Assembly: GCA_052034235.1 (NCBI GenBank)
Contig: JBPOIT010000013.1
Coordinates: 3,257-67,256, forward strand
DNA: 64,000 nt
Source of the DNA: Candidatus Levyibacteriota bacterium
GTDB lineage: Bacteria; Patescibacteriota; Microgenomatia; Levybacterales; UBA12049
Direction: 5' to 3'
The position numbers were made by a program, and so were the translations under genes. The stretch's first letter is position 1. Every line of letters begins with the position of its first letter. The notes beneath the pieces are model-generated. The model made no database searches. It was not told where the DNA came from and was given only the letters and a program-made list of their open reading frames with translations. Shown here piece after piece: positions 1 through 64,000 of the stretch.

Positions 1-495
1 AACAAGACGTGCCGCTACTGATTCATTTGATCCTTCAAAACTCGTCGTGACAAAACCATCAACCCCAAAATTGATATCAGGACTACCATCAGTATTGTAT
101 CTGCCCAATGTCCATACAACTGCACTTCCAGGCTGAGCATAACCACCAACTACAATTTTTCCATCTGGTTGGACTATTAAGCTCCATATCATATCATTGG
201 ACCCAAAATCTTTTATTACTTTCCCTGAGACTCCAAAACTTGTATCGAGTGTGCCATCGTTATTATGTCTTGTAATTACCCAGTCACCATTTACGGAACC
301 AGCGGTTAATATTTTTCCATCTGCTTGAACAGCAAACCCTCTGGCTATCGAATCACCACCAAGTTCGATTAATACTTTTCCATCAGTCCCAAAACTAGTA
401 TCCAAATAAGAAGCATGAGTAGTATGTGGGTTTATGAGAGACAAGGAGAAAACAAATAATGCAGCTAGCAATACGTAAAACTTTTTAGTGAGCAT
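1..495 (-). CDS. secreted delta-60-repeat (beta-propeller-like) protein, N-terminal 165 aa; C-terminus lies beyond window start
   Basis: ATG at 495..493 (minus) opens a frame that stays open to position 1 with no stop, which is why it is missing from the ORF track. Translation: MLTKKFYVLLAALFVFSLSLINPHTTHA (signal-peptide-like), then repeated LDTSFGxDGKV...QxDGKI(L/V)xxG units typical of delta-60 repeats. Confidence 0.6.
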   Translation of the reverse strand, partial: MLTKKFYVLLAALFVFSLSLINPHTTHASYLDTSFGTDGKVLIELGGDSIARGFAVQADGKILTAGSVNGDWVITRHNNDGTLDTSFGVSGKVIKDFGSNDMIWSLIVQPDGKIVVGGYAQPGSAVVWTLGRYNTDGSPDINFGVDGFVTTSFEGSNESVAARLV

Positions 496-501
496 AGTAA
501 G

Positions 502-530
502 ATATTAGTGAATGCATTTTTTTTTGTCAA
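502..530 (-). promoter_or_regulatory. putative sigma70-type promoter of the delta-60-repeat gene
   Basis: On the minus strand: -35 TTGACA (530..525), 17-nt spacer, -10 TAATAT (507..502). The ATG begins 6 nt downstream, so the mRNA is probably leaderless. Confidence 0.35.
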
Positions 531-559
531 TATCTCGTATATGATTAGACGATAAAATA

Positions 560-2128
560 TTAATAAATTCCATTTTTCATTTGGAAGATTTTTTGTATTG
601 AGGGTTCGTAGATATCTGATAAAGATGCTGTTGTACCTTGGCATGACTTCTTTAGTGTGTAAATTCTTATTGAATAATTTTGGTCTGGGTTTGGAAAAGT
701 TTTTTCTAGAGTAAAGAAACGCTCCATACCTAAGAGTTGATCGTGTCTCGTCACAAAATATGCAGGATACTTTGAGGTAAGACATTTAAAAGAATCAATT
801 CCAGTAAACATTTTTGAATCTATATGTAGCGGAGCAAGATTGTGAGTTCTTTGTGAATAGACATTTATTGCGCTTTCCGGGTTTCCGATAGTAAAGCCAA
901 AGAGAACCAATGCCACTTCGTTTTTCGAATCTGTTTTCAAAAATTCCATTGCCTCGTAAATTCCATGTCCTGACGTTTGACCCTGAATGTGTGTAGTATC
1001 AGCAAAGTGTGATACTTTTGCGGTTTGTGAAATATATTCTTCCGGATAAAAAATGAGCAGTATTGTAATCACAAACGGAATTATTGCAGAAAATAAGACA
1101 ATAACTTTTTTCCAATAAGTTCCCACCCACAATAGATAAAGAACATAACCAGCTGGAATCACGAGAAACGGCAGGAGTGAAACAATATAACGCAGGCTTT
1201 GTGATTTGCCAGAAATAATTTGCAAAAGCAGCGCTGATAGAAAAAAGATACTGAATGCCAACGAATATTTCAGTTTCTTTTTACTCAGGAGATATAACCC
1301 GACTAAACCTGCTAAAAAAGTGAGAGGGGTTAAAAAGACAAATCCTATTTCAAAAAAACCAAAAAGATTTTTTATCCATGCTTCTATAGGAAAAGTGAGT
1401 AGTTCTCCAAGTGTATAAGCATAACGATTATTAGTGTGAAATGTTTGCCAAAAAAGTGGATTGATAAATAAGAGGAAATCGACACAAAAAAAAGTAAGCG
1501 CAGCAACTGCGTAGGCAGTTACACGATTGATCTTTTTTTCTTTTATAGTGTAACCAAGAATGATCAAGGTAGCTGCAACGACAAAAAGTAAAGCCGAAGA
1601 TTTGATAAAAAATCCTATCCCTAATATTGACCCCAGAAGGATACTATTTTTAACATTTGGTTTGTGAAGGACGTTAATCAATGCAATACATGACCATACA
1701 CCAACAAAGGCAATTCCTGCCTCCAATAGAGCTTGCCTGTTATAAAAAACAAAAAGTGGGGTTATTGCAAAAAGCAATGACGCAATAAGTGCAGCTTCTT
1801 TATTTACGATCTTTATTCCAAGTTTAAATATACCTAGTAGTGTTAGCAAACCAAAAAGGACTGATGTAAACCTTCCTGCATAAAGTGAATCAGGAAAAAT
1901 ACTTGCGAAAAATCCGAAAATCCAAATCATCAAAGGCGGCTTTGCATCAAGAAGTGAATCATATAAATGCCCCGCCATATGCGTATGAGACCACGCCCAA
2001 TCAATATAAATAGATTCATCATTAAAAATCGGAAGTAAATTGAGATTTGCCAAATGAAGCAATAAATACAAAAAACTAATTGAGATGAGTTCTTTATGAA
2101 GGATAATTATTTTATTCCAAAAACTCAT
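560..2128 (-). CDS. GT-C family integral-membrane glycosyltransferase, ArnT/GT83-like (lipid-linked-sugar dependent)
   Basis: 522 aa and hydrophobic throughout. The first extracytoplasmic loop carries LPIFNDESIYIDWAW, the DE motif of ArnT/PMT-type GT-C enzymes. Paralog of 55029..56546. Confidence 0.6.
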   Translation of the reverse strand: MSFWNKIIILHKELISISFLYLLLHLANLNLLPIFNDESIYIDWAWSHTHMAGHLYDSLLDAKPPLMIWIFGFFASIFPDSLYAGRFTSVLFGLLTLLGIFKLGIKIVNKEAALIASLLFAITPLFVFYNRQALLEAGIAFVGVWSCIALINVLHKPNVKNSILLGSILGIGFFIKSSALLFVVAATLIILGYTIKEKKINRVTAYAVAALTFFCVDFLLFINPLFWQTFHTNNRYAYTLGELLTFPIEAWIKNLFGFFEIGFVFLTPLTFLAGLVGLYLLSKKKLKYSLAFSIFFLSALLLQIISGKSQSLRYIVSLLPFLVIPAGYVLYLLWVGTYWKKVIVLFSAIIPFVITILLIFYPEEYISQTAKVSHFADTTHIQGQTSGHGIYEAMEFLKTDSKNEVALVLFGFTIGNPESAINVYSQRTHNLAPLHIDSKMFTGIDSFKCLTSKYPAYFVTRHDQLLGMERFFTLEKTFPNPDQNYSIRIYTLKKSCQGTTASLSDIYEPSIQKIFQMKNGIY

Positions 2129-2144
2129 GCTACTTTCTTATAAT

Positions 2145-3623
2145 TTATTTATTCCGTAGATCAAAAATGATGTATTGGTCGGTTTTTTCTAGGATTTTGT
2201 AGGTTTTGGCAAAAACCATATCGGCTTCTGTTGGGTTGAGAAGGACGAGGTAGCTGGCTCCTTTTTGGACCAGAATTGGCATGTCTGCTTGGAAACTTGG
2301 CCAACCTTTGCGTTTGGTGTGGTACAAAAGAGTCGTATCGCCGGTCATATTGGCAACAACTTTTGCATCTTTAGGAGTTAACCTATCAACTGCAGCACCG
2401 GCAGCGATGATTGAACGATTGTTTATATTGAAATAATCTTTGATTTGTTGCCAGCCAAACCAGAACATACCAACAAGTGCCGCAATAAGGATAATTCTGC
2501 CAGCAGGGAATTTTTTAAATCGTAATGCATAGAGATAATAACTTCCGATTGCAAAACAGATTGAGACACTTGGCATAACAAGAATTTGATAATAATCATG
2601 CTGGACGTTCCCAGTTGCGAAAATGCTGATGTAGAGTAAACTGCTTACGATAAAAGAAAGGAAAAACCACTTTTCTTTCATCTTCCAAAGTTTGAAGACA
2701 CCAAAAGCTAAAATAAGCATACCCGCGTAGCCTGAGATCAGCTTGGTTAAACGCTCATAAAAAAGCCAGCGGAAAAATGATGGTCTAAACCTGATACCAT
2801 TACCATTAAGAAGCCACATATTTGCAGGTACTCCTTCAGGATACTGCGTTATCCATATACGCCAGCCAATAAGTGGAGCGACTGCGATTGCCGCAAAAAA
2901 ATATAATTCCCACACTTTTATAAATCTCCATCCCCACTGTTGAAACACAATAGCAAGCATTGGCAGAACAAAAAACAGAGCATATGGTTTGAGAAGAAAA
3001 GCAGATGATGTGAATACGAGTGCCAAAACAAAAGAGAGATAGGTATTTTTGAGAGATGTTTTTGATTTTTGTTTTTTTCTGTTCACCTTTTCCTCGACCC
3101 ATTTATCAAAAAAATAAATTCCTCCTGTGACAGCAGTCACCATAGTTGTATCTGGCAAAATTGTTCTACCGTAATAAATGTTGTACGGAATAAACATATA
3201 AAAAAACGTTGTCAAAAGTCCAATGGGCTTATTACTATGTTTTGAGACAATCAGATATAAAAAGAGCCCAGTAAGTACCGAGGCAAACATGGAAACAAGT
3301 CTCCCCCACTGCTCAATACTAAATATCCCAAACAATTGATAAAAGCCAGCTTGGAAAAGGTTATAAAGAGGAAATTCGACAAAGCGATATCCTTCCGGAT
3401 TATCTACGCCTGTTTGGATGTTTGAGATATCATCATAACGAGGATGGAGTACATCGTATCCCTGATTTACAAAGTTTCTTGAAACTGCTGAAGTATCAAC
3501 TTGTCTCCAGCTATGCCAATCAGCAATTGGGTTATCAAAACCGTGAAGACGTACAACAAATCCTAAAAGAAGGATACCTGTTAGGATTATCTGGACGGTT
3601 TTTTTATTTTTTAAAGTAATCAT
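2145..3623 (-). CDS. GT-C family integral-membrane glycosyltransferase (GT39/PMT_2-like)
   Basis: 492 aa polytopic membrane protein with N-terminal TM then an aromatic-rich loop (DNPIADWHSWRQVD). No soluble catalytic domain. Confidence 0.5.
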   Translation of the reverse strand: MITLKNKKTVQIILTGILLLGFVVRLHGFDNPIADWHSWRQVDTSAVSRNFVNQGYDVLHPRYDDISNIQTGVDNPEGYRFVEFPLYNLFQAGFYQLFGIFSIEQWGRLVSMFASVLTGLFLYLIVSKHSNKPIGLLTTFFYMFIPYNIYYGRTILPDTTMVTAVTGGIYFFDKWVEEKVNRKKQKSKTSLKNTYLSFVLALVFTSSAFLLKPYALFFVLPMLAIVFQQWGWRFIKVWELYFFAAIAVAPLIGWRIWITQYPEGVPANMWLLNGNGIRFRPSFFRWLFYERLTKLISGYAGMLILAFGVFKLWKMKEKWFFLSFIVSSLLYISIFATGNVQHDYYQILVMPSVSICFAIGSYYLYALRFKKFPAGRIILIAALVGMFWFGWQQIKDYFNINNRSIIAAGAAVDRLTPKDAKVVANMTGDTTLLYHTKRKGWPSFQADMPILVQKGASYLVLLNPTEADMVFAKTYKILEKTDQYIIFDLRNK

Positions 3624-6600
3624 TACTGTCCTTTCATAATCCTACCCTGATCATCAAACATAAATATGACATTTTGGTCAGTTTTTTGTGCAGAGATTTG
3701 AGCTCGTGCATCTTCAATCGTTCCAACATGGTGAACCTGCGGAAGCCGATCACGATAAATAAACCATAGCGCATCATTCAAACCAACTGGGAAGAGCCAG
3801 ACTGAATCATACATATATGGAGCGCCTACAAAATATAAGTTCGTACTATTTGAAAAGCTTTCGTGTTCCAGACGGAAATAAGCTAGTGTTTCTTTGGTAA
3901 TTGAGCTTACTTTGGCCCATTTTTTGCCCATATGCTGATTTTCCTGGTAATAAACAAATGACATGATTGTCACAATAATAATGAGTCCAATGGTTATATA
4001 TTTTTGTTTCATATGCATAAGCACTACTGCTATAAAATTAAGCGCAGCAACAAACATGATGACAAATCCAACAGATGCTAAATAAAGATATCTTGGAGCT
4101 ATATTTCCCAGTCCAAGGAATGGAAGTAAACTAACTGCCGCAAACACCAATCCAAAACACACGAGAACGATTTCGTTATGTTTAAAGACATGAATAAGTT
4201 TTCGTCTAAATGTATAGAGAATAATTCCAACAATTACCATAAGGATCAAAAGTATTGAAGCGGCAAGTAATGAGTCTTCCCTGAGTCCTGAGCGGAGTGA
4301 ATCATACAGAGGAAATGCTGTATTTCCGCCAAAGAATACCAAGAGATAGCCAATGTAGTTTCCTACAAAATTGAACGGCAGATTGAGAAGATTATAACTA
4401 TAATCCCCACCACCACTGAACGCATTGGAGATCGCTCTCATAGCAAAATATGCAGGGACTAAAAGTACAAAAGGCAAATAGTGAAGCATCAGATTTTTCT
4501 TGAGTTTTGGTCTGGTTATGAATAGATCAACCACAACAAGCAGAAGTGGAATAATTACGGCTATTTCATAGGTTAAGAAGGCAAGTATGCTTAAAATAAA
4601 TGCTGTTGTGTAGGAAGGCATTGGATGCTTTCCGTTTCTGAATTTAATAAAGGCAAGTACTACATAGACAATAAACATACTTCCCATCGTTACAGATATC
4701 GTTGAGAACCAGAAAAGATTTTCATGATGAACCGGATGCAGTGCAAAAAGTACTGCAGTAACGAAACTAAGGAATCTCTTTTTAAAGAGTTTTTGTGAAA
4801 GATAATAAACGCCAAGCACGGTTATAAAATGCATAAGAAGCGTGAATAGATGATATCCTTGCGGCTGGAATGAGAAGAGTTGGTAAAGGAAATAAACGAC
4901 TGTTTTATCAAAAGGTCTATAGAAGAAATTATCAGCATTAATAAAGTAACCTGGAATATCTTTCAGTTCTGTCGTTGCTGCCCATTTGAGCCACGTGAAG
5001 TCATCAGCGACAAAAAAGTTACCTATAGATCCTGCGTATGCGGTAAGAATAATGACCAGAAGATAGATGAGTACCATGACTCTGGATGTAAAGAATTGGA
5101 ATAATTCTTGTTTGTAATTAAAGGTTTCCTTTTTATAAAGATATGCACCTCCAACTCCTATACCCAATAACATCCACATAGGTTCAGCTACTTTAGATGC
5201 CTCAAAAACATCGATCAAAATAGCATTTATTAAAAGCCCGACAACCCCTCCAGATAGTCCAAAGAGTAATGCTTTGATAATTGGATCTTTAACCAAAGGC
5301 ACGCTGTTTTTTAAGAAAATGCCTAATATGACAAAGATAAAGAGGAATGATAATAAGCCAACAAGCCCGGTTTCACCAAGTGCCCGAAGATAGTCATTAT
5401 CCGTTGCAAGTGTTAACGTCGAATATCCAGTGCCAAAGACCGGACTGAAAAGAAATGCGTTCCAGTTTCTTGGCCATTCAGCCTGGAAACGAGTTGTAAA
5501 TGAGATATCAAGTGCATATGCTTTTTTGATAAGAAAAGTCCCTGAGATAGATGATATCGCAACTTCATCCATGGTAAGCCTTTTCAATTGTGCATCTGTT
5601 AAAACAGTTGAGAAACCGCTACTTGGTGTCGCAATAGTACTTTTGTCACCTACCATAAAATCACTAGCAGGTGGTACTTCTGAAGCTTTAATTTCTTCAG
5701 CTTCCTTCGTTTTGGCGATAATTTCTTTTAAGTCAGAAGGCAAAGCTTCTTCTGTTGAAACAACCTGTACTTGCTGAATCGTTTTCCCAAAACGCTTAAT
5801 TGTCGCGTCGCTTGATATGGACATGGCGCCTATGCTGATAATCAAAACTGGAATAATCCAACGTTTGCGATTCCAGAAAACAAGCATCGATGTAATACCC
5901 ACAACATATGCTCCAAAAGACGTACGGGAAGAGGTAAAGTTAAGAACATCTAGTGCCAAAATAGCGAGTATAAATAGAAGCGCCTTATACTTAAAACGCT
6001 TTACTGCAAAAAATAATGCAACAAGAATTGGAATGACAAAAACCATGTATGCTGAAAGATCATAGTGCCCTCCAAATGTTGAAGAAACACGCGACGTCTC
6101 TGTTAAACAAAGCGGAATACCTTTTGCAAATTCTTCATTTCCTGTTAAGAATGCCGGAAAACAAAAAGGGTATTTTTCGAAAAAATTAGGGAACATCGCC
6201 CATAAAATCGTGTAGAATCTCTGTCCAAAACCATAAATGACAACACCAAGAACAGTTACACAAAGCGTAATGAGATAAAAATAGACATCCTTAACATGTC
6301 TCACTGTCGCAAATGCGATGAAAAACAGAATCATGTATTCAATTCGCCTTGCGTATTGAAGTCCGGCAACAGTTGGGAAGAAATTTACCAGGTTTGGGGC
6401 AATAAAAAGCAAACAATAAATAAGAGACGCAAGCCCGGCAATCCAGTAGAGAACAATTGCGTATCCTTCTGGTCGAGGTAGTGAAACTTTGCGACGCAGC
6501 AGCTGTACAAACCAAATGATAGCAAGGGTCAGTATGACAAAGTCTTCAAGTCGTATGTAAACCCACGTACGATCGACATGGACACTTGGGAGTTTGGGAT

Positions 6601-6679
6601 AAAGTGCAGTAAAAAGAATTGCAAAAGCAACTCCAAAACGAAGTAAATTATCATCCAAAAACTTCAAGAGTTTTTTCAT
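3623..6679 (-). CDS. 1018-aa fusion: O-antigen-ligase/Wzy_C-like domain followed by a second polytopic GT-C-like domain
   Basis: The N-terminal half contains PVFGTGYSTLTLATDNDYLRALGETGLVGLL, matching the GxGxxxxxxxxx(H/D)NxYLxxLxExGxxG signature of WaaL/PglL/Wzy_C ligases. The C-terminal roughly 480 aa form another multi-TM block (FFVADDFTWLKW...) with a soluble tail. Confidence 0.5.
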   Translation of the reverse strand: MKKLLKFLDDNLLRFGVAFAILFTALYPKLPSVHVDRTWVYIRLEDFVILTLAIIWFVQLLRRKVSLPRPEGYAIVLYWIAGLASLIYCLLFIAPNLVNFFPTVAGLQYARRIEYMILFFIAFATVRHVKDVYFYLITLCVTVLGVVIYGFGQRFYTILWAMFPNFFEKYPFCFPAFLTGNEEFAKGIPLCLTETSRVSSTFGGHYDLSAYMVFVIPILVALFFAVKRFKYKALLFILAILALDVLNFTSSRTSFGAYVVGITSMLVFWNRKRWIIPVLIISIGAMSISSDATIKRFGKTIQQVQVVSTEEALPSDLKEIIAKTKEAEEIKASEVPPASDFMVGDKSTIATPSSGFSTVLTDAQLKRLTMDEVAISSISGTFLIKKAYALDISFTTRFQAEWPRNWNAFLFSPVFGTGYSTLTLATDNDYLRALGETGLVGLLSFLFIFVILGIFLKNSVPLVKDPIIKALLFGLSGGVVGLLINAILIDVFEASKVAEPMWMLLGIGVGGAYLYKKETFNYKQELFQFFTSRVMVLIYLLVIILTAYAGSIGNFFVADDFTWLKWAATTELKDIPGYFINADNFFYRPFDKTVVYFLYQLFSFQPQGYHLFTLLMHFITVLGVYYLSQKLFKKRFLSFVTAVLFALHPVHHENLFWFSTISVTMGSMFIVYVVLAFIKFRNGKHPMPSYTTAFILSILAFLTYEIAVIIPLLLVVVDLFITRPKLKKNLMLHYLPFVLLVPAYFAMRAISNAFSGGGDYSYNLLNLPFNFVGNYIGYLLVFFGGNTAFPLYDSLRSGLREDSLLAASILLILMVIVGIILYTFRRKLIHVFKHNEIVLVCFGLVFAAVSLLPFLGLGNIAPRYLYLASVGFVIMFVAALNFIAVVLMHMKQKYITIGLIIIVTIMSFVYYQENQHMGKKWAKVSSITKETLAYFRLEHESFSNSTNLYFVGAPYMYDSVWLFPVGLNDALWFIYRDRLPQVHHVGTIEDARAQISAQKTDQNVIFMFDDQGRIMKGQ

Positions 6680-6686
6680 AGCTAGT

Positions 6687-7280
6687 TTAACGGAACCATG
6701 CAGCGCGACCTAAGTGATAATGTAACTCTTTTTCACTTCTCTCGCCTATTACTTTGGCAGGTACTCCACCTACAATTTCAAAAGCTCCAACATCCTTTGT
6801 AACAACTGCACCAGCAGCAACAATTGCACCTTTACCTATAGTTACTCCTGGCAAGATGATTGCTCTCGGACCAACAAAGACGTAGTCTTCTATAATAACA
6901 GATTGTGGTACTGCTTTAAATTCCGGATCGTGAATATCATGCTGGCAATTATAGACCATGACTTCGCTCGCAAAATCTACATGATTGCCAATCTGAAGCT
7001 TGGCTCGTCCATCCAGAACAACGCCTTCACCAATTATCGTATCTTTGCCAATCGTAATATTTGAAGGATTATAAAATCTGGCACCTGTGTGAATTGTTGA
7101 TCCTTCACCAATAATCATCCCTCCTGCTCTATAAAAAAATCTCCTAACATGGTGAAATGGAACATGACCTACAATATGCAAAATAAAAATAAAAAATTCT
7201 AAAAGCACTGTATTGGTACGGTTTTTACCCTTGTTATAAAATTCTCTTGAATTAAGTGTTCTACCTTCTCTATCTTTCAT
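6687..7280 (-). CDS. hexapeptide-repeat (LbH) sugar O-acetyltransferase, WbbJ/WcaF-like, with N-terminal membrane anchor
   Basis: Repeated [LIV]G-x4 hexapeptides ([35 protein letters not shown]...[19 protein letters not shown]). One hydrophobic helix near the N-terminus. Confidence 0.7.
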
Positions 7281-7283
7281 ATC

Positions 7284-8420
7284 TTAATGTTTCTTTGCAA
7301 CCTGCTGTAATACTTCAAGTGTTTCCCTTGCAGCTTTATCCCAACTAAATTTTGCTACCTGTTTTTTACCCTTTGCTACTAATTCTTCACGAAGATTTTT
7401 ATCAGTAATAACTTGTGTTATTTTTTGAGTAATATCCTCAACATCTTCAGGGTCTACATATAACGCAGCATCACCGCCTGCTTCAGGCAAACTTGATACG
7501 TTGCTTGTGATAACTGGACATCCTTGTTTCATTGCTTCAAGTACGGGAAGTCCGAAGCCTTCATAAAGGCTTGGCAAAACATAACAAAGCGCATTATTAT
7601 AAAATATTGTGAGTTCATCATCAGTTACATTTTCTAAAAATTTCACAGAACCTTCCACACCATGTTTTTGCGGAGCAGCCAAAATGTCTTCATAAAGCCA
7701 TCCTTTTTTCCCGATAATCACCAATTCCAGATCTTTATTATCTTTGGTTTGTTCGTGATTTTTAATACGAGCAAATGCCTCAATAAGCCTGGAGATATTT
7801 TTACGCGGCTGAAGTGTTCCTACAAAAAGTATAAAATTGCCACTGAGATGATATTTGTCTTGCAGTTGATTCATACCATAAATCCGCGGCTCAAGCGTGG
7901 TAATTTCCTTTATACCAGGATATATCGTCACAACTTTTTCCGCAGATATGTTATATGCTTTGATTATATCATCTTTACTAGAATTACTAATCGTTAACAC
8001 ACGAGCTGCATTTTGGACTGAATATTTTGTCCAACTTTGAAGCTGATAGAGATCAGATTTATTAAATAATTCAGGAAATCGCAAAAAAGACATATCCATA
8101 ACTGAAACAACTGTCGGAATAGGTGAGAAACGAGGTGCATAATGAGTTGGACTAAAAAAGACATCAGGTCTTGGCCTATGAGTATATAAGTCAAGCGGCA
8201 ACCGCCATTGCGTCCATAACTTTCCTGGCCCAAAAACTCTATAATTCCATGTTGTCGTTTCCTTGGGCAAGGTTTGTAATGGTTTGCTCTTTAAATAGAT
8301 TTGATTCGTGATACCTGCACCTTGATTGCGAGAAAACTGCATAAGCAACTGAAATGCATATTCACTTATTCCTACTCGTTTATGTACATTGGCTTCATTG
8401 CCGTCAATTCCAATAATCAT
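7284..8420 (-). CDS. GT4 family glycosyltransferase
   Basis: C-terminal EGFGLPVLEAMKQGCPVITS (EX7E motif). N-terminal IGIDGNEA start typical of the GT4 N-domain. Confidence 0.8.
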   Translation of the reverse strand: MIIGIDGNEANVHKRVGISEYAFQLLMQFSRNQGAGITNQIYLKSKPLQTLPKETTTWNYRVFGPGKLWTQWRLPLDLYTHRPRPDVFFSPTHYAPRFSPIPTVVSVMDMSFLRFPELFNKSDLYQLQSWTKYSVQNAARVLTISNSSKDDIIKAYNISAEKVVTIYPGIKEITTLEPRIYGMNQLQDKYHLSGNFILFVGTLQPRKNISRLIEAFARIKNHEQTKDNKDLELVIIGKKGWLYEDILAAPQKHGVEGSVKFLENVTDDELTIFYNNALCYVLPSLYEGFGLPVLEAMKQGCPVITSNVSSLPEAGGDAALYVDPEDVEDITQKITQVITDKNLREELVAKGKKQVAKFSWDKAARETLEVLQQVAKKH

Positions 8421-8423
8421 AAT

Positions 8424-8972
8424 TTAAACACCTGGATAAATAACACTCAAGCGCTTCTCATCTATTCCCAGAATCTCGATAGCATCTTTTTTTGTCGCTT
8501 CTGAGATACACAGTATATGGCTCGTTTCTTTTTTTACATGTGCTAATTTTCGCTTTTGGGTTTCAACAATCTTTTGTGCTGTTTCCGCGGGATGCTTATA
8601 TATAATTAAATCATAAAGAATTGTCATTTTTTTGGCTTTTTTTACAGGTGGTTCAGTCCAGTCCGAAGTAATAAAAATATCGACATCGCCTATCAGATTT
8701 TCAATCGGCATTATATGAAGTTTATTCCAAAGCAAATCAAGCACACTAGGTGGAAATCGAAATTTTTTAAACGATACTTTTGCATTCTTCGCTTTAAGTC
8801 TTTCTTCCTGATCTGTAATATCTCTTCGCAAACTCGAAAAAAAGAAAACATAGTCGTTTTCTTTATCTTGATCTACCAGTCCCTCTATAAGCTGTCCAAG
8901 GTAATTTGAGACACCTGTGTGTGAAAAAGCGAGCTGAGAAACATCAATGCCAATCTTCATAAAACTAATCAA
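8424..8972 (-). pseudogene. GT4 N-terminal-domain-only fragment (truncated duplicate of the neighbouring GT4)
   Basis: 182 aa beginning IGIDVSQLAFSHTGVSNY (compare IGIDGNEANVHKRVGISEY of 7284..8420). It ends at ...VIYPGV, exactly where the catalytic C-domain should start, and no EX7E half follows. The stop lies 3 nt before the next gene start. Confidence 0.4.
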
Positions 8973-9011
8973 CCACGCGGGGCTTGTATCAATTTTAGCA
9001 TATAGTCGGGC

Positions 9012-9959
9012 TTATTTATCACTCGTATATTTGAGAGGAAATTGATGGGTATAATCACTTTGAGAACGAGTTGTGTGAGAGATATTGATGATGAGATCCG
9101 CAAGAAATCCTGTAAAAAACGATTGTAAGCCACTAATAATAAAGAGTATGCCAATAAAGAGTATCGGTCTCGTACCTACGCGTTCACCATAAGCGTAGTG
9201 AATAAATGTAAGATAGCTTAGGATACCTACACCAATAAAAATAAGGAAAATACCAATAAACCCAAAGAAATGAAGCGGCTTTTTTCCAAATTTGAGAAGA
9301 AAAATGATAGTAAATAAGTCAGGTATATTTTTAAATACCTTTGAAAATCCATATTTTGAATAACCAAATTTTCTCGTATCATGTTCTACGACGACTTCAT
9401 CAACGACAAAGCCTTGTTGATGGAGAAGAAGTGGAATAAAGCGATAAAGACCTCCGTATATATGCAAATTCTGTGCTGCATCTTTTGAAATGAGTTTATA
9501 TCCACAATCAATATCATGAAGTTTCAAACCGAATAATATCCTATTAAGATAGTTAAAAAATTTTGAAATGATAACCATCTTTGATTTGTCTTTTCTGTGC
9601 TTACGCCATCCAACGACAACATCGACGCCTTCCTCATGCTTTTTAAGCAATTTATGAAGCTCCGAGGGTTTATCCTGTAAATCTGCATCCATGGTGACAA
9701 ATACCTCACCCTTTGCAACAGAAAAACCCAGAGCAAGCGCATCAGCCTTGCCGCGATTTTTTTTGAAGGAATAGACGCGAACATGATTGTTCTTGTGTTG
9801 AATCGACTTAAGAACGCTTAACGTGTCATCTGTTGACCCATCATCAACAAAAACAAACTCGTAGTCTTTTGACAACTTGGTAACTTCACGTAATGTCTCT
9901 TCGTAGAAGGTCTTGATACCATCTTCCTCGTTATATGCCGGTACGATAATACTTATCAT
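9012..9959 (-). CDS. polyprenol-phosphate glycosyltransferase (GT2, GtrB/ArnC/DPM1-like) with C-terminal TM helices
   Basis: IVPAYNEE...FVDDGSTDDT...TMDADLQDKP...GWRKHRKDK plus DCGYKL motifs, and two C-terminal hydrophobic helices. Confidence 0.75.
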   Translation of the reverse strand: MISIIVPAYNEEDGIKTFYEETLREVTKLSKDYEFVFVDDGSTDDTLSVLKSIQHKNNHVRVYSFKKNRGKADALALGFSVAKGEVFVTMDADLQDKPSELHKLLKKHEEGVDVVVGWRKHRKDKSKMVIISKFFNYLNRILFGLKLHDIDCGYKLISKDAAQNLHIYGGLYRFIPLLLHQQGFVVDEVVVEHDTRKFGYSKYGFSKVFKNIPDLFTIIFLLKFGKKPLHFFGFIGIFLIFIGVGILSYLTFIHYAYGERVGTRPILFIGILFIISGLQSFFTGFLADLIINISHTTRSQSDYTHQFPLKYTSDK

Positions 9960-9998
9960 GGCTACTATTGTACCATTTCCTGCTTTGATAATATAGCT

Positions 9999-11576
9999 TT
10001 ACCTGAAGATTAAGTTTTGGTGGTAGCTTGGATCAGAAGGCTCCTCGCCAGGCTTTATTGAAAGTTTTTCGACAATAATACCTCCGCTAAATTCTTTTTT
10101 TAAGGAGACGGCTGCGGTTGTTTTTATTTTATGTTTCTTCCAAAAAGCATGCGCACCAGCGTCGCCTTCAAGTGTCGGATAGAGAATAAGATATGTTGTT
10201 GGCAGTTTTTTGCTTTCAGGTTTTGGAAAATTATATTTTTTTGCTTTCCATGACATGAGATAATCCATGCCGTAGGTATATGTTTCGGCAGTATAGACAT
10301 AGTACCCAAATTCCTTCCCACCACTATCTTTTATTATCCATTCAGCGACATCTTGTTGGTTTTTATATGAACCTGAGGTTGTATTCTGCTTATGTGGTGT
10401 TGCGATAGAAATACCTGCCTCAAAAAGCGTCACACTTACGAATAAAACGATCAATAATTTTATAATAGTATGTTTTCTTAAAGTATGGACGAGATATGTT
10501 ATAGCCATTGCAATTGGCACGGTAAGCCCGAAAACATATTCAGAATAGATAGGATACGCATACAAAAGATAAAGGAAAAACATTAAGATTGGGAATAGTA
10601 TAAGATACATAAATTCACTAAAGTTTTTACTTTTATAAAGCTGCTTTTTATAGACAATGATACCGGTAGCTATTATTAGACTGACAAATAGTAGTTTAAG
10701 CAGCAAGGTGTCCTGTATCAGAACAGATGTATAAACACCTTTAAATGTTTCTATGTGGCTATACAAACGTTCAGGAAAAGCTAGATACCCTTGGCTTTTT
10801 TCCCCTGAGAACAAAGTTAGTAAGGCTCTGGTCATAAGGAAATTATGTCTGAGGTCAAAAAGTATGAATGTTGAAACCGAAAGCATAAACGACAAAATAC
10901 TAAAGATAATAATCTTCGGCTTTTTAAAAGCTTTTTTATTAAGGAAGAAACTGAAAAATATTACTGGAAAAATAAGTAATGGAAGCGCTGTTTCAAAATG
11001 CAGCGATAAACCTGCAAAAAAAGCCACAAAAATAAACGCGTTTTTATCTCCCCTGATATATTTCACCAAAAAATAAAACATGAAGAGAAAAACTAAAGGC
11101 ACGAGATTCGCCCCGATTGTAAAAGGAACAAACAGCCAAATACTTGGGCTTACAGCAAGAAGAAAGGCTAAAAGTAAACCAGCATTTTTGTTGTATAGTC
11201 GGGTTCCTACAACATACCCGAAAAAAACAGTAACAACTGCGACGAGGACATACAAATACGTAAAGATCAAAGGATCTCCTCCTCCAATAATATAAAACGG
11301 TGTCAGAAGATATAACCATAAAGGACCGTGGAAAAATCCTCCCAGTCCGCTATGTGTACCGATAAGCGTTATATTTCGATTATCGACAATATCCTGCGCC
11401 AATAAATAATCTCTGGCTTGATCTGATAAATAGAAGAAATCACCTGTAATAATCATTTTGGTGCTCAAAAGAAACGAAAGCAGCAAAATAGCGGCGAGAA
11501 GAATTATATGAAGCAGTTTTGGCATTTTATTTATAAATGATATGTTAAACATGAGTTTCAGATTTATACCATTCAA
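9999..11576 (-). CDS. polytopic membrane protein, probable GT-C glycosyltransferase (type C; paralog of 33375..34928)
   Basis: 525 aa. YLSDQARDYLLAQD...TLIGTHSGLGGFFHGPLWLYLL aligns with WYDPARDLILATQ...TFIGPTTGIPGIFYGPYWIWLL of the paralog. The real start is probably an internal Met, since this ORF overlaps the upstream gene by 32 nt. Confidence 0.45.
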   Translation of the reverse strand: MNGINLKLMFNISFINKMPKLLHIILLAAILLLSFLLSTKMIITGDFFYLSDQARDYLLAQDIVDNRNITLIGTHSGLGGFFHGPLWLYLLTPFYIIGGGDPLIFTYLYVLVAVVTVFFGYVVGTRLYNKNAGLLLAFLLAVSPSIWLFVPFTIGANLVPLVFLFMFYFLVKYIRGDKNAFIFVAFFAGLSLHFETALPLLIFPVIFFSFFLNKKAFKKPKIIIFSILSFMLSVSTFILFDLRHNFLMTRALLTLFSGEKSQGYLAFPERLYSHIETFKGVYTSVLIQDTLLLKLLFVSLIIATGIIVYKKQLYKSKNFSEFMYLILFPILMFFLYLLYAYPIYSEYVFGLTVPIAMAITYLVHTLRKHTIIKLLIVLFVSVTLFEAGISIATPHKQNTTSGSYKNQQDVAEWIIKDSGGKEFGYYVYTAETYTYGMDYLMSWKAKKYNFPKPESKKLPTTYLILYPTLEGDAGAHAFWKKHKIKTTAAVSLKKEFSGGIIVEKLSIKPGEEPSDPSYHQNLIFR

Positions 11577-12525
11577 TTGTTTGTTTTAGTCCCTCCTCCA
11601 GTGATACCTGTGCTTTAAAACCAATCTTTTCAAACGCCTTTGCATTATCGCTATTTCTACGCATACTGCCGTCTGGTTTAGAAGTGTCAAACTCAATAGT
11701 ACTTTTTACGCCGCTGAGTTTAACAATTTTATTAACGAGTTCTTTAATCGATACTTCTTCATCAGTACCGAGATTAATTGGATCAGGTTCTGGGTATCGT
11801 TCTATCGCAAGAATCATCCCTTCAGCTAAATCCTCAATAAACAGAAATGCCCGAGTTTGTTTTCCACTACCCCATACTTTAACAGGATTCTCTCCATCAA
11901 TGACACGTTTTATTAAAGCTAAAACAACATGGGACTTTTCAGGGTCAAGATGTCCTCGAGGACCATAACAATTATATGGTCTGACAATTCCCACCTTCAT
12001 GCCAAATTCTTCAGCGTAATACATTCCGAGTTTTTCAGCCATTCTTTTCGCCCAGCCATATCCTCCCGTTGCTGGTTCTGGTTCACCGATAAAGCCTTCA
12101 GCCTCAGGAGTGGGAACAGAACAGCTTTGGGGATAAATACATGCAGAAGATACGACGAGGAATCTTTCAACATCGGCACGCTTTGCAGCATCCATCATGA
12201 CAGTCGCTATTTCAAGGTTATCACGAAGCATGGTCGCCTGATGTGTTTTATTATATTCGATTCCACCTACCCGTGCGGCCAAATTCATGACGACATCTTG
12301 ACCCTTACAAGCTATAAAGGCGTCATCTCGATCCGTGCAGCTTCCTTTGATCTTTCGTATATCGTTGATTACAGTTTTCAGATTTTTTTCCTTTCCTTCA
12401 CCAAATGAGCCCAGTACAGTAACAAGTGCACCCCTTCTTACCAGTTTCTCAACAACGTGACTTCCAATAAATCCTGTCCCTCCAGTAACGAGTACTTTTT
12501 TATGTTTCCAAAAATTCTTTTCCAT
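11545..12525 (-). CDS. NAD-dependent epimerase/dehydratase (extended SDR, UDP-glucuronate-decarboxylase/GDP-sugar-reductase-like)
   Basis: VLVTGGTGFIGSHVV Rossmann motif, YGWAK (YxxxK), and RPYNCYGPRG. Confidence 0.7.
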   Translation of the reverse strand: MEKNFWKHKKVLVTGGTGFIGSHVVEKLVRRGALVTVLGSFGEGKEKNLKTVINDIRKIKGSCTDRDDAFIACKGQDVVMNLAARVGGIEYNKTHQATMLRDNLEIATVMMDAAKRADVERFLVVSSACIYPQSCSVPTPEAEGFIGEPEPATGGYGWAKRMAEKLGMYYAEEFGMKVGIVRPYNCYGPRGHLDPEKSHVVLALIKRVIDGENPVKVWGSGKQTRAFLFIEDLAEGMILAIERYPEPDPINLGTDEEVSIKELVNKIVKLSGVKSTIEFDTSKPDGSMRRNSDNAKAFEKIGFKAQVSLEEGLKQTIEWYKSETHV

Positions 12526-12559
12526 AAGTTATCTTTAAGTATACTACAACAAACTAAAT

Positions 12560-13606
12560 TTAAGTCTTTTTATATTCTCGCAAACGAATCGCCTGCAATA
12601 ATGCAATAAAATAAAATATAAATGCCCAAGAAGCTGCTCTTTCAGAGATATTTGGCATATTAACTGTTAAATAAAATGGAGATAGTAAAAGAAGTAACGA
12701 GGCAAAAATAAATGTTGGTTTCGTATTAATTCTTCCGACTTTTGCAACAGAATACCACATACCTCCTAAGAAAATGTAAAGTAAATCATTAATAATTTGT
12801 AAAAAGAAAACATCAACTAATACAACACTGATGATGAAGATGACTCCGTAGTTGTTAATAAAGTGAAGCACTATGCGCTTTGCTTTTGTATCTCCAAATA
12901 ATCGTTGTGCAATTGGATTTGCAACACGTGAAAGGACAGGCACAATCGTTATGATATATATGATAAACGGCATGAGGTACACAAAAGAAGAAAAAACAAC
13001 ATCAATCGTAGAGAGAGAATTAAGCGTTTTTCTTTCTATAAAATGCAGAAATAACGACTTGTCAGCTAATAATTCTTCCTTTGAAAATTGATATTTGCTG
13101 GCGAAAACTGGGCTCCTATCATTTAACTGCATAGCATTGTGGGAATTTCCCTTAAGCGATTCCAATTCAAAATAATATGACTTTCCTTTTGAATCTTTAA
13201 TAACTGGAAACCCAATAGGTAAAAAAGGTAATTCATAAATAAATCCTGATCGATACACATTTTCATAGTACCAATTGTTTGCACCTTTCTCTTTAAGTCT
13301 GAATACAAGTGCATCTTCGTCTTTGTAAGCAACCCTTTTTAGAGATTTAAACCTGATTGAAACAATGCCCATGTTGTTATCTTCCGCTTGAAAGACACCA
13401 GTTATTTTATTGCCCTTCAAGATCGGTTTATCGGAGTAATCTCTGAAGATAGATTTGTCGTGATTATTTGAAAAAACGAGAAAACTGCTATCAAAATTTA
13501 TTATGTACCATGACGTAGCCGCTACCCATAATGCTAATAAGGCAATCGGAACGATAAACCATCTGAAAAGTTTCATTCTAAAATTTAGTTTATTTGGTTT
13601 TGGCAT
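12560..13606 (-). CDS. membrane protein of unknown function (N-terminal TM, about 170-aa extracytoplasmic domain, C-terminal multi-TM block)
   Basis: 348-aa ORF in an operon-like position. I recognised no family motif. Confidence 0.45.
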   Translation of the reverse strand: MPKPNKLNFRMKLFRWFIVPIALLALWVAATSWYIINFDSSFLVFSNNHDKSIFRDYSDKPILKGNKITGVFQAEDNNMGIVSIRFKSLKRVAYKDEDALVFRLKEKGANNWYYENVYRSGFIYELPFLPIGFPVIKDSKGKSYYFELESLKGNSHNAMQLNDRSPVFASKYQFSKEELLADKSLFLHFIERKTLNSLSTIDVVFSSFVYLMPFIIYIITIVPVLSRVANPIAQRLFGDTKAKRIVLHFINNYGVIFIISVVLVDVFFLQIINDLLYIFLGGMWYSVAKVGRINTKPTFIFASLLLLLSPFYLTVNMPNISERAASWAFIFYFIALLQAIRLREYKKT

Positions 13607-15734
13607 ATTTCTTTCTCCTTATAGTTGTAACAGACAGTAAAATTATCACACTAACAAAACTTACAGCACTAATCATTGTTCCAATATATGTGTATGTCTG
13701 CGGAACAAAATAGAGGGTCATGTTAAGCGTAATCGATCCGTCTTTATTTGTAATTACTTTCCCTCCGTCCAAAGTTTTTGGATCTATAAAATATGAATTG
13801 AGTTTTGCATTATTTTTTGTGTGAATATTAGCAGGCATGAAGTACTTTTTATCACCTAATACATCTAGCCAATTAAAATCTCCAACTCGCAATCTCCAAT
13901 CAGGATGGTAACTGTCAGCAAAATGGAGATAGAATGGTTTTGTTATATTTTCTATTTTTATATGATATTGTGCATTTGTTATTTTTTCAGAAGTAACACC
14001 TTTGTATTCTATGTCTTTCGTGATTGATTCAGGAATTTCAGTCGTATAGAGGTGTGGTTTAACAGAAGTGTTTTCGTAAACAATAATAGAACCATTATAG
14101 TCATCGACTTTTTTCAAATGAGAAACTTTATCCAGTGTTTTTATATATTCACTTCTGTCTTTACCAAATAATTCAAAAAAATTATCATCATTTGCTTTAT
14201 CAATTTTTGGAATAATAATATATTTAATAGAGGTTACATTTAATAACTGTGCACTTTCAGGCAAAGCATAAAATGCTATAAACTTTTCTCCAAGACTTGG
14301 ATAATCACCTGATTTATCGACATCTTTCCAAATACCTGACGCCATATTTGCTGCACCAACTCTTGGATGTAAATCCGTATTACTTCCCCATCGTGAATCA
14401 GATGGCAACCAAAGTGTTCTGAAAAACGTGTTTTGACTATCTATGTATGAGTTAAATGATTCATACTCCGTAGGCATCGTACGAGTAACAAAAAGTGTGT
14501 CAAAACTGCCAGTTACGAGTGGTTTAAGATTCCAAATGTTTAGCAACACAACGAAGATCACCACTCCATATTTTAATTTTTGATAAATGCCATTATTCCA
14601 GTGCGCCCACACCCACGAAATCAATGCCCCCATTAGTACAGAATAACCAAGAGCTATAATGAAGTAAAATTTACTCGCTTCTCGAAAAGCTCCAAATCCA
14701 GGGAAGTATAAATAAAGCCACATGTATACATCTGGAAAAGGTACATTATTTTGTTTCGCAAGAAAAATACCCACAAGTGTGAGCAAACCAAAAAAGAGTA
14801 TTTTTTTATTTTTTCGGTTAAGATAAAGACCTGTGAATGCGAGTAATGGTGTCAGAAAAAAATAAAACGGTATTGGTTGTGTTATGAAAGGAAAATACTT
14901 TCCACCAGTCCAAAATGGGTGAAACGCAGTGAAAGCAGTATTAATGTCAAAAAATTCTTTTCCAAATAAAGCTCTGTTAAATACTGCGCCTTCTATGGAA
15001 ACTGTTGCAAACAAATACGGTAATATCCAATAAATATTAAATACCCCTACGATGATTAGAGGTATCACTGCATACAAAAAAGTTTTTTTTATAGTCATGA
15101 AGGCTTTTTCAGTTGAAAGAGAAAAAATAAAGTAAAGATAATAACTGAGCGCAATAAGTGTTACTAAATAAAAGGCCCTAAATTCATAAAAGCTGATTAC
15201 GAAGGTAACGAGTCCGCACAAAAGTGCATGTTGCAAGCTTTTTTTCTCCAATGACTGCATAAAAAGAACTATGACAAGCGGGGCAAGTGCAAATCCTACC
15301 ATGAGTGTTAAATGTCCTGTTTGAATAATAAAAAAGTAAGTATTATAAGCATAGACAAGAGCACCCACAAGTGCAGCCAGACGGTTTTGAACTAAATATT
15401 TAATGAAAAAATAAGAGATTGGAATTGTCAAAATCGCAATTGGCCAAAAAAAAGTGATCCTTTCTATATAGCCATAACTAAGTCCAAGATTTGAAAGTAT
15501 TCCCTCAAGTAAAAGGAAAATATAAAATGGTGGAGTGAGATCAATAGAACCAATAGCATAACTTTTCCAAATAATAGGCACACTTAAAAGGCTTTTAGAA
15601 TAATTTGGAAGACTTAACATCCAATCACCATGTGAAAGTATTCCTGAAGAGAATAGCCACACTCTATACGCGAAAAGATGAATAATCGTAATACCTGCTA
15701 CGAGACTATAAAAAAAGAGATTGTGTTTTTTCAT
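13590..15734 (-). CDS. large polytopic membrane protein, probable GT-C-like glycosyltransferase with C-terminal extracytoplasmic domain and terminal TM anchor
   Basis: 714 aa. Roughly 450 aa are hydrophobic, followed by a soluble region with DSYHPDWRLRVGD and a final TM (MISAVSFVSVIILLSV). Confidence 0.4.
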   Translation of the reverse strand: MKKHNLFFYSLVAGITIIHLFAYRVWLFSSGILSHGDWMLSLPNYSKSLLSVPIIWKSYAIGSIDLTPPFYIFLLLEGILSNLGLSYGYIERITFFWPIAILTIPISYFFIKYLVQNRLAALVGALVYAYNTYFFIIQTGHLTLMVGFALAPLVIVLFMQSLEKKSLQHALLCGLVTFVISFYEFRAFYLVTLIALSYYLYFIFSLSTEKAFMTIKKTFLYAVIPLIIVGVFNIYWILPYLFATVSIEGAVFNRALFGKEFFDINTAFTAFHPFWTGGKYFPFITQPIPFYFFLTPLLAFTGLYLNRKNKKILFFGLLTLVGIFLAKQNNVPFPDVYMWLYLYFPGFGAFREASKFYFIIALGYSVLMGALISWVWAHWNNGIYQKLKYGVVIFVVLLNIWNLKPLVTGSFDTLFVTRTMPTEYESFNSYIDSQNTFFRTLWLPSDSRWGSNTDLHPRVGAANMASGIWKDVDKSGDYPSLGEKFIAFYALPESAQLLNVTSIKYIIIPKIDKANDDNFFELFGKDRSEYIKTLDKVSHLKKVDDYNGSIIVYENTSVKPHLYTTEIPESITKDIEYKGVTSEKITNAQYHIKIENITKPFYLHFADSYHPDWRLRVGDFNWLDVLGDKKYFMPANIHTKNNAKLNSYFIDPKTLDGGKVITNKDGSITLNMTLYFVPQTYTYIGTMISAVSFVSVIILLSVTTIRRKKYAKTK

Positions 15735-16999
15735 GAGATATAATCAAGATATGAATCCAAAATATTATTCCAATCATATAATTGCCTCGTCTTGAGAGCA
15801 TTTGCCGAAAGTTTGGTCAGTAAAGACGGATTATCGGACAATTTAACCAGCACACTTGCTATAGCCTGAGGATCTTGAGGAGGTACAACATAGCCATTGA
15901 TTCCCGGTTTTACTCGTTCTGCGTTTGAACACACATCAGTAACAATTACAGGCTTACCGCTTGCCATAGCCTCTTTTGTAACGGTAAACGTTTCAGATAA
16001 TGCAGGAAGACACACAATATCTGTTTTATAATAGGTATGAACGATTTCTTCATTTGATTTTACGCCTCCGAGAAATGTTATATTTTTTTCTACACCAAGT
16101 TCTTTGGCTAGACAGGCCAATTCGTCTTTGAGTGGCCCGACCCCAAGGATATCACAGTGCAGTTTAATATCTTTTTTTATTTTTTTGGCTTCGAAAAGTG
16201 CTCTTATTAAATACTCACATCCTTTTCTTTTTGTTAATCGTCCAACAAAGAGCACACGGAGTGTATTATCCTTTCGTTTTGTTTCTTCTTTTATTTGCGG
16301 TTTAAAAACTGAAGTATCAATCCCAGTATCCAAAACCAAACCTCGTTGCTTTTTTGTTAAATACTTTTTGTGGTAATTATATGCGTGGTTATCGCTAAAA
16401 AAAACAATATCAGCATTTCTCAGAGTTCGTAGGCTGAGTTGATATAGCATTTGTCCAAATAAACCAAGCAGCACCGATTTGCTCGTTTTATTCAAAAATT
16501 CTTTCAATCGGATTAACAAATTCTTATCTGCAACGAAAACATATTCCTCATCCGCGGTTATTTGGGTATTAATGTGCGGTCCAATTATCGGCCCGATAAT
16601 ATACTTTTTTTTCTTATTCCGAAAAAGGAAAAATAAGTTAAAACTTCTCCCAAAAGCAAATGGGATAATGTGATGTACAACCTGTGCTTTTCGATAATAT
16701 GAAGAGTTTACAAATTTAAAATAGGAAATAATATAAAAATATAAACTATCATAGTCAGTAAGTGCGGCGTTTTTTTCTTTTTTTAATAACGGAACAATTT
16801 TTGTTTTTTGAATTGGTTCAACATCTAAACTCATTATGACTGCTCCAAAGAGTGTGGATACAGTTGTCTTCTTTGCTAGATGTTTGAGGAATTGATATGA
16901 TATCTGGCCGTGACTTCCTGTTTCGTTATATTGGTTTAAATAATCTGATGCTGGACAAAAAAAGAAGTGTAAATAGGAAGGCTTATTTGATTTAGGCAT
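15731..16999 (-). CDS. GT4 family glycosyltransferase
   Basis: VLFVGRLTKRKG...TFTVTKEAMASGKPVIVTD (EX7E-like). Confidence 0.75.
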   Translation of the reverse strand: MPKSNKPSYLHFFFCPASDYLNQYNETGSHGQISYQFLKHLAKKTTVSTLFGAVIMSLDVEPIQKTKIVPLLKKEKNAALTDYDSLYFYIISYFKFVNSSYYRKAQVVHHIIPFAFGRSFNLFFLFRNKKKKYIIGPIIGPHINTQITADEEYVFVADKNLLIRLKEFLNKTSKSVLLGLFGQMLYQLSLRTLRNADIVFFSDNHAYNYHKKYLTKKQRGLVLDTGIDTSVFKPQIKEETKRKDNTLRVLFVGRLTKRKGCEYLIRALFEAKKIKKDIKLHCDILGVGPLKDELACLAKELGVEKNITFLGGVKSNEEIVHTYYKTDIVCLPALSETFTVTKEAMASGKPVIVTDVCSNAERVKPGINGYVVPPQDPQAIASVLVKLSDNPSLLTKLSANALKTRQLYDWNNILDSYLDYIS

Positions 17000-17037
17000 A
17001 TATTCTTAGCTTTTTGAGTTAAATGAAAACAAGTCTC

Positions 17038-17066
17038 ATTCTATAAGTAATTGCAAAAGTATGCAA
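17038..17066 (-). promoter_or_regulatory. putative internal sigma70-type promoter in the 74-nt gap upstream of 15731..16999
   Basis: On the minus strand: -35 TTGCAT (17066..17061), 17-nt spacer, -10 TAGAAT (17043..17038), about 38 nt before the ATG. Confidence 0.3.
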
Positions 17067-17073
17067 GAGTAAA

Positions 17074-19263
17074 TCATAATTTTTCTATTATTGGGACTTC
17101 CGATAATATAATATATCCATCTCCAGAGATGTCAATAAAAATAGATTCATTTTCTTCTACGTTTACTTTTACTTTTTCCCAATAAATACCTGTTTTTTGT
17201 GTATAAGGTGAAATTTCTTTGACTTTTTTGTCCTCTACCCGAACGATAATTTTTGCATCCTTCATTAGTTTACCTTCACTTATATATTTCAATAGCGGGA
17301 TATAAACATTATATGATCCTTTTTCGTGATTATTAGATTGAAATACACTTTTTTGATTTCCGAAAATTTGCATAACCTCTTTGTCGAAAAGTATTTTTTC
17401 ATTAAGAAGTGCCGTATGGAGAATAGGATCAAGAATACTTTTTGTGTATATGCTATTTTTACGTGTAATCATTTTTGTTCCGATTTTTTGAGGGTTCACT
17501 TCTAAATCAAATTCTGTTTGAGTTTTGTTGAGTAGCTTAACATCTGGATCGTATGAAGTACAATAATCGAGGGTTACTGTACCATAGCCTTTTTTACATT
17601 CATTGCTGCGATCTTTTAAGCGCAAAATCGTAATATTCCCAAACTTCTTTTCTAATTCAGCATTTTTTTCTAAAACATTTAAATCAAATGTTGGATAGTT
17701 TTCTTTCCATTTATAATTGTTATCGACAATAAGATATCTAATCCCTCGAAGCTCAAGTGCCTTAATGATATCTTGAGGCTTCATAGCCAAATCTGTGAAA
17801 TAGTATAATTCTAAATATTTAGGAGATAATAAGTAAGGAAATCTTTCAAATTGAATAAGATTCCTGATAGGAAGTAAGCTTGTATAAGGATTTTTGTACA
17901 AAAGAATAGTCGAATTATAGTTGGGATTCCCCCATGAATAGTCTGTTGCAAAATTATGAAAAAGTGGTGTTCTTGTAGGAAAGTAAATTTTGCTTTCTTC
18001 CCTCTTATTCAAATATTCTTGTGCCAGGAAATAGTCATTGGGAAGTGATACTTTTAGAAAATAATTTTTGTGAAGTAACATGTGTTGAAGAGGTAAGTAA
18101 ACAAATATTATTGAGAAGATTGTAAATAATAAAATATTAAATGATTTTCTGTTTAGAAGCCGCTGTAGCGCAAGAAAAATAAAAGTAAAAAATATTACAA
18201 ATTCAAAAAACATAAATCTGTACGTTGCGCGCATAGAATCAAGAAGTGGAGCATATTCGAACATCCATCCATAAATATTTACAAGGCTATTTTTACCTGA
18301 GATCATTAATGCAATCATTATATAAACAAACAATAATGATAACTTATATTTTCTCTTGAGAGGTGCATATATAAAACTAGAAATAAACAGGATTGCAAAA
18401 GAAAAAATAATTATGGGATTAGTCTGCGCCGTAGAAAGTCCGCTTAAAAAGCTATCTATAAAATCAAATGAAATATATCCTTCATAGTGTCGAGAATTTC
18501 CTAATTGAAGAAGGGAATTTATCATTGGATAATTTATTGAAAGTGCAATGAGTGATAAAAGTGTAAATAATATAAATACCTTAAATTTGTTACGAAATAT
18601 ACTTTTAAAATGAAGTGTGCAAATTATTAAAATCGTGTAAATAACAATCGGCAAAAACGCAATATTAATATTGAAAAAGGTTGAAAATATGAGGCCTATT
18701 ATTAATGAAAATCCCAGTGTCTTTCTAAAACTAAATTTATATGCATTACTAAAAAACCAATGCAAAGCAGATATAAAAAGCAGCATGGCACTATAAAGTA
18801 ACCCATCATGCGTTTCTATGAGGAGAGAAAATTTGTATGGATAAAAAATAAATACAAATGCTGCTACAAAAAATGGTGCCCAACGAAAATTAGAGAAGAA
18901 AACACGAGAAAAGATATACAAACTAAGAAGTTGAGTCACAACCATTGATGCTACGAGGAAAAGAAATGGATGGAGAAAGAGTATCTGCGCAAGCGAATGA
19001 TAGCCAATCTTAAATAAAGAATACCATCTTGAATAATGATAAAAATCAGGACAATCAAAACAATTGGTATTGTCCTGAGCAAGAATACTGCGAGGGTCAT
19101 TTAGTATGTTCTGCACATGTCCAAAAGCATCAAATGTGAAGATATATTCACCACCGAGGATGATAGTATTTCTTGAAATAAAGAAATTTAGGAAATATGT
19201 AGCAATAATAATCGCGAGCAATGCTAAAACTATTGGTTTATGCTTGCCAGTTTTTTTTAACAT
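17074..19263 (-). CDS. large polytopic membrane protein (about 430-aa hydrophobic N-terminal part, roughly 300-aa soluble C-terminal domain), possible GT-C-like
   Basis: 729-aa ORF. Architecture resembles 13590..15734. No family motif recognised. Confidence 0.4.
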   Translation of the reverse strand: MLKKTGKHKPIVLALLAIIIATYFLNFFISRNTIILGGEYIFTFDAFGHVQNILNDPRSILAQDNTNCFDCPDFYHYSRWYSLFKIGYHSLAQILFLHPFLFLVASMVVTQLLSLYIFSRVFFSNFRWAPFFVAAFVFIFYPYKFSLLIETHDGLLYSAMLLFISALHWFFSNAYKFSFRKTLGFSLIIGLIFSTFFNINIAFLPIVIYTILIICTLHFKSIFRNKFKVFILFTLLSLIALSINYPMINSLLQLGNSRHYEGYISFDFIDSFLSGLSTAQTNPIIIFSFAILFISSFIYAPLKRKYKLSLLFVYIMIALMISGKNSLVNIYGWMFEYAPLLDSMRATYRFMFFEFVIFFTFIFLALQRLLNRKSFNILLFTIFSIIFVYLPLQHMLLHKNYFLKVSLPNDYFLAQEYLNKREESKIYFPTRTPLFHNFATDYSWGNPNYNSTILLYKNPYTSLLPIRNLIQFERFPYLLSPKYLELYYFTDLAMKPQDIIKALELRGIRYLIVDNNYKWKENYPTFDLNVLEKNAELEKKFGNITILRLKDRSNECKKGYGTVTLDYCTSYDPDVKLLNKTQTEFDLEVNPQKIGTKMITRKNSIYTKSILDPILHTALLNEKILFDKEVMQIFGNQKSVFQSNNHEKGSYNVYIPLLKYISEGKLMKDAKIIVRVEDKKVKEISPYTQKTGIYWEKVKVNVEENESIFIDISGDGYIILSEVPIIEKL

Positions 19264-19266
19264 ACC

Positions 19267-20514
19267 TTATGATTTAATAAGTTCATTGATAACATCCCAC
19301 TCTTGTTTTGCAATTCTATCCCAGCTAAACATCGCTGCATTCTTCAAAGCATTATTTTGTATTGTTGCTTTTGTTTTTTCGTCCAAATTTGAATACGCTA
19401 GGATTAATTCTGCAGCTTTGGACTTGTTTAAATTTGCAACTGGATAGAGACATTCTGTTGAAAAGTTAAATTCTTTTAGTGCTGAATCATAAACAGACAT
19501 GTCATAAAATACTGTCGGTAATCCATGCGCCCAACCTTCAAGAATTGTAATAACAGGAAAAAGAGGCTCGCGATGCGCTAAATGAATAAACAATTCGCTA
19601 TCACTTAAGAGTTTACTTTTCAACTCATCGGAAACTGAATCTATAAATGTGATAGATTTTTCAAGGTTTTTTTCAATAATATCTTTCTTAATTGCATTCT
19701 TTGCAGCTTCGTCCGCGAATCCACCTAACAGCAATTTAGCATCTTTATTTTGTTTGACTACTTTTTCCCATACTGCGATTAGTTCAAAAATCCCCTTTTC
19801 TACGGTCATTCTTCCAATATAGATACCTAAGTAGTGCTTAGGTTTATCAAAATGCTGTTTACCAGGCAAAGATACTCCTGATGGCGTAAAGTTTATTGAC
19901 TCTTTTTGATAATCTTTTTTTATTCTCTCCATAAACTCTCTGCTAACAGTAAATATATAATCAGCATGTCTTATTGTATATTTCATAAGCATATGACTAA
20001 ACCAAATAGTTATAGTTATCACGACCGCTCGCACTAAACCGATACCGCTTTTTTGTAAACGTTTAAAATAAGATTGGTAATTTTTATCGAGGATTCCATA
20101 ATTCAAAATGTCCAGAATTACTTTGACTCCTGGATATCTTAATTTTATTAAATACGAAACGGTATATAATTGGAGGAATTCTCCCGTAGGAAAGTATAGA
20201 ACTCTGATATTGTTTTTTTTAATAAGTTCAGCAGATTTTGTATAAAGAATGACTGTTGAAGAGATAGTCTCGAGCAAAAACCATAGGATAAATGCTTTCT
20301 TTTGTAGATTGCTTATCCATCGAGGACTTTTATATTCAATTATTCTTTCTTTTTTAACAATGTCAGAATAAATAGATTTGTAATTATCGAGTATGACAAA
20401 ATCTGTTTTGTTGGGAACTCTCTTGAGAAATTCTCTTAATCTAACATACCCACCCGCATAAGAAGAAAGATAGGTTTGGTGCCATGTAACGATTGCCAAT
20501 TCAATGTGCTGCAT
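19267..20514 (-). CDS. GT4-like glycosyltransferase
   Basis: 415 aa. The C-terminal half carries LLLGGF...FIHLAHREPLFPVITILEGWAHGLPTV (retaining GT-B fold motif). TATAAT lies 7 nt upstream of the ATG. Confidence 0.6.
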   Translation of the reverse strand: MQHIELAIVTWHQTYLSSYAGGYVRLREFLKRVPNKTDFVILDNYKSIYSDIVKKERIIEYKSPRWISNLQKKAFILWFLLETISSTVILYTKSAELIKKNNIRVLYFPTGEFLQLYTVSYLIKLRYPGVKVILDILNYGILDKNYQSYFKRLQKSGIGLVRAVVITITIWFSHMLMKYTIRHADYIFTVSREFMERIKKDYQKESINFTPSGVSLPGKQHFDKPKHYLGIYIGRMTVEKGIFELIAVWEKVVKQNKDAKLLLGGFADEAAKNAIKKDIIEKNLEKSITFIDSVSDELKSKLLSDSELFIHLAHREPLFPVITILEGWAHGLPTVFYDMSVYDSALKEFNFSTECLYPVANLNKSKAAELILAYSNLDEKTKATIQNNALKNAAMFSWDRIAKQEWDVINELIKS

Positions 20515-20570
20515 AGAATTAATTATATGCAGTAATGAACCGCGTTTGTATACATTGAATATTCATATTA

Positions 20571-21743
20571 TCAGCTAAATATAGAAAGAATTTGCTTGAT
20601 TTCACTTCGAGTTAATTCCGGATTATTTCCAAAATACAAACCTTGCTCATGTATAAGTCCGGCATTCGAGTTACTGAGGACATATTTCTTTTCGTACTTA
20701 CTAAAAAAAGGCTGTTTGGTCATGTCTCCACCAACAATCGGTCTGAGTTCGATAATACCATCACATTTATTTACTAATTCATCTCGAACTTTTTTAGATT
20801 TACAAATGACAGGAAAAGCAAAATTTGAAATGAGATCTATGTGGTCATAACGTATCGGATAAAAAAGATCTTTTTTTGCATATATCTTTTCTGCCACTTC
20901 TAAAAATGTTTCTTTTCTCTTTTTAACTATTTCATCCAGGTATGGAACTTGTGTATTACCGATAAATCCATTAATTTCTGTCGGACGCAAATTGTAACCG
21001 AGATCATAGAAGGTATAGCGTGAATAAAAAGTGGAATTTACTTTATGTTTGTTTCTAATTTTTAACTGAGGCTTTTCTGCTAAATTTCTATCCCAACCAT
21101 GTGCTCTGACAAGACGCAGCATTGTTGCGAGGTTTTCATTATCAGTACATACAGCCCCTCCTTCAATTGTAGACATATGATGACCAACATAAAACGAAAA
21201 TGTGCTCGCAGCGCCATAATTCCCTAGTTTTTTTCCTTTATAGACAGTACCTAACGATTCACAATTATCTTCAATGAGTATTATTTTCTCCTCATCACAA
21301 ATTTTTTTAATTTCATCAATATCATCACAAAATCCAAGCAAATTGGTCAGAAACACCATTTTTAGATCATGCTTTCTGAGCGTTTCTCTTAATTTTTTAC
21401 TGGAAACATTTAGAGTATCGATTTCAACATCAATTGGCACTGCACGTAAGCCAAGCTGAATAAGTGGCATAACGTTTGTTGACCAGGTAAGTGCTGAGAA
21501 ACCAACTCTGTCACCTTTACTTATTTTTCCTAGATTAAGTAGTGCTTGCACGATAGCAAGATTTGCTGAACTACCGCTATTGAGAAAGATACAATGTTTA
21601 CGACCCTGCCATTTTGCAAAAGCTGCTTCAAATTTATGGCATTCAGGACCAAAACTCATCATATCAGCATGTTGAATAAAGTTTGTTAACTTTTTCTTTG
21701 TATCTGATTCATTGTAGAAAGTTGATTTTATTAATTTAATCAT
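20571..21743 (-). CDS. DegT/DnrJ/EryC1-family PLP enzyme with His in place of the catalytic Lys: ColD/E1-like sugar 3-dehydratase
   Basis: 390 aa with FLNSGSSANLA, SFYVGHHMSTIEGG (His188 where aminotransferases have Lys), RAHGW and YNLRPTEI motifs. Confidence 0.6.
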   Translation of the reverse strand: MIKLIKSTFYNESDTKKKLTNFIQHADMMSFGPECHKFEAAFAKWQGRKHCIFLNSGSSANLAIVQALLNLGKISKGDRVGFSALTWSTNVMPLIQLGLRAVPIDVEIDTLNVSSKKLRETLRKHDLKMVFLTNLLGFCDDIDEIKKICDEEKIILIEDNCESLGTVYKGKKLGNYGAASTFSFYVGHHMSTIEGGAVCTDNENLATMLRLVRAHGWDRNLAEKPQLKIRNKHKVNSTFYSRYTFYDLGYNLRPTEINGFIGNTQVPYLDEIVKKRKETFLEVAEKIYAKKDLFYPIRYDHIDLISNFAFPVICKSKKVRDELVNKCDGIIELRPIVGGDMTKQPFFSKYEKKYVLSNSNAGLIHEQGLYFGNNPELTRSEIKQILSIFS

Positions 21744-21749
21744 AAGTAA

Positions 21750-22904
21750 CTATAATGTTTTTTGTAATGCCGAGGAAAAAATAGTTTCCCAACTATAATC
21801 TTTACTCATTATAACAACATTTTTTTTCATTTGCTTAAGTAAGACGTCATCTGTGAGTAGTTTTATGCTGGCATCAACAAATTCTTTTTTATCATACTTA
21901 ATCGCAACTCCGCAAACTCTGTCGTTAATTTCGTAAGCAATCTGTGTCATTTTCGTTATGATAATTGGCAAGCCAGCAGCTAAATAAGCTTTTACTTTTC
22001 CAGGGTCTGTATACTGAATATAATTATCTTTTGTATTCACATAGGGTGCTAATCCATACGCTCCATATGAAAGCATTTTTTCAACCTCAGAGTGATCTTT
22101 CACAAAGCCATGCCAAGTTATATATTTAGTAACATTATATTTCTTAGCCATTGCTTTTAGCTCAGGCTCATAACTTCCGCCACCAATAATTTCTAAGTGA
22201 AATTTGGGTACTTTTTTTATAATATCTGGAATTGCTTCTATTATTAACTGTACGCCTTGTTTCGGAATAAGATGTCCCATATGAACTGCTGTGGTTCGTT
22301 TTATTTTTGCAAACGGTACAGAAGTAATATTGCCTTCAGTACCCATCGGAACAACAATTTGTTTTTGTCTATACTCCTTACTCACACCTTTTTTTTCTCT
22401 TTCAGAAACCATAACTTTTGAAAGATTCCAAACCATGTCACTATTTTTAACACAATAGGTGTCTAGCGCATGATACATATTATTCATAATGCTATTGGGA
22501 AAACGATTTGGGATATAATCGATTGTCCAGAAAGCAGTTTTTTTGACTACTCCAATTTTTTTGAGTAAAACTCCAACTGATGCATTAAAGCAATCTGCCC
22601 CTACAAAAAGGTCAATAGGCCTATTCTTTATTAACCAAGCAAAGGTCAAAACATTATCTTTTATCAGGCTCAAAAATTGATTTTTCGGAGTAAATCCTGA
22701 AAAGGTATTTACAGATTTGGATTTACCTTTTGTATAGACTCTCATATGTGATCTTGTATCCTTTGCAAAAACAAAAGGATGTCCTATGAAAATAAGTTTA
22801 TCTGTCTTTCCTGTGAGGTATGTTTCGAGAGCATGAGTCGGACCAGTCGCGTAGATATGACTTACAATTGCAATCTTTTTATTTTCGAGTTCATGTTTAT
22901 TCAT
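21750..22904 (-). CDS. GT4 family glycosyltransferase
   Basis: 384 aa. C-terminal domain HLEIIGGGSYEPELK...YGLAPYVNTKDNYIQYTDPGKVKAYLAAGLPII. Confidence 0.6.
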   Translation of the reverse strand: MNKHELENKKIAIVSHIYATGPTHALETYLTGKTDKLIFIGHPFVFAKDTRSHMRVYTKGKSKSVNTFSGFTPKNQFLSLIKDNVLTFAWLIKNRPIDLFVGADCFNASVGVLLKKIGVVKKTAFWTIDYIPNRFPNSIMNNMYHALDTYCVKNSDMVWNLSKVMVSEREKKGVSKEYRQKQIVVPMGTEGNITSVPFAKIKRTTAVHMGHLIPKQGVQLIIEAIPDIIKKVPKFHLEIIGGGSYEPELKAMAKKYNVTKYITWHGFVKDHSEVEKMLSYGAYGLAPYVNTKDNYIQYTDPGKVKAYLAAGLPIIITKMTQIAYEINDRVCGVAIKYDKKEFVDASIKLLTDDVLLKQMKKNVVIMSKDYSWETIFSSALQKTL

Positions 22905-23877
22905 TCGTTTCTTCTTTTTTAATCTCCTTTACCATCCATTCATAAAGTTTTTTAAAGCCGTCTTTGGTTGAATATTTATCACGGTATGTATAATGACGAT
23001 AAAATTTTGAATTATCTATCCCACGTGCTAAAACACCGCTTGGTTTTGAAAGGTCATAGGTATATTTCTTTTCAACTCCTGCAATTTCACACACCCAATC
23101 AGCACATTCTTGAACTGAAACGATCTTATCACTTGCTATATTTACTTCACCGAAATATGACTTGGCTGTCATTACTTCATACATTTTTTCTAAAGCGTCC
23201 TTAATGTATAGGAATGTTCTTGTCTGTTTACCGTTACCCCAAATTTCAATAGGCTTGCCGCTTTTTTTTGCATGCGCAACTTTATAAACAACTGCTGGTG
23301 GGAATTTCGCTCGCTCGCCTTTCCATTCCTGATATTCTCCAAAAATAGTATTGAGGATACCAACTCGAACATCAACCGGAGCTTCTTTTGCTAGGAGTAT
23401 CATAATAAACTTTTCCCACCCATACATTTGATCTGCATTCGCAGGTATAAGCATTTCCTCCTTCAACATGGGTGTGACCTGCTCCGTTGCCTGGATATGA
23501 ATAGGATATGCACAAGCGCTAGCCGGATAAAAAAGTCTTTTTACCTTCTTTTCCTCACAAGCTTTAAGGATATTCATATCCATGTACATATTATCCATAA
23601 ATGGCGTGTAATTATGAGCGTTAAAAAATCCAACCCCTCCCATATTTGCTGCAAAATGGAAAATGCCATCTACACCGTCTACTGCTTTGAGAGCATCTTC
23701 ATATTTTGTAAGATCAAGAAGTAAGACCTCATCCGCTTGTTCATACTGAGATCTAGTAAGTTCGTAGTGTTTTCGAATAACTGCTCTTACTTTATGCCCC
23801 TTTTTCTTGAGAAATGTTACCATTTGGCAACCAATAAAACCGGTCGCGCCGGTGACAGTAATTGTTTTTAGATTCAT
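22897..23877 (-). CDS. NAD-dependent nucleotide-sugar epimerase/dehydratase (SDR)
   Basis: ITVTGATGFIGCQMV Rossmann motif, YGWEK (YxxxK), and EIWGNGKQTRTFLYIKD. Confidence 0.7.
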   Translation of the reverse strand: MNLKTITVTGATGFIGCQMVTFLKKKGHKVRAVIRKHYELTRSQYEQADEVLLLDLTKYEDALKAVDGVDGIFHFAANMGGVGFFNAHNYTPFMDNMYMDMNILKACEEKKVKRLFYPASACAYPIHIQATEQVTPMLKEEMLIPANADQMYGWEKFIMILLAKEAPVDVRVGILNTIFGEYQEWKGERAKFPPAVVYKVAHAKKSGKPIEIWGNGKQTRTFLYIKDALEKMYEVMTAKSYFGEVNIASDKIVSVQECADWVCEIAGVEKKYTYDLSKPSGVLARGIDNSKFYRHYTYRDKYSTKDGFKKLYEWMVKEIKKEETNE

Positions 23878-24971
23878 AGTTGAGGAAATTTACTAATGGT
23901 CTCCGCTATATACTCAATTTCTTTTTTTGTAAGTTCTGGATACATTGGCAAAGATAATATTCTCTTTGCGCTTTGATCAGCATTTGGAAAGTCGCCTTGT
24001 TTGTAACCAAGATATTTATAGCATTTTTGCAAATAAATAGGAAGTGGATAATGGATGAGTGTGCTTATTCCATGATCTGTAAGATAGGATTGTAGTTTAT
24101 CTCTCTGTTCATGTTCGGCAACAAAGACATGATAACACGATACACTCTTGTCATACAGTTTTTGTGTTTTTACACCAACGAGTAATTGATTATAATATTC
24201 TGCATTTTTTACCCTTGCTTTATTCCATGTATCCAGGTGTCGTAGTTTAACACGTAAGACAGTAGCCTGTATTTCATCAAGACGAGAATTGATGCCGATT
24301 GAATCATGATAATATTTTTTTGATTGTCCATAATTTCGAAGTTTTAATAATTTCTCATATAACTCTTTACTGTTTGTGCTAATACCTCCGCCATCACCGT
24401 ACGCTCCCAAATTTTTTCCCGGATAAAAACTGAACACTCCTAAGTCACCAAAACCCCCTACACGCTTATCTTTGAAGGTTGCCCCGTGTGCTTGAGCAGC
24501 ATCCTCCACAAGAAAAAGTTTCTCACGCTTTGCAAGTGCTTTTATTGCCTCAATATCACTAGGTGCACCGTAAAGGTGAACAGGCATTATTGCTTTTGTA
24601 TTTTTCGTTATTTTCTTTTTTATCTCTTCAATATCTATTTGATGTGTCTCTTTATCGATATCGACAAAAACAGGAGTTGCACCAATTTGTGAGATGCCTA
24701 ACGCTGTCGCTATAAAGCTATTAACCGGCAGAATAACCTCATCACCTTTTCCAATACCAAGTGACCATAAAGCCAAAATTAATCCATCTGTTCCTGAAGC
24801 AACTCCAACAAAATATTTTACTCCTAAGTATTTCGCAAATTCCTTTTCAAACTGTGCTAATTCTTCCCCCAAAATAAAATATTGCCGTTTGATAACACCT
24901 TCAACGGCATCATCAACTTCATTTTTTATTTGTGCATATTGTTTTTGAAAATCTAAGAATTTAATATTCAT
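23874..24971 (-). CDS. DegT-family nucleotide-sugar aminotransferase (FdtB/QdtB-like)
   Basis: 365 aa. SFYPGKNLGAYGDGG retains the PLP-binding Lys. Also RNYGQ and NSRLDEIQA motifs. Confidence 0.75.
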   Translation of the reverse strand: MNIKFLDFQKQYAQIKNEVDDAVEGVIKRQYFILGEELAQFEKEFAKYLGVKYFVGVASGTDGLILALWSLGIGKGDEVILPVNSFIATALGISQIGATPVFVDIDKETHQIDIEEIKKKITKNTKAIMPVHLYGAPSDIEAIKALAKREKLFLVEDAAQAHGATFKDKRVGGFGDLGVFSFYPGKNLGAYGDGGGISTNSKELYEKLLKLRNYGQSKKYYHDSIGINSRLDEIQATVLRVKLRHLDTWNKARVKNAEYYNQLLVGVKTQKLYDKSVSCYHVFVAEHEQRDKLQSYLTDHGISTLIHYPLPIYLQKCYKYLGYKQGDFPNADQSAKRILSLPMYPELTKKEIEYIAETISKFPQL

Positions 24972-25531
24972 TACATTAGTGATACCTTTCCATTATCGAT
25001 TTTATATTTTTTGTGACAGCTGCATTCAAATTCGGATAAGTCCAATTCGATTTTATTCGCACAGACACATACAAACCCTTTGAGCTCCGCGGGATTACCA
25101 TATACCAAACCGAAATCAGGAACATCTTTTGTAACGACCGCACCTGCTCCTACAAGTGCGTATTGTCCCACTGTTACACCAGCAAGTATAGTCGCATTGG
25201 CACCGATCGATGCTCCCTTTTTAATAATTATAGATTGCTGAACGTAATCTTTATTTTTGCTTCGTGGATGTAAATCATTCGTGAATGCAGCTGCTGGACC
25301 AACAAAAACATTGTCTTCTAACCTAACTCCGTCCCATAAATAAACACCGCATTTAACTGTTACGTTATCTCCGAGTACAACATCATTTTCTATAAAACAA
25401 TGGTCATTAATATTTGCATTTTTCCCAATGACCGCACCTTTAAGAATATGTGTAAATGCCCAAATCGTTGATTCATCACCAATTGCATTTGTTTCAACTA
25501 TTGCTTTATCGTGTATAAAAAAATTTGCCAT
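24971..25531 (-). CDS. LbH sugar N-acetyltransferase (FdtC/QdtC-like)
   Basis: 186 aa of hexapeptide repeats (IGKNANINDHCFIENDVVLGDNVTVKCGVYLWDGV...IGANATILAGVTVGQYALVGAGAVV). Confidence 0.65.
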   Translation of the reverse strand: MANFFIHDKAIVETNAIGDESTIWAFTHILKGAVIGKNANINDHCFIENDVVLGDNVTVKCGVYLWDGVRLEDNVFVGPAAAFTNDLHPRSKNKDYVQQSIIIKKGASIGANATILAGVTVGQYALVGAGAVVTKDVPDFGLVYGNPAELKGFVCVCANKIELDLSEFECSCHKKYKIDNGKVSLM

Positions 25532-25534
25532 AGA

Positions 25535-25939
25535 CTATTTCATGAGAATTGACGGGAAAACATCATCTTGTGACCATTCCTGGTCTGTGTAATTCACAAC
25601 CGATGCCGATGCTGTAAGGCTTTTAAAAGCGTGTGCGACATGAGGTCCAATTTCAAGTCTAATATATTTTTTATCTTTGGAGTCGAGTATGAGTTTCTTT
25701 TTTTGTCCAGTTTTGACATCTTGCAATACAACGCTAACCTTCCCATGAACAACACCAAACCATTCTCGAATTCTTTTGTGATAATGATTTGCTCTTACTG
25801 TGCCCTTTTTTTTGAAGGTAACAAAATATATTTGGCCAAAATGTTCATACTTCTTTTCTAAATTTGAAGCGCGCAAAAAAACAATAAGGTCACCCCTCGC
25901 ATCACTGAATTTATCAAAATACTCTATCTTATAATCCAT
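25535..25939 (-). CDS. cupin-fold dTDP-4-keto-6-deoxyhexose 3,4-ketoisomerase (FdtA/QdtA, WxcM-like)
   Basis: 134 aa with FSDARGDL, YFVTF...RANHYHK, and HGKVSVVLQD. Confidence 0.6.
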   Translation of the reverse strand: MDYKIEYFDKFSDARGDLIVFLRASNLEKKYEHFGQIYFVTFKKKGTVRANHYHKRIREWFGVVHGKVSVVLQDVKTGQKKKLILDSKDKKYIRLEIGPHVAHAFKSLTASASVVNYTDQEWSQDDVFPSILMK

Positions 25940-25940
25940 C

Positions 25941-26936
25941 TTATTTTTGGCGAGACACTATTGCGCTTGTTGTCGTCTTGTATAAAATTACCTCCACAAT
26001 ACTCGCATATGCTGACAAAAAACACAAGACTGGATGCATTAACCAAACTGGATTCTTGTCACGAAATACACCATAGACACTAACAACAAGCGGAGCAATG
26101 ATTGTTAATGCGTACAGCGGCCAAAGTTTTATTCGCAATTTCTGCTGTTGAGATAATTGGCTTGCCCTTAATACTATACCATACTTTTTCTTTTCCAGAG
26201 CGTTTCTCGTAGCCCATCTTTGCTTTCTAAAAAAATGATCAAAATCTCGTACTGTATCATGATATAAATGAACTGAATGAACATAAGCTATTTTTTTCTT
26301 TTGGTCAAGTAAATCCAAAATTGGTCGAATGTCATCCATGGCGTCACTCTTTTTTCTTTTAAAACCTTTTCTAACGGTAAATCCTTGAGCAAATGCCATC
26401 ATTGGCCGAGTTTCATTTGATGAATAATCATAAAGATCATAAATTTCGTTGTGATCAAGTGTTTTATATATTCGATGGAATGTTCTGGCATTCGCAGCAT
26501 ATCCATAAACAAAATGATTATATGGGTCAGTAAACGTATTGACGTATTTGCTGTATATGGTGTAATTATCTTTACTATCCTGCATTGGAAATGCCGCATA
26601 TATTGTTTTATCCTCAAAAACTTGAGCCATTCTTTTTAAGCTCTCTTTGTCATGTAAAAAGTTATCTACAGCGAGAACCATCATTAAGTCTCCTGTAGCA
26701 ACAGACATACCGAGAGTAATTGCAGGTTCTGCTAATCTTTTCTCATTGTGATACACTTTGACCTTATATTTTTTTGCAATACTAAGCGTATTATCTGTAG
26801 ATCCCCCATCCAATATCAGTAATTCAATTTTATGCTTTGGATAAGTTTGATTAGTAATTGTTTCGAGAAAAGAGTGAATTATTTTGGCATTGTTATATGT
26901 TGGGGTGAGTATGGAAATGGTAGGTAATTCTTGCAT
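25941..26936 (-). CDS. GT2 family glycosyltransferase with C-terminal TM helices
   Basis: SILTPTYNNAKII...LILDGGSTDNT...LAVDNFL, then a hydrophobic C-terminus. Confidence 0.65.
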   Translation of the reverse strand: MQELPTISILTPTYNNAKIIHSFLETITNQTYPKHKIELLILDGGSTDNTLSIAKKYKVKVYHNEKRLAEPAITLGMSVATGDLMMVLAVDNFLHDKESLKRMAQVFEDKTIYAAFPMQDSKDNYTIYSKYVNTFTDPYNHFVYGYAANARTFHRIYKTLDHNEIYDLYDYSSNETRPMMAFAQGFTVRKGFKRKKSDAMDDIRPILDLLDQKKKIAYVHSVHLYHDTVRDFDHFFRKQRWATRNALEKKKYGIVLRASQLSQQQKLRIKLWPLYALTIIAPLVVSVYGVFRDKNPVWLMHPVLCFLSAYASIVEVILYKTTTSAIVSRQK

Positions 26937-26937
26937 A

Positions 26938-28038
26938 TTATGTCTTAATTTGAGATTTTATAAATTGTAATGCAACCTCAGCTGTTTTATCCCAGGAATA
27001 TTTTTTTGAATGATTTTGCCCCGCTACCTGCAATGCTTTATATTTTTTGTCGTCCTGCAATAATCCAATTGTTTCTTTTGCTAAATCATTGGGATTTGAA
27101 TTCACGAGTATACCGGTCTTATTTTGTATAATAATATCACGAAATCCAGGAATATTATAGACTACTGAAGGTGTGTTTACGAAGCCTGCTTCAGGGACAG
27201 TTAAACCCCATCCTTCCTGAGCTGAAGCACTAATGAGAATGTGCGCTCTAGCCATTAATGAAAATTTTTCTCTTTCGCTGACGAACCCCCAGAGTCTAAC
27301 TTTATTCTTTATTTTCTCTGAAATAAGCATGTTTTCAATTTCTTTTCGAAACTCACTGGTAGCAGATCCTACAAGCCATAAATTTGCATTCGGAAAAGAA
27401 TCATGGATTTTTGAAAAGGCTTCTAAAATTGAAATTGTCCCTTTTTGAATATTTAATCGGCCGACGGATATAAGAGTAGGATTTTTTTCTTTTTTTTCAA
27501 GTTTTAAATTATTTGGAAGTGTCAGACCCATTGGAATGACGATTATTACACGCTCGTTATAACCAGTTTTAATAAGATCAAGACGCGTAGATTCTGAGAT
27601 AACCATCGTAGGTGTGTTTTTATACAGTGCTAGATAAAGCTTCTCAATTAAAGAAAATGCCAGTGCTATTGGACGAGGAAAAATCTTATAGAAAAGGTTT
27701 GTTGCAACTTCACAGGTAAGTGCGATCGTTTTCTCTCGAGCATAAAGCACAGAAAAAAATGGGAACCAATGGACTTCATCTATTACGATATCGAATTTCT
27801 TTTTATTTTGAAGATAATAAAAGAATGCAAAGACATGTACGCTCCACCATCTTCCTCTTCTCATAAAATGAATGCCATTTATTACTTCTTCTTTTCGGGC
27901 ATTTGGAAATAGTGATGAATATTGATAGACTTCATGCCCGTTATCTACCCAGCGTTTAGCCATTTCATGAGTCAATTGTTCAGCACCGCCACCTGAAGGA
28001 TTTGCAATGTCACGCCAATTTAGAATTAGTATTTTCAT
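26938..28038 (-). CDS. GT4 family glycosyltransferase
   Basis: ILILNWRDIANPSGGGAEQ N-domain and C-terminal ISASAQEGWGLTVPEAGFVNTPSVV. Confidence 0.7.
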   Translation of the reverse strand: MKILILNWRDIANPSGGGAEQLTHEMAKRWVDNGHEVYQYSSLFPNARKEEVINGIHFMRRGRWWSVHVFAFFYYLQNKKKFDIVIDEVHWFPFFSVLYAREKTIALTCEVATNLFYKIFPRPIALAFSLIEKLYLALYKNTPTMVISESTRLDLIKTGYNERVIIVIPMGLTLPNNLKLEKKEKNPTLISVGRLNIQKGTISILEAFSKIHDSFPNANLWLVGSATSEFRKEIENMLISEKIKNKVRLWGFVSEREKFSLMARAHILISASAQEGWGLTVPEAGFVNTPSVVYNIPGFRDIIIQNKTGILVNSNPNDLAKETIGLLQDDKKYKALQVAGQNHSKKYSWDKTAEVALQFIKSQIKT

Positions 28039-28829
28039 GAAGATTTTATCGAAGAATCAGCTTTTTTTCTTGGGAGTCCCTTTGTATAGTAATGAATAAT
28101 CCTCAATCTATAAAAAACAGCCGCTGTATCCCAAAGCATCAGAAAAATAATCCTCCACATATTTTTAGAGGTGATACTACCCCCTTTAAAATTTATTTCA
28201 ACTGGCGCTTCATAAATTCTGGTATAACCTAACGCATACGCTACTGCGAGAATTTCAATGTCAAAGGCATAACGTTTTACAAGCAGGCGGGGTAATACAT
28301 CTTGAACGACTTTTCTTTTGAAAAATTTAATCCCAACCTGGGTGTCTCTCACTTTAAAACCAAAAAGAACTCGAGTTAACAAACGATATCCTCTTGATAA
28401 AATTTTTCTATAGAAAGGATAGTTTACTTTTGAAACAGGATGCAATTTTGATCCAACAACGATATCAGCATTGTACCATTCCATATGATTTAAAAGCATC
28501 ATAAAACCTGCTGGATGAATATCCATTCCGGAATCAATAAACCCTATCACATCACCTTTTGCCTCAAGCATCCCAAACCGAACTGCATAACCTTTGCCTT
28601 GGTTCAATTTATACCCAACAACTTTTACTTTTCTGGAGGCACATTTTTTTGCTTTTTCATGCGTTTTATCATCAAATCCGTCAACGACAATAATAACTTC
28701 GTAGTTATAACCGATTGAATCAAGAGTTTCAGTGATGTTTTTTATATCTCTTACGATTGTTTTTTCTTGTTTATATGCGGGGATGACTACAGAAAGAAGA
28801 TCCAGGGAGAAATCACTACGACTTTGCAT
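28035..28829 (-). CDS. GT2 polyprenol-phosphate glycosyltransferase-like (DPM1/GtrB-like) with hydrophobic C-terminus
   Basis: VVIPAYKQEKTI...IIVVDGFDDKT...FIDSGMDIHP...DTQVGIKFF. Confidence 0.6.
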   Translation of the reverse strand: MQSRSDFSLDLLSVVIPAYKQEKTIVRDIKNITETLDSIGYNYEVIIVVDGFDDKTHEKAKKCASRKVKVVGYKLNQGKGYAVRFGMLEAKGDVIGFIDSGMDIHPAGFMMLLNHMEWYNADIVVGSKLHPVSKVNYPFYRKILSRGYRLLTRVLFGFKVRDTQVGIKFFKRKVVQDVLPRLLVKRYAFDIEILAVAYALGYTRIYEAPVEINFKGGSITSKNMWRIIFLMLWDTAAVFYRLRIIHYYTKGLPRKKADSSIKSS

Positions 28830-28855
28830 AGACGTAGTATACCAAAAGGATATTA

Positions 28856-30130
28856 TTATGGTAAAGCAATTTTATGTTTTCTAATGACAAAATAATAATG
28901 CGAAAAGAGTCCAACAACGAGAAAACCAGTAATAGTAACAGAGATTGTTATTATTTGTTCAAATGATTGATGAAATACGTAGATAAGTACGCATTGCAAT
29001 AGTGCTCCTATCAGAATTGGTATATATACTTTTGTTTTTTGAATGGATAAATATAAATTAGCTATTATATAAAGTAATGAATATAAAGAAATAAACACTC
29101 CGAAGAAACCAAGAATGGGGCTCACGATAAGATTTTCAGTCTTTTTTGTAAAAAAGAGTATTGCTTGTTCAGGAAAAAGAAAATATCCTGCAGTCAATAC
29201 AAAAGCAAAAGCAAAGACAATGAGAAAAGACAAATTGAACGTATTCGAAAAACTTTCATTATTGCTCTTTTTTTGAATTATCATTGGAAACATAACTGCT
29301 CCTATTGGTGATGAAATATAGAAAATAACTTTCGCGATGAGTGCCATTGCCGCATAGATACCGGCACTTGTAGGGTCAAAGAAATGTTTTACCAACAAAA
29401 TATCTACAGTTATAAAGGATGTTAAACCCACCCAAGTTAGCATTGAGGGAATTCCATAGCTAAATAATTCCTTTGCTTTTATTTTAGGAACACTTTTATT
29501 TTTAGTAAAAACAAATTTTATAGGAACAAAACTAATAAGATATGCAAGTAGCGCAGAAATAAATATCGCTACTACTGCTCCAAAGACTTTATAACCAATT
29601 ATGATGGCAATAAAGCCAACTATTAACTTTGAGACAGCGCCAACAAAACTAATCATCACTTGTGATTTAAATGCCAATTTTGCCTGAATGAAAGCTATAT
29701 TTATGACACTTATTGTCCCCAAAAATATAATAAAACCTGTTAAGACAAACAAATTCATATCATAGATATGGAGGAAATCACTCACATATGGAATTAGTAA
29801 CAGAAAACCTATAAAGAGTATTACGCCGATAACAAAAAAGAACTTCATTATTTGATAATAAAAACCTCTTGCCATATCTAAATTTCCCTTCGCGAAATAA
29901 GTACCCGCGAAATTTATAACTAAAGGAATCGTTGCTGCCGTAATCAGTGAAGGAAAGGAGAAAACTGAAATAATACTAGCTAATACACCATAATCAGCAT
30001 TAGATAAATTTCTCGTCATGAAGACATTGAAGAGAAAATTAAAAAAGTTTACGAGGAGATTGCCAAGTACAACTATCGAACTACCATAGATTAAAGGATG
30101 TTTCGCTAATTTTTTGACTTTCTCACGCAT
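28856..30130 (-). CDS. Wzx-type oligosaccharide flippase (MOP superfamily, polysaccharide biosynthesis protein)
   Basis: 424 aa with about 12 hydrophobic segments. N-terminal KHPLIYGSSIVVLGNLLVNFFNFLFNVFMTRNLSNADYG matches the Wzx family. Confidence 0.7.
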   Translation of the reverse strand: MREKVKKLAKHPLIYGSSIVVLGNLLVNFFNFLFNVFMTRNLSNADYGVLASIISVFSFPSLITAATIPLVINFAGTYFAKGNLDMARGFYYQIMKFFFVIGVILFIGFLLLIPYVSDFLHIYDMNLFVLTGFIIFLGTISVINIAFIQAKLAFKSQVMISFVGAVSKLIVGFIAIIIGYKVFGAVVAIFISALLAYLISFVPIKFVFTKNKSVPKIKAKELFSYGIPSMLTWVGLTSFITVDILLVKHFFDPTSAGIYAAMALIAKVIFYISSPIGAVMFPMIIQKKSNNESFSNTFNLSFLIVFAFAFVLTAGYFLFPEQAILFFTKKTENLIVSPILGFFGVFISLYSLLYIIANLYLSIQKTKVYIPILIGALLQCVLIYVFHQSFEQIITISVTITGFLVVGLFSHYYFVIRKHKIALP

Positions 30131-30154
30131 AGTTTTTAAAAAACCTCGAAGAGT

Positions 30155-31207
30155 TTATTTGTTTATGACCTCATTGTATGTCTCAGCTGTCAATTCAGCT
30201 GTTTTTCGCCAGGTGAAATTTTTTGCCTGTTCCAAACCCTTTTCACTAAATTCTTTCTGTAGTTTTTCAGAGTGAAATACTTGGTTTAGTGCTTTTTCAA
30301 TGCTGGAAGCATCATATGCATCAACATATATCGCTGCATTTCCCGCGACTTCTTCAAGTGAACCTTCTTTTGTAGTAATCACAGGACACCCGGCCTGCAT
30401 TGCTTCGATAACAGGCAATCCAAATCCCTCGTATAAAGAAGGGAAAATAAAGACGGATGCCAAGTTATACAGCTGAACTAAATCTTCTGTTGGAACGAAT
30501 CCTAATCTTATGATATTTGATGATGTTTCTGCAAGTTTTTGTACTTTTACTAAATCACTATTCCAAGGATTCGTTGTATCAAAATCCTCTGAAAGTAAAG
30601 CCTTACCCACCATTACGAGAGGAATATCTGTGGCTATCGCTGATTGCATAAGCCTGGGTAGGTTTTTATTCCAGGTTACATCTCCTACATATAATGCAAA
30701 TTTTTCTGGAAGTCTATACTTTTTTCGTATGTCTTCTCTTTTCAATTCATGTGTATTAAGTTTTCTAAATGCTTCACCCGCAGCCAAATGAATAACAAAT
30801 ACTTTATTTTCAGGAATACCCGCAATGCTGACAACATCTCGTTTTGATGCATGTGAATCCGTAATTATGGCATCAACTCCACGCAAATGAAATTTTTGAA
30901 TCTGCCACTTAATAGCTCCTTTCAAACCCGTGGGGAAATGTTTTGGGAAGACAAGAGGAGTCAAATCGTGGACGGTTACAACTGTTTTATACTGCTTTTT
31001 GAAAGGTAGTGTTAAAAAAAATGGATCAAAATATGGATAATGAATAAGATCCATATCTTTGGGGAGCTCTTTTGATGTTATGAAAAAATTATATTGATTT
31101 TCAGGCAAGTATGTAACAAGCGCTTTTTTTAAATATTCGAGATAAAAACCAACACCGCGAACCTTGTGCCCTGATTGTAAAGGAGATATATCAATCGCAA
31201 TTTTCAT
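30155..31207 (-). CDS. GT4 family glycosyltransferase
   Basis: IAIDISPL... N-domain and C-terminal FPSLYEGFGLPVIEAMQAGCPVITT (EX7E). Confidence 0.8.
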   Translation of the reverse strand: MKIAIDISPLQSGHKVRGVGFYLEYLKKALVTYLPENQYNFFITSKELPKDMDLIHYPYFDPFFLTLPFKKQYKTVVTVHDLTPLVFPKHFPTGLKGAIKWQIQKFHLRGVDAIITDSHASKRDVVSIAGIPENKVFVIHLAAGEAFRKLNTHELKREDIRKKYRLPEKFALYVGDVTWNKNLPRLMQSAIATDIPLVMVGKALLSEDFDTTNPWNSDLVKVQKLAETSSNIIRLGFVPTEDLVQLYNLASVFIFPSLYEGFGLPVIEAMQAGCPVITTKEGSLEEVAGNAAIYVDAYDASSIEKALNQVFHSEKLQKEFSEKGLEQAKNFTWRKTAELTAETYNEVINK

Positions 31208-32370
31208 TTTTTATGTTTACCCCTTCGCATATAAATTGTACTTATTTGTACTACACCGTAAACGGACACGAGATACATAACCGGAAGAAGGATTACGATA
31301 TATCTTGCAGTTATTTGTCCAACACTAAAGAAAAGCAAATATACGATTGACCAAACAAGGAGAATTTCAACTTCAGGCTTTCTAGGAAGCTTTTTCATAA
31401 AGTATGCTATAAATGTAATGAGTGTTAGGGTTGTGGTAAGTGGCCACATAAATGTCCATTGGGCCTCTGAAAGAATTGGTTTATCCCCCCACCAAACATA
31501 CCATTGATTAAGATAGAGAAACGGCCAAATTGAAAATGGAAACATAAGCTGACTTTGATGATAGAGGTAAACATATTTTTGTATTCCTAAAAAACTTCGA
31601 ATATTTGGATCATCAAAGAGCACCCTGACATAAGAAAGTAGTAATACGAAAACAGAGAGTGGTGTTGTTGCCGTATATAGAAACAGTTTTCGTTTATTGA
31701 AATTAAGAAGTAAAACGATACCTGCAGCTGTGATAATTGTGACGCCGCTTACAAAAAATTTGGTAGCAATAAAACATCCTAATAAAATACTTGCTAAAAC
31801 AAAATTTTTTGCGTAATGCTTTTTCATAACCAGTGCTTTGTTGAAAAAATAAAAAGTTGGTAATAAAAACATAAGCTGCATTAGATCAAGGAGTGGAGTA
31901 AAAACAAATTGGTTCCTAAAGAGTGGCTCAAAACTAAGAAGCGCAGGAGGTACTAAGGCTAGAATTCTTGAAGAAAATAACTGCGTGCCAAGTAAATAGA
32001 AAAAAATCAAAGCAACGACGCCTACAATGATTGTTAATATATTCTCGTTGTTGAAAAGGTTCCCAAATATACCAATAAGATATCTACCAAGAGGTGGTGT
32101 ATCAACTGCTATGAGAATTGGACTAATTCCTTTTACATAAGCGACGCCTGCATAGGTATTTACTGCCTCATCAGGAATCCAGAATTTTGCATGTTTATTT
32201 GCATACTGTGAATCTTCGTAGGCAAATTTTAATGAAGCATAACGTTTATCAAGATCTCTTGAAATGTACTTTTCTTTTGCTGAAAAAACAGCCGTTCCTA
32301 TATTTACTACAGTAATCAGGATCAGCACAAAGGCTAAAAACGGTTTTATATATTGGCGGACAGTTTTCAT
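31204..32370 (-). CDS. GT39/PMT-like GT-C membrane glycosyltransferase (type B; paralog of 56543..57739)
   Basis: Loop-1 WIPDEAVNTYAG...DTPPLGRYLIG resembles the PMT DE and HPPLGK motifs. SFEPLF is shared with the paralog. Confidence 0.5.
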   Translation of the reverse strand: MKTVRQYIKPFLAFVLILITVVNIGTAVFSAKEKYISRDLDKRYASLKFAYEDSQYANKHAKFWIPDEAVNTYAGVAYVKGISPILIAVDTPPLGRYLIGIFGNLFNNENILTIIVGVVALIFFYLLGTQLFSSRILALVPPALLSFEPLFRNQFVFTPLLDLMQLMFLLPTFYFFNKALVMKKHYAKNFVLASILLGCFIATKFFVSGVTIITAAGIVLLLNFNKRKLFLYTATTPLSVFVLLLSYVRVLFDDPNIRSFLGIQKYVYLYHQSQLMFPFSIWPFLYLNQWYVWWGDKPILSEAQWTFMWPLTTTLTLITFIAYFMKKLPRKPEVEILLVWSIVYLLFFSVGQITARYIVILLPVMYLVSVYGVVQISTIYMRRGKHKK

Positions 32371-33344
32371 TTTGTAGCCTGTTTTTTATGCCATTCCCAT
32401 GCAGTTTTTATAATCGTTTCTAAATCTGAATATTTCGGAGTGAATCCAAGTTCCTGGTTTATTTTTGAAGAATCAGCAACTGTTTCCTGTACATCACCTG
32501 GTCGTCTCTCTTTGATATTAATTGGGAAATCTACACCTGAGATTTTTTTGACCATATCAAGTACTTCTTTATTGGTTGTACCCTTGCCTGTCCCAACATT
32601 ATAGATATATTCTCCGTTTTGCTCTTCAAGTTTTTTTAGAGTAAGGATATGTGCTTGGATAAGATCCAGAACATGAATGTAATCCCTTATACAAGATCCA
32701 TCTCTCGTTTCATAGTCTCCACCGTATAAAGTAAATTCAGTATTGCTAAGTGCTGCTTTAATCGCATTTGGAATCAGATGCGTCTCTGGATCGTGATCCT
32801 CTCCTGTACTGGCATCCAGTGCTGCTCCCGACGCATTAAAATAGCGAAGCACTGCTGAACCAATACCATGAATTTGATAATACCAATGAAGCACAGTCTC
32901 AACCATTAATTTACTTTCGGCATAAGGATTTTCAGGGTCTTTTGTATGGGTTTCAGGTATAGGATTTACTTTTGGTGTTCCGTAGACAGTGCCGGTTGAA
33001 GAGAAAATAAACTTCTTTGTTCCATGCTCTTTCATAGCTTCTAGAAGTGAAATCGTTGTAAACACATTATTGGAGAAATATGCTCCTGGTTGTTGCATTG
33101 ATTCGCCTACTGCAATATATGCAGCGAAATGCATAACACAGTCAAAAGGTTCAGCTGAAAAAAGGTCAGTAATGTATTCTTTATCCAGTAAATTGCCTTT
33201 TTTAAAAACTGCTCTTGAATCGACAAATTGTTCATGCCCGCGCTCAAGACTATCTGCAATGGTCACATTGTGTCCTTCGTCTAAAAGACGTTTAACCATG
33301 TTGCTTCCAATATATCCGGCACCACCTGTTACAAGAATATTCAT
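32367..33344 (-). CDS. galE: UDP-glucose 4-epimerase
   Basis: ILVTGGAGYIGSN, FSSTGTVYG, YAESK catalytic motif. 325 aa. Confidence 0.9.
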   Translation of the reverse strand: MNILVTGGAGYIGSNMVKRLLDEGHNVTIADSLERGHEQFVDSRAVFKKGNLLDKEYITDLFSAEPFDCVMHFAAYIAVGESMQQPGAYFSNNVFTTISLLEAMKEHGTKKFIFSSTGTVYGTPKVNPIPETHTKDPENPYAESKLMVETVLHWYYQIHGIGSAVLRYFNASGAALDASTGEDHDPETHLIPNAIKAALSNTEFTLYGGDYETRDGSCIRDYIHVLDLIQAHILTLKKLEEQNGEYIYNVGTGKGTTNKEVLDMVKKISGVDFPINIKERRPGDVQETVADSSKINQELGFTPKYSDLETIIKTAWEWHKKQATK

Positions 33345-33374
33345 AGGTATATTGTACCAGAAAAAGCAAAATAT

Positions 33375-34928
33375 TTATTCTTTTGATATTTGTGCTGAAC
33401 TGGTAACTTTGATTTGTTTCATTATTTTCGTACCATCCTGAATCATCCATGTTTTATCAGTTTTATATAGCGTAGGAGGCGTTCTGTAATTAATAAAATT
33501 TTGACTATTAATGTCACTTTTTTGAGGTGCAATTATATATACGAGATCTCCACTTGCTGGAGAACTACCAGGATCGAAAGGTACATCTTTTCCAGCTATC
33601 CAGCTAAAAAGATATGAGTAATCATATACGTAAATTGGTGGATTATAAGCATATACTTCATACGCTTTTTCTCGTGCATCTTTCTTAATAAGTTTTACAA
33701 TGTATTCTTTATTTGCAAGAGTTGGGCTTGATAATCTGTCATCTGTAAAAGATTGGATGATCGTTGGTAGTTGATGTAATAAACTGATTATTACCCATGC
33801 TGTGAGCATGAATTTAAAAAAACTACTTTTGCTTGCAATAAAACCTAGCAAAAACAAAAATAAAATTTCAACACCTATGAAATGATATCCCCACACGGGA
33901 TTTTTTGACGTAAGATAGAGAATTAGCATGGCTATAGTCACTGTTACGAGCAATAGGAGTAGTTTTTTGTCTGCAGTATTCAGTTGAAGTTTTTCTTGTT
34001 TTTTTTGGTTATACAGAAGTCCTAACCCAACCAACAATAGAACTACTGCAAATCCCAATGGTATTTTTAGCAAATTTGCGAGCGTGTTACCGAATTGTTC
34101 TAAAATTTGCAAGTCATTTAAACCCCGCACAAGCACAACCGATCCATTAGCTGTGAAGACATTAATGGCAGTTTGTATTTGATGAAACCCATGTCTTATT
34201 TCAAACAGGACAAATGGGACAAAGACGATAAATATACCGAAACAGTAAAGTAGCATGAGTAAGATACTATCCGTAAAGATCTGTTTTCTGCTTTTTTTAG
34301 TCTTTGAGAAAAAAGCGTTATAAATTATGTAATAAAATCCGACACCTGCAGCGACCGCAAGTCCGAAAGAAATATGAAAATTAATAATTAGACCTGAAAG
34401 TAAACCAACAAGAAAGATATCTATATTCTTCAGTTTTATCTTTAACGTATCTTTGGAGAGAGCAATAAGCGTAATAAGTAAACAAAACAGTAATGGTGCA
34501 GGAAATGGATTCCAAGGATTTGTCGCATATTGCATACCTGGTCCCAATATAAAAAGCAGCCAAAGAGAGCTGATTGTTACGAATCCAAATTGATTACGCC
34601 ACTTCCAAAGTAGTACTGGTAGTAGAATAAAATAAGGAATTGTCAAAGCAATAAAAATAACAATACGAGGGTCTTGCGAAAAGAGTAACCCGATACTTAA
34701 TAACCAGATCCAATATGGGCCGTAAAAAATCCCGGGGATCCCGGTTGTCGGGCCGATAAATGTTAATTTGTGTAGATTTTGTGTAGCAAGTATCAGATCA
34801 CGTGCTGGATCATACCAAAAAGCAAAACCACCACTGAAGACAATATTTATCGCTATTAATAGTGGAAGGACATATGCTGCTGCAATAAGAAAAAATTTTA
34901 GAAAATCTCGAGGAGATGTTGTTTTCAT
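33375..34928 (-). CDS. polytopic membrane protein, probable GT-C glycosyltransferase (type C; paralog of 9999..11576)
   Basis: 517 aa; shares WYDPARDLILA and FIGPTTGIPGIFYGPYWIWLL blocks with 9999..11576. Confidence 0.45.
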   Translation of the reverse strand: MKTTSPRDFLKFFLIAAAYVLPLLIAINIVFSGGFAFWYDPARDLILATQNLHKLTFIGPTTGIPGIFYGPYWIWLLSIGLLFSQDPRIVIFIALTIPYFILLPVLLWKWRNQFGFVTISSLWLLFILGPGMQYATNPWNPFPAPLLFCLLITLIALSKDTLKIKLKNIDIFLVGLLSGLIINFHISFGLAVAAGVGFYYIIYNAFFSKTKKSRKQIFTDSILLMLLYCFGIFIVFVPFVLFEIRHGFHQIQTAINVFTANGSVVLVRGLNDLQILEQFGNTLANLLKIPLGFAVVLLLVGLGLLYNQKKQEKLQLNTADKKLLLLLVTVTIAMLILYLTSKNPVWGYHFIGVEILFLFLLGFIASKSSFFKFMLTAWVIISLLHQLPTIIQSFTDDRLSSPTLANKEYIVKLIKKDAREKAYEVYAYNPPIYVYDYSYLFSWIAGKDVPFDPGSSPASGDLVYIIAPQKSDINSQNFINYRTPPTLYKTDKTWMIQDGTKIMKQIKVTSSAQISKE

Positions 34929-35773
34929 TTTAAACTTTTTATGTAAGAAATAGGAAATCTCAAAGATGAAAAAAATGAAAAAACAAAACCAGGCCAGCCA
35001 TCTTTATAACCTTTGTGTCTCACATAGGTCAGCCCAAACCACCAACCAGGCAACAATACGAGCTGCTTAACAGGAGTTAAGGGATTTACTTTTTGTTCTT
35101 TAAGCTCCGATGCAAGAAGATCTGTATATCGATTATTACGCTCAAGATAACGCTTAAATGTCGGTGAATCAACATGATAGAGATCATGTTCCAACCAACC
35201 GACTTTACCATCTACAGTCATTTGCTCATGAACGCTTTTACACGGTAGATAAGCTTTGCCTTTTCTAATCAATCTAATAACACCGTCAGGATAGACCCCA
35301 CCATATCTCATATAATGTCCCAAAAAGTAATTGAGTCGGGGAAGAAAAAAAGCAGCATAGTTACCATGTATAGTGCCAATATTACCGTCTCTTTTTTCTA
35401 ACAATTTTTGATGTCTGAGAAATAATTTTCTTTTTGGTAATGATTCCTGATACTTTTCAATTTCGTCATCTTTCATTTTTGTCAATTTGATAATTTCCTG
35501 ACCTAATTCCGGACTCACCCGTTCATCAGCATCTAATTGAAGAATCCATTCGTATTTTGCTAAATCAATAGCTTTTTGTTTGTTAATATGAAATATGGGG
35601 GGATTATCCGTTACGACAACACGCGCACCGAATTTTTTAGCTATGTCGACTGTATTATCAGTTGATGACCCATCAACAATGACAATATCATCAGTAATAT
35701 CTTTGACTGACGAGAGACATGCTTCAAGATTTTTACTTTCGTTAAATGTAGCGAGAACAACAGAAACAGCCAT
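34925..35773 (-). CDS. GT2 family glycosyltransferase (type D; paralogs at 48397..49149 and 50190..51110)
   Basis: VVLATFNESKNLEACLSSV...IVIVDGSSTDNT...LQLDADERVSPEL. Confidence 0.7.
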   Translation of the reverse strand: MAVSVVLATFNESKNLEACLSSVKDITDDIVIVDGSSTDNTVDIAKKFGARVVVTDNPPIFHINKQKAIDLAKYEWILQLDADERVSPELGQEIIKLTKMKDDEIEKYQESLPKRKLFLRHQKLLEKRDGNIGTIHGNYAAFFLPRLNYFLGHYMRYGGVYPDGVIRLIRKGKAYLPCKSVHEQMTVDGKVGWLEHDLYHVDSPTFKRYLERNNRYTDLLASELKEQKVNPLTPVKQLVLLPGWWFGLTYVRHKGYKDGWPGFVFSFFSSLRFPISYIKSLK

Positions 35774-37428
35774 TATTTTATACCTACAATGTTTATAGCA
35801 GGTTTCCCATCCAGATAATAGATAGTTTTCAATGGCTTCAAATCTTCTGGGAAATTGCCTGGTTCTCCAATAAGGAGTGTCTTAGAAAGGTTTTTATCAG
35901 TATCCCAATTAAGTCTTCTAAATTCATATTTTGCAAAATTATTTTTGAGTTTATCCTTTCGACTTTGAAAATCTTGTGGTGAAAATCTCAAATGATATAA
36001 AAAGAAAATATACGATTGATCCATCGGTGAAACATCAGAAATAATAATTTTATCGTATTCGCCTGAAACTTTATTTACTTCTGAAACCGTTTCAGCATAA
36101 CCATATTGCCACGATTTGGAGAAAAAATAATTCTGCTGAACAAAGTATTGATTAAGAAAATAAGATACATTAAAAACAATCATCCCGAAAAGGAACATAT
36201 AAAAAAGCACTCTAACACGATATTTCAGCATAAAGGCAATCGAACCAAGTAATCCGAACGCTGTGATGATTTGAAAAGTCGGCAAAAAATTAAGTGTCCG
36301 AACTGCATGCGGAACGTCTTTTGTAATTGAAGCCGGAATGGGCGCTATAAGAAGCCAAGCGAAAATAAAAAGTTTTGTATGTTTAGAAACATTGGCGAAA
36401 AGAAGCATATAGAAACCAATTAAAAGAAATGGCAGTTCCCAAAGATATAAAATTCCCATATTTGGCGCATGGTGCCTTTCTAAATCTCCGGTTATAAATA
36501 ACCAATTAAGATTAAAATGAGATGTATAGTTGAGGACAACTTCTTTCGCGTAGACAACTCGTCTGTTATGAATGAGTGTTCCTAAAAGATCATTATTCTC
36601 TTTATCATCCAGAAGCCTTTCTCGCTCCTGTATTATCATCGGTGTTTGTTCAGAGAAAACGCTAACCCCTTTAGCCCTCGCAAAAACTTGATCATCGATA
36701 AGTGACAACTGTACAAGCGGCAGCATCACAATAATTCCTACCATCACTGCACCAATAAGATATTTCTTCTGTAGCAAAATGAGCTTCTTCCAATAGATTA
36801 CAAATAACGCAGTCACAAGAAGCGGCACAAATACACGTTCGCTATGATATGCATACATACTCAGTGCGAAACATATAGCTGAACAAACAAGTAGCCATGG
36901 TTTTTTTAAACCTTTTAGAAAAAAGAGTGCACCGAAAATATTTAATGTCAACCCAATATTTGTTTCAAAAGCTACACGTGAGAATTGAATATGCCAAGGC
37001 GAAAAAGCAAGAAGTGCTGTCGTAACAAGAGGCATTGCAAAGAATATTGGTAGAGTTTTTTTGTTATTATTTTTAAGACTATAACTGAATAATTCTGAGA
37101 CAAGGAAATAGGTTCCTAGTAAAGCAAGAATTCCAAAGATTGCTGATGGTAATCGAACTGAGAACGTATCAAGTCCAAAAAGAGCAACTGACGGAATTGC
37201 CAAATACATATAAAGCGCAGGTTTATAATCCCCAAATGACTGGAGAATAATTGGCATGAACGCTCCATGTTCATCTCTACCGGTTTGTAAAACAGATAAT
37301 GCGTTATAGCCTAGTGCTGCTTCATCCCAATCAGGAGATGGCGGCACATTACCTAATTGCCATAATCTTAAAACTGCACCAATAGAAATGATGAGTGTCA
37401 ATAAAATTAATACGTATTTTCTTTTCAT
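35773..37428 (-). CDS. GT39/ArnT-like GT-C membrane glycosyltransferase (type E)
   Basis: LRLWQLGNVPPSPDWDEAALGYNA (DE motif) and AFSPWHIQFSRVAFE. 551 aa polytopic. Confidence 0.7.
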   Translation of the reverse strand: MKRKYVLILLTLIISIGAVLRLWQLGNVPPSPDWDEAALGYNALSVLQTGRDEHGAFMPIILQSFGDYKPALYMYLAIPSVALFGLDTFSVRLPSAIFGILALLGTYFLVSELFSYSLKNNNKKTLPIFFAMPLVTTALLAFSPWHIQFSRVAFETNIGLTLNIFGALFFLKGLKKPWLLVCSAICFALSMYAYHSERVFVPLLVTALFVIYWKKLILLQKKYLIGAVMVGIIVMLPLVQLSLIDDQVFARAKGVSVFSEQTPMIIQERERLLDDKENNDLLGTLIHNRRVVYAKEVVLNYTSHFNLNWLFITGDLERHHAPNMGILYLWELPFLLIGFYMLLFANVSKHTKLFIFAWLLIAPIPASITKDVPHAVRTLNFLPTFQIITAFGLLGSIAFMLKYRVRVLFYMFLFGMIVFNVSYFLNQYFVQQNYFFSKSWQYGYAETVSEVNKVSGEYDKIIISDVSPMDQSYIFFLYHLRFSPQDFQSRKDKLKNNFAKYEFRRLNWDTDKNLSKTLLIGEPGNFPEDLKPLKTIYYLDGKPAINIVGIK

Positions 37429-37431
37429 AAG

Positions 37432-39135
37432 TTACCTTGTATAAATTGTAATGTATTCGTCGCCGTTTACTAAATGAAACTTCTTTAATACTTTCACACC
37501 TACTGGTACATCTTTACTGCTTGAGAGATAAAGTGTTTTTTGACCGTTTGTCGGAAGATCTTCAACTTTGTAGGTAAAATAAAATTTATCATAGCTGTCA
37601 ATATGCATAAATCCAAAATCGTTCCCCCGTATTTTTGCTTGTTCCCTAAATTTACGAGGGTCATACTTCTGATAAAACAGCGTGTATATGTATCCTCGTT
37701 CAAGTGTATCTGCGATATGTATTCGCTGATATGAATCTTTATGTGCGTTGAGATACTGGACAGCCTCCTTATACGTATATTGCCATTGCAGCGAATATTC
37801 TTTTGAATAATGTGTGTAATACCCGTGCAGGTAATAAATTAAAAATAATGTAATAGTTGCAGCGAGTAAACTATAAGCAAAGACCTTATATCGTTTTAAT
37901 GATAATAAAAATACCGTTAACCCGTAAGCTGAAAATATTTGCCAGGTAGGAAGTGTTGATTCAATTCTAAGCGCGTGAGGTGTTTCACGAGCAACAGCTG
38001 CGGGGATGATGCCAATAAGAAGCCAAAGAGGTATCAGCCACCATTTACCTTTTCTTTGTCTAAAAAGAAACACCATCCCGACAAAAAAGAATGGCAATTC
38101 CCATAAGTAGAGCTGCCCAACATCTTTAGTTGAGAATTTAGGATTCCCATCACCTTGAATAAAAAGAAAATTAGGATTGAAATGGTCAAAATAATGTTTA
38201 AAAAACTCGTTTGTATAAATAACCCTGCGATTATGAATGATATTAGACCACCAAGCATTATTATCATTTACCTGCTGCTGATTAGAAGTTTCGACAAGTG
38301 ATACATCAGAAAAGAAATTCACCTCTTCAAATCTGAGTTTTGCCTGCGGGGCTAAGAGATGTGGAACTAAAGGAGCTAAAGCAATGATACCCACAACTGC
38401 CGCTGTAACTGTTTGTTTTTTCAAAGCCCACAAGGATTTAAAATGTACACTCGCTAGCAGCAAAAACAAAAGTGGTGCGACTACTCTCGTGCTATTAAAT
38501 GTGTAAATTGAAGCGACGAAACAAAGAACTGACAGCACAAGAAGATAAGGCTTTTTCCTAATAGAGAAAAGAAAAAGCCAAACGCCGCTTATTATAAAAA
38601 AAGAGGAAACATTTGCTTCAAATGCTGCTCTTGAAAGCATCATATGCCAGGGGGAAATTGCAAGCAATAACGTTGTGAGAAGTGCAACATATTCAGAGAA
38701 AATTTTTGTCTTTGCATCTTTTTTCTCATCACTTCTAAATATTTCCTTTACGAGAAAATACGAAATAAGCACGGTAATGGTGCCAAAAAAAGCCGAGGGA
38801 AATCTGACTGCAAATTCTGTTAGTCCAAAAAGCATTATCGGTAACACTGATAGGTAGACGTATACCGGCGGTTTATAATCTCCAAAGGAAAGGAAATATT
38901 CATAGGGTAAAAATTTTCCAAATTCATCTCTCCCATCGATACTTATGGAATAAGCATTGTAACCCAATGCAACTTCATCCCACGTTAATGCAATTGGATT
39001 CGCACCGAGTTGATAAAAGCGTAAGATTCCAGCCAAAAGAACAATAATAAATAGAAGGAATTTTTTATTTTTGAGAAGACTTTGTAACATGATTGTTAGT
39101 GTAATTATATAAGAGACTATATGTCTATTCAACAA
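37432..39135 (-). CDS. GT39/ArnT-like GT-C membrane glycosyltransferase (type E, tandem paralog)
   Basis: LRFYQLGANPIALTWDEVALGYNA and AISPWHMMLSRAAFE. 567 aa. Confidence 0.7.
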   Translation of the reverse strand: MLNRHIVSYIITLTIMLQSLLKNKKFLLFIIVLLAGILRFYQLGANPIALTWDEVALGYNAYSISIDGRDEFGKFLPYEYFLSFGDYKPPVYVYLSVLPIMLFGLTEFAVRFPSAFFGTITVLISYFLVKEIFRSDEKKDAKTKIFSEYVALLTTLLLAISPWHMMLSRAAFEANVSSFFIISGVWLFLFSIRKKPYLLVLSVLCFVASIYTFNSTRVVAPLLFLLLASVHFKSLWALKKQTVTAAVVGIIALAPLVPHLLAPQAKLRFEEVNFFSDVSLVETSNQQQVNDNNAWWSNIIHNRRVIYTNEFFKHYFDHFNPNFLFIQGDGNPKFSTKDVGQLYLWELPFFFVGMVFLFRQRKGKWWLIPLWLLIGIIPAAVARETPHALRIESTLPTWQIFSAYGLTVFLLSLKRYKVFAYSLLAATITLFLIYYLHGYYTHYSKEYSLQWQYTYKEAVQYLNAHKDSYQRIHIADTLERGYIYTLFYQKYDPRKFREQAKIRGNDFGFMHIDSYDKFYFTYKVEDLPTNGQKTLYLSSSKDVPVGVKVLKKFHLVNGDEYITIYTR

Positions 39136-39835
39136 ATCTATATTTTATGAGCGTCCAGAGGGCCTTTGGACCATCAGTCAAACCGTTAATTTTTTTTCCT
39201 TCATTATAGCCTCGTGGGTTTGTCGAAATTTTCACTTCGGCTATTTTATAGCCTTTTTTTAACAATTTTGCAGTGATTTCTGGTTCAAATTCAAATCCTC
39301 TAGCATGCAGCACTGTTCCATGTAGAGCTTTTTTTGGGAAAAGTTTATAACAGCATTCCATATCAGTAATCCAATGAGAATATAAAATACTTGTTACAAG
39401 GCTTAAGAATTTATTTCCCATATAATGCGAAAAAAATTGAAAAGTACGCTCATCTCGCGTAAAATCCGGAAGCCTATTCAAACGCGTGCCATAGACAATT
39501 TCTGCTTTCTTTTCACGAATTGGATTGAGGAGGTTATCAATGTCTGCTGGATCGTATTCTAAATCAGCATCCTGAATAACAATGTAATCACCTGTTGCAT
39601 ATTTTATGCCTGTACGAACGGCAGCTCCTTTCCCCTGGTTTTTTTTATGAACGTATAGTTTTAGACCAGGAATTTCAGTAGCAGTGATTTTTTTAACAGA
39701 TTTATCAGTTGAACCATCATCAACGACAATTATCTCTTTTGTTATTCCTTTAAATTTTACATCTGCAACTTTTTTTAGAACTTGTGCAACTGTTTTTTCT
39801 TCATTAAAAACAGGCATTACAATTGATAGCTTCAT
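39125..39835 (-). CDS. soluble polyprenol-phosphate sugar synthase (GT2, DPM1-like)
   Basis: IVMPVFNEE...IIVVDDGSTD...IQDADLEYDP...VYGTRL; no TM segment. Confidence 0.75.
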   Translation of the reverse strand: MKLSIVMPVFNEEKTVAQVLKKVADVKFKGITKEIIVVDDGSTDKSVKKITATEIPGLKLYVHKKNQGKGAAVRTGIKYATGDYIVIQDADLEYDPADIDNLLNPIREKKAEIVYGTRLNRLPDFTRDERTFQFFSHYMGNKFLSLVTSILYSHWITDMECCYKLFPKKALHGTVLHARGFEFEPEITAKLLKKGYKIAEVKISTNPRGYNEGKKINGLTDGPKALWTLIKYRFVE

Positions 39836-40785
39836 GAAGTATATTTTCTCAGAATGTCAGAGTCCTTTCTAACTGAAATTTTTCTAGCTTTCTCCCTTGA
39901 CTGCTTTACCTGAGATAGCATTCCCAATGCCTCCCAAAAACCAGCCATAAATATCCAATCTCTTGCTAATAAAGCCTTTAAGAAATGATATGGTAGCCAA
40001 AGGATATGAGAAATGAGTAACCCCTGCTGCGTTATATTTTTCCAAATAAAGATAAATTGATTTCGAAAAACTATTTTACGAACCTGAGCTGATTTAAATT
40101 TAGTTTTTATTGCACCTTTCTCATGTTCATGCCTCACGACACTTTCAGGTTCAAATACTAATCGGTAGCCAGCTTTCAAAGCTCTATATGACAGATCTAT
40201 ATCCTCCCAATAAAATGGATTATATAATGGATCAAGTCCACCAAGTCGATCCCACATATTCTTTCTAAACGCCCCACTTCCTCCGCTTACCCATAATGTA
40301 GTATTTTTATCGTTGTCTCCTTTACTATGCATGAGAAATCCTCGCTGCCATTTACCAATTCCTCTACCTCTGAGAACGGTTTTACCGTCCTCAATGCTTT
40401 CGTCCATACAACCTACTGCAAAAACGATACCATCGTCGAAATGTTTCAGAAGCGGTGTGAGAAAATCTTTATGTGGAGCGACATCTGAATTAAGTAAAAT
40501 CAAAATATCACCGTTAGCAAGTGTAACTCCTCTATTTACATTTTTAGAAAAACCTCCTTCTTTTTTAACCGTATTTGAGATTGTTTTACCAATGACATGT
40601 TTTTCTTTGATACCTGCGATGAAAGCTGCTATTACTTGTTTTGAATTATCGGTTGAAGGATCGTCGGGGATAATAATTTCGACTTTACCATTTTTATAAT
40701 TTTTCACTGATTCCAATACCTTTGGTAAATTCTTTTTAAGAATTTCTGCACCATTGTAATTTGGAATGATGATACTAATGTTCAT
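39832..40785 (-). CDS. GT2 family glycosyltransferase (WbbL/rhamnosyltransferase-like)
   Basis: ISIIIPNYNGAEIL...ILLNSDVAP...WVSGGSGAFRKNMWDRLGGLDPLYNPFYWEDIDLSYR. Confidence 0.7.
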   Translation of the reverse strand: MNISIIIPNYNGAEILKKNLPKVLESVKNYKNGKVEIIIPDDPSTDNSKQVIAAFIAGIKEKHVIGKTISNTVKKEGGFSKNVNRGVTLANGDILILLNSDVAPHKDFLTPLLKHFDDGIVFAVGCMDESIEDGKTVLRGRGIGKWQRGFLMHSKGDNDKNTTLWVSGGSGAFRKNMWDRLGGLDPLYNPFYWEDIDLSYRALKAGYRLVFEPESVVRHEHEKGAIKTKFKSAQVRKIVFRNQFIFIWKNITQQGLLISHILWLPYHFLKALLARDWIFMAGFWEALGMLSQVKQSREKARKISVRKDSDILRKYTS

Positions 40786-40824
40786 TATGATTATTATAGC
40801 AGGCTGTTATAAAATTCGATACGA

Positions 40825-42513
40825 TTATTTCGATTTTATAATTATTTTCATCAATCGTTTTCTCGTTATAAAAAGACCGGCAACAATAACAACAAATATG
40901 AGACTTACGACTTTACCCAATATACGCACCTTGGTATCTTCGAACTGTAATTTGATGTCATGTTTGCCGGCAGGAACGGTATAGGTAATCACACCTCTAT
41001 AATTTGGATCTTGAAATTGTATCTCTTGTTTTTGACCATCAACATAGAGCGTCCAACCTGGGAAATAAAATGTATAGTCAACTATATGCAATGGTGTTTT
41101 AGCTTCAATCGTATACATTCTTGACGAGTTTTTTATAGTTTTAGAAAGAATTTTGCCTTCTCCTCCAACAATTTCTATTTGCTCTTTTTTAACAGGGTAT
41201 GTTTCTGTCTCCCCTGTCCAAATAGTATTCATGTTATTTGAGTGAAGATTAATCGTGGTAAATGTATATGTACTTTGGGGATATGCTGTAAAATTCTTCC
41301 CGTAAAGTTGAGGGAAACGAGTAATACAAACGAGCAAGACGATGGCAATAATTAATATATTTTTATTGAATTTACTTAAGAGTGCGATAATAATAATCGG
41401 CGGAATAAAAATAAACGCTGAAAACATGCGCCATGGAAACTGAATATTCCCAAGGAAACTAAAAATTTTATAAAAGCTTTCTGAATACTGTGTCGTGAAG
41501 AATATAATGATTAGCCCTGTCACAACTGCAAAGTCTAAAAGCGTAATTTGTTTTTTAAGTGAGCCTTTAATGAGTCTCGTAACAACCACTATCAAACCAA
41601 TAAGTACTCCAATTGTTTCAATAAGACCAGACTGTATAAAATGTCCCCTTGAAAAGATATCATCCTTATAAAAATAATACCAATTAGGATCAAAGTAATT
41701 TATGAGCCCAACAAATTGATTGGCAACCAGATGATTTTTTTCACTTCCGTAATAAAAGTACTTTAATTCTTGTGTCAGTGGGATAATATACCATCCTGTT
41801 AAACCAAGCGCAAAAACTATAGAAAAGAAAAATAATCCAAAAAAGAAAATTGTCTTCTTTGTTATACGAAATCCTGTAACTGAAATAACGTTGAATAAAA
41901 AATACGGTATAAAAAGAAAAGCATATGTTACAAACATCATAGGGTGTGTGATGATAATACCTGCTAGACAAAGTGTCATAAGAAAAAATGCATTAACACT
42001 TTTCTTTTGGATCAGATGATAAATACTAATAAGAGTCAACGGTAATAGAATTGTTGAAAATGTTTCAGGAATTGCGCCACGAATATACAGATCAATAATC
42101 CTAAACGGCGCAAAATTAAAAAGGAAAGTTCCTAGAAATGCGTATTTTGGCTCAAAATAAAGACGCAAGAAATAATAGAAGAAAACGTTTGAAAGAAGAA
42201 TTCCTATGAACGCAACAATGTTATATGCAAGCACAGGATCATTTGTGAACAAATTAAAGAACATGCCCAAATAACTAGTGGCCTGCTGTGAGAACATGCC
42301 GATTGGCATTCCATAATTTGCAAAACCATCTAGCCACATCACTGGAAAATCTCCACTTTTGAATGCGTCAGTATATTGAGCAGCTGTTGTTATGTGTACA
42401 AGACCATCCATATTTGCAGATCTGCCGACATGGATAAAAAGATCAAGAACTGAAAAAACTGATATAATAGCAATGAGGAGAAGCGGAGCGAGGTTATTTT
42501 TTTTGTGGCTCAT
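40825..42513 (-). CDS. YfhO-like polytopic GT-C-type membrane protein with C-terminal extracytoplasmic beta-rich domain and terminal TM (type F; paralog of 53250..54983)
   Basis: 562 aa; shares YIRGAIPE and C-terminal YFPGWTLYVDGQKQE blocks with 53250..54983 (YVRGAIGE, YFPGWHVYIDNKQQE). Final hydrophobic helix VVSLIFVVIVAGLFI. Confidence 0.4.
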   Translation of the reverse strand: MSHKKNNLAPLLLIAIISVFSVLDLFIHVGRSANMDGLVHITTAAQYTDAFKSGDFPVMWLDGFANYGMPIGMFSQQATSYLGMFFNLFTNDPVLAYNIVAFIGILLSNVFFYYFLRLYFEPKYAFLGTFLFNFAPFRIIDLYIRGAIPETFSTILLPLTLISIYHLIQKKSVNAFFLMTLCLAGIIITHPMMFVTYAFLFIPYFLFNVISVTGFRITKKTIFFFGLFFFSIVFALGLTGWYIIPLTQELKYFYYGSEKNHLVANQFVGLINYFDPNWYYFYKDDIFSRGHFIQSGLIETIGVLIGLIVVVTRLIKGSLKKQITLLDFAVVTGLIIIFFTTQYSESFYKIFSFLGNIQFPWRMFSAFIFIPPIIIIALLSKFNKNILIIAIVLLVCITRFPQLYGKNFTAYPQSTYTFTTINLHSNNMNTIWTGETETYPVKKEQIEIVGGEGKILSKTIKNSSRMYTIEAKTPLHIVDYTFYFPGWTLYVDGQKQEIQFQDPNYRGVITYTVPAGKHDIKLQFEDTKVRILGKVVSLIFVVIVAGLFITRKRLMKIIIKSK

Positions 42514-42535
42514 GCTTATGATTATACCTAAGACA

Positions 42536-43132
42536 ATGAAAAAACTAAAGAACAGTCCTTGGTTGCTCTATGGGATTCTCGGAGCAATAATAGTCGTCAC
42601 TTTTGTTATATTTCAACCCAAAGTCGCAAGCTCTCTTTTTCAACCGAAGCGAGCTATGCTTCTTGAAACATATAGTACTGCGGTTAAAACCCAATCTCCA
42701 TTTAATCCACAAAACTATTGGGAATTTAGGGAATTTTATTCTCCAGGACATTTTCTCTATGAAAAGACTGGCCTTCCCAAAGAAATTCTGAGTGAATTCC
42801 TATCAGATTCACCAATTCCTCTCCAGCAAAAGCACTTTATAACACCGTTCCTTTCTTTCGAATCACCATATTTAGAAAGTATAGACAGTTTAACTACAGC
42901 AAATAGTATTGATGAGATACTTGATTCAAATAGATTAAACTCTCAAGCTATTGTGGCAAAAAATAAGCACGCGATGCTTTATAGGTATGAAAAAGATAAA
43001 TTATTCCTTATATTTGTTCTCTCCGGAGATGAAATGAAGAAAGCCAATGGATTCTTTGATTATCGAGAAGCTGATAAAGAATTTGTAAAAGGTAAAAATT
43101 GGCTTAATGTCACGTATATTCAGGTTAAATAA
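42536..43132 (+). CDS. membrane-anchored protein of unknown function (N-terminal TM plus roughly 160-aa soluble domain)
   Basis: The ORF-track frame 42392..43132 would overlap the divergent upstream gene. The first plausible ATG is at 42536 (MKKLKNSPWLLYGILGAIIVVTFVIF...). No motif recognised. Confidence 0.4.
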   Translation: MKKLKNSPWLLYGILGAIIVVTFVIFQPKVASSLFQPKRAMLLETYSTAVKTQSPFNPQNYWEFREFYSPGHFLYEKTGLPKEILSEFLSDSPIPLQQKHFITPFLSFESPYLESIDSLTTANSIDEILDSNRLNSQAIVAKNKHAMLYRYEKDKLFLIFVLSGDEMKKANGFFDYREADKEFVKGKNWLNVTYIQVK

Positions 43133-44195
43133 GAAGATCGTTTACCTTTTTACAAAAAATTTCTTTGCTGTACTCTTTTGCATCTTTTTGAGCAGTTTCT
43201 GAAAGATGCTCCCACATTTTTTGATTTTTGGTAAGTTCGATAGTTTTTGTTTGTAATTCTTCTAGAGTATTCCATAGCAGACCATTTGCACCATCTCGCA
43301 CGATCTCTTTTTGTCCACCTGCATTTATCACAACAGGAACAACTCCTGCGCCCATTGCCTCAACTGTTGAAATGCCGAAATGTTCTGCCAAATGAGGACG
43401 CAGCTGCAAATCTTCTCCGAATCCTGATGCATGCCAATAAATTTTTGCTTTATTATAAATCTCCCATAATTCTTTATTTGTTTTATTCACTGCAAATTCA
43501 ATTGGATAGCGACTTGCACTCTTTAACATTGCTTGAAACTTCCCGTCGTTTTCATCATGAATACTTGTTGCGATAACAAGTTTCCATTCTTTAAAACCTT
43601 TATCAACCATCTGTTTAAAGGTCTCTACCATAAATTGTTGTTTTTTAAAATCATTACTCACAACATTTGCTGTCCTGAATCGACCAACATGAAGTATTAT
43701 ATTTTGTTTTGGAGTTTTTTGAGCATATAATGCAACTGGAGGATAAATTATTTCTGTTTTTACCTTTCCAAAAAGTTTCGTATTGCAAGCCTTTGTGAAA
43801 ATGGAATTATAAAAAATTTTATTAACTCGTTTTAGTTTTATCCCACCTTTCCAGGTAGTCACTTCACTTTTCGCAAGAGGTTGTTGAATATGTAAAAAAA
43901 GTTTTTTTGAAAGGACAACAGGTATACTGCCGTCACTGAGCACAATAAGTACGTCGTATTTTTTAGATTCCGCAAGTCGTTTGATCAATGAAGTTTTAGA
44001 TGAAAATATATTTTGGGTGCGTTTTATTCTATCCAAATTTATGGAAAACCGTTTTTTAAGCGCTTCGATGTCTTCATTATTCTCCCAAAAAAGAGACACA
44101 TCGTGATTCTGAGATAGGCATTCTGCTATCGTCATCATATATTTCTCACCGCCACCTAGATCATCAAGATATGGATCAAAAATTCCTATTCGCAT
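43125..44195 (-). CDS. GT4 family glycosyltransferase
   Basis: C-terminal LAEHFGISTVEAMGAGVVPVV (EX7E). 356 aa. Confidence 0.7.
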   Translation of the reverse strand: MRIGIFDPYLDDLGGGEKYMMTIAECLSQNHDVSLFWENNEDIEALKKRFSINLDRIKRTQNIFSSKTSLIKRLAESKKYDVLIVLSDGSIPVVLSKKLFLHIQQPLAKSEVTTWKGGIKLKRVNKIFYNSIFTKACNTKLFGKVKTEIIYPPVALYAQKTPKQNIILHVGRFRTANVVSNDFKKQQFMVETFKQMVDKGFKEWKLVIATSIHDENDGKFQAMLKSASRYPIEFAVNKTNKELWEIYNKAKIYWHASGFGEDLQLRPHLAEHFGISTVEAMGAGVVPVVINAGGQKEIVRDGANGLLWNTLEELQTKTIELTKNQKMWEHLSETAQKDAKEYSKEIFCKKVNDLLI

Positions 44196-44261
44196 ACCTA
44201 GATTCTAACAGCTTTTTATGCGCTTGCATATGTGTTAAGCTCATGTTACGATATTTCCACG

Positions 44262-44528
44262 ATGAATTTTGGCCCTACAATCCCCTTCGGTCAGGCACTA
44301 ATTATTTACTTTGTTACAACCTGGATTCTGATATGGAAAGGAATTGCATTATGGAGAGCAGCGCAATCACATCAGCGCAACTGGTTTATTGTAATGCTCG
44401 TTCTTAATCTTGATACATTGGGAATCCTTGAAATAATTTATTTGTTTAGATTTGCTAAAAAGCGACTGACGCTTAAAGATATACAACACTGGTTTGAAAA
44501 AACCTTTACCCGCAGATCTTCAAAGTAA
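44262..44528 (+). CDS. small two-TM membrane protein of unknown function
   Basis: ATG at 44262 within ORF-track frame 44232..44528. MNFGPTIPFGQALIIYFVTTWILIWKGIALWRAAQSHQRNWFIVMLVLNLDTLGILEIIYLF, then a basic tail. Confidence 0.35.
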   Translation: MNFGPTIPFGQALIIYFVTTWILIWKGIALWRAAQSHQRNWFIVMLVLNLDTLGILEIIYLFRFAKKRLTLKDIQHWFEKTFTRRSSK

Positions 44529-44578
44529 CATCTTACAGTTTACCTCTACAATAGCGTATAATAAGCTTAATATTATCT

Positions 44579-46531
44579 ATGGGAAATTTTTTCCTTGAGG
44601 CAGTCCTTTTTATAATTGCAGTCATAGTCTGCTTCTATTTCACTGGAAATGTCTTCTTCCACTTTCTCAAAATCAAACTCCAAGGAATTGAAAAATTATT
44701 CCTCACGATAGTCGCAGGATTATCAGTTTTTACAATAGTACTTTACTTACTTTCCTGGATTAATGCAGAGCTATTAGCTTGGCCTCTTTTACTCGTAATA
44801 TCAATAATCGCATTCAAAAAAAATCTCTATATAATTTCTTTTGAAAAAAAAGAATATGCACCACTTATGTTTATTATCTCGTGTTCAGTAATCTTTAGTA
44901 CGCCGCTTATGTTGTACGGATTATTCGGAAATACGATATCACATCGATTTGATGATTTATGGCATTTAGCACTCATTCAGGAAATGAAAGTACACTTTCC
45001 TCCTGACATACCGACCTACGCTGGTGTACCCCTTAAGGGATATCATTTTTTCTCAGATTTTATCGTTGCAAAAATAAGTAATTTATTCTTTATCACTCCG
45101 TTTTATTTGTTTTATCAATTTTTTTCAATTTTCCTGAGCTTTCTTTGGGGTATGGGTGCTTATACGTTGCTATATCTTTGGTCCAAAAAAGTCTCTGCTG
45201 CGATGTGGGCAGTTTTTCTCACAATGTTTGGGGGTAGTTTTGCCTATATCTTTCACTGGTTTGGTCATCCGGAAATTAATCTTCAGGACGGATTACGGAT
45301 GCTCCAACCAGCAGTATCACTTTTTAATCCGCCATATACGCTCTCTGTAATAGTATTATTTTTTTGTCTCAGTCTGCTTTACAAATATATCACAACTCGT
45401 GAGAAACGCTGGCTGATACCTTTTATCTTTGGTGCAGGCATTTTACCGATGATAAAAGTCTATGCTGGAATAATTTTATTTGGAGGATTAATTGTCACAG
45501 CATGTAACGAAATCCTAAAGAAAAAATACTTTCTCATCATCATTTTCTTATGCATAGGATTTCTTTTCTTAATTACCTACGGTCTTTTTGTTCTTGGTCA
45601 TGGAAGTCTTATTTGGTATCCTCTCTGGCCTACGCATCAACTGCTCGGAGGATTCAGCGGCGCTGGTTATGAAGAGAAAATAGCTACTTATTATAAAGTG
45701 GGTGTTCTTTCTAAAATTATTCCGATTGAGCTATGGGGACTCTTTTTGTTTCTCATCGGCAATTTAGGAACGAGGCTTTTTGGCATACTTGCACTTCTAT
45801 TTTTGTTAAGACAGAAGAAAAGGCCGAGCAATTTTGCACTATCAGTTTTCGTAATGTTACTTATTTCAGTCTTACTTCCACTGTTTTTTATACAAACGGG
45901 CAAGGTCTTTGAAATGATTCAGATGACAAATTATTATCTGATGTTTTGCTCTCTATTCGCTTCACTTGGCATCGCTGCTTTTATCAATCTCAAATTTCGT
46001 CATAAAAAAAGCATACTATGGTTGACTGCATTTATATTTATTGTTTTGACAATACCCTCAGCAATTGCTATGCAAAATTCAATGATTACAAATGCATCTA
46101 GTAGACATGAATTATCAGAACCACGATATAAAGCTTTATTGACGCTTCGTAATCAAGGTACTTATTCAGATACAATACTTGAACTTCCCGAACTTGGAAC
46201 ATCTTCTACTCAGGAGTCATTAAAAAGTTGGCATGACTACACCGAACCACTTGCGGCTGTTTTGTCAAATAAAAGAGCATATCTTATTGATGGAGGTATT
46301 TTATTCCCAGGCATGAAACTAGAGGATCGTTTAGATGATCATGCCTCTATCATTAATTACCGCATTGATCCAACACTACAATCCGCTGAAAAAGTAAAAG
46401 AAATATTACAAAAAAAGAGTATTCGATATATCATTTCTCCCTACAATTTTCCTGATTTAGAAAAAATATCAGGTATACAAGCTATCTATACTGATCAATA
46501 TTTTATATATGAATTTATTAACAAAAAGTAG
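44579..46531 (+). CDS. large polytopic membrane protein with soluble C-terminal domain, possible GT-C-like glycosyltransferase
   Basis: 650 aa. Roughly 480 aa are hydrophobic, then a soluble tail of about 170 aa. HRFDDLWHLALIQE loop. No firm motif. Confidence 0.4.
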   Translation: MGNFFLEAVLFIIAVIVCFYFTGNVFFHFLKIKLQGIEKLFLTIVAGLSVFTIVLYLLSWINAELLAWPLLLVISIIAFKKNLYIISFEKKEYAPLMFIISCSVIFSTPLMLYGLFGNTISHRFDDLWHLALIQEMKVHFPPDIPTYAGVPLKGYHFFSDFIVAKISNLFFITPFYLFYQFFSIFLSFLWGMGAYTLLYLWSKKVSAAMWAVFLTMFGGSFAYIFHWFGHPEINLQDGLRMLQPAVSLFNPPYTLSVIVLFFCLSLLYKYITTREKRWLIPFIFGAGILPMIKVYAGIILFGGLIVTACNEILKKKYFLIIIFLCIGFLFLITYGLFVLGHGSLIWYPLWPTHQLLGGFSGAGYEEKIATYYKVGVLSKIIPIELWGLFLFLIGNLGTRLFGILALLFLLRQKKRPSNFALSVFVMLLISVLLPLFFIQTGKVFEMIQMTNYYLMFCSLFASLGIAAFINLKFRHKKSILWLTAFIFIVLTIPSAIAMQNSMITNASSRHELSEPRYKALLTLRNQGTYSDTILELPELGTSSTQESLKSWHDYTEPLAAVLSNKRAYLIDGGILFPGMKLEDRLDDHASIINYRIDPTLQSAEKVKEILQKKSIRYIISPYNFPDLEKISGIQAIYTDQYFIYEFINKK

Positions 46532-46534
46532 CTG

Positions 46535-48400
46535 ATGAAAACGAGATTATTATTTATTATTATATTTTCTGTTTTTTGTTTACTAGGTGCTTTTTCGCGA
46601 CTCTATCAAATTCAAGTTGTCCCAGCTTCAATCAGTTATGATGAGCTTGACCATGTGATAAATGGACTCAGTATTTTTTATACAGGAAAAGATATACAAG
46701 GTGAACATTTTTTTTGGGAACTATATCCTACGCAAACACATACATTTACTGCCGAATTAAGCGGCTTGTGGCATAGTTTTGTCTCATTTCTACCTCTTCC
46801 AAACTATACACTAGCACGGTTACCCAATATCATTGCAGGCTTTGTAGCATCCGGTGCATTTGCTTTTTTTGTCTATCAGGTCTTTCGATCGAGAAAAATT
46901 GCTCTCATAGTTCTTGCGCTTATGCTGGTCTCACCATGGCATATTTTACTTTCAAGAACTGCCTATGAAGCACCAGTTGCACTAGCATGGCTCATTAGTA
47001 GTATTGTATTCTTCTGGCAAATGCTAGAGAAGAGAAAAAATAAACAAAAAATTATCTATTTGGCACTCACAATTTTTTGTATGCTCGCGTCATTTTATAC
47101 GTATCACGGTTACAAAATGCTCTTTCCTTTCATCTTTATCCTAGTATTTCTTTGGAATAGAAAAACATCAATCAAAACAAGTTTTACGAAAAAGGGTATA
47201 AAGGAAATTTCAAATTATGCAATTCTTCTAATTCTCTTCTCTTGGCTTGTCGCATTCGCATTATTCAGTTATCGATTGAATGAGGGACACTATGGAAATC
47301 GAACAAGTGAAATCTCCATCCTCAACACTGAAGGCGCAACAGAAAAAGTGAATGCTGTGAGACAGGGTAGTTTAGAAAATCGATACAATTCAGTATTTGT
47401 AAATAAAGGTACGGTCGTTAGTGATCAAATAGAGAATAATTTTTTAGAGTCTTTTGACCCGGCAATGCTCTTTTTTAATGGATATGATAAATCGTATGTG
47501 TTAGGTCTTTGGGAACACGGCTTTTTGTATATTATTCAGCTGCCGTTGATTATCATAGGTTTCTTGTGGGCAAGTAAATATAAATCACGGGATACTATCT
47601 TTTTACATATTTTTATACTTATATCGGTTATTCCTGTCGTTATTCATACAAACACATCTGTCGCACTCCGTTCAGGGCTCCTTATTCCAATTCTGATACT
47701 ATTTTCTGCATTTGGAGTATATATACTCATTGCAAAAAAGTATTTTGGCAAACCAATAATGGTAACCCTATTGCTTACTGCTTTGTTGTTTAGTGTTTTT
47801 CGATTTCAACACATGTATTTCTTCCGTTTTCCAATCAATAATATAGATACATCATTATTCCAAGAAAGATTAGCGTCTGGCTATGTTGCAAGCACACATG
47901 ATGAAGGTATTCCTGTAATTGTTTTTGCAAATGAACCATATAATTCAATTCGTGTGACTGCATTTTCAGCTAGGCTTATCAATAGCAGTACAATAAGAGA
48001 TTGGCAAAAAATTCTTTCAAATCCTCGCCAAGGTACTTATACATATAACAATTTTACATTTACCAACGAGTGTAAACACGCAGGTACCATACAACCAGGA
48101 CGTGTCATTGTTGCATCACCAGATCTTGCTGCAAACTGTAATTTAGAAAATAACTATGCAGCATATGCTGCAAATCTCAAAGTGAAGAATATGGGACCAC
48201 AAGTAATAGTACTTCCATCACCACGAGATAATCATGATTATTATAGAGTTTTTAACGATCAGCTGTGCAAAAACCGTTTTGTACCTGGACAAATATGGAT
48301 AAAAAAAGCTGAAGATTATAAGATTGAGGCATTATCACCTGATGATTTATGTGGGAAGTGGACAAAAATAGAGAGTTTTCGTCTTAAAAAAAGCACTTAG
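46535..48400 (+). CDS. GT39/ArnT-like GT-C membrane glycosyltransferase (type E, third paralog) with C-terminal soluble domain
   Basis: ISYDELDHVINGLSIF (DE motif) and LVSPWHILLSRTAYEAP. 621 aa. Confidence 0.65.
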   Translation: MKTRLLFIIIFSVFCLLGAFSRLYQIQVVPASISYDELDHVINGLSIFYTGKDIQGEHFFWELYPTQTHTFTAELSGLWHSFVSFLPLPNYTLARLPNIIAGFVASGAFAFFVYQVFRSRKIALIVLALMLVSPWHILLSRTAYEAPVALAWLISSIVFFWQMLEKRKNKQKIIYLALTIFCMLASFYTYHGYKMLFPFIFILVFLWNRKTSIKTSFTKKGIKEISNYAILLILFSWLVAFALFSYRLNEGHYGNRTSEISILNTEGATEKVNAVRQGSLENRYNSVFVNKGTVVSDQIENNFLESFDPAMLFFNGYDKSYVLGLWEHGFLYIIQLPLIIIGFLWASKYKSRDTIFLHIFILISVIPVVIHTNTSVALRSGLLIPILILFSAFGVYILIAKKYFGKPIMVTLLLTALLFSVFRFQHMYFFRFPINNIDTSLFQERLASGYVASTHDEGIPVIVFANEPYNSIRVTAFSARLINSSTIRDWQKILSNPRQGTYTYNNFTFTNECKHAGTIQPGRVIVASPDLAANCNLENNYAAYAANLKVKNMGPQVIVLPSPRDNHDYYRVFNDQLCKNRFVPGQIWIKKAEDYKIEALSPDDLCGKWTKIESFRLKKST

Positions 48401-49149
48401 TGCACTTTATTCTGTTTCTCCCACAATTTTGCATAGGTGATGAACATGCTAAATGATTGATAGATACTTTCAACAAGTCCTGCAGTGCCCGCTCGCCATC
48501 CTTCTTGTTTTATATACGAACCATAAAAGGCAGTTAGCATGACACGAAAGAATCTCCAGCCTGACATTTTAGGATGATTTGCTTTTAGTCGCAAATCAGC
48601 CTCAACATCTGACCATTTGATAGTTTTTTCGACCATAGACGTTAAGTCACGATGCGTGTAATGGAATAGAAATCCGTCTTCAATATCTGCAATTTCTCCA
48701 TCAACTTTTGCTGTCTCATGCAAATCACCATACCACTCCTGCAGTTTTGTTTTTTTGAATAACCGCTCAAGTTTTTCAATATATGGCCATTCATGATTTC
48801 CAAAGTAAAAGTTTTTTCTTTTTATCCGGTAAGCACTAACTGTTGATCGCTCTTTTGCAACGAGATCCTGAATGCTTGTCTTCAACTCAGGAGATATCCG
48901 CTCATCTGAATCAACATACAGTATCCATTTTCCCTTTGCTTTTTTCAGTCCGAAATTCCGTTTTTCAGCAAAACTTTTTGCTTCATCTGAGAACACATGG
49001 GCCCCCATATGTTTTGCTAGATCAACTGTCCGATCGGTTGAATTATCATCAATAACAATTATCTCATCACAAAAAGAAACAGAATCAAGACAGTCTGCAA
49101 TCAACTCTTCTGCGTTTTTAGTAAGTATAATAGCTGAAATCTTTATCAT
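48397..49149 (-). CDS. GT2 family glycosyltransferase (type D paralog)
   Basis: ISAIILTKNAEELIADCLDSV...IIVIDDNSTDRT...LYVDSDERISPEL. Confidence 0.7.
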   Translation of the reverse strand: MIKISAIILTKNAEELIADCLDSVSFCDEIIVIDDNSTDRTVDLAKHMGAHVFSDEAKSFAEKRNFGLKKAKGKWILYVDSDERISPELKTSIQDLVAKERSTVSAYRIKRKNFYFGNHEWPYIEKLERLFKKTKLQEWYGDLHETAKVDGEIADIEDGFLFHYTHRDLTSMVEKTIKWSDVEADLRLKANHPKMSGWRFFRVMLTAFYGSYIKQEGWRAGTAGLVESIYQSFSMFITYAKLWEKQNKVH

Positions 49150-49168
49150 GTATTGCTATTGTATCAAA

Positions 49169-49864
49169 CTAAGCATAAACTGGAAATCTCGTGTTTTCTT
49201 CTGCTTCAATAAGCATATCTCTGAAATCCGCGATGATACGTTCTTCAAGACTGGAAAGCCCTGGCTGCTCAACCATTCGCACATCGACCGGATCCATAAG
49301 AAGTTTAACAATATGCAATTTGTTAGCCGCAACAGCAGCTCCTGTTGCTGTGATATCTAGAATACCATCACATCCAGGAACTGCATACTGAAGCGCCTCT
49401 GTAGAACCAGGCATTGCCCAAACCTCAACAGTATCTGCAAATAAATCTCCTGCAATACCTGGAAATTTGGTAACAATGGTACTACCTCTTAAATCATCGG
49501 ATACAGGTTCTCTGCCTTTTTCGTCAAGAACCCGATTTCTCAAAGAGTTAGTGACTCCAATAAATAATGTCCCGCTATTCGGAATAGTTGGGATAGGCTC
49601 GCCTTGCTCTCTCATTCCTGCATTCCAAAGGATATCACCTCCTGTTATCCCCGCTCTTGTCTTTGTTCTTTCACTAGTAACAATTTCAGGTACACTACTC
49701 GGACGAATAAGCAACATTTCAATTCCCAAGCGATCAACTGTTACAAGATTCTGCTTTGTCTCAACAGGAATTGCTAAACCCGCACGTCGTAATTGCATAT
49801 TTACCGGCTTTCCTAATTCACCTGTTGGAACTGCAATTTGCACTCTATTAAATTTTTCAGTCAT
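49169..49864 (-). CDS. hisG: ATP phosphoribosyltransferase, short (HisZ-dependent) form
   Basis: Start chosen at ATG 49864, preceded by AAAGGAGG 7 nt upstream. The ORF-track frame extends to 49915 but would run into the terminator. MTEKFNRVQIAVPTGEL..., LLIRPSSVPEIVTSERTKTRAGITGGDIL, and MPGSTEALQYAVPGCDGILDITATGAAVAANKL match HisG signature blocks. Confidence 0.75.
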   Translation of the reverse strand: MTEKFNRVQIAVPTGELGKPVNMQLRRAGLAIPVETKQNLVTVDRLGIEMLLIRPSSVPEIVTSERTKTRAGITGGDILWNAGMREQGEPIPTIPNSGTLFIGVTNSLRNRVLDEKGREPVSDDLRGSTIVTKFPGIAGDLFADTVEVWAMPGSTEALQYAVPGCDGILDITATGAAVAANKLHIVKLLMDPVDVRMVEQPGLSSLEERIIADFRDMLIEAEENTRFPVYA

Positions 49865-49896
49865 ATTAATCCTCCTTTCTTTAATTTTTTTTCCAC

Positions 49897-49952
49897 AAAA
49901 AAACCTTTCGTTCACTACTTATTACGAAACGTAATAAATAAGGAACGAAAGG
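49897..49952 (-). terminator. strong hairpin plus U7 (second terminator-like element of the hisG leader)
   Basis: The minus-strand RNA forms a perfect 10-bp stem (CCUUUCGUUC...GAACGAAAGG) with an extended inner stem, followed by U7 (49903..49897). It lies between the T-box core and the hisG RBS. Confidence 0.5.
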
Positions 49953-50135
49953 TACAAAAAAAGGACCTTCCGCGGTCCCATCCTTATTCCTAATCTATTG
50001 CTAAACTAGGCTCTTAACGGCGACTCCGCGATAGCGACATCGTCTGTTGTATTTAACGGTTCAACTTCCGTAAGGCATTTTGGCCTTCAGCTCCCGGATC
50101 GTGACTCCGGTCAAACGCTTTTATTATTAAATTGT
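49945..50135 (-). promoter_or_regulatory. T-box riboswitch-like leader, probably tRNA-His responsive, upstream of hisG
   Basis: The RNA contains AGGAAUAAGGAUGGGACCGCGG, against the T-box consensus AAUUAGGGUGGNACCGCGG. N = G fits the C73 discriminator of tRNA-His. An upstream hairpin CCGGAGUCACGAUCCGG exposes CAC. The region is GC-rich and structured, and is followed by two hairpin-U7 elements and the hisG SD. Confidence 0.5.
49956..49978 (-). terminator. hairpin plus U7 overlapping the T-box core (first terminator-like element)
   Basis: RNA GGACC-GCGGAA-GGUCC followed by U7 (49962..49956). The stem includes the ACC of the UGGGACC bulge sequence. Confidence 0.45.
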
Positions 50136-50141
50136 AATTTT

Positions 50142-50169
50142 ATTATAACAGCTCAGGAAATAAAGTCAA
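50142..50169 (-). promoter_or_regulatory. sigma70-type promoter of the T-box/hisG transcript
   Basis: On the minus strand: -35 TTGACT (50169..50164), 16-nt spacer, -10 TATAAT (50147..50142). Confidence 0.45.
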
Positions 50170-50189
50170 TAGATACTATAAGCTTTTAT

Positions 50190-51110
50190 CTATAAACCTA
50201 TTTTTCTGCGGATTTTATAAAATTGTTTTTTTAAATTTGTCGACTCTTCTCCAATCTTTTTATCATAAGACCAAAAATGCAGCTGTTTTGTTGATTCGTT
50301 TACCGATTCTTCAAACCCCTTTATGACATCTTCTGATTGCACCTCAGCAAAACCTTTACGTTCCCATACTTTGAGACATGTAATGAATTCGTAAAACGCT
50401 TCAAGCAGTGAAAGCACTAAACCATGAAGTCCGTCTTTATAACCTTTTCTGGCAAAATATCTGCTAAGAAATTCATGTACGGGAAGCATAAGAATATCTC
50501 GCCAATGGAATTCTTTATTCTCTTCTATGCGTTCCCGTGCAGTTATTGACGTATAATTATCAAGTTTACGAAGAAATTGTGAAATCGAATCATAATTAAA
50601 ATGAGTAAGAGCATTTTCTTCATGCGGTCCTAAATCGACAACTAATCCATGCACTTCCGCCTGAGCATGAATTTTATTGGGCCATGTTACTTTACCTTTT
50701 CTGAAAAAACGAATGTTGTAATCAGGCCACCAACCAGTATGCTGCATCCATTTATTAAAAATAATATTTTTCCTCGGTATTCGAACACATTCAGCTTTAG
50801 AAGTGCCTTCTGCAATCTCCTGAAGCTTATAGACTAAACTTTGCGGTACAATTTCATCCGCATCCACAACAAGTATCCAGTCCCCTGTTGCCTTACTAAT
50901 CGCGAAATTTCGTGAAGGTTCTACAAAACCCATATTTTTATGAGGAAAAATATGTGAAGTATATTTTTTGGCGATTTCGATCGTTTTGTCAGTTGATTCG
51001 TCATCGACAATAATTATTTCATCAGCCCATTTTACTGATTCCAAACAATCCTTAATTCGTTTTTCTTCGTTGAAGACAGTCATTACGACCGAAATAGATG
51101 GTTTATTCAT
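50190..51110 (-). CDS. GT2 family glycosyltransferase (type D paralog)
   Basis: ISVVMTVFNEEKRIKDCLESV...IIIVDDESTDKT...LVVDADEIVPQSL. Confidence 0.7.
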   Translation of the reverse strand: MNKPSISVVMTVFNEEKRIKDCLESVKWADEIIIVDDESTDKTIEIAKKYTSHIFPHKNMGFVEPSRNFAISKATGDWILVVDADEIVPQSLVYKLQEIAEGTSKAECVRIPRKNIIFNKWMQHTGWWPDYNIRFFRKGKVTWPNKIHAQAEVHGLVVDLGPHEENALTHFNYDSISQFLRKLDNYTSITARERIEENKEFHWRDILMLPVHEFLSRYFARKGYKDGLHGLVLSLLEAFYEFITCLKVWERKGFAEVQSEDVIKGFEESVNESTKQLHFWSYDKKIGEESTNLKKQFYKIRRKIGL

Positions 51111-52632
51111 GTTTTTTAAAGAGTAACCGTTTTATTGCAAAAAGTTCCTTTTTAGCAAAAAAGTAAAAAATTGAAACGTATGTTACAATTCCAAGTAAAA
51201 TAACGAGCCCCAAACTGAGAAAATCGTGTACCAGTAATTTGGTGCCGGCAAAAACAATTATACCCATTACTACTGTGCAAAACAAAGGCTTATAAATACT
51301 TTCAATAAAACTGAATTGTACGGATTGTTTGACCAGTTTTGCAGTGTAGAGAATAGTAAGCGAGATAACAAAGGTCGCAATCGCAACCCCGTTAAATCCA
51401 TAAAAATAGATTAAAATCGGTGTTAAAATCCACGTACCAATAGTCCAGATAACCATGAGTTTAAGTGTTGTTTTCACTCTTCCTGTCGCGTCAAGTATAT
51501 TTACCAGTATGCCAGAGAGTGAGGAAACTGCTGCATTGAGACAGAAGAATATCAAACTCATCACTGCTGGTTCCCATTTATGCCATTGAGGAAAATACTG
51601 GATAATATATGGCATGGTAAGCATGACACCCGTTAAAACTGGAAACATAAGACTTGCGACAAAAAAGAAAGATTTTTCAATTGCTTTTCTCAAGACTTCG
51701 GTATTATCCTGAATGCGTGAGTATGCAGAAAAGGTTACTTTGGTGACGCTATCAACAATATATCTATACGCCATAAATGCAATTCGTTGCGCAAAACCAA
51801 TATAACCAATCTCTGTGAAAGAAAGAAACTTTGTCAGAATCACAGTCAACATATCATCCTTTATTGTAGCAAGTATATTTTTGGCTTGAAATTGTGCACC
51901 AAATTTCAGATGATGTAAAGATTCTCTGTCAATTCCTATGCGTATTTTCCAAGGAGCTATCGCGTAATAAATTGGGACTGTTATAATACTCGAAACCAAG
52001 AATGCATAGGTATAACTTTCCAAACGATATCCCTGAAGAATAAGAAAAATTAACAAGACATTAAATACCAATGATTCTACAATTTGAGGAATAATAAGTT
52101 TTTCAAATTTAATTTTTCGCTCAAGAATAATCGAAGGAATTGTTTTGAACGAAGAAATAAATATTGTAGCCACTAAAGCCACCAATAATCCTTCACCGGC
52201 ATTACCCAATTGAAAGTATGATGATAGTTGATCACGAAAGGCAAGAACACCAAGGAAAATGAGCAGCGTAATACCCGACTGAAGTGTGAAACTCGTTTTT
52301 ATATCATTATCAGTTAAATCCCCCTTTTTTTGTATCAAAGCTGCACCTAAACCAAAATCTGTAAAGAAGCTGATCACCCGCTGAATTGCGATAACTGCAA
52401 CATAAATACCCACATCAGCAGGAACGAGAACACTGAGAATAATAAGCGAAGCAGTAGTTTGAATAATTTGAAGCACAAACGTCCTTGAAATCAGCGCCAA
52501 AACTCCCTGCACCGATTTTTTGCCAAGCCCTAGTAGTTCATGCTCGTCCATAATGTAAATCGTACCACAGAATGAGGCTTTCGAGAACAGCCCGCATGAT
52601 AACCGGCAGATTTGCTCCAGTTTGATGCCCAA
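51103..52632 (-). CDS. Wzx/PST-family polysaccharide flippase-like membrane protein
   Basis: Polytopic with about 12-14 hydrophobic segments. LALISRTFVLQIIQTTASLIILSVLVPADVGIYVAV...GLGAALIQKKG is typical of Polysacc_synt. The true start is probably the internal Met near 52551. Confidence 0.6.
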   Translation of the reverse strand: MGIKLEQICRLSCGLFSKASFCGTIYIMDEHELLGLGKKSVQGVLALISRTFVLQIIQTTASLIILSVLVPADVGIYVAVIAIQRVISFFTDFGLGAALIQKKGDLTDNDIKTSFTLQSGITLLIFLGVLAFRDQLSSYFQLGNAGEGLLVALVATIFISSFKTIPSIILERKIKFEKLIIPQIVESLVFNVLLIFLILQGYRLESYTYAFLVSSIITVPIYYAIAPWKIRIGIDRESLHHLKFGAQFQAKNILATIKDDMLTVILTKFLSFTEIGYIGFAQRIAFMAYRYIVDSVTKVTFSAYSRIQDNTEVLRKAIEKSFFFVASLMFPVLTGVMLTMPYIIQYFPQWHKWEPAVMSLIFFCLNAAVSSLSGILVNILDATGRVKTTLKLMVIWTIGTWILTPILIYFYGFNGVAIATFVISLTILYTAKLVKQSVQFSFIESIYKPLFCTVVMGIIVFAGTKLLVHDFLSLGLVILLGIVTYVSIFYFFAKKELFAIKRLLFKKHE

Positions 52633-53257
52633 GTTCTCTTGGGTAATGAGTTACTCCAATTTCTTTGATCTTTAGTCCTTTCTTTTTTGCTTTAGCAAGA
52701 ATTTCAGTTGAAATCAGTGCTCCTTCTGAACGAAGCGGTAAAATTGTATCAACAGCGTGCCGTGTGAACATTTTAAAAGCACAATCGATATCCTTGAAGT
52801 AAAATCTGAAAAGAACTAAATCCCATACTTTTAATAAATACATTAACAATAATCGTTTAAAAAGATTTTTATCTCTCCGTTTTTTTCGGTAACCAATGAC
52901 AACATCAGCTTTATCAATTTCTTCAATAAATTTTGATATCTCTGAAAAATCAAATTGCCCATCACCGTCAGTAAAAACAACAGTATTATATTTCGTGTTT
53001 TCAAATCCAGCTTTAAGGGCAGCACCATATCCTCGGTTAGGCTGATGTGAAACAACATGCAGCCTTTTATCTTGCTTAGCAAGTCTTTTGGCAATTTTCA
53101 AGGTATCATCATAAGAACCGTCATCAACCATAACGATTTCCCATTTTGAAGCAATTTTTTCAGCAGTTTTAATTGCTGATTTAACTGTTTGTTCAATATT
53201 TTCTTCTTCGTTCCAAAAAGGAAAGAAGATTGAGAGTTCGGAGAGTTTTTTAGCCAC
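52538..53257 (-). CDS. soluble polyprenol-phosphate sugar synthase (GT2, DPM1-like)
   Basis: SIFFPFWNEEENI...IVMVDDGSYDDT...FTDGDGQFD...GYRKKRRDK...DCAFKMF. Confidence 0.75.
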   Translation of the reverse strand: MAKKLSELSIFFPFWNEEENIEQTVKSAIKTAEKIASKWEIVMVDDGSYDDTLKIAKRLAKQDKRLHVVSHQPNRGYGAALKAGFENTKYNTVVFTDGDGQFDFSEISKFIEEIDKADVVIGYRKKRRDKNLFKRLLLMYLLKVWDLVLFRFYFKDIDCAFKMFTRHAVDTILPLRSEGALISTEILAKAKKKGLKIKEIGVTHYPRELGHQTGANLPVIMRAVLESLILWYDLHYGRA

Positions 53258-54983
53258 GTTTATTAACCTTTCTGGAAAGGATTATACCAGCTAGCAGTAC
53301 AATAACTCCAGTGAGAGATAATGCATTCCCCAGCATTTCAATTGGCGTTTGTGTATAAATAACTTCAAGCGTATGTTTTCCCTGAGGAACATTCACAAGA
53401 AGCCCTTTTTTAAAATATTTAAATTCCTGCTGCTTATTGTCTATATAGACATGCCAGCCCGGGAAATAAGCAACGGAAAGTAATACTTCAGTTTGTTTTG
53501 CTGCCTCGATTTCTGCTTTGATGATGGTCGTCTTCTCACTATATGAAATTACTTTAATATTTTTATTCTCTGTTAGTTTTTGTTTTGGAACATCCTTAAT
53601 ACTGACTGGTTTTTGAAATCCTTTTGGCATATACTCATCCGAAATGAGAGAAATGTCCCATGTTAATTCTTCTTTACTCGTAAAGTCTTTTGCTGTTTTT
53701 TCATAAATTTTATCAGGGGCAAATAATTTTCCGTTAAAAACAATAATCGCTGCTATGATAACGATTCCTGCCGCAATCTGCACTGTTGATTTTTTCTGTA
53801 AGAGTACAAAGATCGCCCCTCCCAGGAACGAAAGACAAAAAGTTATAAGGAGTAAGAATCTCCATGGGAATTGAAAAAATGCCATGTGCGGAATGCTATC
53901 CCAAATAAATTTAGAAAATTGGCTAGTTAGAAAAATCGAAAAGACTGCAACCAGTATGGATAAGAGAATTGCGAAGCGCACGCGTTTTTGCGCTCGATAG
54001 ATATATAAAGGGATGAGAGATAATAAAGCTAAGAGAATATGTAATTTGCCAATTTTAAAAGACATCCCGTCTAAACAGCCAGGTGCCGAACCTGCAAATC
54101 CCCACTGACTTTCCCATAATTGGCTGAGACAGAGAAAGTGATCTTTATAATCTGAGCCACCGCCAACAACAGATAATACGTTGGTGTATTGCATTTCAAA
54201 GAGGACTGGCAGCCAATAAAACCCAGAGAGCAAAATACCAAGAAGAAAACTCAGAAGAATAAAAAATGATTTAATAGTCTGAAATTTAAATCTGGCGATA
54301 GAATAGAGCAAGATTGCAAAACCAAACAAAAATGGGGTTACCATCATGGCAGTCAGGTTATGAGAAACAACAATCGCACAGTACCCTAAAGCAGCAGCAG
54401 CAATCCAATACCATACATTGCTTTGACTTTTGGTTTTTGATTTTGAGTCAGTTTTTTTTGTTACATTCTCAAAGATTTTATAGAGTGCAAGAAACGCAAG
54501 TGGTAGAAATCCATATGCCCATAACTCCCCAATTGCTCCACGTACATAAATATTTAGTGCGTGATACGGAGCATACATATAGAGCATTGCTGCGACAATC
54601 CCTCCAATTTTGCCCCAGAATTCTTTAGCTAGAAGATACATAAAGATTCCGGCAAGAAGTGTCCCTAGTCCTATCATAATTTTTGTGGCGATTAAACTAT
54701 CAAAGCCGAGCAGATTGAAAATTCCGCCGACATAATAAGCAAGCGGGCCGTAAAAATTAAAAATTGGATATCCATAGTTATAACCCAGGTCTGGAACCCA
54801 ACGTACTGGAAACATACCATCGGCAAGTGCAGTTTTCATTTCATAAACTCTCGCTACTTGTGTATCGTCGTGTACTCGAAAAAATCCTGCAGAAAAAAGT
54901 GGTTTGACAGCAAAGAAAGAAAGTACAATAACGAGTATTAGGGCAGCATATTTTTTAAAATAGTTCATTTTTAAATTATACAT
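53250..54983 (-). CDS. YfhO-like polytopic GT-C-type membrane protein with C-terminal extracytoplasmic domain and terminal TM (type F paralog)
   Basis: 577 aa with FRVHDDTQVARVYEM, YVRGAIGE, YFPGWHVYIDNKQQE and a final helix LTGVIVLLAGIIL. It overlaps the downstream DPM1-like gene by 8 nt. Confidence 0.4.
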   Translation of the reverse strand: MYNLKMNYFKKYAALILVIVLSFFAVKPLFSAGFFRVHDDTQVARVYEMKTALADGMFPVRWVPDLGYNYGYPIFNFYGPLAYYVGGIFNLLGFDSLIATKIMIGLGTLLAGIFMYLLAKEFWGKIGGIVAAMLYMYAPYHALNIYVRGAIGELWAYGFLPLAFLALYKIFENVTKKTDSKSKTKSQSNVWYWIAAAALGYCAIVVSHNLTAMMVTPFLFGFAILLYSIARFKFQTIKSFFILLSFLLGILLSGFYWLPVLFEMQYTNVLSVVGGGSDYKDHFLCLSQLWESQWGFAGSAPGCLDGMSFKIGKLHILLALLSLIPLYIYRAQKRVRFAILLSILVAVFSIFLTSQFSKFIWDSIPHMAFFQFPWRFLLLITFCLSFLGGAIFVLLQKKSTVQIAAGIVIIAAIIVFNGKLFAPDKIYEKTAKDFTSKEELTWDISLISDEYMPKGFQKPVSIKDVPKQKLTENKNIKVISYSEKTTIIKAEIEAAKQTEVLLSVAYFPGWHVYIDNKQQEFKYFKKGLLVNVPQGKHTLEVIYTQTPIEMLGNALSLTGVIVLLAGIILSRKVNKRG

Positions 54984-55028
54984 CTTTACTCTTGTATACG
55001 TGGTCTTTTGGGTAACTTTTATATTTTC

Positions 55029-56546
55029 TCATTCTGAGAGTAACTGATAAACAGTATGATATGTATCCTTTTCTATCTTTTGATATTGATATATCTTTTT
55101 AACGGGCCATGCTTTTGGAGCTTCACCTGTAAATCTGCAACTTGAACACGATTGATAAAAAACAACATATGTTGGCATTTTTTTACTCATTTCAATAAGT
55201 TCTTGAGGAGGATTATCTTCAACTGGCCATATCCCTTCAATAGTTATATTTGGATTGTCATGCAAATAAATTTCAAGTGCGTATGGAAGGAGACCAAACG
55301 TACCGCCAGTCGCTACATATATTCTTTTGTTTTTACTTTCTTTTTCTAAAAGAGCAACTGTCTCAGCAACTCCTCCCCCAGCAGGCCATGCTCTGTAATA
55401 CTGATTAAGATCAGATCTTGCGATTGAAGCTTTATCAAAGTCTGTCAGAATGAACATATCTGTAATGACATATGGAAGCATAAAAACAAAGAGAATTCCA
55501 GCTTTTATCCACCTATTAGGTAATCCATGAAGAATGGTATAAAAAGAAAATGCCCCTAATGCTAAAAGCGGCATTGTCATAAATAAAATATATCGAGGGT
55601 ATAATAATTTACCAAATGTCGCTAGTGCAATAAATGGAATGATAAACCAAGCAAAGAGTAATAATTTTTCTCTCAGATATTTTTTGCCGATAAAAAAAGA
55701 AGCAAAAATAAAAATAAGGACAGGTACCTCCGTGTAATCAACAAGCCATCCCCAAAGCGTAATGATATTCGGAGTAAGAAAAGTGAATGGATGCTGAATC
55801 CATTCATTAAATGGATAAACAAAAACTGCGTCTTTTTGAGCTACGATATAAAAGAATGGTGAGAGACGCAATAACGCGTAAATTGCTTGCGCGATAAAAA
55901 CCGCGATAAAGGCACAGATACCCCATCTTATTAATTTCTTTTTCCAAACCTTATCTTTAAAATTAAAGAGGAAGAGTGAAAATGGAAGGAGAATTACTGC
56001 AAAATTTGCACTTGATTTATTGAGGAGTCCTATCCCAATAACGACACCCAACAAAACTGCTAAACGAAAATCTCGTTTTCTTACCAGAAGAATTTCTATA
56101 TATAACGACCAAATAATAAATGCCGCAACTAACGAATCATAGAGCGCAATCCTGTCATAAACGAGTGCAAATGGGTAGAGTAAATACAGAAATGACGCAA
56201 CAATAGCAATTTTTTTACTACGGAATAATTCTTTTGTGAGAAAGAATAATCCCACCATAGAAGCCAAACCTGCCATTACAGAAACCAGTCTGCCAGCAAG
56301 AAGTGGATCGGAAATGACATACATATTTAGCATGGCTAGCCAAACAAACAGTGGTTGCTTTCCGTCAGTGAGCGAAATAAAAATCCAATCAGGATCATTT
56401 CCAGCTATCTGCGCCCAACGAAGGTAAATTGCTTCATCAGTAAAAATTGGAAAAGCTGTAATATTTGCAAGCCTGGTAAAAAGATATACTGCAAGAAATC
56501 CAAAACCAAGGATCCAAAGAATTTGTTTTTTATGTAATCGCGTCAT
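55029..56546 (-). CDS. GT-C family integral-membrane glycosyltransferase, ArnT/GT83-like (type A paralog of 560..2128)
   Basis: AFPIFTDEAIYLRWAQ DE motif, then LYPFALVYDRIALYD. 505 aa polytopic. Confidence 0.6.
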   Translation of the reverse strand: MTRLHKKQILWILGFGFLAVYLFTRLANITAFPIFTDEAIYLRWAQIAGNDPDWIFISLTDGKQPLFVWLAMLNMYVISDPLLAGRLVSVMAGLASMVGLFFLTKELFRSKKIAIVASFLYLLYPFALVYDRIALYDSLVAAFIIWSLYIEILLVRKRDFRLAVLLGVVIGIGLLNKSSANFAVILLPFSLFLFNFKDKVWKKKLIRWGICAFIAVFIAQAIYALLRLSPFFYIVAQKDAVFVYPFNEWIQHPFTFLTPNIITLWGWLVDYTEVPVLIFIFASFFIGKKYLREKLLLFAWFIIPFIALATFGKLLYPRYILFMTMPLLALGAFSFYTILHGLPNRWIKAGILFVFMLPYVITDMFILTDFDKASIARSDLNQYYRAWPAGGGVAETVALLEKESKNKRIYVATGGTFGLLPYALEIYLHDNPNITIEGIWPVEDNPPQELIEMSKKMPTYVVFYQSCSSCRFTGEAPKAWPVKKIYQYQKIEKDTYHTVYQLLSE

Positions 56547-57739
56547 AGGTGTTTTTTCTTTGCTTTAAGATGTTTTTTTTCTTTCATAAGGCTCCATATA
56601 GCAAGATTATACATAAACGGCAGAACGACTAGCAAATATCTTGGCCATGTTGGAACAACTGATAGGAAAATCAAATAAATAATAATCCAAATTGCACACA
56701 ACACAATAGGCTCTTTTATCTGTTCACGAATAATCTTATAGAGTGCATAAAGTGAGAGCAGAACAAGAAGAGGCCATCCAAGATGCCATTCTGAGACATT
56801 CATATACTCCCCCCACCATGTATGCCATTTACCAGTAAATAATATTTCCCATGGAGCCATGAATGATCCTTGTGCACCACTGCTGTAGAAATTGATAATC
56901 CATTTTTGAACACCCAGAAATTCAGTAAAAGAATTGCCGAGAATAAAAAATTGAATATACGTTACGGTAAAGACCACGCCTGCAATAGGTAAACTAATCG
57001 TGTACTTTTTAAAAAGTTTATATTGCTTCGTAAGTATGAGATAGAAAACTGATAAAGCTATGACAAGTGGGAAAGTTGATGCAGCAGATTTAGTAGCCGC
57101 CGCAAGACCGAGCATAATTGAAGATCTGATTAACTGCTTTTTAATAAGAAAAGTCATTGCAAGAAGTAACAATCCAAGGAAAAGTAAATCGAGAAACGGT
57201 GCACGAAGTTGTGTATAGAAGAGCGGTTCAAATGAGAAAAAGAGTACTGGTAGAAAAGAAAGCACGCGATCTTTAAATATTTGCATACTAAAAAGATAAA
57301 GTGCACCAAGTGCAAAAAGACCGCTTAAAAGAGCAAATATATTTTGATTTTTAAAGACAACTTCTGATAAACCGATAAGGTATTTCCCAAAAGGTGGAAC
57401 TTCTGCATTGAGTAATGTCGGATCACGTCCATGGATATATTCCCACCCAGCATAGGTATAGAGACTATCATCACCAATTGATTGCTTTTTAAAATCATTG
57501 CCTTTTTTCCCCTCTTCACTTTTTGCATACCAATGATCGTCCCAGACGCAGGTAAATGGATTCACATGCGGGTCTAAATTCTCACATGCGGGCTTGGTAC
57601 TCCATTGAGAATATTCGTAACGTTCTTTCCAGAAATCCGGATCATATGGGGTAAGATATTCTTGTCTATATTCAAATATCCGAAAACCTAGGTGTATTGA
57701 AAAAAGGACGACGAGTAAAAGAAATACTTTTTGTTTCAT
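56543..57739 (-). CDS. GT39/PMT-like GT-C membrane glycosyltransferase (type B paralog of 31204..32370)
   Basis: NAEVPPFGKYLIG, SFEPLF and WHTWWGEY blocks shared with 31204..32370. Confidence 0.5.
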   Translation of the reverse strand: MKQKVFLLLVVLFSIHLGFRIFEYRQEYLTPYDPDFWKERYEYSQWSTKPACENLDPHVNPFTCVWDDHWYAKSEEGKKGNDFKKQSIGDDSLYTYAGWEYIHGRDPTLLNAEVPPFGKYLIGLSEVVFKNQNIFALLSGLFALGALYLFSMQIFKDRVLSFLPVLFFSFEPLFYTQLRAPFLDLLFLGLLLLAMTFLIKKQLIRSSIMLGLAAATKSAASTFPLVIALSVFYLILTKQYKLFKKYTISLPIAGVVFTVTYIQFFILGNSFTEFLGVQKWIINFYSSGAQGSFMAPWEILFTGKWHTWWGEYMNVSEWHLGWPLLVLLSLYALYKIIREQIKEPIVLCAIWIIIYLIFLSVVPTWPRYLLVVLPFMYNLAIWSLMKEKKHLKAKKKHL

Positions 57740-59004
57740 AGTTTTTTTGTGAGCTTTTGTTTTTTATGCGCTTTTACAAAGGCATATTGTTTGTAAGAGA
57801 AGATAACAGCGAAAACAAAAAAAGATACGCTATAACTGAAAAAATTTATATCAGATAAGATTTGAGGGATTGGCTTGTCCCAATTCCCAACAAAAAGATA
57901 CGGTACATAATTTAATAATGCTGCAAAAGAAATAATTATTGAAGGAATAAGAACGTAATATCTATGCGCGAGAAAAACTGCAAAAGGAAATATTGCCAGG
58001 AGATACCATGGTTGAAAATTTGAAATTGTAGATTCCACATATACACCTATGACCATAAGCAGCAATCCAATTGTCATGAGCGGTTCCCAATGCAATTCTT
58101 TTTTTCTCCACAAGAACAAATGCATCAGGAGGAAAACCGGTGCGATAAAAGCAGTAACAAATTTCACACCAACAGATAAAGCAAAGAGGATATATGCAAA
58201 AATATATTTTTTAGTCAGTAATAAATAAAATGCCCACAGACTCAAAAACATCATAACAATATCTAAATGTCCACTCACCAAACTTTCAATCAGTACCAAT
58301 GGATTAAGCGCGAAGAAAATTAAACCAAAAACTTCTCTATCTGGTGCAAGTTTTTGAAAGATTTTACCGATAAAATAAGAGCATCCTATGAAACTTGCTA
58401 CCATAAGGAATTTGAAAAGAAAAAATGTCGGTAGAAAAAACTGCATACCTACAAATGATAAAGGCAGAGAAATACCAAGCCAAACCGGACCATACGGATA
58501 TACTCGATGAGTCCATCTCATAAAAGAGAGCATCGGATCCCCCGGATAATCAAGTGCTTTATGTTCATATGGATTTTCATGATACTGCGTGACAATCTTT
58601 GCATCAAAAATGTAATTAAACATATCATACGAAAATGCATTGTAGGAAAAAACTAAAAGAAGTGCCGAAATAATTATCGATGACCAGACGAACGGTTTGC
58701 CAATTTTCTTCTTGTGAGCTAATCGAAGAATTACAGCATAAAATATATAAAGAAGTACAACAATACTTATATAAAGAAGTGTCGATAGCGGCCTGTCAAA
58801 ATAGCCTATGCGTTGGAATGCAGTCGTGATTGTGCGTAGGACTTCTATTCGGGAGAATGTAAGACTCAAATCTACCTGAGTAAACGAATAAAGAAATAAT
58901 CCTAGAAGTACAATGCTGTAAAGGAAAAGAAGTATTTTTTCTCTATTCTGTAATTTTATTAAGACTCCAAACATATGCCACTTTCTAACACCCATCCACA
59001 TCAC
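57736..59004 (-). CDS. polytopic membrane protein, GT87/DUF2029-like (PimE-type polyprenol-P-mannose-dependent mannosyltransferase-like)
   Basis: 422 aa hydrophobic throughout. HENPYEHKALDYPGDP loop and LNPLVLIESLVSGHLD (NP...GH.D pattern). The start is probably ATG at 59001 after AGGTG. Confidence 0.35.
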   Translation of the reverse strand: MMWMGVRKWHMFGVLIKLQNREKILLFLYSIVLLGLFLYSFTQVDLSLTFSRIEVLRTITTAFQRIGYFDRPLSTLLYISIVVLLYIFYAVILRLAHKKKIGKPFVWSSIIISALLLVFSYNAFSYDMFNYIFDAKIVTQYHENPYEHKALDYPGDPMLSFMRWTHRVYPYGPVWLGISLPLSFVGMQFFLPTFFLFKFLMVASFIGCSYFIGKIFQKLAPDREVFGLIFFALNPLVLIESLVSGHLDIVMMFLSLWAFYLLLTKKYIFAYILFALSVGVKFVTAFIAPVFLLMHLFLWRKKELHWEPLMTIGLLLMVIGVYVESTISNFQPWYLLAIFPFAVFLAHRYYVLIPSIIISFAALLNYVPYLFVGNWDKPIPQILSDINFFSYSVSFFVFAVIFSYKQYAFVKAHKKQKLTKKL

Positions 59005-59763
59005 CTAACTATACTTCCCAGCTAAAATGTTCCTTTTTATACGGAGTAAATCTTTAATCCCTTGAATTGAATCACTGACTGGGTTAACTCTTCTCGTTTC
59101 GACATGCAGCCATTCGATACCTACTTCCTTTACTTTAAAACCTTTTTGTTTGGCTAGGTAGAGAATTTCAATATCTAGTCCAAAAGTAATCGCTGTTCCC
59201 TTCACCTGCGTAAATCCCTCTTTTAAATCACGGAATTTTGTAAAAACTGTTTCTGCTGCTTCACTCGTGAAGAGTTTAAAACCACACTGCGTATCAGAAA
59301 TTTCACGAATTCCGATGATCATTTTACGAAGCAGAATAGCGCTTTTGGAAATAAGTAGTCGTATTGCTGGAGCACCTTTACGCACGTCATTTCGTGAACC
59401 TATTGCAATATCATATTCTTTACTCTCAAGAAACGGCAGTAATTTATTTACTTCTTCAATTGGGGTTGCTTGATCCATATCGGTAAACAAACGATACGAA
59501 CCTGTTGCCTTAAGCATGCCGGTTGTAACAGCTCCAGCTTTACCATAATGTGGATTTTGAATAAGTATAAAATGAGGGTTATCTTTAATAAACTTCTTAA
59601 GAAACGCAACACTGCCATCTTTGGAGCCGTCATCGACAACAATCACTTCATAAGCGAATTTTTTCTTTTCGAGGAAGTGTTCAATCTTATCAAGAACACC
59701 TTTCTGCAGATTAGCCATCTCATCATAACAAGGTATTATTACTGAGAGATATATTTTCTTCAT
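59005..59763 (-). CDS. soluble polyprenol-phosphate sugar synthase (GT2, dolichyl-phosphate beta-glucosyltransferase/DPM1-like)
   Basis: SVIIPCYDEMANL...VIVVDDGSKDGS...FTDMDQATP...GSRNDVRKG...DTQCGFKLF. TATAAT lies 7 nt upstream of the ATG. Confidence 0.75.
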   Translation of the reverse strand: MKKIYLSVIIPCYDEMANLQKGVLDKIEHFLEKKKFAYEVIVVDDGSKDGSVAFLKKFIKDNPHFILIQNPHYGKAGAVTTGMLKATGSYRLFTDMDQATPIEEVNKLLPFLESKEYDIAIGSRNDVRKGAPAIRLLISKSAILLRKMIIGIREISDTQCGFKLFTSEAAETVFTKFRDLKEGFTQVKGTAITFGLDIEILYLAKQKGFKVKEVGIEWLHVETRRVNPVSDSIQGIKDLLRIKRNILAGKYS

Positions 59764-59874
59764 TACAAAAATTATACTACACCTACGCCCCTTTTGCTAA
59801 AGAATATTCTTTAAGGCTAACTTTCTATATACTTACATGAAAATATTAATACATGCTTTTTTAAATTTAAACTA

Positions 59875-59903
59875 TTGACATTAATATTATTCTAATGTAT
59901 ATT
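59875..59903 (+). promoter_or_regulatory. sigma70-type promoter of glnA
   Basis: -35 TTGACA (59875..59880), 17-nt spacer, -10 TATATT (59898..59903). The ATG is 27 nt downstream with no obvious SD. Confidence 0.45.
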
Positions 59904-59930
59904 TAAGTTAATAATAATATTTTTTAATCT

Positions 59931-61370
59931 ATGGATTCCCAAACAAAAACATTAGCATCATTCCTCGAAATACCATATGACAAGTTGGAAGAAATGAATC
60001 TTGATGTCATGGCAAAAGCAGAAACTCTTTCCCCCAAAGAACTCGAAAAAGAATTTACAACGTTTCTCAAAAAAGAAAAGGGCATAAAGGCTGTAACCGT
60101 ATGTTTCACCGATATTGAAGGCCGCTTCCATATGCTTGATTATGATAAGAAATTTTTACTTGATTCTTTAAGCAATTTAACGTTTGATGGATCTTCAATT
60201 CGAGGATTTTCAGCTCAATCAGAGTCCGATTTGCGACTTGATGTTGATTGGTCCAGTGTCAGATATTTACCGGCAGATGTCTTTGGACCTGGGAAAATAA
60301 TGGTTTTTGCATCGGTTCTCAATAGAGATCGCTCCCCGTATGAATCTGATTTTCGTGGTCAATTAAAACTGTACACCGAGCAGCTTAAGAAAAAAGACGG
60401 TTTGACGGCTTTTGCTTCACCTGAAATTGAAGGATTTTTAGTTGACGGTGTTAATGCTGAGCAGGATTACGCAATGAGTCATGGATTCAAACTTATCTCA
60501 ACGGGCGGATATTTCCATTCGCTCCCAATGGATAAACTTCGTACCTTTATCGATAAAGCAGCAGAAGTACAAAGAGCCCTCGGTTTCCGCAATGAAAAAG
60601 ATCATCCTGAAGTTGCTCCTTCACAATTTGAAATGAATTTCTCTTATTCAGAGATTGTCAGAGCAGCTGATCAGATCCAGTTATATAAACTCGTCTGCCG
60701 TCAGGTAGCACGAACAATGGGCATGACTGCAACCTTTTTACCTAAACCAGTAATCGGTATCAATGGTTCTGGAATGCATTCTAATTTCTCACTCGCTAAA
60801 AACGGCAAAAATATTTTCCATGATCCAAAAGGCCAGGAAGGACTTTCTGATGTCGCATGGGATTTAATCATGAAGCTTTTAAACCATGCACAAGAAATTT
60901 GTTTGATTATGAATTCATCAGTTAATGCATATAGAAGACTTGATCCGCACTTTGAAGCACCAAACCAAATCAAAGTTTCAGCACTCGACCGCGGATCAAT
61001 GATCAGAATTCCCGTCGGAAATGAAAAAACATCAAGAATTGAAATCCGCTCAGTTGCACCTGATGCCAATCCATATATGTGGTTTTATACCATCCTGCAA
61101 GTACATAAACACGGAACCAAACTGCAAAAGAATGAAGAAAAGCGCGACAGAATGCGTTTCCTTCCAGACAACATTAATGATGCAATTAGGCTTTTCAAAT
61201 CAAGTGACTTTATAACAACAATTCTCGGCGCACAGAATAAAGAAAAATATGCAGCATTTAAACAAGCAGCTGCCGACAGAAGTCCAAAGGCACTTGGAAC
61301 ACTCGTTAAAGATTCTGAAGTTATTTATCATCACGAAGTAACCAACCAAGTTCTTTGGAATAATTTCTAA
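59931..61370 (+). CDS. glnA: glutamine synthetase
   Basis: TFDGSSIRGF, HPEVAPSQFEM, KPVIGINGSGMHSNFSL, NAYRRL and RIPVGNEKTSRIEIRSVAPDANPYM are GS signature blocks. 479 aa. Confidence 0.85.
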   Translation: MDSQTKTLASFLEIPYDKLEEMNLDVMAKAETLSPKELEKEFTTFLKKEKGIKAVTVCFTDIEGRFHMLDYDKKFLLDSLSNLTFDGSSIRGFSAQSESDLRLDVDWSSVRYLPADVFGPGKIMVFASVLNRDRSPYESDFRGQLKLYTEQLKKKDGLTAFASPEIEGFLVDGVNAEQDYAMSHGFKLISTGGYFHSLPMDKLRTFIDKAAEVQRALGFRNEKDHPEVAPSQFEMNFSYSEIVRAADQIQLYKLVCRQVARTMGMTATFLPKPVIGINGSGMHSNFSLAKNGKNIFHDPKGQEGLSDVAWDLIMKLLNHAQEICLIMNSSVNAYRRLDPHFEAPNQIKVSALDRGSMIRIPVGNEKTSRIEIRSVAPDANPYMWFYTILQVHKHGTKLQKNEEKRDRMRFLPDNINDAIRLFKSSDFITTILGAQNKEKYAAFKQAAADRSPKALGTLVKDSEVIYHHEVTNQVLWNNF

Positions 61371-61436
61371 GTAGCATCGTCATTCGCACTTACAGCTAAA
61401 TTACCTAAGTATGAGTGGCGATTCTTTGTTTTTACA

Positions 61437-62747
61437 ATGAAAAACAGACGAACATATTATTCGTATCAGACAAAACTAGCACACGAAAACTTCCCCTTCA
61501 CCTCGACTCCTGCGCACAAAGACATCCTCATCGCGATGGCCGATATTAAAGAAGCCGCAGCCTTTGCCCATATGAATACCGGCGAAATGGATGAAGACAT
61601 CGCATTTGCTATCATCAAAGCCGCACGCGAAGTCAGAAAAGGAAATTTTGATGATCAATTTACCCTTCCGGGTCTTCAGGGTGGTGCCGGTACATCAATT
61701 CACATGAATCTCAATGAGGTCATCGCCGCAAGAGCAACTGAGATACTTATGAATAAGGGTATCAATAAAACAGTTCACCCAAATGATCATGTCAACAAAA
61801 GCCAATCAACAAATGATGTCGGGCCGTCAGCATTAAAAATCGCCAGTGCGCGTCTTGCCAAAACTCTTTTACAAACGTTAAATGAAACGACTAGTGTGTT
61901 TGAAGAAAAACAAAACCAATTTCGTCACATTGCCAAACTCGGCAGAACCCATCTGCAGGATGCAGTTCCGACGACATTGGGTGAAGAATTTGGTTCGTAT
62001 ACCGCAACCATTCAACGCGGCAGGACAAGAATTGAAAGTGTTCTCCCCTACCTTTACGAATTAAACATCGGCGGCACTGCAATTGGTAATTGCGTCAATG
62101 CATCATTTGCCTACAGACAAGAGGTCTACAAAGCACTTAAACGCATTACCAAACTGCCAGTTAAGCCGGCACCAAATCTTATGTCACAAACAAGTTCACA
62201 AACTGATTTTGTCTTTCTTTCACAAGCACTGACATCAGTGATGGCAGATTTATCAAAAATTGCCAACGATTTTCGTTTGATGACAAGTGGACCAAACGGC
62301 GGGCTTGGAGAGATACGAATTAAGGAACTACAACCTGGTTCATCAATTATGCCAGGCAAAGCAAATCCTATCCTTCCGGAATCTATCAATCAGGCGTACT
62401 TTTTTATATCCGGCAACAACCTCACCATCGAAATGGCTGCACAAGCAGCACAACTTGAGTTGGGTGTTATGATTCCAGTTATTGCTGACAGACTTATTGC
62501 CTCCATGCAGCTGGCAGATGAAGTCATAGAAGTCTTCACGAAGAAGTGTGTCAAAATCATTGAAGCAAATGAAGAACGCTGTAAAGAGCTTTTAGAAAAT
62601 TCAACTGCGTACGCAACAATGCTTACACCCAAACTCGGCTATGAACAGGTGAGCAAAATGGTTAAAGCGTCGAGAGAAAATACTACCGCTCTTTCGGATA
62701 TTCGGGAACATGCAAACTACGGCAATTTTGTAATAAAACAGAAATAA
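61437..62747 (+). CDS. aspA: class II fumarate-lyase family enzyme, aspartate ammonia-lyase-like
   Basis: GSSIMPGKANP signature and SQSTNDVGPS. The post-signature stretch NPILPESINQAYFFISGNNLTIEMAAQAAQLEL looks more like aspartase than FumC. 436 aa. Confidence 0.6.
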   Translation: MKNRRTYYSYQTKLAHENFPFTSTPAHKDILIAMADIKEAAAFAHMNTGEMDEDIAFAIIKAAREVRKGNFDDQFTLPGLQGGAGTSIHMNLNEVIAARATEILMNKGINKTVHPNDHVNKSQSTNDVGPSALKIASARLAKTLLQTLNETTSVFEEKQNQFRHIAKLGRTHLQDAVPTTLGEEFGSYTATIQRGRTRIESVLPYLYELNIGGTAIGNCVNASFAYRQEVYKALKRITKLPVKPAPNLMSQTSSQTDFVFLSQALTSVMADLSKIANDFRLMTSGPNGGLGEIRIKELQPGSSIMPGKANPILPESINQAYFFISGNNLTIEMAAQAAQLELGVMIPVIADRLIASMQLADEVIEVFTKKCVKIIEANEERCKELLENSTAYATMLTPKLGYEQVSKMVKASRENTTALSDIREHANYGNFVIKQK

Positions 62748-62797
62748 TCTCCCAAAGAGTCTTGCGAAAAACCTCAATTGTGTTATATTTTAAGTAC

Positions 62798-63385
62798 ATG
62801 ACGATCCGTTCATTTATAAAATCACTTCCAGCTGTTCTTGTCGTTTTTCTTCTCGCACCTTCTCCTGCAAGTGCACATGTGATCGGCGGCAACGGTTTTG
62901 CAAGCGGGATAACACATCCACTCCTTGGTTTGGATCATCTTCTTGCCATGATTGCTGTCGGCATAATCGCAGTTCAGTCAGGAGGCAGAGCTGTGTGGTC
63001 AGTGCCTCTGGCATTTGTATCAGCGATGATTTTGGGAGGCATACTAGGAATGGCCGGCGTGCAGCTTCCCTTTGTTGAAACCGGCATTGCGTTTTCACTG
63101 TTAGTATTTGGAAGCCTTATCGCAGTTTCTAAAAAACTCCCAACGAGTTTGGCAATCGTTTGTGTATCGCTCTTTGCCCTTTTCCATGGTCATGCACACG
63201 GGACGGAAATGACTGCAGCTTCCAATCCTGTTTTGTTTACAACAGGTTTTATTCTCTCAACAGCTGCTCTTCATAGCGCTGGTATCTTGGCAGGCTTATC
63301 TGCGAAACGCGCATCATTTTCTTTACACGTTCTAAAAGCCTCAGGCGTCGCGATGAGTGTCGCCGGAGTTGTTTTCTTCATATAG
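62798..63385 (+). CDS. HupE/UreJ-family Ni/Co transporter-like membrane protein
   Basis: Signal peptide ending ASA-HV, then the HPLLGLDHLLAMIAVG (HxxxGxDH) motif, and a hydrophobic Gly/Ala-rich body with a second His cluster FHGHAHG. Start taken at the internal ATG 62798 of ORF-track frame 62762..63385. Confidence 0.65.
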   Translation: MTIRSFIKSLPAVLVVFLLAPSPASAHVIGGNGFASGITHPLLGLDHLLAMIAVGIIAVQSGGRAVWSVPLAFVSAMILGGILGMAGVQLPFVETGIAFSLLVFGSLIAVSKKLPTSLAIVCVSLFALFHGHAHGTEMTAASNPVLFTTGFILSTAALHSAGILAGLSAKRASFSLHVLKASGVAMSVAGVVFFI

Positions 63386-63394
63386 ATTGTAAAC

Positions 63395-63423
63395 TTGACA
63401 CATACCCCCTATAGGTATATTAT
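63395..63423 (+). promoter_or_regulatory. promoter with embedded operator-like inverted repeat for the CsoR/RcnR-family gene
   Basis: -35 TTGACA (63395..63400), 17-nt spacer CATACCCCCTATAGGTA, -10 TATTAT (63418..63423). The ATG is 6 nt downstream (leaderless). The spacer holds ATACC-N7-GGTAT with a C5 tract, like CsoR/RcnR operators. Confidence 0.45.
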
Positions 63424-63429
63424 AACTTC

Positions 63430-63705
63430 ATGAAATCACATTACGAAGACGTCAAAGTCCATGCACAAAAGCGTATCAATATAATAAAAGGCCAACTAGA
63501 TGGCCTGCAAAAGATGATTGAGCAGGACGAATACTGCGTCGATCTTCTCACCCAAAGCCTCGCCATCCAAAGCTCTCTCAAAAGCCTTGACGGCGTCCTT
63601 CTTGAAAGGCATCTCAGAACGCATGTTGTTGAAATGATAAAAAACGGAGAAGAAGAAAAAGCAGTCGAAGAGTTGCTAAAGTTATTCAAACGCAGTGGAA
63701 AATAA
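63430..63705 (+). CDS. CsoR/RcnR/FrmR-family metal-sensing transcriptional repressor (H-C-H-H fingerprint, RcnR-like)
   Basis: 91 aa. MKSH (His4), EYC (Cys36), ERHLRTH (His61, His65). Coiled, all-helical DUF156-type sequence. Confidence 0.7.
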   Translation: MKSHYEDVKVHAQKRINIIKGQLDGLQKMIEQDEYCVDLLTQSLAIQSSLKSLDGVLLERHLRTHVVEMIKNGEEEKAVEELLKLFKRSGK

Positions 63706-63706
63706 T

Positions 63707-64000
63707 ATGAAGAAAAATCTTTCTCTTGCCCTCATTATTATCACAATCGCAATAGTCGCGTCGACAGGCATTGCATGGTTTGTCTCAAGTAGTATCGTCA
63801 AACAAACACAAAATAGTAATACCCAATCAGGACAAATGCCCAAAATGATGATGGATCATAGCGAGCATGCCGCGATGGTAACTGATGATAAGTCATTTAT
63901 CCTCAGTATGGTTCCCCACCATGAAGAAGCTGTTACCAGTTCACAAGAACTCCTCAAAGTCGCCACAACCCCGGAAGTCATATCTCTAGCAAAGAATATA
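63707..64000 (+). CDS. DUF305-family protein (metal-stress associated), N-terminal 98 aa; continues beyond window end
   Basis: ATG at 63707 begins 1 nt after the upstream stop. MKKNLSLALIIITIAIVASTG (signal/TM), then DHSEHAAM and FILSMVPHHEEAV (DUF305 HH motif). Open to position 64000. Confidence 0.55.
   Translation, partial: MKKNLSLALIIITIAIVASTGIAWFVSSSIVKQTQNSNTQSGQMPKMMMDHSEHAAMVTDDKSFILSMVPHHEEAVTSSQELLKVATTPEVISLAKNI

Follow-up and report, generated by a model that had tools for sequence, protein, structure and literature searches.

A compact T-box leader with an ultrashort Stem I, most likely specific for tRNA-His, in front of a divergent hisG-like gene in a patescibacterial glycan cluster

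Why would a transcript from a glycan-synthesis cluster begin with an RNA that resembles a histidine-type T-box riboswitch? The question is raised by the minus strand of the window, by which we mean the whole stretch of 64,000 nucleotides from Candidatus Levyibacteriota bacterium that was analysed; all features described below lie on this strand and all coordinates are those of the window. An earlier note, made from the sequence alone, had proposed a T-box-like leader upstream of hisG, and every feature it listed was found in its place when the minus strand was read directly. It is very likely that nucleotides 50124-49897 constitute a His-specific T-box leader, which is transcribed from its own promoter and controls a HisG-like gene, and probably also a GT2 glycosyltransferase gene, by transcription attenuation. 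As the note had observed, the surroundings of the leader are a large glycan-synthesis cluster.

The leader is preceded by a sigma-70-type promoter (50142-50169), in which TTGACT (50169-50164), a 16-nt spacer and TATAAT (50147-50142) with a TG extension combine to an 11/12 match and thus bear out the near-consensus promoter that had been proposed. A promoter is present at the same distance in 71 of the 87 homologous leaders described below (at least 10/12; mean 10.4 as compared to 7.6 in shuffled sequences). The description of the leader as structured and GC-rich proved correct too. Its predicted fold of -85.4 kcal/mol compares with -61.3 +/- 4.2 kcal/mol for shuffled sequences (z = -5.7), none of 200 shuffles being equally stable, and the aptamer has a GC content of 47% against 35.6% for the window, which places it in the top 0.7% among 170-nt windows.

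Does Rfam recognise this RNA as a T-box? Only in part. A scan of the whole window at the gathering thresholds returned no match, but in E-value mode the T-box family RF00230 aligns with the leader from end to end (model positions 1-219) with 49.2 bits and an E-value of 1e-9, a significant match whose score nevertheless falls short of the curated gathering threshold of 93. The alignment covers the base of Stem I, Stem II, Stem IIA, the F-box CCGUUA, Stem III and the T-box sequence. The score stays below the cut-off because Stem I is reduced to 5 bp and the 7-nt loop GUCACGA, so that 75 Stem I positions of the model correspond to 6 nt in the window. The 18 related loci that were scanned likewise gave no T-box match at threshold. 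Low-scoring matches to the Phe_leader, BTnc231 and miRNA models were discarded, as they merely match the long AU-rich hairpin 2 near the end of the leader.

The decoding half of the leader opens with a base helix AGC/GCU and a K-turn-like internal loop around the ultrashort Stem I (50089-50119), compensatory changes being found in two of the three base-helix pairs. In the window, the base of Stem I reads UUUGA ... GA and is flanked by this covarying 3-bp helix; among the relatives only two A residues of the K-turn-like region are conserved to at least 90% and the G residues vary. Stem I is the hairpin CCGGA-GUCACGA-UCCGG (50110-50094), whose loop (50105-50099) displays the His codon CAC (50103-50101), just as the earlier note had proposed for the specifier. 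All 87 relatives share the 5-bp stem and 7-nt loop, four of the five pairs show compensatory changes and 98.9% of the alignment cells are paired. A canonical Stem I with an internal specifier loop is not what the leader contains: the stem is ultrashort, the specifier sits in the apical loop, and the long stem, AG bulge and distal loop that make up the platform for binding the tRNA elbow are missing. In our reading the GUCACGA loop may be laid out like an anticodon loop, with a U at the position of U33 followed by the triplet and a purine.

Stem I is followed by a short Stem II, AAGGC/GCCUU with the conserved loop CAAAAU (50072-50087; compensatory changes in 5/5 pairs, 94.9% of cells paired), and by Stem IIA ACGG/CCGU with the F-box CCGUUA (50059-50054) and the IIA/B pseudoknot (50046-50071), which are identified by the Rfam alignment and by covariation. 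In the pseudoknot the loop GUUG (50065-50062) pairs with CAAC (50049-50046); all four pairs covary and 89.9% of cells are paired. Between these elements and the discriminator half lies an extra linker hairpin, CGAU-G-UCGC [UAUC] GCGG-A-GUCG (50019-50044), a segment that is an insertion relative to the Rfam model and has compensatory changes in seven of nine pairs, with 91% of cells paired.

The discriminator half has the layout expected of a T-box. It begins with the purine string AAGAG, Stem III (CCUAGU.../...AUUAGG, all six pairs covarying) and AA (49989-50015), in agreement with the RRRNG-Stem III-AA motif described for T-boxes (PMC7778990). Then comes the T-box segment AGGAAUAAGGAUGGGACCGCGG with UGGGACC at 49980-49974. 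Compared with the consensus AGGGUGGNACCGCG, the window sequence AAGGAUGGGACCGCG (49985-49971) deviates at the first and fourth positions, both of them before UGG, and it qualifies as a T-box sequence. This segment forms the 5' half of the antiterminator (49965-49988), which consists of A1 (AAUAAGGA, 49988-49981), the 7-nt bulge UGGGACC and A2 (GCGGAAGGU). Its 3' strand (49936-49952) consists of CCUUUCGU for A2 and UCCUUAUUU for A1 and is at the same time part of the 5' arm of hairpin 2. The antiterminator pairing that the earlier note had regarded as possible is exact, AAUAAGGA being complementary to UCCUUAUU (49944-49937), and together with the A2 pairing GCGGAAGG/CCUUUCGU it flanks UGGGACC on both sides. 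Pairing of A1 and A2 with the downstream strand is kept in 85 of the 87 relatives, with compensatory variants such as GGGAGG to GGAAGG in A2, which is matched by CUCUC to CUUUC; A2 comprises 9 bp in 56 of these 85 and A1 comprises 4-6 bp in most relatives. Folded in both conformations, the window leader yields mutually exclusive structures of -14.9 kcal/mol for the antiterminator alone and -41.9 kcal/mol for the OFF fold that contains both hairpins. An OFF state more stable than the antiterminator is the usual energy ordering in T-boxes.

Support for the proposed structure also comes from its relatives. A scan of one genome per species from 185,579 species with the pattern AGTCACGAT-N(95-125)-GGRTGGGACCGCG gave 90 DNA stretches, about 85 of which are clearly homologous leaders, nearly all from Patescibacteria/CPR. 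The hosts include Gottesman-, Davies-, Woese-, Blackburn-, Ames- and Levybacteria, Saccharibacteria, Paceibacterota and Dojkabacteria. Relatives titled 'uncultured Gammaproteobacteria' are members of this sequence family and probably carry a wrong label. Four matches in GC-rich DNA (L014, L024, L096 and L098) were set aside as chance matches to the pattern, their class-model score being nil. Covariation was assessed on an alignment of 87 distinct leaders and on 36 pairs in seven helices, namely the base helix, Stem I, Stem II, Stem IIA, the IIA/B pseudoknot, the linker hairpin and Stem III. As many as 91.3% of the cells are paired as compared to 72.3% in shuffles, with 0 of 500 shuffles reaching as high a value, and cells with double changes number 606 as compared to 159; changes on both sides are found in 30 pairs. 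When the 3' partners are slid out of register, pairing falls to 32-41%. All seven helices, including the pseudoknot, are thus supported by covariation. Invariance of the loop AGUCACGAU and of the T-box core in this alignment is a consequence of the search pattern, which fixed both; the evidence from the alignment outside these two elements is independent of the pattern.

Is the switch specific for histidine? The genes that follow the leaders of the relatives encode HisG, HisD, HisC-like aminotransferases, HisE, HisI, HisS and an EamA transporter, and HisG is the first gene 33 times, mostly in its canonical form of about 290 amino acids. HisS is present at 36 loci, often together with the EamA transporter, and genes for CntK_N-like proteins, for M20 and M15 peptidases and for further proteins occur as well. 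Moreover, a tRNA-His(GUG) gene lies directly behind at least 27 leaders on the same strand, with G-1 encoded in 27 of 27 and C73 in 26 of 27 cases. The 64-kb window holds no tRNA genes, and GUG and C73 are therefore known from the relatives only. Since tRNA-His genes stand behind the relatives' leaders, the matches of CAC to GUG and of UGGG to CCCA hold for the class, and the pairing of UGGG with C73 that had been put forward is borne out at this level. In addition, the class model identifies Arg-type siblings, which carry CGC in the loop AGUCGCGAU and have UGGC or UGGU in place of UGGG. As triplet and UGGN change together in these siblings, the specifier that varies is shown to be the central triplet of the loop. 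When metagenomes were scanned for the loop frame with a middle base other than A, a single match was obtained, again an Arg-type leader; other specifiers thus look rare under this strict pattern, which may be too narrow. The end-to-end Rfam alignment, the approximately 85 covarying homologues, the histidine regulon and the tRNA-His genes with GUG and C73 all argue for a tRNA-His-specific T-box. In many Patescibacteria this one riboswitch appears to be the centre of histidine homeostasis; its scope extends from biosynthesis and hisS to transport, peptidases and even the tRNA-His gene, and standard Rfam annotation misses it.

In the window the leader is followed by a Shine-Dalgarno sequence (AAAGGAGG, 49878-49871) and by the gene for a divergent HisG-family protein of 231 amino acids with its ATG at 49864 (49169-49878 including the Shine-Dalgarno sequence). 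The designation hisG is correct at the level of the Pfam family, for which the protein passes PF01634 with 44.9 bits, but not at that of the NCBIfam equivalog TIGR00070, where it scores 61.1 bits against a cut-off of 75.75. It is only 23-28% identical to canonical CPR HisG proteins, its best match to a solved HisG structure has an E-value of only 9e-5, and the PRPP-loop region reads DITATGAAV as compared to DLVSTGATL in E. coli HisG. Only 7 homologues were found among 5.8 billion proteins. The GT2 gene (48397-49149; PF00535, E 3.7e-21) starts 19 nt after the stop codon of the HisG-like gene, no terminator is predicted between the two, and the pair is conserved in two homologous loci (L003 and L004). 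From this operon structure the two genes are probably co-transcribed and co-regulated by the leader. The earlier note had placed both genes under termination control, a proposal that the evidence supports, and judging from the operon structure the glycosyltransferase would be coupled to tRNA-His charging. The leader would mark the divergent HisG-like gene and a glycosyltransferase within a glycan cluster as responding to histidine starvation.

The location also invites a sceptical view, namely that the sequence represents a relic without activity, or else a structured terminator of the upstream glycan operon that merely looks like a T-box, and that it does not sense tRNA at all. A glycan cluster is an unusual place for a histidine switch, and the interval that separates the leader from the upstream GT2 gene (end at 50190) has no predicted terminator, which is why the hairpins of the leader would also serve to end the upstream operon. 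However, the copy in the window is among the best of its class (193.5 bits in the class model, fourth among all matches), with all helices and motifs intact. The homologous leader of L003, where the HisG-like protein is 65% identical and the gene order is the same, has kept every element through compensatory changes, among them changes in Stem I and Stem II, and has both hairpin-U elements. Furthermore, the subfamily of divergent HisG-like genes (window, L003, L004, L005, L007 and L008), which adjoins hisS in L005 and L008, has the His T-box in front of it in each of the loci that include upstream DNA (window, L003, L007 and L008). We therefore regard a relic or look-alike as very improbable.

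How, then, would a functional His T-box exert its control? The leader ends in two hairpins that are each followed by a U7 tract, as the earlier note had seen. Hairpin 2 (T2; 49897-49953) is a 51-nt hairpin (49953-49903) with a predicted stability of -26.6 kcal/mol, followed by U7 at 49903-49897, and has an equivalent in 78 of the 87 relatives (median -30.6 kcal/mol). Hairpin 2 represents the classical T-box terminator, given that the antiterminator takes its 3' strand from the 5' arm of this hairpin. Hairpin 1 (T1; 49956-49979), GGGACC-GCGGAA-GGUCCU (49979-49962) followed by U7 (49962-49956), has a predicted stability of -9.7 kcal/mol and sits inside the apical loop of the antiterminator; the T-box bulge supplies its 5' arm and 3 nt of its 3' arm coincide with A2, so that the hairpin sequesters UGGGACC and 3 nt of A2. 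Both terminator-like elements are thus real, but only hairpin 2 is the classical terminator; for hairpin 1 this role was ruled out by its position upstream of the antiterminator 3' strand. In the preferred mechanism, the GUG anticodon of uncharged tRNA-His would pair with CAC and its 3' CCCA with UGGG. The bound tRNA 3' end would keep hairpin 1, which draws on GGGACC ahead of its U7, from forming and would stabilise the antiterminator (A1 of 8-9 bp, 7-nt bulge, A2 of 8-9 bp), whereby hairpin 2 would be blocked and RNA polymerase would read through. With charged tRNA-His, or with no tRNA, both hairpins would form and transcription would stop at 49956-49962 or at 49897-49903.

What hairpin 1 contributes to this decision is less evident. 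It is clearly under selection: 81 of the 87 leaders have a T1 hairpin with a predicted free energy of -4 kcal/mol or lower and five or more U residues, its U-run is conserved to at least 90%, and insertions of up to approximately 115 nt always lie after this U-run. No Rfam family matches the insertion of about 90 nt that L008 and L025 carry in the antiterminator loop. The 3' arm of T1 occurs in three registers among the relatives, GGUCC, GCGGUC and GGUCUC. Because hairpin 1 precedes the antiterminator 3' strand, the antiterminator could not stop it while RNA polymerase is on the U-tract, and therefore only a tRNA 3' end on UGGG could prevent it from forming. Hairpin 1 could accordingly be an early terminator that is blocked by the tRNA 3' end, but a pause site or an anti-antiterminator are alternatives; that it terminates transcription is uncertain, given a stem of only 5-6 bp and Arg-type siblings that function without T1.

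We consider it a real, if lesser, possibility, short of an even chance, that the same T-box uses hairpin 1 solely as a pause site or anti-antiterminator, such that termination is decided at hairpin 2 only. T1 would then act as a lock, keeping UGGGACC and a portion of A2 occupied until it is displaced by the tRNA 3' end or by the downstream strand. The T1 stem is short for a terminator (5-6 bp, -8 to -10 kcal/mol), complementarity between its loop GCGGGA and the antiterminator 3' strand might provide a toehold, and the unusually long A2 (9 bp in the majority of relatives, as given above) could need a lock on its 5' strand. A pause would also provide more time for capture of the tRNA without elbow contact, according to the kinetic argument made for T-boxes (PMC7583486). 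Then again, a run of U6-U8 immediately after T1, as present in 81 of the 87 leaders, would be needless for a mere lock. In one relative (L073) T1 is the sole terminator-like element before hisG, and in the Saccharibacteria L041 and L062, and probably L054, T1 is kept even though T2 is replaced by a Shine-Dalgarno sequestrator. Since the Arg-type ultrashort siblings lack T1, it is moreover no general compensation for a short Stem I.

These Saccharibacteria bring up the question whether the leader acts on translation, by sequestration of the Shine-Dalgarno sequence, as do the actinobacterial T-boxes with an ultrashort Stem I. So far an ultrashort Stem I has been tied to translational control (PMC7583486, PMC11297988), with descriptions limited to the ileS T-boxes of Actinobacteria, and some Saccharibacteria members of the class (L033, L041 and L062) appear to sequester AAGGA with a UCCUU strand. 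In the window, however, the Shine-Dalgarno sequence lies about 19 nt past the U-run of T2 and is unpaired in the minimum-free-energy fold; U7 tracts follow both hairpins, and T2 with its U-run is kept in 78 of the 87 leaders. With its Shine-Dalgarno sequence free, the window leader most probably acts on transcription, and a translational mechanism was rejected there; we hold it to be most unlikely for this leader.

Our reading of the class as a whole is more tentative, and we would rather doubt than assert it. Patescibacteria may possess a hitherto unclassified, CPR-wide class of T-boxes that senses tRNA-His during transcription and without elbow contact. Possibly, and no more firmly than that, a terminator built from the T-box bulge is the first checkpoint, which would be blocked by the tRNA 3' end before any antiterminator helix exists. 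The classical decision between antiterminator and terminator might then come second, a sequence of events that we offer as a speculation. Finally, in about one third of the members the leader would be the 5' leader of a tRNA-His precursor, and it is conceivable, though we would not count on it, that the switch there governs how much of its own ligand is made. Textbooks present T-box riboswitches as the prime example of a structured RNA that reads another, and as this class joins an ultrashort, anticodon-loop-like Stem I with intrinsic terminators, the kinetic argument becomes directly testable. The leader also offers a minimal decoding module of approximately 75 nt for structural and engineering work.

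How does the leader compare with known T-boxes? With the canonical transcriptional T-boxes (RF00230; for example Bacillus subtilis tyrS) it shares the 7-nt UGGNACC bulge and the strand common to antiterminator and terminator, Stem II, the IIA/B pseudoknot, the F-box, a purine-flanked Stem III and a platform made of an intrinsic terminator. In both, the specifier codon fits the regulated pathway, and the N of UGGN, judging from the tRNA-His genes of the relatives, would fit the discriminator of the tRNA here too. The his operon of Lactococcus is another canonical transcriptional example. Different from these, the leader in the window has a 5-bp Stem I that displays the specifier in its 7-nt apical loop and not in a specifier internal loop, and contact with the tRNA elbow is absent because there is neither an AG bulge nor a distal-loop platform. 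Its Stem II comprises 5 bp only, it has the extra linker hairpin and an A2 of 8-9 bp, and a second hairpin-U7 element lies inside the antiterminator loop. It scores below the Rfam gathering threshold and comes from Patescibacteria rather than Firmicutes.

Closer in its decoding half are the 'class II' translational T-boxes with an ultrashort Stem I, which are known from ileS of Mycobacterium and Nocardia and from the structures 6UFG and 6UFM (Sherwood et al. 2015, as reported in PMC7583486). They have in common with our leader a truncated Stem I whose apical loop carries the specifier, the reliance on Stem II and the IIA/B pseudoknot, and a canonical discriminator domain. Yet the platform in the window consists of intrinsic terminators and contains no Shine-Dalgarno sequestrator, a feature of only few Saccharibacteria relatives. 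Its specifier is His (CAC) and not Ile, its Stem II is much shorter, it stems from another phylum, and its class regulates his biosynthesis, hisS and tRNA-His whereas class II regulates ileS. The class II model of TBDB was searched in Actinobacteria only (PMC7778990). As to T-boxes in Patescibacteria, CPR or Saccharibacteria, we found no paper in the literature covered, which was incomplete, such that a prior description is possible.

Attenuators with several checkpoints are also on record, be it as tandem T-boxes or as stem Sa insertions in the antiterminator of staphylococcal glyS (PMC9177973), and they resemble our leader in that elements are added to the domain of antiterminator and terminator and, if hairpin 1 does act as a checkpoint, in that one leader has several decision points. 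Here, however, a single aptamer is combined with two terminator-like hairpins, the first of which is built from the T-box bulge and precedes the antiterminator 3' strand. According to current reviews, transcriptional T-boxes generally need the elbow platform of a long Stem I for fast tRNA capture, and where Stem I is ultrashort, control is translational, slow and reversible (PMC7583486, PMC11297988). The compact His T-box, which proves to be widespread in tiny, uncultured Patescibacteria, departs from both: what seems new is that it combines an ultrashort Stem I with transcription termination and with an extra conserved hairpin-U element on the T-box bulge.

At least 27 of the related loci carry a tRNA-His(GUG) gene that has an encoded G-1 and C73 and the same orientation as the His T-box leader, a tally made up of L010 (7553-7625), L066 (2972-3044), L028 (2703-2774), L031 (495-567), L089 (2913-2985) and at least 22 others. 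The order in these loci is leader, tRNA-His gene and then his or hisS genes, and the distance from the terminator U-run to the start of the tRNA is 0-20 nt where the two are closest and up to about 130 nt elsewhere. Since the tRNA gene lies directly behind the leader on the same strand, the riboswitch leader is therefore itself the 5' leader of the precursor of its own predicted ligand. In the window the terminator U-run is followed only by GUGG (49896-49893), which is possibly a remnant. Separately, in the related locus L043 the Rfam tRNA model matches a stretch of 106 nt (6555-6660, minus strand, 45 bits) a short way upstream of the His T-box leader; this may be a tRNA gene that is interrupted by an intron or contains a long insertion.

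The HisG-like protein encoded in the window (49169-49864, minus strand) belongs to a rare, divergent and short subfamily, with seven relatives among 5.8 billion proteins (members also in L003, L004, L005, L007 and L008) and 23-28% identity to canonical HisG of CPR bacteria. Its gene adjoins hisS in some genomes and, in the window, a GT2 gene within the glycan cluster. About 45 genes of the window, mostly on the minus strand, share one orientation and form an unusually long run (1-59763); the minority of genes scanned in it include GT2, GT1, GT87-like and PMT-like transferases, YfhO/PTPS-related membrane proteins, a Wzx-type flippase and a 1018-aa Wzy_C protein. After the run come glnA, a Lyase_1 gene and a HupE/UreJ gene (59931-63385).

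Leader architecture varies within the class. An insertion of about 90-115 nt, which reads GAUGGGACAACGAUCUCAUCAUCCUCC...GGAGGAU and matched no family in Rfam, is found in L008 (4790-4905) and at the equivalent position in L025 and L042, after the hairpin 1 U-run and before the antiterminator 3' strand. L015, L023 and L077 carry a small hairpin, GCUCAUGAGUAUGAGC, at the same site. Three Saccharibacteria leaders (L033:1386-1650, L041:3723-4000 and L062:5150-5426) lack the T2 terminator, and in its place a UCCUU strand pairs with an AAGGA Shine-Dalgarno sequence immediately 5' of the ATG; this pairing would be a translational sequestrator. Despite the absence of T2, the hairpin 1 and U-run element is retained in L041 and L062.

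The ultrashort architecture of the His class recurs in two Arg-type sibling leaders (L063:6312-6515 and L099:287-418, both plus strand), which display the apical loop AGUCGCGAU (CGC, Arg), contain UGGC or UGGU in the T-box and have one terminator each, hairpin 1 being absent. They precede genes for a 339-aa protein without Pfam match and a tRNA-binding-domain-like protein. More distant T-box-like leaders with UGGU occur in CPR genomes at L021:5497-5737 (minus strand) and L079:4504-4664 (plus strand), where the class model scores 34 and 20 bits, respectively; one of them precedes two genes, one ornithine-cyclodeaminase-like and one with a tRNA-binding domain. T-boxes in CPR bacteria therefore seem to be more widespread than the His class alone.
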